Assembly (NCBI GenBank): GCA_951406725.2
Contig: OX597814.1
Location: 83,576,001 to 83,640,000, forward strand
Reading direction: 5' to 3'
Length of the DNA: 64,000 nt
From: Octopus vulgaris
Taxonomy: Eukaryota
Part shown: positions 1 through 64,000 of the stretch, one piece after another
Numbering within the stretch: position 1 is the stretch's first letter
How the letters are laid out: each line of letters opens with the position of its first letter
Translations under genes and position numbers: made by a program
The notes under the pieces: generated by a model
Databases searched by the model: none
The model's input: only the letters and a program-made list of their open reading frames with translations
What the model was told of the DNA's origin: nothing

Positions 1-1195
1 CATTTTTAATCAACCAAATATGAACCATTTTGTTGCACAATGCATCTCCATCTTTCCTTTAACTTGAAAATACCCTCTTCCCAGAATTGAGGTGGTTTCA
101 TGGCAAACAATCCATCAAGGTATCTTTTTACATCATTCAAGGAATTGAAATTTTTACCATTAACACTATTCTACAGAGACCTGAATAAGTGGAAATCTGA
201 AGGAGCAATATCTGGTGAATATGGAGGATGGGGTAACATATCCCAGCCGAGCTGCAACAATTTTTGCCTAGTTCCCAAAGAAACGTGCAGTCTTGCATTA
301 TCATGTTGGAAAACAAGACCCTTCCTGTTGGCCAATTCTGGTCATTTCTCTTGAATTGCTGCGTTTAACTCGTCCAGTTGTGTGCAGTATTTCTTAAAAT
401 TAATTGTCTGGTTACTTGGGAGAAGCTCATAGTACAGAATTCTTTTCCAATCCCACCAGACACAAAGTAAGACTTTTTTAGGGTGAAGACCCGCTTTTGG
501 GGTGGCTCATGTCGCTTACTTCAGGATTGCTTCCTCTGAACATTTTGGTAGATAATCCATTTCTCATCACCTGTCACAATTTGCTTTAAAAAAGCACGTT
601 TTCATTCCGTTTATAAAGTGAATCACAGATGGAAATGCGAGCCAAAAGATTCTTCTCACTCAACTCATGTGGTACCCAAACATCATAGTGATTTGTGTAC
701 CCAAGCTTTACCAGGTGCTCATGAATGATGGATTTTGATAGGTTGAGGGTTTTTGCCAATTATCGGGTTGTGCAATGTGGGTTATTCTCAATTAATGACT
801 TGATTTGGTCATCATCTGCAGTGGATAGTCTGTCTGATTGCTCTTTATCAATAAGGCTACAATCTCCAGCTCAGAACCTTATGAACCACTTCCATACAGT
901 TCTTTCGGATAAAGAAACATCACCATAAACTGTGTATATTTCTTTGGTTGCTTGTGAGGCATTTTTCCCTTTACGGAAAAAGAAAAGCATCAAGTGCTGA
1001 AAATGAACTTTCTTATCTTCCATCTTAAAGGGTTACAGGTTATAGGAACATAAACCTTCTTCCACAAAAATATAGCTTAAACTATGCTCTAAATGGAGGT
1101 GTAGTCAAATCCTATTTTATGGTTCAACCATGTTCTAAAATAAGTCGAAAGGTAAGATATTATAAATTGGCACAAACTTTCCGGACAACTTAATA
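1..1195 (-). mobile_element. Mariner-type DNA transposon remnant (runs off the window start)
   Basis: Minus-strand transposase motifs (VTGDEKWI, FQHDNAR.H, HPPYSPDIAPSDFHLF) with stops; TIR-like end TATTAAGTTGTCCGGAAAGTTTGTGCC at ~1169-1195. Confidence 0.85.
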
Positions 1196-1374
1196 TCATT
1201 CATCAGAGTGGAGCCAATCTGTTTTACTAATTTCCTTTAAATTTTTTTAAATTGTAAAATTTTCTAATGATTTGGGTTTTTCAAATATTGGGACTACTTC
1301 AATAACTTACTTTTATTTTAAATCTCTGTGTGGCTGTGTGTGTGTGTATGTAAATAGGATCTTCAAGAACACAA

Positions 1375-1551
1375 CAAGAAGCTTGTTTCCCAACCACATG
1401 GTTCTGGGTTCAGTCCCACTGTGTGGCACCTTAGGTAAGTGTCTTAGCCTTAGATTACCAAACCTGTGAGTGGATTTTGTAGACAGAAACTGAAAGAATC
1501 CCATCGTATATGTATATATATATATCATATACATATCTGTGTGTGTGTGTG

Positions 1552-1600
<49 letters not shown>

Positions 1601-1790
1601 TGTCTGTGTTTGCCCCCCATCACTGCTTGACAACCAGTGTTGGGTGTGTCATATCCCCCTAAACTAGCAGTTTGGCAAAAGAGACCAATAGAATAAGTAC
1701 CGGACTTAACAAACAAGGAAGAAAAAAAAATAAGTGCTAGGGTTGATTCATTCACCGAAAAATTCTTCAAGCCAGTAAAAGATAAAAGAT
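1375..1790 (+). mobile_element. tRNA-derived CORE-type SINE family B with internal (TA)/(TG) tract
   Basis: gcttcccaaccacatggttctgggttcagtcccactgtgtggcacctt head. Other copies at ~14690-15085, 17035-17430, 17595-17750, 18850-18985, 21445-21600, 23865-24020, 24300-24460, 53300-53685, 56215-56370, 57710-57865, 62570-62715. Confidence 0.85.
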
Positions 1791-1869
1791 TTTTAAATGA
1801 AGAATAATTCACTGAAAATGCTCAACAGATAATTATAAATAGTAAGGAATTACTCTGGGCAATAACATT

Positions 1870-3190
1870 AATCTAAAATGTACACATATATTTATGACTG
1901 CTGATGATGGTATGTTCTCTGAAAATTAGTCATGGTTCTGCATATGAATTCATCTGCAGCAAGCTTTGCTTATGAAGAGTTATTACAACTCTGGACATCA
2001 GAGTCATCTTCTCTGGATTTTCAGCTATAAAATTCTAGCATTTCACTAATATGATGTGGTGTTTCTGCTGGATTTTCTAAACCTTATGTTCCAGAGAGTC
2101 ATAGATAAACCATCTTCTCTGTTCTCCATAATTTATCTCATCCAGATATTTTAACAATGGCAAGATTAATTTCAAATCATTTTGTTTGGCCTATTCTGCA
2201 AAAGTACATTCTCCTGCCAAAAAGCCAAGGTTAAGCACACTTTCCCTACTCCTGATGCTTATTTCAAGCATATCCATGTAGATATCATGGGTCCTCTTCA
2301 ATCAAGTCAAGATAAAATGTATCTTTTGATCTGCATACACCATTTTTTCCAGATGGTCTGAAGCCATACCAATTAAGGACATTTCATCCCTCTAATGGCC
2401 AAATAGATTTCATATTTTGGAGCACCTATGACAATAACAACCAACAGAGGTCATCAGTTTGAATCTAGTCTTTTTGACAACCTATCTAACTTGCTAGGTA
2501 AGCATTAAATTCATACTACAGCTTACCATCCTATGTCTAACAGAATGATAGAACGTTTTTATCGTCAGCTTAAAGCAGTTTTATGCAGCTTTACAAGTAC
2601 ATTCTGATTCAGATAGATGATTAGAAGACCTGCTGGTTGTGTTACTAGATTTATGTGTACCACTGTTAAGAAAAACCCAGGTTACTCCTTAGCAGAATTA
2701 CTGTATGGTTTGGCACTTACACTGCCTGTTCAAATGATATTGTCTATAGTTACTCAACATGATTCTACCAATTATATTCATCAGCTGTGAAATTACAGTC
2801 TCCTTAATAATAGGACTGCAGTTGATTAAAACTTTTGTTCTACCAATGTCAATACCTGGACTCATGTAATTGTATGCAATGATGTAGTTAAGTATCCCTT
2901 GCAGAGAGTTAATTCTAGATTGTACCATGCATTAAAAGCTACACCAAAGTAAATGGTTTTGGACATTCAAGGAAGACAAGAGACTGTCAAAGTTGATTGA
3001 TTTCAGCAGCCTTTTGTCATGTCTATTCCCCTCCCACAAAACTCCTCCTCCTCTTTGTCACACCTACACAATCTACACATAAACATAATGCTTTATCTAT
3101 CAACAGTACATTTCATACTGACAGAGTAAGCAAGAGTGGAAGAAAAGTACATTGGCCAGCCAGATACATTTGCACTTATTTTTATTAACA
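1870..3190 (+). mobile_element. Degenerate Ty3/Gypsy integrase region
   Basis: Fragments HVDIMGPL, RWSEAIPIKDI, FGAP.TITTNRG.QFES, HTTAYHP.SN.MIERF.RQLK across frameshifts. Confidence 0.8.
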
Positions 3191-3438
3191 CCAAAACACA
3201 CACAAAAATTCTTTTTAAAGTTACCTGAAAAAAAAAAAGAACTGCAGAACTTTGCATTTTCTATGAACTTTTCATTGTGGCATGAACATATCTTTCAAGA
3301 ATTTTTCAGTATTCAGTGCATGTCGTTTTTTTTTTCTTTTAGCACTTGCATTGGTCTCTCTCTCTCTCTCTCTCTTTATGTAAATTCTCTTTTTATTGTT
3401 TAGTTCTTACATTTTATGCAAAGAACTGTAAAAGGACT

Positions 3439-4042
3439 TGTAGTGAACTCTAGTGAGCTTCCCCACTTATATTAAGTACATACAAACATAGCAGGTAACA
3501 GCTAGCCTTTGGGTGCTGTTTTGGACCCCGTTGTGTTTACCACTCTGATTGGTTGACATTGGCGCAATTTGTTTCATACTTTATTGTGCACCAATATGCA
3601 ACCCAACCAATCACAACCTGCAAATAAGTCATGTGAGACAGTCTGTTCCAAACAAGCATTTGAGCCTACCCATCAGCTATAAAAACTCGCCTCTTCCTAG
3701 ACCCAACGTCAATTGGTCCCAGACTTTCTAAGGCCTAACCACTGACCACCTTGCAGTGACCTCCATCTTCATTGCCACACCAGATGTCTCTCACCAACGT
3801 CGTCAACATCTACACAGCACCAACACATTGCTCTGATTCCTACATCGCTGTTCATGAGCTTCTCACCAGGGTTAACAGCTTACATACAACCCATGCAGAT
3901 GTCTGTAAATACATATAAAAGTCCATCGACCATTCTATTCATCATTCCATTGTGTATATATGTGTGTGACCACAATAAACATGCTAAAGTTACCACCTTG
4001 TGTTTTATACATTCTTTACCAGGTTCCTACCACCACAAGAAC
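3439..4042 (+). repeat. Possible 3' LTR of the Gypsy remnant
   Basis: TG...CA-bounded segment downstream of the integrase, with TATAAAA and AATAAA; no partner LTR seen in the window. Confidence 0.3.
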
Positions 4043-4689
4043 ATAACTACCTTCTGAGAGTTTCATTAGATGACACCACAACATATAACATCTAAAGACT
4101 ATTTGTAGAGTGATTCAAAATCTAACTGCTTGGTAACCAGTCATGCATCATGATCAAACCATAGTAGTTTCATATCATTGGTCTATTAAGCAATACTGCC
4201 ATAAACTCCTAGCAGTATGCCTCTCCTAGTAATAACTGTTGCTGTTATTATTTGTTTGTAAAAGACCAATGTCAGTTACTTCACACAGTTTTATTCATCA
4301 ACCCAATCGGTCATCACCTCAGACCAACCAACAAAAGCCTGCTAGTGCTATGACTTTGCAAGATGAGTACCAAGAAAGCATACCAAAGAAAATAAGCATA
4401 ATAGTATGGAGATCTGTTAACATTTACTTGATTGCTACAATGATGAAAGCAAAGCTTTTTTTGAGAGAACAGTCACAAGAGATAAGACCTGAAGCAATCA
4501 CTTTGAGCCAGAATCCAAAAGGCAGAGTATGGCATGGAAAGATCTGGAATCACCAGCCAAAAAGAAATTCAAGATTCACAGAATAACTGAAGCTAACCAG
4601 TTTTGGGACACAAAAGGGACTATATTGGAACATTACCTGGAAGAGGTGTCTACAGCCTCCAGTGTAGGCTAGAGTGAAATGCTGGCCAA

Positions 4690-5115
4690 CAAACTGAAAC
4701 TGGTAATTCACATAACACCAAAGTCATTAGTCAAATCAAGTGTTAATATTGCATGACAATACACACCCGCATATGGCCATCCACATCGTTGAAACCACTG
4801 AAAAATTGAGTTTTGAGTTGCTGTAACATCCTGCACACAGTCCACATCTAGCCTCCTCCAACTATCATATCTTTGGACCACTCAAACATTCTTTACTAAG
4901 TCATTGATTTGTTACAGACAAAGAAGCACAAGAAGCAGTGCATAAATGGCTACATGACCAGCCAAAATCTTCTCCAATGGAATAAGCAAGCTTGTTGACC
5001 ACAGAAAGAAGTGCATTGAAAAACAAGGAGATTATGTTGAAAAATGATGTAATTGTTCAAACCCTGCTTTTGTTAATAAACTAAACAAGTGTGCATATAA
5101 TTTCTGTCTTACCCT

Positions 5116-5118
<3 letters not shown>
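4690..5118 (+). mobile_element. Mariner 3' remnant
   Basis: HDN..PH, PAHSP.LA.S.YHIFGPLK and KCIEKQGDYVEK* motifs. Confidence 0.8.
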
Positions 5119-5157
<39 letters not shown>

Positions 5158-5833
5158 TATATATCGGAATGGTCAAATTGCCAGTTTAGACAATAAAAAC
5201 ACACGCACTATATATTTGGTGTTATTTTGCTTCAGTGATATTTATTTTTTACATTAATCTTAATCTTATTTCGGCCAAAGTTCTTTCGTCACACTCCTGT
5301 GACCGCATCAGTGGTCCTTTGTTTTCTTCTCACTTACTTGTGTCTCTCCTTACTAACCGTCAGCCATTTTGTATTTCTATTGTATGTCTTCATTTGCGCA
5401 TGCTTATATCTCTATGTGCGTCTATGTTTATTTAGTGTGTGTGGGGGGGGGATGTCTGTAATATTTGTATCTTCTGGTTATATACATTCTTGTAATTTGT
5501 ATTTTGTTTTTGTTGTTGTTGCTTTTGTTCTAATTTTGTTCATGTGTTTACATCCACCCATTATTATCATTACATATGCTTGTATGTATGTATAACAACA
5601 ATATTAGTAATAATAATAATAAATCTAATCGAGAAAAAAAAAAAAAAAAAGAATATACATATACATATATATATATATACATACATATACATATACATAT
5701 ATATATATACATATATACACACACATATACACATATACATATACACATATATACACATATACATACACATAGATATTCATTTCTATTTCTTTAATTACCT
5801 GTGTATTTATTATGTTTGCAGGATCCACTATTG

Positions 5834-7582
5834 TCATATGTTGTGGTGTGCGCTATTGCTCCATTCTAGTTTTCTATTCAGGCTAGGTTTATTTTCTATT
5901 ATATGTGTAGCTTCTGTAATTTGTCTAATTGTTGCATCTGTTCTATGTGTGGACAATATCTTAATCTCTATGTTATTGATTGATCCCCCGTGTTCTTGTT
6001 CGGCGTGTTGGTACAGAATCGATGAGCTTTTACCTTCCTTGAGTTGTCTCCAATGTTCATTCACCCGCTCACCAATGCTTCTTGCAGTTTCCCCTACGTA
6101 TGTTACTGTCTTGTTACTGCATCTTCCCTCTATACATCTTATACTATAGACCACATTTCTGGCTTTACAGTTCGTTTGTGGGCTAAATCTACATACAGTG
6201 CAATAGTTATCCGTACAGAGAGTTCTACTAAAAGGATAGGTTCTACCAATTATAGATCTGATAGGGTTGCCTGGCTTTTCAACAACCTTAATTCTTAGTT
6301 TAAGTTTATCTAGGGTCCTTCTAAAGCGGTACGCTAGTTCACCTCCAGGGGTGGTGTCAACGAACATGACACTCTGGTGATTTATGGCTATCATACCAAG
6401 AGTTGGCCTTCCTTATTTTCTTTTTGTCCTTTCTATAGTGTTCCATGACTTGTTCCTATAGAGTGGGCAAATCCCATTCCTATCATTACATAATATATTA
6501 TCAAATTTCTTCATGGCTCCTTTGTATACTCTGATCCTTTCTTTATGGCTGTAACCTGAGAACTGCATGCGGTGAATGAAATACTGTATGTGTCTCTTTA
6601 ATTCTGTAGGCTCGCACATGCGTGACACATTTCTCATTATTCTGACGAGGTCTGCCATCAAAATATTGAATTTGGCATTGCCCGCAATGGCTGAGTTCCG
6701 GTGGATCAGGTATTTTGAGGCCATAGGTTTTGCATAGTATGAATGAAGGATTTGGGTTTTATTTTTCACAATTTCTAGCCAGAGTTCAGTGTCTAGTACT
6801 GGTAGTCTATGGTTGGGGTGTTTAGTGGGGTAGTCTATTGTGACCTTAATACTCTGGTGGATGGAGTTAGCTATTTGCTGGATGCTCTCCATAGTATTAG
6901 TTTCTATTACTATATCAACCGTACTCTCTTGTGGGGGTGCCTTTACTACTATATTGATATCATCAACATAGCGAGAGTACATGTTTACGAGTATGGATTT
7001 CTGCAGTAGGCATTCTTTAAGCCTTCTGTCCCACCATACCATGAAGAGGTTGGCCACATCACCAGCGATACTAACACCGATGGCTGCCCCCTCGTCCTGG
7101 GCATATATTTTATTATTAAATTTAAATGTGTGGCCTTTTAGGGTAACTCTTATACTAGCTCCTAGTGCATGTGCGATCATTTTCTTTACCTGATGGACAT
7201 TTGCGGGGCTCCGTATGGCTCTGGTCCATCCGCGCCATCTTTCTATATGTGTCTTCCTAGCCATAGAAGTAATTGTAGGCGGTCTACCTCTTAAACATCT
7301 ACTGGGGCAGAAACTACTAAGATTATGTTTATCTAAGTATTCACTATTATATGTCAGTCTAAGTAGGAGGCCCAGTTCTTCTGTGTCGACATTACAGAAC
7401 TCCACCTGGCTCTCGTTGATCATCTCCACGCACTTCTCCACTGCAAAATCTACGTCAATCGATGGGTATAGGGATACCACATCCATGCTACCTACTATAC
7501 ATCCTGTCAAGTCACAAGTTTTGTTACAGTCACTGATCCTGCTTAGGAGATCTTCTGTGCTGTCACATACATCAGGTGACAT
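5834..7582 (-). pseudogene. Mirror copy of the Penelope-like RT-GIY-YIG ORF, broken by a -1/+1 indel pair near 6379-6425
   Basis: Same protein as the plus-strand ORF, plus extra N-terminal residues from the spacer. One A is missing in a homopolymer and one extra C follows; could be mutation or consensus error. Confidence 0.85.
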
Positions 7583-7621
7583 CCTGATTATAGGATCAGT
7601 GACTGTAACAAAACTTGTGAC

Positions 7622-9298
7622 TTGACAGGATGTATAGTAGGTAGCATGGATGTGGTATCCCTATACCCATCGATTGACGTAGATTTTGCAGTGGAGAAGT
7701 GCGTGGAGATGATCAACGAGAGCCAGGTGGAGTTCTGTAATGTCGACACAGAAGAACTGGGCCTCCTACTTAGACTGACATATAATAGTGAATACTTAGA
7801 TAAACATAATCTTAGTAGTTTCTGCCCCAGTAGATGTTTAAGAGGTAGACCGCCTACAATTACTTCTATGGCTAGGAAGACACATATAGAAAGATGGCGC
7901 GGATGGACCAGAGCCATACGGAGCCCCGCAAATGTCCATCAGGTAAAGAAAATGATCGCACATGCACTAGGAGCTAGTATAAGAGTTACCCTAAAAGGCC
8001 ACACATTTAAATTTAATAATAAAATATATGCCCAGGACGAGGGGGCAGCCATCGGTGTTAGTATCGCTGGTGATGTGGCCAACCTCTTCATGGTATGGTG
8101 GGACAGAAGGCTTAAAGAATGCCTACTGCAGAAATCCATACTCGTAAACATGTACTCTCGCTATGTTGATGATATCAATATAGTAGTAAAGGCACCCCCA
8201 CAAGAGAGTACGGTTGATATAGTAATAGAAACTAATACTATGGAGAGCATCCAGCAAATAGCTAACTCCATCCACCAGAGTATTAAGGTCACAATAGACT
8301 ACCCCACTAAACACCCCAACCATAGACTACCAGTACTAGACACTGAACTCTGGCTAGAAATTGTGAAAAATAAAACCCAAATCCTTCATTCATACTATGC
8401 AAAACCTATGGCCTCAAAATACCTGATCCACCGGAACTCAGCCATTGCGGGCAATGCCAAATTCAATATTTTGATGGCAGACCTCGTCAGAATAATGAGA
8501 AATGTGTCACGCATGTGCGAGCCTACAGAATTAAAGAGACACATACAGTATTTCATTCACCGCATGCAGTTCTCAGGTTACAGCCATAAAGAAAGGATCA
8601 GAGTATACAAAGGAGCCATGAAGAAATTTGATAATATATTATGTAATGATAGGAATGGGATTTGCCCACTCTATAGGAACAAGTCATGGAACACTATAGA
8701 AAGGACAAAAAAGAAAATAAGGAAGGCCAACTCTTGGTATGATAGCCATAAATACCAGAGTGTCATGTTCGTTGACACCACCCCTGGAGGTGAACTAGCG
8801 TACCGCTTTAGAAGGACCCTAGATAAACTTAAACTAAGAATTAAGGTTGTTGAAAAGCCAGGCAACCCTATCAGATCTATAATTGGTAGAACCTATCCTT
8901 TTAGTAGAACTCTCTGTACGGATAACTATTGCACTGTATGTAGATTTAGCCCACAAACGAACTGTAAAGCCAGAAATGTGGTCTATAGTATAAGATGTAT
9001 AGAGGGAAGATGCAGTAACAAGACAGTAACATACGTAGGGGAAACTGCAAGAAGCATTGGTGAGCGGGTGAATGAACATTGGAGACAACTCAAGGAAGGT
9101 AAAAGCTCATCGATTCTGTACCAACACGCCGAACAAGAACACGGGGGATCAATCAATAACATAGAGATTAAGATATTGTCCACACATAGAACAGATGCAA
9201 CAATTAGACAAATTACAGAAGCTACACATATAATAGAAAATAAACCTAGCCTGAATAGAAAACTAGAATGGAGCAATAGCGCACACCACAACATATGA
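7622..9298 (+). CDS. Penelope-like RT + Cys-rich linker + C-terminal GIY-YIG endonuclease, 5'-truncated (558 aa uninterrupted)
   Basis: RT motifs [16 protein letters not shown]...ANLFM, RYVDD, LPVLD; CxxxxCxxC linker; GIY-YIG-type NVVYSIRC...[16 protein letters not shown]...E...N. Begins at TTG just before motif A, so there is no native start and the N-terminal RT motifs are missing. Confidence 0.92.
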
Positions 9299-9817
9299 CA
9301 ATAGTGGATCCTGCAAACATAATAAATACACAGGTAATTAAAGAAATAGAAATGAATATCTATGTGTATGTATATGTGTATATATGTGTATATGTATATG
9401 TGTATATGTGTGTGTATATATGTATATATATATATGTATATGTATATGTATGTATATATATATATATGTATATGTATATTCTTTTTTTTTTTTTTTTTTT
9501 TTCTCGATTAGATTTATTATTATTATTACTAATATTGTTGTTATACATACATACAAGCATATGTAATGATAATAATGGGTGGATGTAAACACATGAACAA
9601 AATTAGAACAAAAGCAACAACAACAAAAACAAAATACAAATTACAAGAATGTATATAACCAGAAGATACAAATATTACAGACATCCCCCCCCACACACAC
9701 TAAATAAACATAGACGCACATAGAGATATAAGCATGCGCAAATGAAGACATACAATAGAAATACAAAATGGCTGACGGTTAGTAAGGAGAGACACAAGTA
9801 AGTGAGAAGAAAACAAA

Positions 9818-9862
9818 GGACCACTGATGCGGTCACAGGAGTGTGACGAAAGAACTTTGGCC
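9818..9862 (+). ncRNA. Minimal hammerhead-like fold in the Penelope-like 3' region (mirror copy at ~5273-5317)
   Basis: GGACCA-CTGATGCG-GTCACA(ggag)TGTGAC-GAAA-GAACTT-TGGCC; the core deviates from CUGANGA. Penelope-like terminal repeats are known to carry minimal hammerheads. Confidence 0.45.
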
Positions 9863-10037
9863 GAAATAAGATTAAGATTAATGTAAAAAATAAATATCAC
9901 TGAAGCAAAATAACACCAAATATATAGTGCGTGTGTTTTTATTGGCTAAACTGGCAATATGACCATTCCGAAATATAACAATATCTGTTTCAACACACGA
10001 CTTCACATAAAAAATCTTGCACAACAAATATTTAAAC

Positions 10038-10096
<59 letters not shown>

Positions 10097-10225
10097 AACA
10101 TGTAATGTTACCTATTGTATCAGTGAGAATTTTTCTGATAATTCTCAAAACTGAGAATTTTTCACAAATTACTGTTGTTGTTGCAGCTGGCTGTTATCTT
10201 TTGTTACAGTTTGATTTTTAAATAA

Positions 10226-10296
<71 letters not shown>

Positions 10297-10914
10297 GTCA
10301 TAGACTCCATTCTACAAACCTGAGATGAGACATCAGTTGCATAATGTTAATTTAATGCTATCAATATCTAGCAAAGAAAAATATGTTGGAAATCCTAGTT
10401 TGTAATATGATAAAAATCAACTTAGAAGTAATAAGTTTACCTTCTGCTTTGTGGATGTTGAATGTCATCTAGATATTCAAATGTCAAGGAAATTTATATT
10501 CAATACATTTTTTTTTTTTAATTTCCTACCTCAATGTTAAGGTGCCTTGCAGATGATCATATATCTGAATGTGCTAATAGATTGAGAAATGCTTCTTCAC
10601 ATGGATAGAATGTTTTATATGAGAGTATGATTTATTGCTCTCTATTTCAAATTAATGAAACATTTCTCAGTTACATGCTGACCACTTTTAGCTAATTTCT
10701 GTGAACTGTTCTACCCTAACTAGTAAAGAGGATTGAACTAGTAAAAGTTAAATGTATTGACTATGAACAAAGTAGAATGTCAGTGACAAGGGTGTCAGCC
10801 TTTAAATTTTTAATTGGTCAGCTGATACTCTATTGAGTTGATAAGTTGAATAATTGATGCTTGAACATTACATTTGTTACTGAGCTTTGTTGTAATATAG
10901 ATATCTAGCCATAG

Positions 10915-11725
10915 AAAATTGTAATAATTAGAGATAGGTAGTCAAAGAGACACATAAATGTTATCATATCACAACAACATTTTGAGAATCAATGTAGGGT
11001 AATGTATTCAGATGACAAAGAAATATCTATCTATCTATCTCCATCTATCTTTCTATCTAGCTGTCTATCTGTCCATCCATTTATCCGTCTGTCTATTTAT
11101 CTATCTGTCTGTCTGTCTATCTACATGCATACATACATATATTAATGTATGTATTCTGTTCATAGCACTTCTCAAGTTGGCATTTACAAACACCATACCA
11201 AAAAGCTAAACTGCTTCCACACGAACTGCAAGAGAAAGCTGTTGAAATCACCTGGTAAGACAAGGTCCCAGACATGGAGCACTTACACACAACAGAGGAG
11301 AGCGCAAGAAGGTGGGCAGGCCACTTTGTTTGAGTGTCTGACAAATAACTCCCCAAGTGACTGTTTTACAGTCTAGCCTTCTGCTAGACTGTAAAACAGC
11401 AAAAGGCAAGTGCATGCCAAGTGGACTGAAAGAGCACTTCAAGGATATACTCAAAGCCTCACTGAAGAGCTTTCAAATCAACCGCAACACCTGGGAAACA
11501 CAAGCATAACAGAGGTGACACTTCCTACAAACAGAACAGAATTGCAGGGGCACAAAGAAAACATGAGCTGCACAAGTTCAGAGCTAACTCTTTGTCTTCA
11601 GTCTCAGAAGACAACCAGTGCTTGACCTGCAGCAGAGGCTTCCGAGCACACCCTCAAACTGATTTGTGCTTCTTCTTGAATGTGATGTCCTTGGTCATTG
11701 TCATTGACAAACTAATGTACATATA

Positions 11726-11765
<40 letters not shown>

Positions 11766-12866
11766 CACACATGCATGCATACACACATACACACACACAC
11801 ACACACACATGTAGCAGAAGTGAATTACACTGTTACTAGGTGTGAGATATTTTCGTTTTGACTCCTCTAGGCTTAAATACATGAATATCAGCTCCACAAG
11901 CCCTTTTCAGTCCAGCAGATCACATGGCATTGTAATTAAATGAACTTGTTATTTGTATTGGTTGGTTTCCAGCTGTCCAATCGTGTCGGCGCAACAGTTT
12001 ATTTTTCCTTACGTGAGAAATTAATCACCAGCTCAGGTTACAACAAAGATGTGAGAGAAACTTCATGGTTAGGCTGGAACTGTTTATCTGTAGACATTGT
12101 TGACGTACTGTTTGGTGTGTAGAGGCAGTCATGGGTCTGTTGGTTATGCAGTGCTCATACAGCAATGATGTAGATAGGCATCTGGTGGAGAAGATGAAGG
12201 CAGAGACTGACTGGTGTCAAGTTACATGTGGTCAGTGGCATGTGCCAAAGACCTAGAGCAGTCAAAAGCTACTGTTCTTGGATAACAATTCTTGGCTGAT
12301 TATCTCCTTTGGGCTTGACTTTTGGAAAAATATTTGTGCTCAATGATAAGAAATTTGTAATAATAGAGATACATAGTCAAAGAGACACATAAATGTTATC
12401 ATATCACAACAACATTTTGAGAATCAGTGTAGGGTAATGTATTCAGATGACAAAGAAATAGCTATCTATTTATCTATTCATCCATCTATCTATCTATTTT
12501 TCCATTTGTCTGTCTACATGCATATATATAATAATGTATGTATTCTGTTTGTGGCACTTCTCAAATTAACATTTACAAGATGCCATACCAGAAAGCTAAG
12601 CTGCTTCCATACAAACAGCTGTTGAAATTGCCCATTAAAATTGTTGAAATTGCCCAGCATGGAGGTCCTCTCTGAAGCTGATCTGCCAAGCATTTACACA
12701 CAACTGAGGAGAGTGCAAGAAGGTGGGCAGGCCACCTTGCTTGAATGCTTGACAAATAACTCCCTAAGTGACTGTTTTACAGTGAACTAGCAGAAGGCAA
12801 GTGCATGCCAGGTGGACTGAAAAAGCACTTTAAGGATACACTCAAAGCCTCACTGAAGAGCTTTCT
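10915..12866 (+). repeat. Diverged direct duplication (~10915-11480 and ~12350-12866), each copy with an RTE/LINE 3' fragment
   Basis: Shared unique sequence gtcaaagagacacataaatgttatcatatcacaacaacattttgagaatc and a WAGH..LPK.LF-type LINE fragment in both copies. Confidence 0.8.
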
Positions 12867-13029
12867 GAAGATATCCTGGGTATGTGTAATGTTTGTATAT
12901 TTGTGTATTGAGGGAGTTCATTATGGGAGCATGTGTCTTCAGTGTGTGGAGTTCATATAATATATATATATTTAATATTCACTTTCAGAAAAAAACCTAC
13001 CTTTGTAGGATTGGCCAAGTGGTTGGTGG

Positions 13030-14020
13030 TTCCTCTTTGAAATTTTGGAGTGTAAAATTTTGCTTATGCAGGGAGAGAAGATTTCATCTGTTGTTTAAGA
13101 CGTTATCTTTTGATTGGATGACATTTAGCTTTTCAGTAATGTAAAGCTCACATTTGGTACCCTGTCCCTATTGTGTTCTGACTTTAGTAGTAATGCTCCA
13201 TGTTATCTGGGGGTTGCTTACTCCTCCTTTCAATGTCCATATCATATTGGATAGGGATGTTGCATGTCTTTTATTTTTGTCCCTGAATGACACCAGATGC
13301 TGTGTGTATTTTTCCTTGAATGAGTCACCTGTCATTACGATGCATGTATTTTTTACTCCACTGGAGTCCATGATTTTAACCTTGTATACAAGTTCGTTTT
13401 CCATGCAGTTATTATTTAGAGAACAGCAGTTTAGTGTCTTTCATGGGTATTCCTGATGGAATTATTCTTATTGTGATTGAGTATTACTGACCCTATATTG
13501 GGGGAGGGGGGCAACTATAACCAACTTTAAGTGTGGAAAATGATTGTCTATTAATTTTAAGAATTTCCAAGCTATGTCAATGGCTACAGTCATGCTAAAA
13601 GGTGGGTTGAACTATAAGATTTTTCCCTGTCTGTGTCTTCTTTGTCTCTTCTACATTTGGTTCAATATAGTTTATACTATTCTTAAAGCAAGACCTTTCT
13701 AATGCAGCATTATAGTAAGGGCACCCTTCTCAAAAGTAACTTTATAGGCAGATAGATTAGAGATTCACCTGCTAATGTTATTAACTAATTGATTGATGGT
13801 GAGTGGTTGGAACCTATGTCTATGTATACAGCATCCGTATTTGGTTAGTGGTATGGTTTAAATTTCTCTAATTGTGGTTCTTAGACCTAAATGGCTAAAT
13901 ATTTTGCATAATTTTTTCTTATCTTTTTCATATCATGTCTATTTTTATTTATGCCACTCCCAGGCCTTCATCCTGATATAATCCTACGTTAGATTCCTTT
14001 ATTTCTTTCCCAAAGATATC
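13030..14020 (-). mobile_element. Degenerate Penelope-like fragment of a different family (GIY-YIG region)
   Basis: ORF 13168-13404 LVYKVKI...IVMTGDSFKEKYTQHLVSFR...ATSLSNMIWTLK...ITWSI resembles PLE GIY-YIG domains; surrounded by stops and frameshifts. Confidence 0.7.
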
Positions 14021-14831
14021 TAGGATATAGAGGCCTCAGCTGTCTCTACACCATCATAGCTCCCAATTGAAACATCAAATAACTCATCCCCATTCTTTTT
14101 TTACCAATGTGGTGTTGAGCACTCATTTTCATTGGTAAACAGTTACATATCAATACTTCCAGCATTCCCAAATACCAGCTAAGCACTAAACATGAACAAA
14201 GAATCAAAATGAACATAAGACACGCCATATGTCAAGACAGTGCAGTTATGAATCCATAAAAAATTGAGGGACCCAAGAATCATTACCATCCATTATTCTG
14301 GAGAGAAGAGATGTTTCCTGTTATCCTTTTTGGAACTTATATACACGTATATCTTCCATCAAAATCTCTACATGCTAAAATAGTAGTTTGTATTGTTTTT
14401 TCTGTTGTAGAAAACAGGTATTATTGCAGAAAACAAAATCCTTATGACTAAATAATGTTGGATTATTGTCTATTTCTGTCAGGGAGTTTTCCCTTTTTTA
14501 ACATTTGTCAAGAAATCATTAAAACAACCCACCTCCTTACAGTTCTTTTGTACAGTAGATAATATAATCATAATTCACATGAGCAATAAAAGCCGTATTA
14601 ACTTAAAATAGAAATCTGTGTATCACATTTTGATGCACCTAATAAATATCATGAAGAATGAAATAAGGTCTTGAACAGAGGTGACTGTATGGTATGAATC
14701 TTTCTTCCAAACCACATGGTTCCAGTTTCACTCCCACTGTATGGTACCTTGGACAAATGTCTTCTATTATAGCCCCAGGCTGACCAAAGCTTTGTGAGTG
14801 GATTTGGTAGATGGAAACTGAAGAATCCTGT

Positions 14832-14870
<39 letters not shown>

Positions 14871-15089
14871 TTATGTGTGTGTGTGTGCCTTTGTTATGTT
14901 TGTCCCCCACCACTTGACAACTGGTTTGTTTACATGTCTATAATTTAACTATTCAACAAAATGAGACCAATAGAATAAGTACCAGACTTAAAAACTAAAT
15001 AAGTACTTGGGTTGAGCAGTTTGACTATACCCTTAATGGCGGTACCTCAACATGGTCACAGTCCAATGATTGAAACAAATAAACAAAGC

Positions 15090-16430
15090 ACAATTGTGTT
15101 GAGAGAAAAGTTAGGTATAAGAGGGATTAAATATGGTATGCAGAAGAGGAGAATGCATTGGTTTGGACATGTAATGCATATGAGTGAAGACAGCTGTATA
15201 CAGAAGTGCCTGTCACTGAAAGTGGATGGTACCTGTGGAAGACAGACCCAGGAAGACATGAGATGAAGTGGTGAGGACCAATCTTAGGATGTCAGGGCTC
15301 ACAGAGGAAATAACAATGGACTGAGATGTTTGGCAATATGAGATTCTAGAGAAGACCCGTCCATGAAACTGAGTGCTAGAAAAGTTGTCCCACCCACATA
15401 TAACAACACACTTTTCACCCACTTTGCCTTAAGAAACCAAACTACAACTTCTCTTCTAAACTGCATCTTTCTCTTTCTCACATTGCCTCTTCATAAACTA
15501 TGATTGCTTTCCAATCCCCTTTCTTGCCCTCACTGCCCTGCTCAGTGCATTGCTGTTCCCCCCAACTCCAACACCCATACCCTATTTTTCTATCCAGGTT
15601 TCTATCTATGCTTAGATCCTTGTTATTTGTGACTATACCCTAGCACAACACCATTTCTCTTCTGCTCTCTCTTACACTTTTGCTGTTTCCTAATCTCTGT
15701 CTTTCTCTTGGTCACTCTTTCTCTCTCCTTCTCTTGTTTTTCCTCTGACTTGGTAAATAAGTATCTCCTTTACATGAGCACACTTGTTTCTGGTTTCTTT
15801 CTTGTATCTGTCTCTCACTCTCTATCTCTTTCTCTCTCACTAGGTAACCATGTACCTCCTCTGGAGCAAGACACCTATTTCTGTCTCTCTATTTCTCTGT
15901 TACACTCTAACCTTTCATCATCTGATACTGGATCACCTCTGCTAATGCTCCCTCTGTTTCTCTGTCTCTTTATCATATTCTAACCTTTCATCTTCTGACA
16001 CAAGTTGCCCTCCACAAATGCCCTGCTTCTCTCATAATTCTTTGTCTTGTGAGTTACTTCGTTACTCTGCCAGTGCTGGTGCCACATTAAAAGCATCCAG
16101 TCCACACTGTAACATGGCTGGCATTTGGAAGGGCATCAAGCTGTAAAAATCATGCTGAAACTAACCTTACCTGTGCTAGTGCCAAGTAAAAAGCACTGAG
16201 TCCACTCTGTGGAGTGATTGGTGTTAGGAAGGGAACCCAACCATAAAATCTCTGCCAGAACAGACACAGTAGCCTAGGGTAGTTTTCCTACCTGGCCAGT
16301 TCCTGTCAACTACACATGCATGGAAGATGGATGTTAAATGATGAAGAAGAAGAAGAAGAAGAAGAAGAAGAAGAAGAAGAAGAAGAAGAAGAAGAAGATG
16401 ATGATGATGACGATGACGACGACGACGACA
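15090..16430 (+). mobile_element. RTE-type LINE 3' fragment with trinucleotide tail
   Basis: LREKLGIRGI...RRMHWFGHVMHM...KC...V.GT.GR motif; ends gttaaatgatgaagaa.../(GAT)n. Confidence 0.7.
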
Positions 16431-17185
16431 AACAATTCCAATATATAGTTCTCACTTTTTCATGAAGATGCACTATTCACATGTCCTCTCCTCTGCAATT
16501 CTGTGACTTTGTGACTAATCACAAAGTCGCAGAAATCATAGAGCATCGAGATATGTTCAATATCTTTCAGCATTTAAGTTTGATCAAACTATGCCCCAGA
16601 TCCAAATTCACTGGGATCAATGTTACTTTACATTCTTAAAGAGTTATTAAAATAAGTACCAGTCATATTTCAAATTTTGGCCCAAAACCAGCAATTCCCA
16701 GAGTTAGGGGTAAGTCAATTACATCAACCCCATTGCTCAACTGGTACTTATTTTATTGACCTCAAAAGGACAAAAGGCAAAGTAAACCTCAGCAGAATTT
16801 GAACTTAGACAGACAAAATATTGCTAAGCATTTTGCCTGGTGTGCTAACGATTCTGCCAGCTCATTGCCATTTACCAGTCAAATATTGACCACCTATTTA
16901 ATAGACTGACCCCTTTTCCAAAATGCAAGGTCTAGCAGCTGTTAGGATTCATTATCATTATAGCTGTTATATGACATAGCAAAAACCAAATATCTATGTC
17001 ATTAAAAGTAAACTAAAAACGACAAAGAAACTCACTTTGCAACTACATGTTTCCAGGTTCAGTCCTACTGAGTGGCATCCTGAGCAAGTATTATTTTATT
17101 ACAGCCTCAAACCAAATTCTTTGTCAATGAATTTAGTACACAAAAACTATGTGGAATCCCTTTGCATATAGGTGTGTTAGTATGT

Positions 17186-17222
<37 letters not shown>

Positions 17223-17748
17223 TTGGGTTTGTTACCCAACCATTGCATGACAAAAGGTGTTGGGTTTTTTTTTTTACATTCCCATAACTTAGTGGTTTGG
17301 TTAAACACACTAATAGAATAAGTATTGACTTAAAAGAAAAATAAGTACTGGGATTCATTTGTTGAACTAAATCCTTCATGCTAGCGTCCCAGCAAGGCCA
17401 CAGTTCAATGACTGAAACAAGTAAAAGACATGAAGATCAAGAAGAATTTCCCAAACCACTTGGCTCTATTTCTACATAAATGTACTTTGGATAGTTTCAA
17501 ACACAGAATTATTACTTCTAATGTTTTCTTTGAGTGTTCTTCTAAGCTACAAATAAAGTTAATAACCTGGAAAACTAGCTATTAACTATTAATAGGTGCA
17601 GCTGTGGCTGTGTAGTAAGAAGTTTGTTTTCCAACCACATAATGCTAAGTGGCACCTTATGCAAGTGTCTCCTATTATAGCCCCAGGTCAACCAAAACCT
17701 TGTGAGTGGATTTGGTGGTTGGTAGACAAAAACTTAAAGAAGCCTATC

Positions 17749-17792
<44 letters not shown>

Positions 17793-18298
17793 TTTGTAAT
17801 AAAACAGAGTTTGTGTGTATGTGTGCATATGTTCCTTATAGGTTCGAAAACTAAGTAGCCAATTTTGACGTGAGGCATCAAAAGATTCAGTAATCTTTTG
17901 GCTACCAAATAAAGTTTTTTGCATAACAACTCTATTTTACTACAAAAATAACCCCAAAAACGAGGTTGGGTTGCACAATTTTGAGGTCTTTGGCTAAGGA
18001 AGGTAACTCTGCCTGAACAATTTTTATGTCTTAAATAGAGCATACATGGAGTTTTACCAGGGAATGAAATGTCAAAGATATACCATCAACTTTATTAGTA
18101 AGATTTGGTTGATAATCTCTTAATGTGAAGTATGTTTGTCTGTGTTTTGTTTAGATCAAAGTTGCCTCAGATGTAGCTGACCCATTGCATGCTTTTTTTT
18201 CTTCCTGAAATACTGTAAATCTGTCTTTCTTTTGATGAAAGGGTGCGTTTTAAGAGAGATTTGGCTGCTATTTCTAGTAGCTCAAGTTACTACAGAGA

Positions 18299-18383
<85 letters not shown>

Positions 18384-19141
18384 ATGCATGCATGCATGTG
18401 TGTTTTGTCGTGGTGAAAAAAGTACTTTTTCTCAGAATAATTTGCACAATTTTTTAAGAAATCTGGACATCTTTCTTACTGCTAACCATCGAACTTCAAA
18501 TTACAATTGTTAATTGTTGGAAGTCAAGCAGACTGAGATGTACATATAGCGTTATTGTATAGAGTGGAAGTTCAATACAAAATTTTGAATACGTTATCTT
18601 GTGACTAGTGATCCATCACCTTAAATTTGAAGCCATTAAGTCTTTAAATATCATTTTACTGGGTTTAGTCATTCAACTGTCGCCATGGCGGAGTATTACC
18701 TCCAAATATTTAATTGATCATACTGACTCAGTACGTATTTCAATCTGGCATTTATCTTATAGATCTCTGCTTCATGAACTTTGAGACATAGTAGGCCACA
18801 ATACTTTATTTCACAACAAATGTAAACACACACACACATATTAGGTACAAGAATGACTGTGTGGTTGAGAAGTTTGCTTCCAACCACTTGTTCAGTCCCT
18901 CTGCATGGTACCTTGGGCAAGTGCTTTCTACTATAGCCCTAGGTCAACCACAGACTTGTGACTGAATTTGGTAGATGAAAACTGCAGCATTGTTCATCAG
19001 AAAATGACCAAAAAACATGTTTATAAAGAAGAGTTGTTTGCTTCATACTCTTTGTGGGCCAATTCTATCCATAAGATAGGAACAAATAAAACAATGTGGT
19101 TGTAGGTCATAACTCCCAGGCACTGTCAAGGTGCACTGCAA

Positions 19142-19187
<46 letters not shown>

Positions 19188-19190
<3 letters not shown>

Positions 19191-19622
19191 AGGAAAAAAA
19201 TTTTTTTAAATGCAGAATGCTCAAATGAAAGAAAATTTTAATAAAATGAGAAAATGATAAAATATATAAATATATATTTATTCAACCGGTTTTCGTCATT
19301 GTATGACTTGTCAAGAATATTTATGTTTTAAGAAGTTTTTTTAAAAAAGGGGAAAAAAAGAAAATTGCATTGTTTTTTGTAAAAGAATAATGCAATTTTC
19401 TTTTTTTCCCCTTTCTAATTTTTAAAAAAACTTCTTAAAACATAAATATTCTTGACAAGTCATACAATGACGAAAACCGGTTGAATAAATATATATTTAT
19501 ATATTTTATCATTTTCTCATTTTATTAAAATTTTCTTTCATTTGAGCATTCTGCATTTTAAAAAATTTTTCCTTACTTATCATTTCTCCACGTGCGGTCA
19601 ACACAACCCCACCATTTATTGA

Positions 19623-19624
<2 letters not shown>
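19188..19624. mobile_element. Small palindromic element in (TA)n (arms 19188-19371 / 19389-19576, tail to 19624); probably a Penelope-like 3' end
   Basis: ~185 bp near-perfect inverted arms, unpaired right tail, (TA)n on both sides, hammerhead-like fold in the arm. Confidence 0.75.
19447..19487 (+). ncRNA. Minimal hammerhead-like fold with a U3-A8 core variant
   Basis: TATTC-TTGACAA-GTCAT(aca)ATGAC-GAAA-ACCGGT-T-GAATA: stems I and II pair, stem III is palindromic. Confidence 0.6.
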
Positions 19625-19659
<35 letters not shown>

Positions 19660-19661
<2 letters not shown>

Positions 19662-19874
19662 TCGCCATGATAGATCGTTACCCACTACACACATTTTTTT
19701 TCTCTCCTTTCTTTCTCTCCTTTTTTTCTCTCCTTGTTTTTTCTGTGTATCGTTCTGTAGAAGAGTGTAGGCTCGAAGCGTAAAAGACTTTTTCTATTCC
19801 TGAGCATTATACTAATACACCTATTTGTTTTGTACACCACCTTTCTTCGTCTTTTGCTTTTTTCGTAAACTTTC

Positions 19875-19878
<4 letters not shown>
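19660..19878 (+). repeat. Copy of the (TA)n-abutting repeat family
   Basis: Similar to 42247-42450 (reverse) and 62720-62885; between two (TA)n tracts. Confidence 0.8.
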
Positions 19879-19919
<41 letters not shown>

Positions 19920-20541
19920 TTTACTCAAATTTGTCTTAAATGAAAGATCTTAGGTAGGTCTATGAAATGTCATTAAATTTATATATTGACTTAGGATAGT
20001 GGTTAGATTGATAGTAACACTGACCTTGTCCGACAACTTCATGTAAGAAAGTCCACGTAATGTAGAATATTTATACAATGTGAAGACCTGTTTAGTTAAG
20101 TCAATAAACCACTGGCAACCGGTCACTCCAATGATATTGCTTCTCTAATAAAGAGAGAGAAATGACCAGTGGGCAAAAGAGAAAAATAAAGAAAAATGAA
20201 TGGGTTATTTCCCCTTGTCTATTAAGGGAAAATAGATAGGTTACATCTGGACCCGTTCCAGGAGCCCTAGTCATCCAATTATAGACATTTATTAAAATGA
20301 GCCTAGTAACAAACTGCATGTTGGTTTAACATGTATGCAAAGTTTCATGAAGATTCGTTAATGGGTGTAGACGGCAACTTGACACAAAGAAACAGACAAC
20401 CAAACAGACTGCTGTTTATATATGTATAGATATAGACACATATATACAGACACACACACACACACACAAACATACCCATATATATATACATACACATACA
20501 TACTTGTGTATATATATAAACACCCATATATTTACATACAA

Positions 20542-20592
<51 letters not shown>

Positions 20593-21030
20593 GTCACACA
20601 CACACAGGCTGACATACACATATATATACACATACAAGGGGGTGCTGAAAAGTTCCTGGTTTTAAGGGTATCACAAAAAGCAGGTTGGAAAGCCCAACAT
20701 TCCCAGAAATGTAACCACACGTGGACTGTTGGAGATTTTCCCTTATTTTTCCTTCTCTCTCTTTGGACTTTCCTGTTTCCAACAAACAGCAATGCTTGAA
20801 ACATCAACAACAACTCTTTCCCTTCACTGAGCATCTAATTAATATATTTCTTGTACACGTCCTCACGTTCATTTTTTTCTTTTTCTTCTTTTTTTTCTAT
20901 GTTTTTTTAATATTGTTTGTTTATTTGAAATAGTTTTATGCTAGCATGGAAAGCGGACGTTAAACGATGATGATGATATATATTATATATACATGCATAT
21001 GTATGTATATATAATATACATATATATATG

Positions 21031-21094
<64 letters not shown>

Positions 21095-21095
21095 C

Positions 21096-21135
<40 letters not shown>

Positions 21136-21886
21136 GTGCACATGCATATATATGTGTGTGTGTGTCTGTCTTTTTGTTTGTTTCCTTCCATCATTTGGTG
21201 CTGGGTTTTTTTATGTCCCTGTAACTTAGTAGTCTAGGAAAAGAATCCAACAGGAAAAGTACCAGGCTTGAAAAATAGGTAACTGGGGCTTGATTCATTC
21301 AGCTAAAACCCTTCAAGGCAGCACCCCCAAGCTTGGCTACAGTCCAATGACAGAAACAAGAAAAAGATATGTGGAGATCAAGAAGAAGAATTTTGAAAGA
21401 TGTTTCCAGATCACGTTGCTCTATTTCAACACATGTACTTTGGCATAGCTGTGTTGTAAGAAGCTTGCTTTCCAACCACATGGTTCTGGGTTCAGTCCCA
21501 CTGTATGGTATCTCAGACAAGTGTCCCCTGCAATAGCCTAGGGCCAACCAAAGCCTTGTGAGTGGATTTGGTAGATGGAAACTCAAAGAAACTCCACCAT
21601 TGATATATATATATATATATATATATCTTTTAGATTTGTTTACAAGAAACATAGGGATAAGCATCCCTCTGTTGTACATACATTAATGATATATCACCTA
21701 TATCACTTGAAGAAATGAATCCATGAAGATGATCTACCCAATGCCCATGGATACTACAGACTACACTGTAATCTTCTCGTGAATATGGACTGTGACCTTA
21801 AGAGACATGTGATTTGTGGAAATGCATGTAGCAATACATGAAATGTTTATAAATTATATCCAAGGATTATTGTTATTATTATTATT

Positions 21887-21961
<75 letters not shown>

Positions 21962-22457
21962 ATGTGTGTGTGCATGTGTGTGTGCATGTGTGTGTGCATG
22001 TGTTTGTCCCACACCACTACTTGACAACCATTGTTGGTGTGTTTACATCTCCAGAACTTAGTGGTTCAGCAAAAGAGACCTATATAATAAGTACCAGGCT
22101 TAAAAGAGAAAAACAAAGTACTGAGGTCAATTCATTTGACCAAAAATTCTCCAAGGTGGTGCTCCAGCATGACTGCAGTCTCATAACTGAAACAAGTAAA
22201 AGACAGAAGGTAAATGATGTATGTACTTTGGTTAGTTTTAAGTTCAGAATCCTTACTTAATGTTTGGGTTCAACACTCCACCATGCTACAAAAAAGGTTA
22301 GTAACCTAGAAAACAATTCTGGCAATATTCCAACTCAAAAGTATAGATTCGTAAGTATCTCTAGAGAACATAATCAATTACTATAACAGTAGTGCTATGG
22401 TAATTGACATAAAATTATCAATTACATCGACAAACATGTTTCAGACTTTCACTTGCT

Positions 22458-22463
22458 TTTATT
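22458..22463 (-). terminator. Candidate polyadenylation signal AATAAA for the TTLL9-like gene
   Basis: AATAAA on the minus strand ~260 nt after the stop codon; the hexamer is common in AT-rich DNA. Confidence 0.45.
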
Positions 22464-22722
22464 AAAACTCGAAACTCAAGCAGAAAAACGATTTCACTTT
22501 CATTTCATTTAATTTCAGTCCAATAGAAAATAACATACCGTTTCCTGAATTGCTTCTTTGCTGTAAAGAACACGATTATCATGTATTCAAATTAAAAAAT
22601 AAAAATCAATATCAAATGATTCTATTTGAATCTTCTGTCTTGCTTAGAAAATTTCAACTGGAGTCGAAATAGCTGACATAGAAACCAAAAGATTATGTGG
22701 AGTATTGCAAATGTTGCCAGTC

Positions 22723-22793
22723 TCAACTTATCTTCTTTGATGATGCCTGAGTGTAGATGTGCCGTAATTGAGTCTTGCGGTTATTTACACAAC
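22723..22793 (-). CDS. TTLL9: TTLL9-like last coding exon ([23 protein letters not shown])
   Basis: tttag acceptor, phase 1 fits; GCVN.RK.QLR motif; TGA at 22725-22723. Confidence 0.9.
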
Positions 22794-22987
22794 CTAAACA
22801 AATGACAGAAAAAATAAAAACACAAGGTCTCTTTATAAAAGCTAAAAAAATGTGTGTGTGTGCGTGTATATATATATATGAATCCATATTTTACACAACA
22901 AATTTATATATATATACACACAAATATATATATATATATAAACATATATATACACATATATTATATATATACACACACACACACACA

Positions 22988-23039
<52 letters not shown>

Positions 23040-25042
23040 CATATATATTTATATATGTACTTGCATACATATATACATGTATATACGTATATACAGAGAG
23101 AGCACAACAGACAGACAGACAGACAGGCAGATAGATATGTGAGTGCATTTGAGTGTATCCTTGTCTATATAACACACAGTGGAAATAAATGAGCATCATT
23201 GTCACACAAGCAATGTTGTTCATTTTCAGTCTTCCATGAAAAACATGTCTGGCCTTTGGTAAAAATTAGCTAGCCTAGAAACAGGTTAGGGGTTAGCAGC
23301 AGGAAGGACATCTGACCATAGAAAAATATGCCTCAAAAGATTTCGTCTGATCCATGCAAGGATGAAAAATAATGAACATAAGTAAAGATGATGATACACA
23401 CATGCACACACACACGCACACACACACACACACATACACTCATATGCATTTTTATCACTTTTAATTGGAAAATTACAAAATTGACTCAAGGACTGAGAGG
23501 TATCAAACCAACTTCAAATCAGGGGGCTGGTTTCCTTATATATAGTGAGTTACAATTCTTTCTGGAACATTCAATTAAGCAACAAAACTCGGGGTCATGT
23601 GAAAAATGTATATTTATGTCTCATTGACTTTATATTGCATGATAGTTGTAAATGGGTTTCACTGTCATACAGGTGGTGTCATTTATTCCAATCTTTCATA
23701 AGACCTCTGGCCATGGGGAAATACCACCATGCTAGGAAACAGATGAGGGTTGGCAACAGCAAGGATATTTGCTTGCTGTAATTCTGTCTCAATGAACTTC
23801 ATCCAACCTGTGCATGCGCATGTGCACACACACACACATACACACAACACATATATACACACAATGGACTTCTCTCAGTTTCCATCTACCGAATCTACTC
23901 ACAAAGCTTTGGTCAACCTGGAACTGTAGCAGAAGACAGTTGCATAGCATGCCACACTATGGGATTGAACCTGACACCATACTGTTGCAAAGCAAACTTC
24001 TTAAATTCACAGTCATGTCAGCAATTTAGTTTGATAACTGACCATGTATTGAGATTTTGCAGTTTCTCTCATAAACTTTCCTGAAAACAAAAACCTATTT
24101 TCAAAAAGCTCAGTCATTAGTTTACAGAAGTTGAAACTGCAGCTGTCCAATACAGTTGACTCAGTTGATAGATCAGATAAAAAGTATGCTGTCAGATATA
24201 TAAGCCCAGCCAAATTAGTGATAAAAGCAAAGATTTTACTCCTATGTTAAGATTTCTTGATCTGAATATAGTTTTCTTTTCTCTCAGAATTTCTCATTTA
24301 CAAGGCATGACTGTGTGGTGAAGAAGCTTGGCTTCCTAACCATGTATTCTTCTGTTCATTCCCACTGTGTGGCACCTTGGGCAATTGTCTTCTATAGCAC
24401 CAGAACAACCAAAACTTTGTGAGTGGATTTGACAGAGGGAAACTGAAAAGGCCCTTTGTATGCGTGTGTACCCTTTGTACATGTGTGTGCACGTGTGTGT
24501 GTATGTGAGTGTGTGTGCATGCACACACACACTCATCTGGACATAGCATGGTAATAGTAACTGAACATCATCACCATACAAGCAATGCTGCTCATTTCCA
24601 GTCTTCTGTGAGAAATATATCTACCTTCGGGAAAATATTACCTCGCTTGAAAACAAGTGAGGGTTGGCAACAGGAAGGGCATCTGACTGTAGAAAATTGA
24701 ATTTGACAAATTCTGTCTGACACATGCAAGCATGGAAAAGTTGACATTAAATGACAACAATGATGGCTGTGGCAACAGTGCTGATGCCAAGGACACCAAT
24801 ACCAATGCTGACACTGATGAAATCATTGTTCGCCATGATGGCATCATCTCCTAGTTTTTCATTTCTAATAAGACTAATTCAACTAGAAATGTTAGCATAG
24901 TCTGTAGGCTGAGTACTTTCTGTCAGACCAAATCAATAAAGAAAGAATTTCCCATCATGTATGGTTGATATTAACCTATAGATTCGATTCAAACCAATAG
25001 CAAATTTTTAGGACTTGTTCTGCTACTGTTTGACATACTAAC

Positions 25043-25164
25043 CTAAAAAGGAATTATGGGTTGAGTTGGCTCCATTAGATATTATATTAGCATCATCGGA
25101 ATGCACTGGTCCATCATGCCATAGTAAATCAAATCCACCAATTCTTTTTTCATTGCCTGTTAAT
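25043..25164 (-). CDS. TTLL9: TTLL9-like coding exon 12 (LTGNEKRIGGFDLLWHDGPVHSDDANIISNGANSTHNSFL)
   Basis: Long pyrimidine tract + catag acceptor, gttagt donor; LTG.EKRVGGFDL.W.DGPV motif typical of TTLL9. Confidence 0.93.
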
Positions 25165-25689
25165 CTATGAAAATAGAAAAAGGAAAATTATGTTTCATTC
25201 ATAAATCTTTGTAATGTTCTGTTTATTTAAACATATACAACAAAACCAAAAATTAGCCATTTAGCCTCAGTTTCACCCTGATCATGCAGACTTACATTAA
25301 CAACTTATTTCAAATATCGTAATACTGTAGACTTTGTAATTTAAAAAACAATGCTTTTTAAGTAACCAGCTTCAACTATTACTATAAATGCTGTAGTAAC
25401 TCTTTTTTCTAAGACTTGCTCCATAACTTAATTGATTTAGTACAAACTTGCTAAACTTGTTTTAGTTAAAATAACTGAAAAAGACTTTTACTTTAGAATA
25501 GTATGGCTACCATTAAGAATGGCACCAGCTAAAAAATAAAAGGTTCTTCCAGAATTGATGTATTTATCAATATTTCTAAACCATTCTAAACTGATATAAA
25601 GGCAGGCAAAGTAGATGAAAAGAAACTGAGAAAACATAAAAGCTCTTATAAATAAAATTAAAATTTAATTCAAAGACTGTAGAATAAGC

Positions 25690-26050
25690 TGTATGTATAT
25701 GGTGGCAGGTGAAGTCATACTGCATGCAGTGCATCTTTGTTTTGCAATGCTTCTCCCCCGTTCATCAATTTTTGTGATAGCTGAAACCAAGGAGTAGCGG
25801 GCATCCATGAAATTCTGCTTTCTGCTCACAAGGACACTGCCATGAGCAAAACTCAAGTTTACAAGTGGTTTCCATGCTTTAGGAATGATCACTTGTCACT
25901 TGAAGACCAACCTTGCTCAAGACAACCGTCGACCTCCCAAACAAATGAAAACATGAAAATTCATGAACTGAACTTGGAAAACCATCACCAAACTTGTTGA
26001 TATGACTGGTGCATCCTGGAGCTCCAACCAATGAATTTTGAATGAAGAAT
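25690..26050 (+). mobile_element. Mariner 5' remnant
   Basis: Degenerate HTH region (KFCF.L..., QVYKWF.A...SLEDQP.S.QPST). Confidence 0.6.
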
Positions 26051-26901
26051 TTCTAAATTTTTTCATTCAACACCTATTTTTCAATGCTAGCATAGAAGAG
26101 AAGAGTGGAAAGTTGTTGAAGGCCTATGCTCCTTAGGGAGTGAAGGGTTAAGAAAAAAGAGAGAGATAAAGCAGTCAATTGCTTCCAATTTGGAAGGATG
26201 CACAAGTAGAGGGAGTGAAGGGATAATTTAGTCTGAAGGCAGGATCAGTGTGCTGCATAGCTTTTGTGTATCCTTCAAGGATAGTGAGATTGAGTTTTCC
26301 TCCTGAACAGCTGCAAACTGATTGGACTGGGAATTCCAGAGAGTTCTGCAGATGAAGGACTAGGAAAAGTAGCTAATATAGAGTCATGTGAGGGAGAGTA
26401 CAATGAGGGTGATGAGAGGACGAAATAATTTAAAAAATGAAATTTAAAAAAAAAAACAGATTTCTTTCTACAATTTAGCTCATCCTCTCCAGACTAGTAA
26501 CAGAATTTTTGTTGCAAGCAAGAGGTATTGGAATACACTTCAGTGTTAGAGAACATTTAAATTGATTTAGTTGGCACTGGTATGTCTCACAGATATGTAA
26601 GAGAGAGAGAGAGAGAGTGTGTGTTGTGCATGTGTGTGAGCATGCGTGCATGCTTGTGTGCATGTGCATATGTGTGTGGGTGCATCAAATACATCTTACA
26701 TAAATGTACTTTATATAAAATGCATCTCACAAGTAGTTTAGCATATCTTACAAATGGCCATATACCATTTAAATCCCATTTCACAGAGCGTTAATTTGAT
26801 TGATTCACTGACTGAGTTAATTAGCCAATTCTCAAGCTAACTGTTGAGATAGGAAGTTAGCTAGATGGTAGGCTGTTGCATATAATAACACAATAGCATA
26901 T

Positions 26902-27015
26902 CTATTTTCCATATCTATAATGTTAAATACATCAGTTAAGAGACCATATTTCAAATCATAATCTTCTTTGCTGGTAGCAGTGAATGAAGGAGAAGCATTA
27001 ATTTCAATCAGCCAT
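26902..27015 (-). CDS. TTLL9: TTLL9-like coding exon 11 ([38 protein letters not shown])
   Basis: ctttcag acceptor; catalytic WL.E.NASPS motif. The 3' edge is set by homology and phase, but the donor reads ATATGC rather than GT. Confidence 0.88.
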
Positions 27016-27049
27016 CTGAAAGAAGGGTTTTCATCAGTTAGTCATTAAT

Positions 27050-27280
27050 AAAACAACAAAAGTCAGTCAAGTATGAGACATGAAACAACAAAATTCCTTC
27101 AAATATGAGACACAAAACAGCAATAGTCAGTCAAATAGACACCAAACAGTGAAAGTCTGTCAAATATGAGACACAAAATAATGATGGTCAGTCAAAAATG
27201 AGACACAAAACAATGAAAGTCTGTTATATATGAGACAAAAAACAAGAGAAGTTAAATATACACAGAAACATAAAATAACT
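27050..27280 (+). repeat. Degenerate ~33 bp minisatellite (~7 units)
   Basis: Repeats of gagacacaaaacaatgaaagtcagtcaaatat-like units. Confidence 0.8.
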
Positions 27281-29119
27281 AGACACTGATGATTTATAAT
27301 TTCAGGAGTCATATAAAAATCACAAAATCCAGGGTGACCAATTTGTAAGAAATAAACATTTATTTTTGGTGAATACCATTAAAATAAAGCTTCCTTTCAG
27401 ATTGAAAGTTAACAAATTTCATCAAAATGTCTGCCATATCATTTTTCATTTTTGGAAACAAAAAGTATCCTTGATAACTTCATTGTCATTAAAACAGAAA
27501 TGAAGTATTAATGTCACAAATAAATGCCAGAGTAATATTTTTTGTTTCTCAGTTTGAACAGACAAAATTACTATTGTATGTGAGTGTGTATGGGTGTACA
27601 TATGTGTGTCTGTATGTGTTTCTGTGTGTTTGTGTGCATTTTGTGCAGTCATGTTTGCCTGTGTATGAGTATAGACAGAGAATCAAATCTCCAGACAATA
27701 TCATAAATAGAAAATAGATTCAATTTCTTCACTGCATAATTTCTGAATTAGAATGTTAGTAACAGTGGGGAAATCAAGAGTTTCCAAAAATAAAAATGAA
27801 TGGAATCTGCACCACAATTCAAAATAAAACTTCCTCATTGCTGAAATATTCAATATTGTCAATTTGAATAAAAACAAAAATTACAGACATTAGATTATGC
27901 TCAGATTCTCAGTTAGTATGGTTTATTTTTAATATCTTTACATCTCTACTTTCTAAGTTAAATTGGTGAGGAAGTTTTAGTAATTTTTATGTTTGCATGA
28001 ATTATTTACCAAATAATTTTGAAACAGATATTCTTCTGTGTTTAAATATTCCACTGCGTTTTTATTAGAGATCTAATTATATATTTACAACAGACATGGT
28101 ACAATAAACTGCACTCAGTCTAAGCTGTTAGCTGGTTTGTGCTGGAAAGGGAAACTAGCTGTAAAAATTGCACCAGAAATAACAATATTCACAAGAAAGT
28201 TAGCTGGGTTTTTTTCTCTGTTGTTGTGTTATGAGATGACAAAGGTTTGCAGTAGATGGTATGATAAAGGAATGTAACAGGTGGCAAGAGGAACGATCAC
28301 AACAAATGGGAAAGCAACGGACCACAGGTGGCAAAATGTTGTGAGACAGCCAAACCATGTCAGCATGGAAAACAAACATAAAATGAGGATGATGATGATG
28401 ATGTTTAACCAATCAACTAAAACTTAACACATCAAATGCTGACAATTTACATCGCTTTTCTATCAAATGCATCCATCTCTATTAATTTCAGAATAATTTT
28501 GAGTCTGGTATTACATTTCAACTAAATGCTGGATAATTATGTATTCCTCTACAGAGCTATCTATAGTAAAGTGTCTTTGCTAATGACAGGGATGTCACAG
28601 TAGAAGCATTCTTATCACAACTCCTATTCTGCAAATCCTACTTATACAACTTTAAATTTTTTCAAAATGATCCCAGATTGTCGTAACCTTTATTGCTTAG
28701 GTAATTTGAGATGTAACTGAAAAATTTCATATAAACACAAAATAATAAACTAGTAACACAGGTGCATTCTTGATATATAAACCATTGGTTTGATCTGTAA
28801 GCCAGTTTTTAAATATGGCTGTCTATGTCTCTCAGTGAATCCTTCTGTTAATCTTCCTCTTTCTCCTCCTCCTCCAACCCCCATCATCATCATCATCATC
28901 ACCACAACCACCACCACCCTCAAACCCCACCATCTTCAACTTTGTTCATCCAGCAAATTTTTAAGATACAAGGTACATTCACAAAGTATCTATCTTTATT
29001 TTTTTTCCAGCCAAAACTAATGCTACATGGGTGAAATCCTTTTTTTACACAATGTATGTGTAAAATTTTTCATGATGGTAGGCTCAGTCAACTCCTGGTT
29101 TATGACTAGGATACAGACA

Positions 29120-29850
29120 TGTAGTGCATGCTCATCAGATTTTCGTTTTCACCAAACACATCAAGCAGATATATTTCATCAAGTTTTGCCAAAATCCTAG
29201 TCAAACTCAAGCTCATACTATCCAGAAGATTCAGCAGGCTTTTGGTAATGATATCATAGGCAAAACATGGATCAAGGAGTGGTACAACTGCTTCAAACAT
29301 GGCCCAGCCCAGTGGAGAGTGAGGCATACTTGGGTAGACCATCCACAAGACAAAACATGGAGCCAATTGAGAATAGTCATGGAAGACTGTCCTATAACAA
29401 TCCAGGAAATTACCCACGAAGTGGAAATGAGCACAGAATCAATGCATTCCATTTTAATGGAGGATTTGTGCATGCAGAGAGTGTCAGCAAAATTCATTCC
29501 TTAGGTGCTGGCAGAGTGGCAGCAGCATCTCTGCATGGAAATCACTCAGGACATGCTAGACTGTGCAAACCATGATCCAGACTTCATGAAGACTGTCATC
29601 ACTGGTTAAGAAACATGGGTTTATGGTCTCTGCTCAATGTTTTTGGTCATCTTGTGTGAAAACGAAAATCTGACAAGCGTGCACTACACATCTGTACTCT
29701 AGGCTTAACAGCCAAGAACTGACATGGCCAACAAGCACAAAATTTTCTTGCATACACAGGAAGAGTGGCATCACCTCCCACTCAAAGGTTTTTTCCCACA
29801 TGGCATCAGTTTTGGTAGGAAAAAATAGTCAGATACTTTTTGAACATACT
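29120..29850 (+). mobile_element. Mariner remnant
   Basis: IKFCQ...TIQKIQQAFG...IKEWYNCFK, ITIQEI..EV, RVSAKFIP, ITG.ETWVYG motifs. Confidence 0.8.
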
Positions 29851-31260
29851 TTGTTTACACAACTTCTTGCATAATTGATTTCATGTTTCCTCATGTTTCC
29901 TTAATTTCTTAATATTACTTTTCTGGCAAAAATTATGCCAAAGCAACAGGAGGGATTGAACACTGGACTACAAGATAACAAACAGAACACTCATCAATTT
30001 TACAATGCTGATGTTGTTATTGTTTTTTATCCGAATGTCAGTAGTGATTGAGCAAACTTGTGATTAAAAGTGTTCTAACTATAATTATCCCATATTTTTG
30101 TCAAACATATATCTAAGACTACATTATACTATATATATCCTATATATCCTTCCATTTTTGTTAAGATCTGAGGGATATTGGACTGCTAAACCTAAGTGAT
30201 CAAGCAACTGCTTGCAGGTTTCTTTATTTGCTCATCATGCTGCAGTTGGACTACTTTAGTATCTTAGTTATGGACACAGCACAGCCTCTGTGACAAGATA
30301 TAAATCAATGAGCTTGTGGCTTACTGTCTGGTATATCATTGACACAATCATTAGCAGTTCTCATTAATTAAACACCTATGCAGTGGCTTGGATGAGAGTA
30401 ATGTATTGGTTAAGGTCAGTGGATTGGTCAAATGGTTTAGTGATTGGTTAAGGGTGATGAATTGATCAAGAGGGGACTGATTAGTCAAATAGCTTAGCAG
30501 AAGTGGATTTGGTAAGGATGATGGATTAAATAAAGGTAATGTATTTGTTAAAGAACATAGATGGGTTAAGAATGGAAGAGTGGTTGAATCAGTTGAGTAA
30601 TGGACTAAAATTTAATACATGCAAGTGTGACAAATGCAGATAATTTGCATCACATTTCCATCAAACACATCCATCAATGGGTGATTAACTATTGACTTCA
30701 TAATGATTTGAGTTTAGTATTACATTTCAACTAAATACAGGACAATTATGTATTCTTCTGCTACTAAGAGTAATTATTTATCCTTATGGTGTCTGCAAAT
30801 GGGTCTCATGAGACAATAACAAATACCTTATGGTATTTAGTTTTAGCATTTTAGATTCTGGGATCAAATCACATAGAGGTTAGTGTCGCTTTTCATCTTT
30901 TCTGGGATGATAAAGTAACATTCAAGTGCTTAATTCCATTTAATTAACTATACTAACCCCACCAAAATTTGAAACCTTTTTCGTATGTCAGAAATCAATA
31001 TTTAAACATACCATATCTGATGGCATATAAGACACTTTTTTCAAAACAAAATGGTCTCAACAAAATCACCCCAGGTCTCACATGTGAAGATGGGCCTCCC
31101 ACAGCCTTTAATGCACTATGAACTTTTCTTTCTGAATGTGTGCAGCTGAAATTAGGGTGCATCTAATCTGCGCATGTGTCATTTATGAATACATTTATGA
31201 ATACAGTATATATAAACATAAAAACTGTGAATAAAGAGAGAGAAAGCAATTTTAACTCAC

Positions 31261-31394
31261 ACTTTTAGTTGATCATCAATTAAAATGTCATATCCGAGAG
31301 CTTCAAAACAATGCTTGTCATTGATGATTATTTTCTGTACACTCTGCAGACTTCTGATGATAGTGAAGTCAATTTGCAGAAATATGTCTTTCAC
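31261..31394 (-). CDS. TTLL9: TTLL9-like coding exon 10 ([44 protein letters not shown])
   Basis: cttcag acceptor, gtgagt donor; DKHCFE..GYDILID motif. Confidence 0.95.
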
Positions 31395-32335
31395 CTGAAG
31401 AAACATTATCATTATATAGCTATACCATTACTGACAGTTTAGAAGTAGAGAGATAGAGGCCATATTTGATAGGAGTGTAAGAATATTGGTTTCAAATTTT
31501 GGCCCAAGGCTAGCAAGTTTGGGGGAGAGGGTAAGTCAATTACATCAACCCCAGTTCTCAAAAGGTACTTATTTTATTGACTCTGAAAGGATGAAAGGCA
31601 AAGACAACCTTGGCGGAATTTGAACTCAGAACATAAAGACGAATGAAATGCTGCTAGGCATTTTGCCCAATGTGCTAACAATTCAGCCACCTTAAGGATT
31701 GTAATAATATTAAAGTAAAATTAACAAAGTAAATGCAGTCAATACTCATTAGGGAACTCAGAGAGTCGTAAGTTGTTATTGGTTTGTTTAGTCCCTGATA
31801 AAAACAAACCTAAAAGAGCAAATATAAAAAAATGTATTTTTTACAAGAATAGTGTACTAAATTCCCTAAAGTCTTTGCTGTAAGGACTAGGTTATCAGCA
31901 GATAAGAGTTCCAATAGACAGTTGGGCTTAAACTACTCTGCTATAGCTTGGATAGCTAAGATAAATAGGAAGGAGTTACACAGGAAATTCTTCACTGAAC
32001 TCATTGCCAACTCTCACTTTGCAGGCTGCAGTTTTGTACATGGTTTTCACTGCTCTCACTAGCCATTCATCAACACCAAGTTTCCTTAAGATCACAAAAC
32101 TGTAGATGATGGTACCCTGTCAAAGACCTTCTCCAGATCAGATGTTAGGTAGATAAGCATACTCTTAGCTAAGACTTCTCTTGCAGCTGCCTCATTATGA
32201 AGAATGTATCAGTTGTAACCCCAATCTACATGAACTTCTCATTGAAGTTGATTCTCTTCCTAATTAATTGTGCTAATACCCTTTCCATTACCTTTATAAT
32301 GTGCTTATTCAGTTTAATGTCTTTAGTCCCTACTC

Positions 32336-32406
<71 letters not shown>

Positions 32407-34478
32407 ACTCACTCACTCTCTGGTGCATCTTCTTTGCCTGTATAGAAGTTGATGATTATACTGCTGTGTCACTGGTCATGACACCTCGCTGCATTACCTG
32501 GTTGATTGTACATGTGACTAGCTTAAAGCCCCTAGTTCACCAAGCATTTTCAGCATCTCAGCAACTATACCTATTGGATCAATTGTTTTCCATGTCTTTA
32601 TATCCCTAATGACCATCATTTTGATGTCATATAAATGTCCACATCAATAGCTGGCACATCTGTTGTATGTATTTGAAGTAGTAGGCACATGGCTCAGTTG
32701 TGAGAGCATCAGGCTCACAATCATGAGTTAGTGAGTTTGATTTCCAGACCAGGCTGTGTGTTGTGTCTTGAGCAAGACACTTTATTTCATGTCACTCCAG
32801 TTCACTCAGCCGTAGAAATGAGTTGTGACATCACTGGTGCCAAGTTGTATTGGCTTTTGCCTTTCCCTTGGACAACATCAGTGGTGTGGAGAGGAGAGAC
32901 TGGCATGCATAGGTAACTACTAGTCTTCTACAACAACCTTGCCCAGATTTGTACCTTAGATGGGGAACTTTCTATGTGCAATCCCATGGTCATTTATGAC
33001 TGATGGTGGTTTTTATCCTTCACCCTCTTTCTCCCATACATTTTCACTCAGTAGCCTCTTGTAAACTATTTCCAAAACTCTTTCTTCTTAACATCAGTGA
33101 AGGCGAGTATACACATTATTTCAAACACTTTTACCCAGCATCTTCATTTATCTTAACACAATCTGAAATACCTCACACCACTGACCCTCTCATTACAGAA
33201 CACTGGCAAATTTCTTGCTATCTACTCCTCTTTGAGTTATGTACATATCTGACTCAGCTTCTCTCCTAATCACATGGTATTGTTCTTTGTTATCCACTTT
33301 CTTCCAATCTTCCTACGCTTGTCTTTTAGCTTTTATGACTATATCTACAGTTCTATTCCACCATCAACATGCTATTTCACACATGTAGCTTTCAGCAAGT
33401 TGTTATAAAAACCTCTAGAGATTCTAAGATATTCATTAGAGGGTGACAAGCTGGCAGAATTGTTAGCACACCAATCAAGATGCTTAGTGGCATTTCACCG
33501 ATCTTCACATTCTGTGTTCAAATTCTGCCATTAACTTACCTCCTTCTCTGAAATTGCTGGCCTTGTGCCAAAATTTGAAACCAATATTATAGGTTTCTTG
33601 TCATCTAGAATCACTTTGAACATATATTTCACAGAAAGATGTTTCAGTTCCTTCACCAGAATGTCTTTTGTCTCTCAGACTGTTTAGCTCTTATTCTGAG
33701 CTCACTAATATATAACCTCTCTCTCTGTTTGTATATATGGGTTTTCTTTGCTTGTGTCTGTGTTTTTCAATGTACAAAGATAACTTATCTATTCAATAAA
33801 AAGAGACCAATAAAATAACTACCAGACTACTGGTATTGATGTGATTTCACTTCAAAAACAACCCCTTAAAGAGACACAATCCAATGACTGAAATCAGTAA
33901 AACAAATGTGGTGATTTGATCAAACAGTAGTTAGAGTGCAAGGCTACATGTTTTATGCCTTTTTAGCTTGATGTTTCATGTTTTTGAGTTCAAATTCAGT
34001 TGCATATGACTTTGCCTCTTTGAGTCAATAAAATAATGTGCTGAAAGGATTTATCAGTCTATTTTATTGTTTCCTATAAGAAAGGATTTATGGAACACTT
34101 AACATCCGTTTTCCATGCTGGTTGGATGGCCTGAAAGGAACTAGCAAGGCCAGGGGCTGCACCAGGTGCCATAGTCTATTTTGGCTTGGTTTCTATGGCC
34201 AGATGTCCTTCTTAATGCAAACCACTTTACAGTGTACTGGGTGCCTTTTACATGGCACCATCACCAGATATGAAAGATATCTATAATAAAAAGTTTTTAA
34301 AACATGAACATTTCAGATTGTTTCTAGACATAGATTAAATATCTAGAATTTCATTATCCAATGTATCCTACCAATTTTAAGTTGATACAGAGTGATATGA
34401 GAGCAATTTTATGCTTAGTTGCAGCAGACTAAGTAATCACATAGAAACTGCTTTGGCATAGACACTAAAAGACTGGAT

Positions 34479-34688
34479 TACTGTATTTTCTGGCATACAA
34501 GTTGAATTTTTCACGCCACAATTTACAGCCGGAAAAGGTAGGGTGACTGTTACACTAAGATGATTTTGGAGTATCAAAAATTCCATGTGAAATGCAGTAG
34601 GATTTGAAAAGTAGCGATGATGTTTGAATGTTTACACTTCATGTTTACACTATATTCTATGTTGACTTGAATACCAGAAAATGTGGTA
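34479..34688. mobile_element. TA-flanked Tc1/pogo-type MITE (related element at ~31008-31209)
   Basis: Imperfect TIRs tactgtattttctggcatacaag / cttgaataccagaaaatgtggta. Confidence 0.55.
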
Positions 34689-34956
34689 GATCTTTTATGT
34701 CAACTAGTTTTCTGTCTCTGAATTTTAAATCCAAATGTTATAATTTTGTCTAGCTGAATTTTGCTCCTCATGTAGACAACTAAATTCCGATAATACAGTA
34801 TTACGCTGTAGTCAAATCAATAGAAAATATCCTACTTTTTGTCTGAGTGAAATAATCATTCACTTCAACACTTAACTGTAACACTTAACCACTTTATAAA
34901 CATGTGAAAGAGATATGCAAGATATAGTATTTCAAATAAATATGTTGGATACTTAC

Positions 34957-35078
34957 AATTTCTAATCCATGTTTGGCATAAAGGTACTGTCTGAGATCCT
35001 GACATGACCACTTGCAACCTTTCTCTGGATCATAATCTGGAGCAGTCTTCTGGATGGCAACATTTGTTAAATGAATAA
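34957..35078 (-). CDS. TTLL9: TTLL9-like coding exon 9 ([41 protein letters not shown])
   Basis: HLTNVAIQK motif; U12-type branch site TTCCTTAAC just upstream; gtaag donor. Confidence 0.95.
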
Positions 35079-35530
35079 CTTTGTAGTTAAGGAAGAGAAA
35101 CAAACAATAATTATCATAGCTGTCATCACCACCACCACCACTACTGCCACTAATACCATCATCATCATTATCATCATCACTACCACTAAAAGAAATGAAG
35201 AAATTGTTAAGTCAATTGCCACCAGTGACGACAACAATAACAATGCTGGACACCACCAACAACAACAATGTCGCCAATGATGATGATGGTGGTGGTGGTG
35301 GTGGTGGTGGCAATGGTGGTGATGATGATACTGATGATAATTATGGTAGTGGTAAGGATGATGATGATGATGAAAATGATGACAGTGACAAGGGGGGTAG
35401 GAGGAGGAGGAGGAGGAGGAGGGAATAGGGAGGACAATGACAGCGATGCTGATGATGACATTGATGATGATGAACTATAAATAAACAAAAGTTAAAAATA
35501 AAGGAAAATTTTTTGTCATTGAAAGGATAC
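35079..35530 (-). other. U12-type (minor spliceosome) GT-AG intron, 452 bp
   Basis: Donor GTATCCTTT; branch site TTCCTTAAC (35094-35086) ending 7 nt before the intron end; no pyrimidine tract between branch and AG. Confidence 0.92.
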
Positions 35531-35618
35531 AGCTATCACTTATGGCATCCAAAGAATACCGTGTATTAGAGAATCGAGCAAATCCATTCCTGTAAATCCA
35601 AATTTTTAAAGGTGCAAT
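35531..35618 (-). CDS. TTLL9: TTLL9-like coding exon 8 (IAPLKIWIYRNGFARFSNTRYSLDAISDS)
   Basis: ttctag acceptor; GFARFS motif; followed by the U12-type donor GTATCCTTT. Confidence 0.94.
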
Positions 35619-36226
35619 CTAGAAATAAAAATCAATTTTATTTATCTTTACATTATAAAGTGCTTAAAATAGTTGAGTTTATACAGTATAAATTGTTAGA
35701 AAATATTCAAATTCTGTTGCATGAAAGGTATAAATTTCCAGAAAAAAATGTGTTTATGTTTTAAGAAAACAATTAAATTATTTCTAGAAAAATTATCTTC
35801 TGACATCTTATTTTTATAGTTAATGAATGAAATAGAGGAAAACAAAAATGTTTTAATTAGTTTGAAACATATGTGAAAGCAATAATAACATTCCATTGTG
35901 ATTATCACCATTGCATCATCATTATGATAATTATAATGATTTTATTAATGAACTAAATGCCTTTCAGTATTTAAATTTCTATCTGCTTCCTTCTGAGTTC
36001 AAACCCTATTGTAATCAACTGTGATAGGCCATTAAAAACAAAACACATATACCAGACTGTTCGTTAAGAAAATCAAAGGAAATTATGTATAAAAAAATGT
36101 TATTACTATTATATCTCTTTTATACTTTTCCTCTGGCACATGTTATACTGACACTATACCAAAAGAGCAAACTATATCCAATGGCCAAAGGTCCTTTGAG
36201 CCATTTCTTTTCCTTCAGCTTTCTAA

Positions 36227-36251
<25 letters not shown>

Positions 36252-36260
<9 letters not shown>

Positions 36261-36625
36261 TGCACTTTAGCAAAGGCAGAGGTTTTGTTTTCAGTCATGG
36301 TTGTTTGTTTGTTTGTCCATGGACAAGATATCTCAAGAACTGCTGGATGGATTCAGATGAAACTTTCAGGGATGTTTGGCCTCATGACTGGCACGAACTG
36401 ATTAGATTTTGAGATTGATCCAGTACTGGACAATGATTATGGATTATTTTTCCATTTTTTTACTTAATTTTTGAGAGTGGTCAGGTTCATTTTTAGTATT
36501 CTCATTTGTGAGAGCAGTCAAGTTTATTTCAGATATTCTCATTTTAAAAATCATTCTTGATTAATCGTTGAGAGGACGTTGGTGTTGCCTTGATGGAGGT
36601 TTTCACTCTCTGAGTGTTCTTGTTA
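36252..36625 (+). mobile_element. Helentron-associated non-autonomous element (DINE-1/HINE-like); second copy inverted at ~49822-50175
   Basis: Starts TTATTACC with a short inverted repeat, has a (GTTT)n tract, ends ...GGAGGT..CACTCTCTGAGTG hairpin..TT; two copies in the window. Confidence 0.7.
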
Positions 36626-37388
36626 TTATTATTATTAAGGCAGTAAGCTGGCAGAGTTATTAGCACACAGGTCAAAATGTTTAATAATATTTCTTCTGGT
36701 TTTACATTCTGAGTTCAAATTCTGCCGAGGTCAACTATGCCTTGCATCCTTTTGGGATCAATTAAATAAGTACCAGTTATGCACTGGGGTCATTCTAAGA
36801 AACTATCCCCCTCTCCTCAAATTCCCGGCCTTGTGCCTCTAGTAGAAAGGATTATTATTTTTATTGTCATCGTCATGATTATTATCAATCATCATCATGA
36901 TTATTTTTATCGTCGTCGTCATGGTTATTTATCATGATTATTATTAAAGTAATGAGTGGACAGAATCATTAGCGCATTGGACAAAATGCTTAGTGGCATT
37001 TCTTCTATTTCTTTACTTTCTGAGTTCAAATGCTATCAAGGTTGACTTTGCCTTTCATCCTTCTGGAGTCAATAAAAGTACCAATTGAGTGTTGAGGTTG
37101 ATGTAATTGACTCAACCCCTTCCCTCAAAGAGAAATTACTGGTCTTGTGCTAAAATCAGAAAGCTGATTTCAGAGAAATTTGATCTCAGAACATAAAGAA
37201 CAAGAACAATTAATGCAAGGCATTTTGTCAAAATACCTTATATTAATTGCCCTGATAATTCTACCAAACCACTGTCATAGGCAGCAACAATAAGATTGAA
37301 TTTACCATCCCTAGTGACATGCAAATTCTCTATCATAATAGGATCATTAATGTGACAAGATCACACTGTGTAATATGGAACAATATCA

Positions 37389-37532
<144 letters not shown>

Positions 37533-37619
37533 CTAGTTTAAAAGAAACAAAAACAAATTGATAACAACAACATAATTAATAATAAAAATAATAATAAAAT
37601 GAAGAAATGAAACAAATTA

Positions 37620-38890
37620 CTAGTAGAGAGTACACAGGGAGAGTCAGAAAATTCCAAAAATCTTATTGAAGCAATAAATTCAAAAGCAGTACCCTTAATC
37701 AGATATGAAGTTGTAATTATAGACTGGACCAGAAATGATATAAAGAAACTTGACAGAAAAACTAGGAAGTTGTTGACAATATATAGAGCCCACCATCCAA
37801 AAGCTGATATCAACTGGCTGTAGATGAGGAGATACCAGGGCAGGAGAGGCTTAATAGCAGTAGAAGAATGTGTACAGATGGAAATAAAAAGTCTAGTAGA
37901 GTATTTACAGAGCAGCACAGAAAAACTACTAATGGTAGTTAAAAAAGAACAAGTGATGAAGTGCATAATAGGAGAAAAGGACAAGAATGAAATACAAAGA
38001 GAGCACGAAAGGTAGATCAAAGAGAAACCACTGTGTGACCAATTTTAGAGAGCCACTGAAGAGGTATGTGGAATAAAATCCTGGGCTTGGTTAAAAAAAG
38101 GGCAATTAAAAAAAGAAACAGAGAACCTGATTGTAGCAGCCCAAGATCAAGCGATAAAAACAAACAACTCAAGAAAAAAATATATGGAGAGAATATGTCA
38201 GAAAAGTGTAGAGCCTGTGGAATTTGGAACAAGACAATGGCACACATTGTGACAAAATGCCCCAAGTTGGCACAGGATTAATATAAGAAATGGAGGCACA
38301 ATCAGGCTGTAAAAGTTTTACACTGGAAACTATGCCAGAAATGGGGATTTGAAGCTGGAAATACATGGTACAATCATCAAGTCGAAAGAGTACTAGAGTT
38401 GGAGAAATGTAAGGTTTTGTGGGACTTACCTCTTCAAATGGACAAGAAGTTAGAAAATAATAGATCAGATATTACAATCATAGATAAGGAAAAGCAAAGT
38501 TGCTTACTTATCGACCCATCATACCTGTTTGATTGCAGGAACATAAAGAAAGAGGAAGAAAAACAAAGAAAATACAATCCTTTAAAATTTGAAACAGGAA
38601 GAATTTGAAGCATGCGAACAGTAAAGGTTGTGCCTATAATAATTGGTGCATTGTGCCAATAATAATAGGTGCATTGTCAAGATATAGACAAAAGGCTGAA
38701 GGAGATTGAAATAGACTGCTCGGTAGAGCTACTACATAAGGTTTGCCTGTTAAGGACTGCAAGGATTATCAGGAGGGTTCTAAGCACTTGAGAGACTGCC
38801 AAAAACATGTGGATACCTAAGGTTACAGGTAGTAACCTGCTACCCACATAAATCCTGCCAGGAATAAGACCAAACCTGAGCTTTGTTTCA
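37620..38890 (+). mobile_element. R4/Dong-like non-LTR retrotransposon 3' fragment (CCHC + restriction-like endonuclease), degenerate
   Basis: CRAC...HIVTKC...RHNQ, VLWD...NRSDITIID...LID...KY motifs; ends in (AAT)n. Confidence 0.8.
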
Positions 38891-39687
38891 ATAATAATAA
38901 TAATAATAATAATAACAATAACAATCTTTCTTTCTACTGTAGGACAAGGCCTGGAATTTGAGGGGAGGAGGATAGTCAATCACATCAACTTCAGTGTTCA
39001 ATTGGTACTTATTTTGTTGACCCCAAAAAAGAAGAAAGGCAAAGTTGAACTCATCGGAATTTGAACTCAGACAAAATGCTGATCATTTAGTCCAGCATTC
39101 TAAAGATTCTGCCAGTTTGCCACCATAATAATCCTTTCTACTAAAGGCACAAGGCCCAAAATTTGGAGGAGGAGGACAGTCAATCACGTTGACCCCAGTG
39201 TTCAACTGGTACTTATTTATCAACCACGAAAGGATGAAAGGCAAAGTCAACCTCGGCAAAGTTTGAACTCAGAACATAAAGGCATGAAATGCCACTAAGC
39301 ATCTTGCCCGGCATGCTAACGATTCTGCCAGCTCACCACCCTAATAATAATAATAATAATAATAATAATGATGATGATGATGATGATGATGATGATAATC
39401 CTTTCTAGTATAGGCACAAAGGGCCTGAAATTTTGGGGAAGGGGACTAGTTGATTACATTAGCCTCAATGGAAAACTGGCACTTAATTTATTGACCCCAA
39501 AAGGATGAAAGGCAAAGCCAACCTTGGCAAAATTTGAATTCAGAACACGAAGACAGTCTAAATACCACTAAGCATTTCACCTGGCATGCTAGCAAACCTG
39601 TCAGCTCACTGCCTTTGTATTAATAAGTATTATCAAAATTATAATCAGAGTTTATACAAGTAAACAGACAAGCAAACAGATAAATAC

Positions 39688-39822
39688 CTTTTTCCAGTCA
39701 ATTATATCTTTTAACTTTCTGAAGAGGAAAATACCTTTTCCTTGTGATTTTGCTGCAGGTTTCATAATCCATACAAGTCCTGGGTTTCTCTTGAACTCTT
39801 CAACAAAAATATGATATTCAGC
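39688..39822 (-). CDS. TTLL9: TTLL9-like coding exon 6 ([45 protein letters not shown])
   Basis: tttag acceptor, gtattt donor; TTL-domain WIMKP...QGKGIFL motif. Confidence 0.95.
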
Positions 39823-39889
39823 CTAAATGAAACCAGTAATCAAAGATTGACACTAGAGTGATATTGGCAAAGTTCAATAATTACAATAT

Positions 39890-39926
<37 letters not shown>

Positions 39927-39929
39927 CGG

Positions 39930-41110
39930 AAGGGGGCAGGAAAAACTACCTGCATCAACTTGCTATAAAAGTAGTGAGTAATTTTACCATGTTTTTATTC
40001 TTAGTACAAGTTTTGAAGAGTGCAGTTCGATTTTAACAGTTATTTTTTCAAAGCTATAATGGAAGTGACAAAGGAGCATATTCGGCCTATTTTGCTTTAT
40101 GAGTTCAATTCAAGGCATCTATGCAACAGAAGCTGTGAGGAATATTTATGCAGTATATGGGGATCAGACAATAAGCATAAACAGTGTCAAAGGTGGTTCT
40201 AGAAATTCTGAGCCAGAAACTACAGTCTAGAAGACAAGCCTCATCCTGGAAGATCTGTAGAACTCATCAAAGATGACCTGCAAACCCTGGTGAAACAAAA
40301 TTCCATCGTAAGTGTTGAGGAACTAACAGAGAAGCTTGGATTTGGTCATGCAACCATTCATTGACACTTGCATGCCATCAGAAAAGTCAGCAAATTGGGT
40401 GAATGAGTTCCTCACAAACTTTCCGTGTCTATTTGGGGGCAGAGAGTGAATGTATGGTCTTCTTTGCTGTTACACTTCACAAGTGAACCTTTTTTGGATT
40501 GAATAGTGACTGGAGACACGAAATGGGTTCTCTATAAAAATGTCAAGCACAAAAGACAATGAGTAGGGAAAGGAGAAACACTAGCATCCCAGGCTAAAGC
40601 ACTGTTACCTGTTTGGTGGGATATGAAAGGTTTAGTCCACTTTGAACTTTTGAATCCAAACCAAATGCTAACAAAGGAGATCTACTGTGAGCAACTTGGG
40701 TGGCACTAGAAGAAAAAAGATCATCTTTGGTTTCAAGATGACAGGTGCTCTTCCATTAGGATAATGATTGCCCACGTACAGTGAGGATGAAAATCCAAAG
40801 GCTGCAGCAGTTTGAAAGGGAAATGATACCCAACCTACCATATTTGCCAGACAATGACCCATCTGACTATCATTTATTCCAGTCTTCAAAATCATTTGGA
40901 CAGAAAAAATATGAATTCTATAGATGAGTCCTGGAAGAATATTTTTCATCATAGACAAGTGAATTTTGGAAGAGGTGTCTTGCAAGTCTACCAGATAGAT
41001 GGAAGAGCTTTGTAGAAAATGAAGGAGAGTATATTTTAGATTAAAAAAGAACTTTGTTTATCTTAATTTTGAAAAATAAAAGAAGTATAAAAAACTGCAT
41101 TATTTATGGG
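39930..41110 (+). mobile_element. Near full-length but inactivated mariner element
   Basis: MEVTKEHIRPILLYEF start, WVPH, IVTGD.KWV.Y, VWWDMKG and later motifs with many stops. Confidence 0.88.
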
Positions 41111-41336
41111 ATTTGAGCATGTCCGTTGCCAGTACTGCCTGACTGGCCCTCGTGCCAGTGGCATGTAAAAGCACCCACTACACTCTCAGAGTGGTTGGCA
41201 TTAGGAAGGGCATCCAACTGTAGAAACTCTGTCAGATCAGATTGGAGCCTAGTGCAGCCATCTGGTTCGCCAGACCTCTGTTAAATTGTCCAACCCATGC
41301 TAGCATGGAAAGTGGACGTTAAACCATGATGATGAT

Positions 41337-41385
<49 letters not shown>

Positions 41386-41387
<2 letters not shown>

Positions 41388-41554
41388 TTATTATATAGAA
41401 GGAGCTTCTACAGGACTAGAACTGTTTCGAAGATTTCTCTTGAATGAAACAGTTCTAGTCCTGTAGAAGCTCCTTCTATATAATAAATTAATTTTACTCT
41501 GCTATGTATTGAGTACCTTATTTACTGTGGTTAACCCCGAATCAACCCGGGACC
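41386..41554. mobile_element. Mini palindromic element in (TA)n (43 bp perfect arms 41386-41428 / 41446-41488, tail to 41554)
   Basis: Perfect inverted arms, 17 nt spacer, 66 nt unpaired tail, TA-type repeats on both sides. Confidence 0.7.
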
Positions 41555-42197
41555 TACATATATATATGTATATATATATACATGTATATATATATACATG
41601 TATATATATATACATGTATATATATGTGTGTGTACCTTTGTGTCTGTGTTTTTCCTCCACCAATGATTGACAACTAATGTTGTTGTGTTTATGTCCCTGA
41701 AACTTAGCAGTGTGGCAAAAGAGACCGATAGAACAAGTACTAAGCTTACAGAGAATAAGTCCTGGAGTCGATTTCTCGACTAAAGGTGGTGCTCCAGCAT
41801 GGGCGCAGTCAAATGACTGAAACAAGTTAAAGGGTATATATATATATATATATAATTTGTACATTATTATAAATAATATATATATATATATATTATATAT
41901 TATTATAAATAATATATATATATATATATCTATAATTTATATATTATAAATAATCAACCCATGCTAGCATGGAAAACGGACGCTAAATGATGATGATGAT
42001 GATGATGTATGATGATATTATTATTATTATGAATAATATATATTTTCTATTTTCTCTCCCTGTTTATTTCTGTGTTCCTTTCTGTCAAAGAATGTAGGCT
42101 CAAAACGTAAAAGACCTTCTTACTTCCCGAGTGTTAAACTAATACATCTGTTTGTTGTTTACACACTCGTCTTTGTCTTTTGTTTTTTTATAAATTC

Positions 42198-42246
<49 letters not shown>

Positions 42247-42250
<4 letters not shown>

Positions 42251-42870
42251 AGAGTTTATGAAAAAAACAAAAGACGAAGATAGGTGGTGTACAAAACAAA
42301 CAGATGTATTAGTATAACGCTCAGGAATAGAAAAAGTCTTTTACGTTTCGAGCCTATGCTTTCTACAGAAAGGGACACAGAAAAAACAAGGAGAGAAACA
42401 AGGAGAGAAAAAAAATTTGTGTAGTAGCTAACGAACTATCATGGCGACTAGTGGCAGACAGAAGGGTCACACACGAGAAGGAAAGTAGGGGAGATAACAA
42501 AGTAAAGATGACCCCCAACACGAAGGTGCATGTGTGTATAAGAGAGTATGTATGTGCATGTGAAAGAGGGCTGGTGGTCTGGACGTGTGCATGTATGTAT
42601 GTGTAGGTGTGAAAATGTGGGGACAGGTGTGTGGGTGGTGTGTTGTGATGTGATGTGTAATGTTGTATGGTGTAGTGTGGTGTGATATTGTTGAGAGGTG
42701 GCGGAGGTGAGAGTGGGGAAAGCATGGTGTGGGTTTGGCTGAGGGTTGGAGTAGAGTTGGGGTTTGTGGATAGGCAGAGGATGGGGGTAGAGGTGGGGTA
42801 TGTGGGGGAATTGGATTAGAGATTATGTTAACCTCATGAAGGGATGGCTTCACCTAAGGAAATACTGTTT
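42247..42870 (-). mobile_element. (TA)n-abutting repeat family, longest copy; probably the 3' end of another Penelope-like family
   Basis: Homologous plus-strand copies at ~19660-19878, ~42045-42201 and ~62720-62885, all ending at (TA)n; shared hammerhead-like fold ending GAAACGTA. Confidence 0.65.
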
Positions 42871-43002
42871 CAATACCTAGTATTTTAGGGGAATTAATTT
42901 CCTTAAAATAATAGGTGTATATATAAAAACATATAGTTTATATTAATTTAAAAGAAAAAGAAAATGGAGATTGGGAAGTTAATAATTGGAAATTAATCAT
43001 CA

Positions 43003-43088
43003 TCCCTTACAGCTGTTTCAATTAATACTCAGTAGATATTAAGTGAATATTAAATTTATATGACCTGAGCATAATATCTTCTGAGTGA
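43003..43088 (-). ncRNA. Decayed hammerhead-like fold with a long stem II
   Basis: Minus strand TCACT-CAGAAGA-..ATGCTCAG..CTGAGTAT..-GAAACAGCTGTA-AGGGA; palindromic stem III ACAGCTGT and a GUA triplet. Confidence 0.55.
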
Positions 43089-44464
43089 AAAAGATATATT
43101 CTTGGATGTTTTATATGTGTTTATGAATTCATTATATCAGACTGAATGATACGGTTTATATGAATCGATAAACACAAATGTTACTTGTGGATGATACTTG
43201 AGCACAGAAGCAATAAAGTTTAGTATCATCAGCATAAGAGTGAGCACTGTTGGAGGTGATGGTACATAGGTCATGGTGTAGAAGATGGAAGTGAATTCAG
43301 TGGTATTTCCAGTAATGCATTAACATATATATTAATACATAATATTTCATTACTATGTTAGTATATCATATTTCAAGATTATATTAACATATTTCATTTC
43401 AGCAATATATAGCTATATCATATATAACAATGATATATTCATTTCAATAGTGTAGTAATATATTTAAATGGTATATCAATTTTATTAATATATTAGTACA
43501 TTATTATATTGGGTATATTATATTCCAGAGATGAAATTATACATAATATATATCATAACATATATATACATAATATATATCCACTGAATCTTATTTGTTT
43601 TCTGCTAGTCTCATAGACAATAAATACAATAAAATATTAACTAAGCCCTCAACTTATTGAACTTCTTCATTCTAAATAGATTGTAATCTTGTAATTGTAG
43701 GCAAGCTTTATATTCCTGAAGTACAAAGAGTGAATAAAACAACTAACGATGGTAAAATTAAGGAGATGCTTTCACACAAAAAATGGTGAAATCTAATCCT
43801 CATTCTACTATTGGAAAAAGATTATGATAACTGGCACTCTGTTAGTTAGGACAATGAGGATTCCAGTTGGTTCAATCAATGGAACAGCTTGCTCAGGAAA
43901 TTAACGTACACGTGGCTGAGCACTCCACAGACATGCACACCATTAATGTAGTTCTTAGGGAGATTCAGTGTGATATAGAATGTGACAAGGCTGGCCCCTT
44001 TAAATTACAGGTACAAATCACTTTTGCCAGCTGAAAGCAGTGGAGCAATGTGAAACAACGTATGCTTGTGTGTTGTAACTAAACAATAAGTACTAGGCTG
44101 TGGTGATTCTTCATGGTTGAAAAACTGGAAACACTACACATAAAAACACCTAAAATAATACAATTTAAGAGCAGACATTTGTAAACATCCTAATTTTAAG
44201 CTAACAATCTATCTTTATTCAGACTAGCCAACCTATATTTAGTTTGACCGGATTTTAACATAGGGCTTGCCAATTTCTGCTATATTGGGAATTTGGCAGT
44301 ATGTCAAATATGAAATTCCCAGTGAGCCAGGAATACTCCTAAGCAGGTTAATATAGATTTCTTACTTAATCTGTAGAGTAGAAGTATAGTTGATATAATT
44401 TATCCCCCAGTACATGTCTGGTACTTATCAACTATAGATGAATGCAAGACAAATTTGCTTGTAA

Positions 44465-45137
44465 ACAGTATACAGACATTTTCACAGACAGCTAGTCTTA
44501 ACAATTCATAGAGAGCCAACTTAAATGCTTATAATATTCAGTTCAACATCATATGGTGATTTCAAATTCTATCACATTTGATCTTGTTTTGCTTTCCTCT
44601 GAGCATGAAGAAAATAAGTATCTCTTATACATTGTAGTTGATTTAATCAACTATGTCCTCATACAGAAAAAATTGGTCTAGTTCCTATGAAAGAAATCTT
44701 CATTATAACATTTAATTAAGTCTGTCTATATATTGATTTTTTCTTGCACACACACATAAGGTTTGAGATAAAGAACATTAGCAGCTTATGTGAAATAAAA
44801 CAGCAACACTGTTTTCCTAATATTTATAAAAAAATACTTTTAAGCAGAGACCATCACATTTTAGTTATCGAAGGGGAGGGAGGCTCTCCTCTTTGAGAAA
44901 AAAGCTGTAATCTATACACCATATACAATAAGTATTATATTTTGTTTCAATAAATAAATAGGGTCTTTCATATTTTCTTGCTGTTCCATCATTGAAATAT
45001 CCTAATATATTATCAAATGTTCTAAATTATGAGTAAAACGGATAAAATTCTTGTAAGCCAACTCAACAAACCAGTTTTGATTATCAGATCTTGTAGTTTC
45101 ATTTCACATAAGCTGCTAATGTTCTTTATCTCAGACC

Positions 45138-45176
<39 letters not shown>

Positions 45177-45500
45177 AGAGAGCATGAAAAATCAATATAC
45201 AGAGAGGCTTAATTAAATGTTATAATGAAGATTTCTTTCCCAAGAAGAACAAACCCAGTTTTTGGTGTATGAAGACATAGTTGATTAAATCAATTACAAT
45301 GTATAAGAGATACTTATTTTCTTCCTTCTCATTGGAATGCAAGGCAGAATCAAATGTGATAGAATTTGAAATCACTAGATGGTACTAAACTCAATACTAT
45401 AATGTATAAATATATGCTGATATTAAGCAACATTACTACTACTACTACTACTACTACTACTAATATTAAGATTGGATGTCTGTGAAAATGTCTATATGCC
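44465..45500. repeat. Diverged inverted duplication (~44465-44800 vs ~45097-45500) with ~300 bp spacer
   Basis: e.g. gagataaagaacattagcagcttatgtgaaat / atttcacataagctgctaatgttctttatctc and several further matching blocks. Confidence 0.85.
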
Positions 45501-45927
45501 GATGACTTAGTTTTAGCTGAATCTACCAATGAATCAGAGAATAACTTCAGGACTGAAACATATAAAAGAATAAAAGAAAAAATAATGTAGAACTAAAAAC
45601 CTTACAGTAATCCTAGTCTTACAGCAATCCTAGAAAAAAGTAGTTTTAATCAAAAAGAGAGATGACAGGACTCTACAACAAAGTGACTTTGTTCACTATA
45701 TAGTAAGAGAGTATACAGGAATTCCATGTGCAGAGGGATCACAGGCAGGCTGATCAAGAAGAGTGACTTGATATGCAGCAGATGCATTGGAGTAGTTATC
45801 AGTAAGAGCACCCATGAAATAAATTCTTCCAAAATTCTCAGAAAATTCCTTAGTAGTACTTGATATTTTCTGGTGCCTAATTGAACTAATTAGTGATGGA
45901 TGAGAATGTTCCAAAAACATAGTAGAG

Positions 45928-46262
45928 CAATGGTTCTCAACTGGGGTCCATATAAGAATTTTGGGAGTCCAAGCAACAAAATAGTAAATTGGGGATCCAC
46001 CGTAGTATTTTAAGAGCCCCTGAAAAGATTTTACTTCAGATGTATGTATTGGTATAAGTTGCAAGAAACAGCTAGGGTTTTTTTTCCTTTAACATTTCAC
46101 ATGGATCAACCTACACAAGTTAATATGTGAGAAACAAAATAGGAATTTTGGAAGAAGTTTCTATACAACTAGTTTGTAAATATTGAACAGCTATGGGAGT
46201 CCACCAGAATAAAATAATAATCAAAGGGGTCCATAAATAAGAAAAATGATTAAGAACCCCTA
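45928..46262. mobile_element. hAT-type non-autonomous element with 8-bp TSD
   Basis: TSD TAGTAGAG at 45920-45927 and 46263-46270; ends caatggttctcaa / ttaagaaccccta. Confidence 0.85.
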
Positions 46263-47050
46263 TAGTAGAGTAAAAATGGGATGAAAGGTGTTCAGGGAGC
46301 TTTTACTTTTGCTGGCTATAAAGGGATTCTGTAATGATTAAAGGGTAGATTGTCTGGTACTTGTGTATGAAGTGTACTGTTACATAGTAACAAAACATGG
46401 GCAGTGAATGTAGAAGATTCCAGTAAAGGCTGGAATGAAATGAGGAGAGTATAATGCCCTGGATGTATAATGTTTGTGTGCAGGAAGAATGCAGTACAAA
46501 CAAGCTGAATGAAAAGTTAAGTAGTATACAGATGTAGTGTACAAAAGAGGAGTTGGTACAGATGTGTGATGTGTAAGGAGGATGGCAGTTGGATAAAGAA
46601 GTACAGAGCAGTATAGGTGAATGAAACCTGCAAAAGGGGAAGACTAAGAAAGATATGGGAAGACATACTGAAAGATAATCTTAAGAGGTTCAGCCTTGTG
46701 AAGAAGATGACAATGGACTGCAACAAATGGTGTAAAACTGAAATGAAGGAGACCCATGTAAGCATGGAAAAATAGATACAAAATAATAATGATGATGATG
46801 ACTACGATGATGACGATGATGCTTGCACTGACAATAATGACTATCACAAATTTCTAGGGCAGGCTTTAGTTGACTGAATTGGCCTCAGTACATGACTCAT
46901 ATTTACTTTATCAATGCTTGAAGAAGGAAGGGTTGAGGAAATTCAACTTTGGCAAGATTTGAATTCAGAATGAAGAACAACAAGATTAAATGCAACATAG
47001 CATTAAATCTCACAATCCAATGGTTCTACCACACTACTACTACTACTACA

Positions 47051-47102
<52 letters not shown>

Positions 47103-48686
47103 TTAGAAACAACAACAACAATCCTTTCTACTATAGACACAAGGGCCTGAAATTTTGGGAGAAGGTGACTCCAGTGCACAACTAGTACTTATTTCATCAA
47201 TTTCCAAAAGAATGAATGACAAAGTCAACCTCAGCATAATTTGAACTCAGAACATAAAGACAAAAGAAATGCCGCTAAGCATTTATAAGAATAATATCAT
47301 AAGAATAATAAAGGTTTCAGTTTTTGGCACAAGGGCAGCGATTTTAGGAGAAGAGGTAAGTTGATTATATCAACCCCAGTGCTCAACTGCTACTTATTTT
47401 ATCAACCCGAAAAGAACAAAACACAAAGTTGACCTCAACAGATGTGAAATATAAAGTAAACATGGTATACAAATAAATGAGGATGATGCAAACCTCCTGA
47501 TGCAGGTGAACTTCCGCCTAAGGTCAATTGAGGAAACCCACAAACCTAAGTTCACTCTGAACATCAAGACTAGGTGCCTGTTTCATTTGATAATCCCTGA
47601 CCTACAGACATGTACTTAGAAGGGTCTTGCCCACTTTTGTCTTTTTCACATCCACCTTTCAATAAATTCCCTTGAGGATAGCAGCTCCCTCTCCCACTTA
47701 CCTTCCTTTCCAAGTGAAACTTGAAAATATCAAGGAGGGCTTGACCAAAGAGGTGAGTGTCTGTCATCAGACCTTTTGACTTTGTCCATCACACAACCTC
47801 TTTCGCTATAGCCACCATACAAGGGAAAACTACCTTTCTTGCCCATGTTAATGGAAGACAGTGAGGCAACAATCACAATAGATTCAACTGATAGCCAGAT
47901 TCATCCCACATGTAGTGAACAGCTGCTTGACATAACTTCAAGTCAGCAATACCCAGCCAGTGAGAAAGTACATGCAGAATCGTTTCATTGGATAGACTTG
48001 TCTAACAGCATTTATCCTGACTGTATAATTTATTGCAAACTAGTAATACCCCTTGGTAGCATTGTTGTTGGAGGTGGGAGCAATGATGGTACTTTTGTTA
48101 TTATCATTTAAGTTTTCATTGTCAATGCTTATTTTCATTCTGTGCTTCTCAGTAACTGTATTTATAACTGTATGTTTGTTCAGTTGCCATTTTTTTCGGT
48201 TTTCCTTTTTGTTCACAGTTTTTTGTATTTGCAAAACTGGTGAGATGTTTCCACTACTGTGATTAATACTTAGTGATATTGAGTCAGTCACAAACAAAGT
48301 AACTGGATATTTTTTGGAATATAATTTCGTTTCTATTTTTTTTTTCCCCACTTTTTACTTGTTTCAGTTCTGGACTCGTCTGCTAGAGATAGCAGTAGTT
48401 CACTCCAGCTCACAATATATAGAAAACTAAATGACAGAATCACTGGCCTTGCAACAAGTAAACTGGCTAGTTAGAAAATCTCTATAAGAGATGAACTCAG
48501 TAACTATACTGAGAAGTAATGTTTACTGCCACTTAATCATGGCTGCTCTGTTTAAATATTGTTAAGCTCATTGTTGGAGGAAAGAACAAAATAATTTTTT
48601 CATCAAATAATCCTGGAAGAAAGTCCTTTGTATGTGGAGTTCTTTCACAAGTAGACATGGTAAACAACAACAAGAACAACAACTAC

Positions 48687-48733
<47 letters not shown>

Positions 48734-48767
48734 TAATAATAATAAAGATAATAATAATAATAATAAT

Positions 48768-49314
48768 TGCAGTACCAGGCAGTGGCTCTCATGGCTTCTG
48801 ATCTTAACTGATTGGAAGTGTTATCATGTACATTGTTTTGTCTTGGTATAAAAGATGGGCTACAGCAAATATTCTGCTCAATACCACAGATTTGCTTGTC
48901 AGTTGTTTGACTTTAACCAGTTGAGCATGTCACTTAGTGGCTGACGATATGTGCATCTCTGATCACGAGCAGAAGTAGTGGGGGAGCATCATAGCCATGT
49001 GTTGAGAGGGATTCTTTGGGGTTTGAATAATTCACCTCTGGAAACATGGGTGGTTCTTTCAACATCCTTAAACAACCCTTATTCAGGGACCTTTTGAGCG
49101 GGATGGGCTACTCAACCAGAAGAAAATTCTAATTGGGCCCCACCTGCAAGGTCATGTGCTGTTTATCTTTTTATGAGATCACCATGTCGCGCACATATGG
49201 TTGTGATGCATGTGCCTGGTGTACCCTTATCAGACGGGTAGTCATGATGGGTATATTGGGCTTCGTATATTTTACCCCAGTGTCACTTTGATGGCATGAA
49301 CTGCTCTCTCACTC
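48768..49314. repeat. Interspersed element embedded in (AAT)n
   Basis: GC-richer ~550 bp block with sharp (AAT)n borders on both sides; class not determined. Confidence 0.55.
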
Positions 49315-49350
<36 letters not shown>

Positions 49351-49539
49351 CCTTTCTACTATAGGCACAAGGCCTGAAATTTTATGGACCCCAGTATGCA
49401 ACTGATACTTATTTCATCCATCCCAAAAAGATGAAAGGTAAAGTCAACCTTAGTAGAATTTGAACTCAGATCATAAAGACTGACAAAATGCCACTAATCA
49501 TTTTGCCTGGCATGCTGACAATTCTGCCAGCTTATTACC

Positions 49540-49596
<57 letters not shown>

Positions 49597-50760
49597 GTTT
49601 CAAATTTTGCCACAAGGGCAAAATTTTGGGGGAGGGGATTAGTTGAATACATCAACACCATATTTCAACTGGTACTTATTTTATTGAACCCAAAATGATG
49701 AAAAGCAAAGTCAAACTTGGCAGAATTTGAACTCAGGACATGAAGACAAACGAAATGCTGCTAAGCATTTTGCCTGGCATGCTAACAATTCTACCAGCTC
49801 ACCACCTTAATAATAATAATAAGAACACTCAGAGAGCACAAACCTTCGCCAAGGCAATGCCAACGTCCTCTCAACAATTAGCCAGAGATGATTTTTAAAA
49901 TGAGAATAAACTCGACTGCTCTCACAAACGAGAATACTAAAAATGAACCCATCCATTCTCAAAAATTAAGTAAAAGAACAGGAAAAATAATCAAGAATCC
50001 TTGTCTGGTACTGAATTGATCCCAAAATCTAATCAGTTCGTGCCAGTCACAAGGACAAACACACCTGAAAGTTTCATCTGAATCCATCAAGCAGTTCTTG
50101 AGATATCTTGTCCAGGGACAAACAAACAAACATAACTGAAAACAATACCTCTGCCTTTACTAAAGCAGAGGTAATAATGATAATAATAGTAATTTGAATT
50201 TGAACTGAGAACATGTAGACAGTTAAAATGCTGCTAAGCATTTTGCCCGGCACAGTAATGATTCTGCCAGCTCACTGCATTAATAATAATGAGGCTGCTG
50301 ATGATGATGATCCTTTCTACAATGGGCACAAGTCATAGTCAATTACATCAACTCCAATGTGTAACTGGTACTTATTTAATCAACCCCGAAAGGAGGAAAG
50401 GCAAAGTCAACCTAGATGATATTTGATACCAGAATATAAAAACAGAAGAAATGTTGCTAAGCATTTTGTATGGCATGCTAATGATTCTGCCAGCTCACTG
50501 CCGTAATAATAATAATAATAATAATAACAATCTCTATTTAGGTGCAAAGCTAGCAATTTTTGGGAAGGGAGTTAGTCAATTATGTCAACCCATTTCTTTA
50601 CTAGCATTTTATTTTGATGACTTGGGAGAATGAAAGGTAAAGACAACCTTTGTGAGATTTGAACTGAGAATGTAAAGTGCTAGAACAAATACCAAAGACT
50701 ATTTTTCTGATGTTCTAATGATTTTACTAATCCTCCATACTTATTATAATGATATTAATT

Positions 50761-51000
50761 GGCGGCGAGCTGGCAAAAACGTTAGCGTGCCAGGTGAAAG
50801 GCTTAGTGGTATTTCGTCTGTCATTACGTTCTGAGTTCAAATTCAAATTCCGCCAAGGTCGACTTTGCCTTTCATCCTTTCGGGGCCGATAAATAAAGTA
50901 CCAGTTTCGCACTGGGATCGATGTAATCGACTTAATCCCTTTGTCTGTCCTTGTTTGTCCCTTCTGTGTTTAGCCCCTTGTGGGTAGTAAAGAAATATAT
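50761..51000 (+). mobile_element. tRNA-derived SINE family A, well-preserved copy
   Basis: A-box-like GGCGGCGAGCTGG and B-box GAGTTCAAATTCC. Many copies on both strands, e.g. ~16670-16870, 31490-31695, 36578-36850, 38925-39615, 49350-49810, 50190-50500, 60305-60520. Confidence 0.85.
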
Positions 51001-51116
51001 AATAATAATACCAAGAAGAAGAAGAAATCAACAACAACAACAATAATAATGATCTCCTTATCTGTCCTTAATGATAACAATAATGAAACAATAGATGGAG
51101 TAGATTTTATACTTAC

Positions 51117-51150
51117 AGGTAATTCGAAGGATGTTGGGAAAAAGTCATAA
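51117..51150 (-). CDS. TTLL9: TTLL9-like coding exon 5, 34 bp (YDFFPTSFELP)
   Basis: ttcag acceptor, gtaag donor; DFFP.TF.LP motif; phase fits both neighbours. Confidence 0.9.
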
Positions 51151-52905
51151 CTGAAAAACAGAAGAACATTTTAATTAATTCAAAATCCCCTATTTGAACA
51201 ACTTAAAAACAGTTCTAAAAAAAATCATGATTTTAGTACTTGTAGCAGTGGTGGTGGTGGTGGTGGTGGTGGTAGTGGTAGTAGTAGTAGTAGTAGTAGT
51301 AGTAGAGGAAATTTAGACAAAGCAGACAATGCAGAATGGAGTATTTCAAGACTAACTGGTGAGTGAAAATCAGCAGCCATATTAATATTCATAATTAGTA
51401 TCATACATTCACTCTTTATATATATAAAAACACATATATATGTACATATATCATAAATAGACATGCATACATAGGTGTATATACATATATATAAGAATAT
51501 ATGTATATACCACACACACACACAAAATAAAATATTATATTCTCATATCAGCCACTTTACCAATTGGTTCCATATTAGGAGTCTTAGCAATCATCAGAAA
51601 AGGCTGAAAGGAATAGAATGGCGTGGTATTCTAATCATTCTGAGAGTGTCACATCTGGTTTGCTGGTTTTATGGCGATTGTAAAAATCAGAGCAAAATCG
51701 TCCAGGTCAAAAACCCGGGAAGAAAAAAAAATTTTCTTAATTTATTGGAGTTATTCCCCTTGGATTGGGAGTTTAAAAATAATGCTTATGTTAATTAGCT
51801 ATTTGTTTGTAGGGAGGCGTTAGGATCAACGTAAGGGCGGGATGAAATGAAAATGTGGGAGAGTGAGGATGGGAGATGATTGGGGAAGGTTAATTTTAAC
51901 TGTTATATTATTCCTTCAAATTTCCATGGCAGGAAAAAACTGAGTGGCATGTACTCCAATGCTTATGCCTATATTGTGTCAGCCAGTATGTAAGAACAAA
52001 TATGGGCTCATGTGTACCTACCAAACGTGTTAGGTATAGAAAACCTCACTTTTATTATAATTAAGGTAGGCACCTTGATGAAGAGAATTATTTAGCATGA
52101 TCCTTTACTTAGCTATGTTTACCAAAAGAAAATCATTGTTGTTTTTCTTTTGTGCATAAAAGTACATCATGCCTATCACCAGCAGCAGACAATCACTGCT
52201 ACTTCCACTGCCAGGACTACCAGATCACATAATTTTGGCCTCTTTGAGGCTTGTCAATGATAGACATCTTGCAGCTGGAAATAGCAGTAAGTGCTGCACT
52301 AGCCATATACATAGAAATAAAGATCCAAATCAGGCACTGATGTCACTAAAAGCAAATACGTGATAGTTATGATGTGCTTTTATATACCGAAGAAAACCAC
52401 TACTAGCCTCATCTTGCTCTCTGCACTCCACAAGACACTGTGCGGTCACTTTCCTGTTTGATGAACCATGAAGGTTTCTGCTGGATCTAGTCTTCACATG
52501 CATAGGCAAGCCCTAATATGCTAATAGGCAAACCTTAATATGCTAATTAACCCATAGCTAGGACCCTGACAGGTGCTATTACTCAGTATCAAAATAGAAC
52601 TAGTGGTTAAGAAGTGTTTCCATATTCTTCAAAACAAAACGACAGTATTCTAAAGTGCTGCTCTACCACTGGTCACTTACGTTTTCCATTTCACTGGATT
52701 CTGCTCCTCTGAAAAACCTTTTAACCACTGTCCTTTCTTTCTACTGCTGTTCTGAATTACAAGCCTGTTGCTTGATTCAATAGAGAAGCTTGGATATCCA
52801 CTGCATCCATCTCCATCCCTAGTCATCTTAACCTAGTCTTCCCAATGGATTGAAGATGGTCTTAGATGAGAGAGTGAGGTTGACTGTGTGCAATTTTTCT
52901 TCTCT

Positions 52906-53129
52906 TTAACTTTTTGGCATTTAAACTGGCCATATCCGGCCAAAATAATCTGTTTTATATTCAAACTGGCCAGATCCAACCTCTCACACTTACCCTACGA
53001 TATTACTCTAAAAATAAATAATCACATCATTGAAATCTCAAAACTAGAAGGTAAGGCATGACTAATTCAAATCAATGTGAATAAATAAGCAGTACATTTG
53101 ACAGAGAAATCTGAATGCAAGAGAATTAA
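52906..53129. mobile_element. TTAA-flanked piggyBac-type MITE
   Basis: TTAA at both ends with imperfect TIRs (ctttttggcatt / aatgcaagagaa). Confidence 0.5.
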
Positions 53130-54004
53130 ACCAAGTCAACAAGCAAGTCATCTGTCATCCCTAAGGATGAAAAGAAGATCTTTGTCACTCTGACAGATGA
53201 CCATGGAAATAAGAGTAACTGGTTGGGAGAATTGGCAGATAGAAATAACAACAGTACAGCAATGATTCAGAACAGTACATTCCCATGAAATTATTGCTTT
53301 ATTCTTTTACTTGTTTCAATCATTTGACAGTAGCCAGACTGAAGGTTTCTAGTCGAACAAATCAACCCCACGACTTATTTTATATAAGCTTAGTACTTAT
53401 TCTATCAGTTGCCTTTGCCGAACCATTAAGTTATTGGGACATAAGTACACCAACACCAGTTGTCAAGTGGTGGGGGAGGGGGAACAAACACAGACACAAA
53501 GACACACACATGTAGACATATACATACATACATACATACATATATATATGATGGGCTTCTTTCAGTTTCTGTCTACATAAGGATTTGGTCAGCCAAAGGC
53601 TATAAAAGACACTTGCCTGAGTTGTTATGCAGTGGAACTGAACCCAGAATCATGTGGTTGGGAAGCAAGCTTCTTATCACACATTCCAAAAGAGCAAAAA
53701 CGAATGAAGTAGTAAGTAGAAGTGACAGTAAGAACTGAAAAAACCAACACAATTGAGAATAATTCAGTGGTGGTTGGTTAACCCTAGGTCAGTGCTAACA
53801 AGTAGATCTATGATTGAAGGCACCTCAGCTATGAGTATTACATCTTTTGTTAAAGATGGTACAGTGCAATTTAGGATGAGATTTGGTTGCTACTTTCAGT
53901 GGGTTGAATGACTACATAGAAGCCCCTTCATCATCTTACAGTAACATGGTATTGGAGAACATTTAATTTAACTAAACTAACAAACATATTTTAGAACAAC
54001 TTAC

Positions 54005-54090
54005 AATTGACCTTCTGCTTTCCCATGATCTCTCTCAACTTGTCGTTTCAAACGCTTTAGATTTTTCACCATCAGATTTTTTCTTGTAAG
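54005..54090 (-). CDS. TTLL9: TTLL9-like coding exon 4 (LTRKNLMVKNLKRLKRQVERDHGKAEGQ)
   Basis: cag acceptor, gtaag donor; LTRKN.MVKNLKR motif. Confidence 0.93.
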
Positions 54091-54169
54091 CTGAATATGG
54101 TAAAAAATAGTTTATAATAGGATAAAATACTTGTTTATATTTATGATTTAATAAATAATATCATATATA

Positions 54170-54220
<51 letters not shown>

Positions 54221-54225
<5 letters not shown>

Positions 54226-54532
54226 AAAAAGCACCATCCGAACATGGCCGATGCCAGCGCCACCTTGACTGGCTTCTGTGCCATTGGCACGTAAAAAGCA
54301 CCAACCGATCATGGCCGCTGCCAGCCTACCCTGGCATCTGTGCCAGTGGCACATAAAAAGCACCCACTACACTCACGGAGTGGTTGGCGTTAGGAAGGGC
54401 ATCCAGATGTAGAAACACTGCCAGATCAGACTGGAGCCTGGTACAGCCTCCTGGCTTCCCAGACCCCAGTCGAACCGTCCAACTCATGCTAGCACAGAAA
54501 ACGGACGTTAAACGATGATGATGATGATGATG
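54221..54532 (+). repeat. RTE-related 3' tail repeat ending in (GAT)n (also at ~41112-41337)
   Basis: Tandem cacgtaaaaagcacc units and a terminal ggacgttaaacgatgatgat. Confidence 0.65.
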
Positions 54533-54569
54533 CATATAAGAAGGGATGACCACTAAGTGGACATCCAAT

Positions 54570-55300
54570 ATGCTAGAAATAGATCACCTACGATCTAACC
54601 ACAAAGAAAAGAATGTTCTCCAGAAAAATTCAGCAAACACTAGTCTTGAATTTCTTCATTGCAGGCGAGCCAGGATGTATCCACTCCATACTCTGTCTTT
54701 TGGTTTCTGTCTCATAATGATGGACCAATGTTTCATCTGTGATTTTTCTGCTCAAAAATTCCTTGCCTTCATTGTTGTAGTGGTCGAGTAAATATTAGCA
54801 GACCTCAAGACGTTTGCACTTGTGCTCTGCAGGAAGCTCTCTTGGCACCCATCTTGCACAAACTTTATGGAAGCCAAGCTCATCAGGGATGATTTGATAG
54901 GCAGAACCATGACTAATCTGCAGAGAACAAGCTACCTCATTGATGATAACTCACCAGTTCACCATTCCATTTCTCAAGCTTACTGAATCTTCTTGTCAGT
55001 GGTGGAAACTGACGGGCATACCTGTATTGTGCTAAAAGCCTCCAATGAATTTGAGCACTTGACACACCTTCTGGCCAGAGAAATCAGATCACTGCTCTTT
55101 TCTTCTTTGGTGCATATTGCCAGTGGAGCAGCCATGCTTACGCTGTAAAGCCAGAAAGAAAAATGGTGTGATCAGGCTCAAACTTCGATCACATGACCAC
55201 AATAGTACCAACTATAAGCACACATGCACAGAAGGTAGTGTGACAATAATAAAGATATGTTATGGTGAAAGTGTGGATAATTTTTTTACTTCCCCTTGTG
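54570..55300 (-). mobile_element. Mariner remnant
   Basis: Minus strand KVCARWVP motif and HTH-like region, degenerate. Confidence 0.65.
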
Positions 55301-55409
55301 TAAATACATGTATATATATGTATGTGTATACACACACACACACACACACACATATAATTGTCACTGAATATGACTAAGCTGTTAGAACACCAGTTTGAAT
55401 TTAGACATT

Positions 55410-55443
<34 letters not shown>

Positions 55444-58400
55444 TACAGATATGTATATATACACACATCTATATATGCATATATATTTTATTATTAAAAA
55501 AAGATATTAAACATACACACATGCAATTTATACATGGACACAGCTAACTTTACAACTTGTCAGTATTTTGATAGAAAACAGATATAGTGAAAGTATCATT
55601 GTAGCTAACTGATTTGTTGCACTTGTTACAAAGACAAACAAACAGGGGGGAGAGGACACACATTATTAATTATATAAGCCGATGTGTGTGTATGTGTGAA
55701 TGCATCTGTATGCATGTGTGTTGCAAAAGAAAAAACACAAAGAATGCCTCAGTACACTTATTCAATATTAATTCTCTCTACTATGAAAAAATAAAAAAGA
55801 AATGCTATGCTGTAAGTATATTTATTCTCCCACTTCATTTATATTTCAGCAGTTCTTCTGTCTATCGCTCTACTGATGACTTTGGCAGAAGCCTGAGAGA
55901 CTGAATGGAAACAGAAAAAAGGAAAACAGTTTCAACATAGAGGTTCTCTCATAACGTAACCCCTATGAAATATTGTTCCCTTTTATTTTTTAGCAAGCTG
56001 TTTGTGGGCATATGTTGGTAATGAAGTAAATATAAATGGAACTTCTGTTGGTTCTGTTGATGAATATTGCAATTGTTTCATCATGGGAATTAGTTACTTA
56101 TTGTATTATAGTATAAATGGACAAACATTCCACAGACAATCATATCTTTAATGTAACCTTCAAGCAGAATTAGCATAACACTGTTTGTATGAATTATTGA
56201 TATTGTCATCTGATGTGCTTCCATTTATTTCTGTTTACCCAGTTTTGCTCACAAAGCTTAGACTGACCTGAAGCTATGGCAGAAAACACTTGTCCAAGAT
56301 GGTATGGAGTGTGACTGAGCCTGGAATCTCATGATTTTGAAACAAGTATCTTAACCCTTCAGCCATGCCTGCATATTATCTTGCTCCTTGTCTATGTCCT
56401 AAAATAAACCCAATGGGACAACTCCAAAGTCTTTCACAATCAAAGGACACCTACAATGATGATTGCGACCACAACTGACAATATTTACATTGAATTTCTT
56501 ACGTTTATTAATTATCTTGTAAGGGAAAGATGCAATGATTTGATAAATGAGCATTAACAGAAATATCTTAAAGCTCTGTGTGTGTAGTTGTGTATCTACT
56601 ATAGATGTGTATTCCAAAAACCAACAAAGTCTTCAAGGCATGACATGATGTTTTTGTTGTTTTAGTTTTGTCCCAGAATATTCATAATTAGTATTATACA
56701 TTCACTCTTTATACATATATTTACACTGATGGAATGGCAAGAATAGGTATATGAACTTAAATACATTAGCAAGTAATTGACCTAATTTTGGAGAGCAAAT
56801 GACTTGTCTTTTCACCAACCAGGTTGAAAAGTTCAAAATTTAGGCTATTTTTAGTAAACTAACACCATGTGTATGAACAATTTTGGCTGGACTAGTAACT
56901 CTGCTCAGATGGTATCTGAAATGTAGTTAAATTCTACCCTGATGAAGCAGTACCAGTAATTAACAACAAAAATGCACACTAAGATGCTTAATTTGCAGTG
57001 TGAACTAGCTTGCAGCAGAAACATATGTAGGTACTGACATTAAAAGATGTGGTTAACTATATAATAAAACCTGGATATGTAAATCGCTGTTCTCCTAATT
57101 TTTATTAATTTATTATTTCTTCTCTACTGACACTTTGTAGTCTCTATAGAGACATATGGATTTACCAAACTGAGGATTTATGGAGTATAGTAAACTAACT
57201 GGAGTTCATCTACATTCACTGAGGTTAGGTTAGCCAGCATTGTTAACCAGTAAAAGTGAACACGGTACCCGCCAGGATTGTATATCCCTATTAACCAATT
57301 TTGGAAATTTACCTTTATATATATATATATATGTATATCATCCTTGATCAAGCTGAGCTATGATCAAAAGCATTCAATCTATGACCTTCCTGTCTTTTGG
57401 GTTATGGAATATATCTATGATTACATTACATATGTATTTTCCGTCTTTCAAAAAAGTAAATTCTAATTTCAAGGATATTAGACTGTTAATTCTTGCAGAT
57501 CAAGCAACCATGCGATGGACTTCCCTATTGCTTTTGATGCATGAGCATCCATTTGTTCAATTAAATGAGCTGTTATTCATTAAATTAGAATTTAAAGTGG
57601 CTGAGTATTCCACATACATATGTATCTTTAATGTAGTTCATAGCAGAATCTGTGTAAGACTGTGTGACAAAGTTAGACCATTGGATTACAGGAACTATCC
57701 ATCTGACTGGCTTCTACATAGTTTCCATCTTCCCAAATTCACTCACAAGGCTTGTATTGACCTGAGGTGGCTATAGTAAAAATACAAGTTCAAGATGACA
57801 TGCAGTGGGATTGAACTCAAGAGTTCATGGTTGTGAAGTAAACATGTTAACCACACAGCTTTGCCTAAGCCCAAACCATGCAGGAGTGCAAAGAAAACAT
57901 GTGCTGTGCAATTCCAGAGGCAACTCCTGGCCTTCGTTCCCAGCAGACCACTAGTACCTGACCTGCAACAGAACCTTCCAAGCTCACATTGGCCTGATCA
58001 ACCACAGTTACCTGTCTTTTTCACCCATGTGATGTCCTTGGCCATCATCAACACCAATGGATGAACATTTATTATACCTAAGCCCAGACCATGTAGAGAC
58101 TCACTCATTGACTTCTTTTTAATTTGCTTGGCAAAAGGTTTTGTAAGGAAATTTCAGTATAAAATAATGATAAATGTTTCTAAAGTTTTCATTTAGTGTT
58201 TGTGATGTTGTAATTCCATGGAGTAGTATCTTGATGTCTGTTCAACAATATCAAAGTTATGAAGATTATAAGCCAATCTCCAGTTGTTAATACAAATGCT
58301 GGATTGTTTTTTTCAATCATTGGAATTCTTTCACAGCATAAAGATGATTTCATACCTCCATCATATTACTTACCACAAGTTTTTTTTTATTGCTTTAACT

Positions 58401-58701
58401 GTTTAGCACCAGGCCAATCCTCCTTGAGCAGCCCTATGACCAAAGATGTTCCAACCATGACCAAGCTATATCATTTTGTATATTGTGGTGAGAAAAGTGG
58501 AAAGTGGTGAAAAAGGATCTTCAGACACTGGGCCTCATTGAGGAACTAACAAGAGACTGGGAGATGTGGCGATTTAATGTACTTGATAAGAGGCGTGAAG
58601 CTAAGTAAAATTACACTCTTCCATATATACAGGTTTGTCCCTTCAGGTGCCAATGCCACTTGAAAAGTACCCAAGTTTCTTACAACATGGAGATTTCTTA
58701 C

Positions 58702-58813
58702 CTCATGATGATTTCTGAAATGAAGCATCCTCTGGTGTTCATGCAGATACAATCCTGTGTAGTTGTCTTTTGAGAATTCTCGGTCACACCAAAAGAAATC
58801 CCAGTCTTCTTCA
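58702..58813 (-). CDS. TTLL9: TTLL9-like coding exon 3 (EEDWDFFWCDREFSKDNYTGLYLHEHQRMLHFRNHHE)
   Basis: tttacag acceptor, gtaag donor; WDFYWCD...HFRNHYE motif of the TTLL1/9 family. Confidence 0.93.
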
Positions 58814-58934
58814 CTGTAAAAGTTAGAACACGATTTACAATTTACAATATACACACACTCACAACATAGATATACATACATACATATGCACGTGTGTGTG
58901 TGTGTGTGTGTGTGTGTAAGCATGTATATGTATC

Positions 58935-59250
58935 ATTGTCCTCCAGAGGAGTTTAAAACTAGGAACCTATAGGAACTCCTCTATGCTGATAACTTTGTTC
59001 TTATAGTTGAATATGTAGTAGAATTAGAAAAGAAATTCCAGGTGGGGAAGCAAAATCAAAAATGAAAGGGTCTTTAAAATTAAGTTAGCAAAGACCAAAT
59101 TTCTAGTAAGTAAGAAAGCAAGCAGACACTAATTCCTTCAAGTTTGAAATGTAGAAAAGGTGTAAATAGAGGTTCCATAAAGTGTGCCCAGTGGAAGTTG
59201 GGGACATAACACATAAGAGATGCAGTAGAATTATAGGAAGGTTAACAAAG
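58935..59250 (+). mobile_element. RTE-type RT fragment
   Basis: ELLYADNFVL...ELEKKFQ...LAKTKFLV motif. Confidence 0.65.
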
Positions 59251-59864
59251 AAAGCAGCCTTGACTGGGTAGATCTATGATAAAGAAAATTGCAGCCTTGA
59301 ACATTCCATTTATTATTCAAATATACTGCGTCTAGGAGTGCATGTATTATCCAACTTTTCCTTCCATTACGATGGCAGAGAATGATTAAAGTGAGATTGG
59401 GCTGCTATTTTTAGCAAGTTGAGCAACCTTGTAGTGGTCCCTTGTTGACGAATCTGTAGAGAAACCTAAGTAAGCTGAATTGTTTTTTGCAATTGTTGTT
59501 GTTGTTGTTGTTCTTAATGCTGATGTTGCTGATAATGTGACTTACCGTAAATGTAAGGAACAGAATAACGTTATGATCATTGTTTAACGTCTGCCTTCCA
59601 TACTGGCATTTTTCTATTTTCTTTTAGTCAGGAGGGAAGCCAGAATTCATGACTCACTACAGGACCTCACAGACTGATAAGAGGGAGCCTGATCCAAGTG
59701 TTTGCAACAGAGTGAACTCCACTTAAGGCATTCACAATGCCAGGTGGTGGGGTTAAACTAGGCAACTACCAAAGGAATATACTACATAACAAATGTAATT
59801 CTATACACAATAAAAATGTTAATATCACCACACACAGATTAAATTGTAAAAAATATCAACATAC

Positions 59865-59951
59865 CTTACCACTTCCTGCCAGCCTGCTCGTGCTTGTAAT
59901 ACATCAAAGACAGTGTTTTGAATACCACACCTAAAACGTATCTGACGTTCC
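59865..59951 (-). CDS. TTLL9: TTLL9-like coding exon 2 (ERQIRFRCGIQNTVFDVLQARAGWQEVV)
   Basis: tag acceptor, gtatgt donor; resembles the TTLL9 IRFK..MNTLMDVL..RPGW segment; phases 2/2. Confidence 0.88.
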
Positions 59952-61274
59952 CTATAATGAGTGCAACAGAGAATAATGAAATAATAAGTCTTTTGTAGAT
60001 CTTTCAGTAAATATAAAATTCTGCAAATATTGATGGTACCAACAGATCTTTGACCCTGGTTGACACATTTACTCATCAACACTATAACCTACTAGCCCAG
60101 TGTGCGAATATCTCTGTTTCTCCTTTAGCTTTGTAATAAATGAGCCAATGAAGTAACCTCTATGTGGTTTCTTCCTCAGCAAATAGCAACCAAACCTTCT
60201 TTGAATCATACTCTGCCTTAGTGGCCTCAAACCAGGATCTTCTAGGAGATAGTTAAGAGTATCACAAGGTTTTAAATTCAAGCTATTATTATTCAGTATG
60301 TGTAAGGCAGCAAGCACACAGAATTGTTAGTACATCGGATGAAATGCTTGGTGGTATTTTGTCCATCTTCACATTCTGAGTACAAATTCTACAGAAATCG
60401 ACTGCCTTTCATCCTTTCACTATCGATAAAATGTGTACCAGTAGAGTACTAGTGACAATATAATTGATTACACCTCTTCCCCAAATTTCAGGCCTTCTGC
60501 CTATAGTAGAAAGGATTATTCAGTATGTGTACTTTGTGTGTTGTGCACCTTAAGCATAGAGAGATAGGGTGATGAAGTGACAGAAGCATTGGAAATCATT
60601 ATTGTAGTGTCTTAAATAAAGAAAGGGTACACTGGATAAATGTAGTCTTAGACATATCCTTAAACAGGTTGGGTGGTCACAGCTTGAATGCCTTTGATTC
60701 ATAGGTATGCTTTATCAGGGTTCATCTGGAGTTAAACAACAGCTATACATTGGTTGATTATTTCTCAATCAAATCATTAACTCCTCCTAGCCCTCATACT
60801 GAGGACTTTATCTAACTACTTGCTTTTAGAAACACATCTCTCTAGAAACTCCATGCTGCTCATGATTTTTCCAAAACATTAAACCCACTAGTATAGCTAA
60901 AAGGCGAGGAGGATAGACTCTATGAGATACCATTTTGGAGCAAGGGTTGGCACTTTTTCATATATGTCTTGGGGAGGAAAGCCACAAAAGCAAGGACCAT
61001 TAAAACATGCACAAATTCTAAAAGCAAGGACCATGCACAAATTCTAGCTGAGACACTGGTCAACCCACAACAAATCATATTGAATTATGGTTTTTCTTAA
61101 TTGAAACGTTTTTCATACACCTATATACAATAAAAATATTTTAATACAAGTCAACTTTGTCTTTCATTCTTCAAGAGTCAATAAAATAAAGTCAATATAA
61201 TCAGCTACACCCTTCACCCAGTACACACTGTTAAGTGGTTGACATAAGTAAAATAATAGATGTGTAAAACTTAC

Positions 61275-61315
61275 GGCAATTTTGAATTTTTCAAACATTT
61301 CTTTAGTTCACCCAT
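61275..61315 (-). CDS. TTLL9: TTLL9-like tubulin polyglutamylase, coding exon 1 (putative ATG; MGELKKCLKNSKLP)
   Basis: Polypyrimidine acceptor ttttcattctag upstream (exon edge 61322), ATG at 61315, gtaagt donor; phase 2 matches the next exon. The N-terminus is poorly conserved, so the start is inferred. Confidence 0.65.
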
Positions 61316-62518
61316 ACTGAGTCTAGAATGAAAAACAAAATGATAGAAATTCATTAGAGAAAAGAATTTCAAGCATAAGTTTGAAATATTTTACTTCAAA
61401 GATAAGATGGCTTTGGAAATTTTTGAGAAATGAAAGATAGCATCCTTTTCTTTTTTTTTATAATTACCATCTTTATCAGTTAACCATCTGCCCTATGTGA
61501 AATCAAATAATAATATTGTATTGAGATTTTAACTACATGTAGAAAGAAATAGTTAGCATATCATCATCAGCTCCATTATTAATTCCATCACCACCATATT
61601 TATACTCCTCACTTTTAGTATCATTATTACTGTGGATCTTTCCAGATGACCTCACTTCTTTGTACTATTTATGAATATGATGTAAAGAAAATTACTGCAA
61701 CATCTATTTTAAGTCAGATAGGGATAATATAATATTAAGAATGAAAATGTGCATAGTGTAGACGCTATCACAAAAACTAGCCTTCTTTACAGCCAGAAAA
61801 TACTTCAACTACTGATCTTTTACAATTTTCCAGATTATGTTGAGATCACAGGATGCAACATTGTGGATGCAAACTATTTCAGCCTGTGAACTTATTGAAT
61901 CAATGGCAAATATCATCAGATGCTCAGCAGATGAACATACAACCAGTCAATGCCCAGGATCAACCAGTTCAGTAAGTAACCTATTCTAACATCTGTAGTC
62001 ATGGCATGCACAGATGAGATATTTCAGCTAGCAAAAGACCAATGTGACTAAAACCCAAGACAAACACCCATGCTGCATTGCTTGATCAGGACATCTGGCA
62101 TGGAAAAGTTGCATTAGTCTGAGCAAGCTGCCCAACTGGATGATGTTGACTAACCATTTACAAAGCTCATGTTAGACCCACAACAGAATATTGCTCCCAT
62201 AACTTCTATGGAGCTACTACTTATATATACAGACATTCTAGACTACATCCAATGAAAAATCAGTCTGGTTGGCCTGAAGTCACTTGCCAACAATCTTCAG
62301 CCTCTGATTCACAAACTTATTGTCTCATGCCTCAGTCTTTTCCAATTACAGTTTAGCCTCCCAGAGTTGGCTAAACTCATGTCATCTTCACTCATGTTCT
62401 TCCAACTCTCCCTCATCTTACCTCCACTCACCATCAATATGATGTGTTCCCCCATTTTCCACTGACTCCATACTATCTACTATTTCTTGTCCTTCCTGCA
62501 AAAACAAATATGTATGTG

Positions 62519-62573
<55 letters not shown>

Positions 62574-62719
62574 GCTTGAACATGTAGTTAAGAATTTTGC
62601 TTTGAACCACTGGCATCAAGTTGTTTCGTTACATAGTACCATGGCAAGTATCTTCTACTATAGCCCCCAGGTCAACTGATGACTTGTGATTGAATTCAGT
62701 GGATGGGAACAGAGCAGTT

Positions 62720-62883
62720 TATGGTAGCCACTACACACACTTTTTTTCTGTGTCCCTTTCTGTAGAAAAGCGTAGGCTTGAAACGTAAAAGACTTTTTCT
62801 ATCCCTGAGCGTTATATTAACACATCTGTTTGTTTTATACACCACTTGTCTTCGTCTTTTGTTTTTTTTTCGTGAACTCTCCC

Positions 62884-62885
<2 letters not shown>
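62720..62885 (+). repeat. Copy of the (TA)n-abutting repeat family
   Basis: Same sequence family; followed by (TA)n(GA)n. Confidence 0.8.
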
Positions 62886-62963
<78 letters not shown>

Positions 62964-63525
62964 TGTATAAACATGTATATACACACACACACACATTTAT
63001 GTATATATTATACAGCATTCATAACCGCAATTTTTTCCCCCGAGCGGTTTCATACAAAACAAAATTCTTCCTAGAATGGAAGAACAATTTAATACTTGTC
63101 AGACTTCGCTGACCAGACAAGTATCGCTTCGGTTCTGTTGCACTGGTTGTCTCAAACACCACATCCGAAACAAAAAAGGGAATGAAAAACAAAAACGTAA
63201 GGTTAGCTTTTAACCCCATAAGAGTTATGTCCCTTAGACTAATCCTTTTTTTTTTTTTTTTTTTTTTTGTCATTGCTTTAGCAAGAACTGTCTCTTGTCG
63301 GTTTGTGTGGAAATGTAAAAAGATAAGGTAGTAAGGGAGAAATAGAGTGAGGAAGGGTTTACAGGGATTTATGTCCATTCAATTACTTGCTATACAAATG
63401 TATTTTTCTGATTTATGAAATTTCCTTGGACATCAGTATATATCTGTATGTGCCTGAGTAATATATATTTGCATATATTGTGTATGTGTGTTCTCTTACT
63501 GCTTGACAACTTGTATCGGTTTGTA

Positions 63526-63750
63526 GGGCGGCGAGCTGGCAGAAACGTTAGCAAGTCGGGCGAAGTGCGTAGCCGTATTTCGTCTGCCGTTACCTTGTGA
63601 GTTCAAATTCCGCCGAGGTCGATTTTGCCTTTCACGCTTTCGGGGTCGGTTAAATAACTACCAGTTACGCACTGGGGTCGATATAATCGACTTAATCCCT
63701 TTGTCTGTCCCCTCTAATGTTTAGGCCCCTGTGGGCAATAAAGAAATAAA
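63526..63750 (+). mobile_element. tRNA-derived SINE family A, CpG-rich copy
   Basis: Same family as 50761-51000. Confidence 0.85.
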
Positions 63751-64000
63751 AACTTGTATTGGTTTGTTTGTATCTTGTAACCTAGCGGTTCAGTAAAAAA
63801 AAAAAAAACCATAGGATAAGTACCAGATTGAAATAAGTCCATCGAGGTTGTGGCCCGTATTCTAATGACCAAACATATAAAAGAAATGCTTTTGATACAC
63901 CGGCACAACTACAGTTCGGTGCATCGCCAACATTATTTCTTCATAACTTTCTTTAAAATGTGTATTTTTTTAATAGAATACAGACATACATTTTTCACGA

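Follow-up and report, generated by a model that had tools for sequence, protein, structure and literature searches.

Insertions of endonuclease-bearing Penelope-like elements (PLEs) are described as 5' truncated, arranged in partial tandems and joined at their 5' end by an inverted, 5'-truncated copy (PMC8557442). As set out in the relevant parts of that paper, the tail is found at one end only and targeting of (TA)n is linked to a Cys linker (Craig et al. 2021, PMC8557442); how the inverted arms and the one-sided tail arise is counted there among the open questions. The PLE protein PAc Poseidon cuts and extends both target strands in vitro, starts at two sites that delimit the tail and, by prediction, forms a dimer (Frangieh et al. 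2024, PMC11167929). The passages of that work that bear on inverted arms and tails leave their formation to unvalidated steps.

A family of Octopus vulgaris insertions shares with the PLEs of PMC8557442, as far as that paper's descriptions go, the truncation, the tandems, the inverted copy, the one-sided tail and the (TA)n targeting, whereas its tail is 56 nt long instead of 30-40 nt. The arms of the copy described here are long in comparison to sister insertions, and the passages of PMC8557442 on such insertions give no counts of co-termination or allele sharing. The Penelope elements of Adineta vaga, in the account of Arkhipova et al. (2013, PMC3846280), have likewise head-to-head inversions, junction palindromes and an optional tail, an ORF start inside a pseudo-LTR, and Asn-rich inserts that bring ORFs to ~1,300 aa. 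Unlike there, the octopus family has its Asn-rich insert in front of the RT fingers, and its copies are young and number in the hundreds. With PAc Poseidon the family has AT-rich targets in common and would also share two start sites within the first codons of the ORF that bound the tail and the cutting and extension of both strands; it differs in clade and tail length, and the in vitro work, in the parts concerned, includes no inverted arms and no strand difference between start sites (PMC11167929).

Structure of the locus

The window, which is the whole stretch of 64,000 nt analysed from contig OX597814.1 of O. vulgaris, contains, as assembled, a head-to-head pair of 5'-truncated Penelope-like copies that form a 4.9-kb inverted repeat (Table 1). 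The paired arms (5151-7540 and 7592-9984) have their element 3' ends facing outward. They align with 2,384 identical columns, four substitutions and four small indels, which confirms the near-identical inverted arms described in an earlier note on this DNA. Its further observations of (TA)n on both sides, of a mirror restricted to the element and of some 55 extra nt on the right arm also stand: both element ends lie inside (TA)n, the flanks of the two arms are unlike each other, and the extra sequence is the 56-nt tail. The 51-bp spacer of the same note does not exist as such. These unpaired bases are the left arm's own further 5' element sequence, public contigs run across them as normal element, and the arms meet at a 3-nt microhomology, in a junction that recurs at none of the sister loci compared. 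Each arm carries sequence missing from the opposite one. With 2,447 and 2,449 unit positions, the arms cover about 53% of the 4,587-nt unit; their share of the ORF is 43%.

All four substitutions are private to the left arm and fall within its final 40 nt. Such changes were considered as a mark of tail-less ends in general and rejected, as they cluster only in the window and in L031 among 34 ends.

Table 1. Positions of element features in the window.
Feature	Positions	Strand	Remarks
Left (TA)n part of target array	5122-5150		(TA)n at 5122-5164
Left arm, 5'-truncated, tail-less	5151-7594	-	unit 2085-4531; frame disrupted by -1 and +1 indels
Supposed spacer, element sequence of left arm only	7541-7591	-	
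Head-to-head junction, 3-nt microhomology	7592-7594		arms overlap
Right arm, 5'-truncated, tailed	7592-10040	+	unit 2139-4587
Open frame, aa 742-1309 of 1,309-aa protein	7592-9298	+	RT palm and thumb, Cys linker, probable GIY-YIG-type endonuclease
C-x4-C-x2-C linker motif preceding endonuclease	8915-8941	+	Neptune/Nematis-type feature, as defined in PMC8557442
TATA-like box (9727), then 5'-end pile-up of sister copies ~30 nt downstream	9727-9772	+	putative transcription start
Hammerhead-like fold, non-canonical core	9818-9862	+	by eye; mirror copy near 5273-5317
ATG starting the 1,309-aa ORF in tandem copies	9959-9961	+	
56-nt tail, right side only	9985-10040	+	bounded by unit 4531 and 4587, the family's two fixed 3' ends
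Right (TA)n part of target array	10039-10096		

Coding content and family assignment

As had been claimed, both arms are truncated shortly before RT motif A (SMDVVSLYP); the cuts correspond to residues 724 and 742 of the 1,309-aa protein. The uninterrupted frame reported for the right arm is present, its length of 558 aa could not be reproduced: from stop to stop it has 572 codons (7580-9298), of which 568 are element-derived, and from the first Met 550. It contains the YVDD of the RT palm (8162, + strand) and lacks the N-terminal region and the RT finger motifs. In the left arm the frame is lost through deletion of 1 nt near 6425 and insertion of 1 nt at 6379. Because only aa 742-1309 of 1,309 are open, the window copy is, judged from its sequence, dead and encodes no working protein.

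At least eight sister loci carry intact ORFs of 1,307-1,309 aa; the earlier note had proposed a genome-wide search for full-length masters. A structure model of aa 560-1309 of one intact sister copy (pLDDT 85.5) has telomerase RTs as its best six Foldseek matches (E 1e-8 to 6e-7, TM 0.33-0.37). The Pfam RVT_1 match is weak (E 0.001), and a sequence search against solved structures gave weak RT matches only. The predicted fold points to a telomerase-like reverse transcriptase. At the C-terminus of the same ORF a VY...YVGET..R..E..N pattern is kept across homologs and suggests a GIY-YIG endonuclease; this assignment is based on motifs, since the Pfam GIY-YIG match is weak and occurs in one of 13 members (E 0.012). 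An adjoining inverted, 5'-truncated copy and a one-sided tail, both typical of Penelope-like elements, are present, and the earlier note was right to call the element young, Penelope-like, directed to (TA)n and of the RT/GIY-YIG type, with part of it inverted and a tail on one side only.

Within the PLEs the family resembles Neptune/Nematis, a likeness of motifs as described in PMC8557442 and not a placement in a tree. The RT is followed by the GIY-YIG domain, the CX2-5CxxC linker before the endonuclease is present as C-x4-C-x2-C, and a Cys pair in the GIY-YIG core is followed by His residues. The endonuclease is C-terminal, whereas Naiad/Chlamys carry it at the N-terminus, and Penelope/Poseidon differ in the absence of the Cys linker, which is found here between RT and endonuclease. 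DKS in place of DKG and the presence of an RW motif resemble the description of the Hydra clade; in contrast, Hydra elements have no CCHH, a CxCX5C linker and less than 3 kb, while the octopus family has the Cys pair and the His residues, the typical linker and a 4.6-kb unit.

Inverted arms across the family

Family copies were located by an exact pattern for the element 3' end, which occurs at 738 sites in the genome; the family has over 700 near-identical insertions. An inverted truncated arm is found in 34 of the 36 insertions with near-identical long copies and in 79 of 97 tail-anchored insertions picked regardless of length, which is the fraction of palindromic copies that the earlier note had wished to know. 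The special status that it implied for the palindrome is not supported by these numbers. The head-to-head layout is the norm of the family, and the arm length alone is uncommon, a duplex as long as that of the window being seen in two of the 79 inverted insertions. The nearly equal truncation of the arms is no peculiarity either (within 60 nt in 31/79). The locus is very probably an ordinary insertion of the family type, dead as it is, and the family is more informative than the locus.

Every insertion with both outer ends visible has one tail (32/32), and the inverted ends located opposite a tail are tail-less in 71 of 73 cases, the remaining two involving an internal tandem junction. The 3' ends fall at two fixed points separated by 56 nt, and each insertion uses one of each. 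Of 78 minor-allele columns, 77 are concordant between opposite arms, against 8.5% between loci; the figure for the arms may have been raised by gene conversion from one arm to the other or by polishing of the assembly. The two arms of the window share a haplotype that is found in eight of 74 segments, 11 haplotypes being counted. Eighteen locus-private variants are common to both arms, which is compatible with copying of one RNA as well as with fold-back.

Junction breakpoints were curated by hand. The arms co-terminate within 3 nt in 11 of 79 insertions (1.2 by permutation) and within 30 nt in 25 of 79 (5.5 by permutation); once damaged junctions and those at microsatellites or hot spots are set aside, the count is 16 of 50 against 3.95. 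Co-termination is a tendency only, as 41 of the 79 junctions are asymmetric by more than 120 nt. Either side may reach further 5' (32 versus 36), the tail-less arm being the longer one in 36/79. Microhomology of at least 2 nt occurs at 29 of 49 gap-free junctions (16% by chance), a count that omits 31 of 80 parsed junctions with inserted or unresolved bases. Three sister loci (L070, L077 and L108) have loop-less centres with a self-complementary overlap of only 2 nt. A published quantification of arm co-termination in PLEs was not found in a literature search mainly outside subscription journals.

Pseudo-LTR and inferred promoter

The genome contains 28 exact tandem junctions. These partial tandems are pseudo-LTRs with the ORF start in the upstream repeat; the window itself has no tandem. 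Of 158 5' ends in sister copies, 19 fall in a single 20-nt bin and one in each of the two bins upstream, and we infer that this marks the transcription start of the pseudo-LTR, at the equivalent of window 9753-9762. The element promoters would then lie at the outer ends of the palindrome and be directed outward. The hammerhead-like fold nearby found no hammerhead match in Rfam at E<=1, where the only matches were to hairpin-type microRNAs, all below threshold. Truncation at the predicted hammerhead cut was rejected as the source of the 5' ends, because that 20-nt bin holds 10 of 158 and the peak is not sharp.

Origin of the inverted arms

Together the one-tail rule, the shared alleles and the co-termination favor one insertion event with reverse transcription primed from both nicked target strands on a single RNA molecule, for which we estimate a probability of roughly 0.53; fold-back is a serious rival. 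An intact sister copy would supply the GIY-YIG nuclease that cuts both strands in the TA array. The first 3'-OH would prime at the tail site and the second at the tail-less site, both cDNAs would halt close to one position on the RNA (with 54 nt between their stops in the window), their ends would join via the 3-nt microhomology, and the host would fill in the second strands. The prevalence of the layout in the family, the pile-up of 5' ends at the putative transcription start, the microhomology, the fact that either arm can be longer, the private sequence in each window arm and the in vitro use of both strands and of two start sites by a PLE protein speak for such a course, which requires release of the RNA from the first cDNA as a hypothetical step.

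LINE-1 twin priming is similar in that the one RNA is also primed by the second nicked strand and microhomology joins the cDNAs; there, a non-overlapping upstream piece is inverted. The octopus arms differ in that both begin at the 3' end, so that the sequence is doubled as a palindrome. The nearly equal lengths of the window arms would fit two reverse transcriptases advancing 56 nt apart, which the junction offsets do not support (-45 to -70 in 4/79 versus 1.6 expected, p 0.07).

Fold-back of a single cDNA, which anneals to itself at its 3' end and is copied back as DNA before a nuclease trims one end at the tail-less site, is the less probable course. It accounts for the allele sharing, the excess of short loops and the microhomology as well as the copying of one RNA by two primers does. 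The Discussion of PMC3846280 reads junction palindromes as fold-back or self-priming, and PMC8557442, where it treats the tail, credits it to nuclease resolution of an intermediate. The lack of strand specificity of the in vitro start sites reported in PMC11167929 also counts against the two-primer course. However, the part of that work on the tail maps it to two RT start sites, fold-back without extra trimming fails in the window and in the 36/79 insertions whose tail sits on the arm that extends less far 5', and the 2-nt overlap of the loop-less centres hardly permits intrastrand priming.

Priming by both strands on two separate RNAs, usually from one source locus active in that cell, is rather improbable. 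It would fit the one-tail rule, the longer arm on either side, ends that are symmetric where transcription probably starts, and the large number of asymmetric junctions, but it does not predict the co-termination away from the start site (16/50), and despite at least eight intact-ORF loci and 11 haplotypes a single column in 78 is discordant between arms.

The mirror is unlikely, with only slight odds in its favor, to be an artefact of assembly or of fold-back reads. The centre junction is bridged by none of the contigs among the matches listed (28 of 84 pieces in four public runs; the contigs are short), and the clustered substitutions and indels of the left arm could be consensus errors. Against this, the outer ends sit on the two fixed end points of the family, the arms have their private sequences, the flanks differ and most sister loci repeat the layout with different breakpoints. 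An empty allele was not seen among the pieces listed from four runs over 4300-11000, whose short contigs break at TA arrays; neither absence weighs one way or the other. Two independent insertions in opposite direction into the same TA array can largely be dismissed, even in a family that targets such arrays with hundreds of young copies, in view of the missing TA between the arms, the 3-nt microhomology, the minor haplotype shared by both arms and the one-tail rule.

Tentatively, at somewhat less than even odds, the two-primer reading may extend to inverted PLE insertions as such: one RNA copied twice, from one start site per strand, with both cDNAs running to the same RNA 5' end, be it the transcription start or a break. 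The one-tail rule, the shared source alleles and the co-terminal excess narrow the models and offer a direct assay. If one RNA is indeed copied from both strands, the octopus family would be a natural readout of the mechanism and of the element's transcription start.

Genomic context

The nearest gene found is TTLL9, 12.7 kb off, whose last coding exon ends at 22726. Among 35 other long frames in the window only a mariner and a TTL match were identified, and a location within a host intron was rejected as far as the genes within the window go. We found no host transcript that covers the site; no RNA run stands among those listed with the flank, which gives this result no weight either way. The read-through hairpin RNA proposed in the earlier note is a conditional idea that finds no support here, with TTLL9 at that distance and the inferred promoters facing outward. 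With 51 unpaired nt at its centre, the palindrome would probably extrude as a cruciform only with difficulty. Extrapolated from the 79 of 97 insertions, about 600 of the 738 exact-tail sites would have inverted arms and about 100 a duplex of at least 1 kb, which makes any effect on dsRNA, editing or genome stability a family-wide question.

Structure of the palindrome

The palindrome of the window (5151-10040) is a further example of a known insertion type of Penelope-like elements (PLEs) and as a locus ordinary. Unit coordinates refer to a natural tandem unit 4,587 nt long, with 3' end points at 4531 (tail-less) and 4587 (with the 56-nt tail).

Features of the palindrome and the neighbouring gene
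Feature	Window position	Strand	Remarks
Inverted arms	5151-7540 and 7592-9984	opposite	2,384 identical columns, 4 substitutions, 4 small indels
Left arm, aligned to the full unit	7594 to 5151	minus	unit 2085-4531
Right arm, aligned to the full unit	7592 to 10040		unit 2139-4587
TTLL9 tubulin polyglutamylase	61327 to 22726	minus	complete coding exons

The earlier note had described two near-identical inverted arms with (TA)n at both ends, different flanks so that only the element is mirrored, and an extra tail on the right arm; this is borne out by the alignments, the arrays found on each flank and the flank comparison. The supposed 51 bp spacer is no spacer, because the 51 unpaired bases are ordinary element sequence reached by the left arm only, and the arms overlap by 3 nt where they meet. 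The uninterrupted frame of the right arm does exist but has 572 codons and not 558 aa, and the frame of the left arm is broken. As claimed, both arms are truncated near one point before RT motif A, at aa 724 and aa 742 of the protein (54 nt apart). They comprise neither the N-terminal region nor the conserved motifs preceding motif A, and therefore neither arm encodes a working protein.

In a fold-back read, one arm would reappear in mirror image, in most cases together with its flank. Since each arm holds sequence absent from the other, the outer ends are the two fixed end points of the family and the junction is unique among the fetched loci, the risk of an artefact is low; an assembly or read error, towards which public contigs are neutral, is very improbable. 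The palindrome is real in the assembly and probably also in the animal.

All four substitutions between the arms fall in the terminal 40 nt of the left arm. These private substitutions (window 5151-5190), all toward T or A, cluster beside the TA array, and the sister locus L031 has a comparable cluster. Either assembly error or error-prone initiation may underlie this unexplained cluster.

The element family

In the own genome (2.8 Gb), a search that scored 40 of 2,495 candidates gave at least 44 matches at ~100% identity. Around the listed matches 37 stretches were fetched, which represent 36 insertions because two of them adjoin. Intact ORFs of 1,307-1,309 aa are found at eight loci, and database proteins matching the element at 99-100% carry the species name Octopus vulgaris. 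Telomerase RTs are the best structural matches of the structure predicted for aa 560-1309, and the C-terminus contains GIY-YIG and Cys-linker motifs which are conserved in homologs by sequence comparison. According to model and motifs, the window element is an endonuclease-bearing PLE with Neptune/Nematis-type motifs. Family copies deviate by 0.18% from the commonest letter per column, and the arms of one insertion differ from each other by 0.14%. At 0.0036 per million years, the rate given in PMC13282606, the copies would be at most about 0.2 million years old; that paper also lists 31 recently active Penelope-like families for this species. The description as a young Penelope-like RT-GIY-YIG element stands.

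The intact ORF of sister locus L062 (1794-5723, minus strand) has an Asn/Ser-rich insert of ~255 aa (aa ~250-505) before the RT fingers, which is absent from homologs. Similar inserts are described for rotifer Penelopes, however at other positions. The first 149 aa of P0026, an annotated host protein, match the element ORF at 97%; it may be a gene-model chimera or an exonised element copy. At window 9857 most public contigs of related copies have C, while T is mostly found in the young family; C would make the cleavage triplet of the hammerhead-like fold more usual.

Frequency of the inverted layout

An adjoining inverted truncated arm is present in 34 of the 36 long-copy insertions. As long copies are over-represented in that sample, a second one was drawn by exact tail match in genome order: the first 100 of 738 matches were reduced to 97 fetched insertions by removing the window's own insertion and two matches that hit an insertion a second time. 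A resolved inversion junction was found in 79, none was resolvable in 16, and two involve an internal tandem junction. The layout is thus usual, as the earlier note had stated for PLEs, and is the published norm according to PMC8557442, PMC3846280 and PMC2377424. The duplex (paired inverted-arm length; n=79) has a median of 224 nt, with at least 1 kb in 14/79 and at least 2,390 nt in 2/79; the window insertion is unusual in arm length only.

Mechanism of insertion

Family-level rules make the PLE insertion mechanism testable. In 32 of 32 long-copy insertions whose two ends are both visible there is just one tail, and of 73 inverted ends located opposite a tail, 71 lack one (in 24 of 97 insertions no inverted end was located). 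Among 128 loci, duplicates removed, the arms of one locus agree at 77 of 78 minor-allele columns, versus 8.5% between loci, which indicates a shared source. Arms stopping at the same 5' point of the unit (co-termination) within 3, 10 and 30 nt were counted in 11, 17 and 25 of 79 insertions against 1.2, 2.5 and 5.5 by permutation, and in 16 of 50 against 3.95 expected for the strictest subset, with breakpoints hand-curated from two parses. The 54-nt offset in the window fits this tendency, for which no quantification was found in the literature searched.

One 20-nt bin, ~30 nt past a TATA-like box, holds 19 of 158 5' ends, and each of two upstream bins holds one; the six symmetric cases at that bin have unrelated flanks. 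Judged from sequence, this pile-up is read as the RNA 5' end, with a putative start in the pseudo-LTR, the repeat formed by partial tandem copies. In Drosophila Penelope the promoter is likewise located in the pseudo-LTR, but it has no TATA box (PMC2377424). Unrelated loci share 5' breakpoints (L036/L038, L037/L060 and L067/L094 at unit 2060, 1938 and 2162; also a poly-T run at ~4033-4061); these may be places where the RT pauses or, alternatively, RNA ends that were inherited.

We suppose, with a probability of roughly 0.53, that one RNA with two primers made the inverted arms. The nuclease from an intact copy would cut both strands of the TA array; with two start sites available, each freed 3' end would prime at one of them. 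The same RNA would be the template of both cDNAs, whose synthesis would tend to end at the RNA 5' end or at a break, and the cDNAs would be joined via microhomology, which reaches at least 2 nt at 29 of 49 gap-free junctions versus 16% by chance. This scheme agrees with in vitro results for a lizard PLE, yet in the same source the start sites are not strand-specific (PMC11167929), which counts against this reading, as does the strong asymmetry of about half of the junctions. Fold-back copying, in which the first cDNA primes itself and one tail is trimmed later, is a less probable but serious alternative. It accounts equally for allele sharing and short loops and is already proposed in PMC3846280; however, two primings are favoured because either arm can be the longer one (32 vs 36), each window arm has unique sequence and loop-less centres occur. 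Two RNAs, one per arm, are improbable beside the source sharing within loci. The accessible parts of bioRxiv 10.64898/2026.07.22.740005 and PMC9977147 have no bearing on the head-to-head junction.

Neighbourhood

The TTLL9 gene ends 12.7 kb from the palindrome. The putative promoters of the element would point outward. Read-through RNA over the palindrome would fold, if made, and none is in evidence. The 51-nt unpaired centre likely works against cruciform extrusion. Any hairpin-RNA or cruciform effect would hold for many sister sites too.

A second palindrome of 400 bp (19184-19580), beside a TA array and with extra sequence on one side, has no similarity to the window PLE and is probably another Penelope-type insertion. 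An inverted repeat of 85% (42051-42398) is centred on a TA array. A decayed mariner-like piece with a Pfam HTH_48 match lies at 29106-29501, and 4236-5050 is presumably another, judged by its motif.
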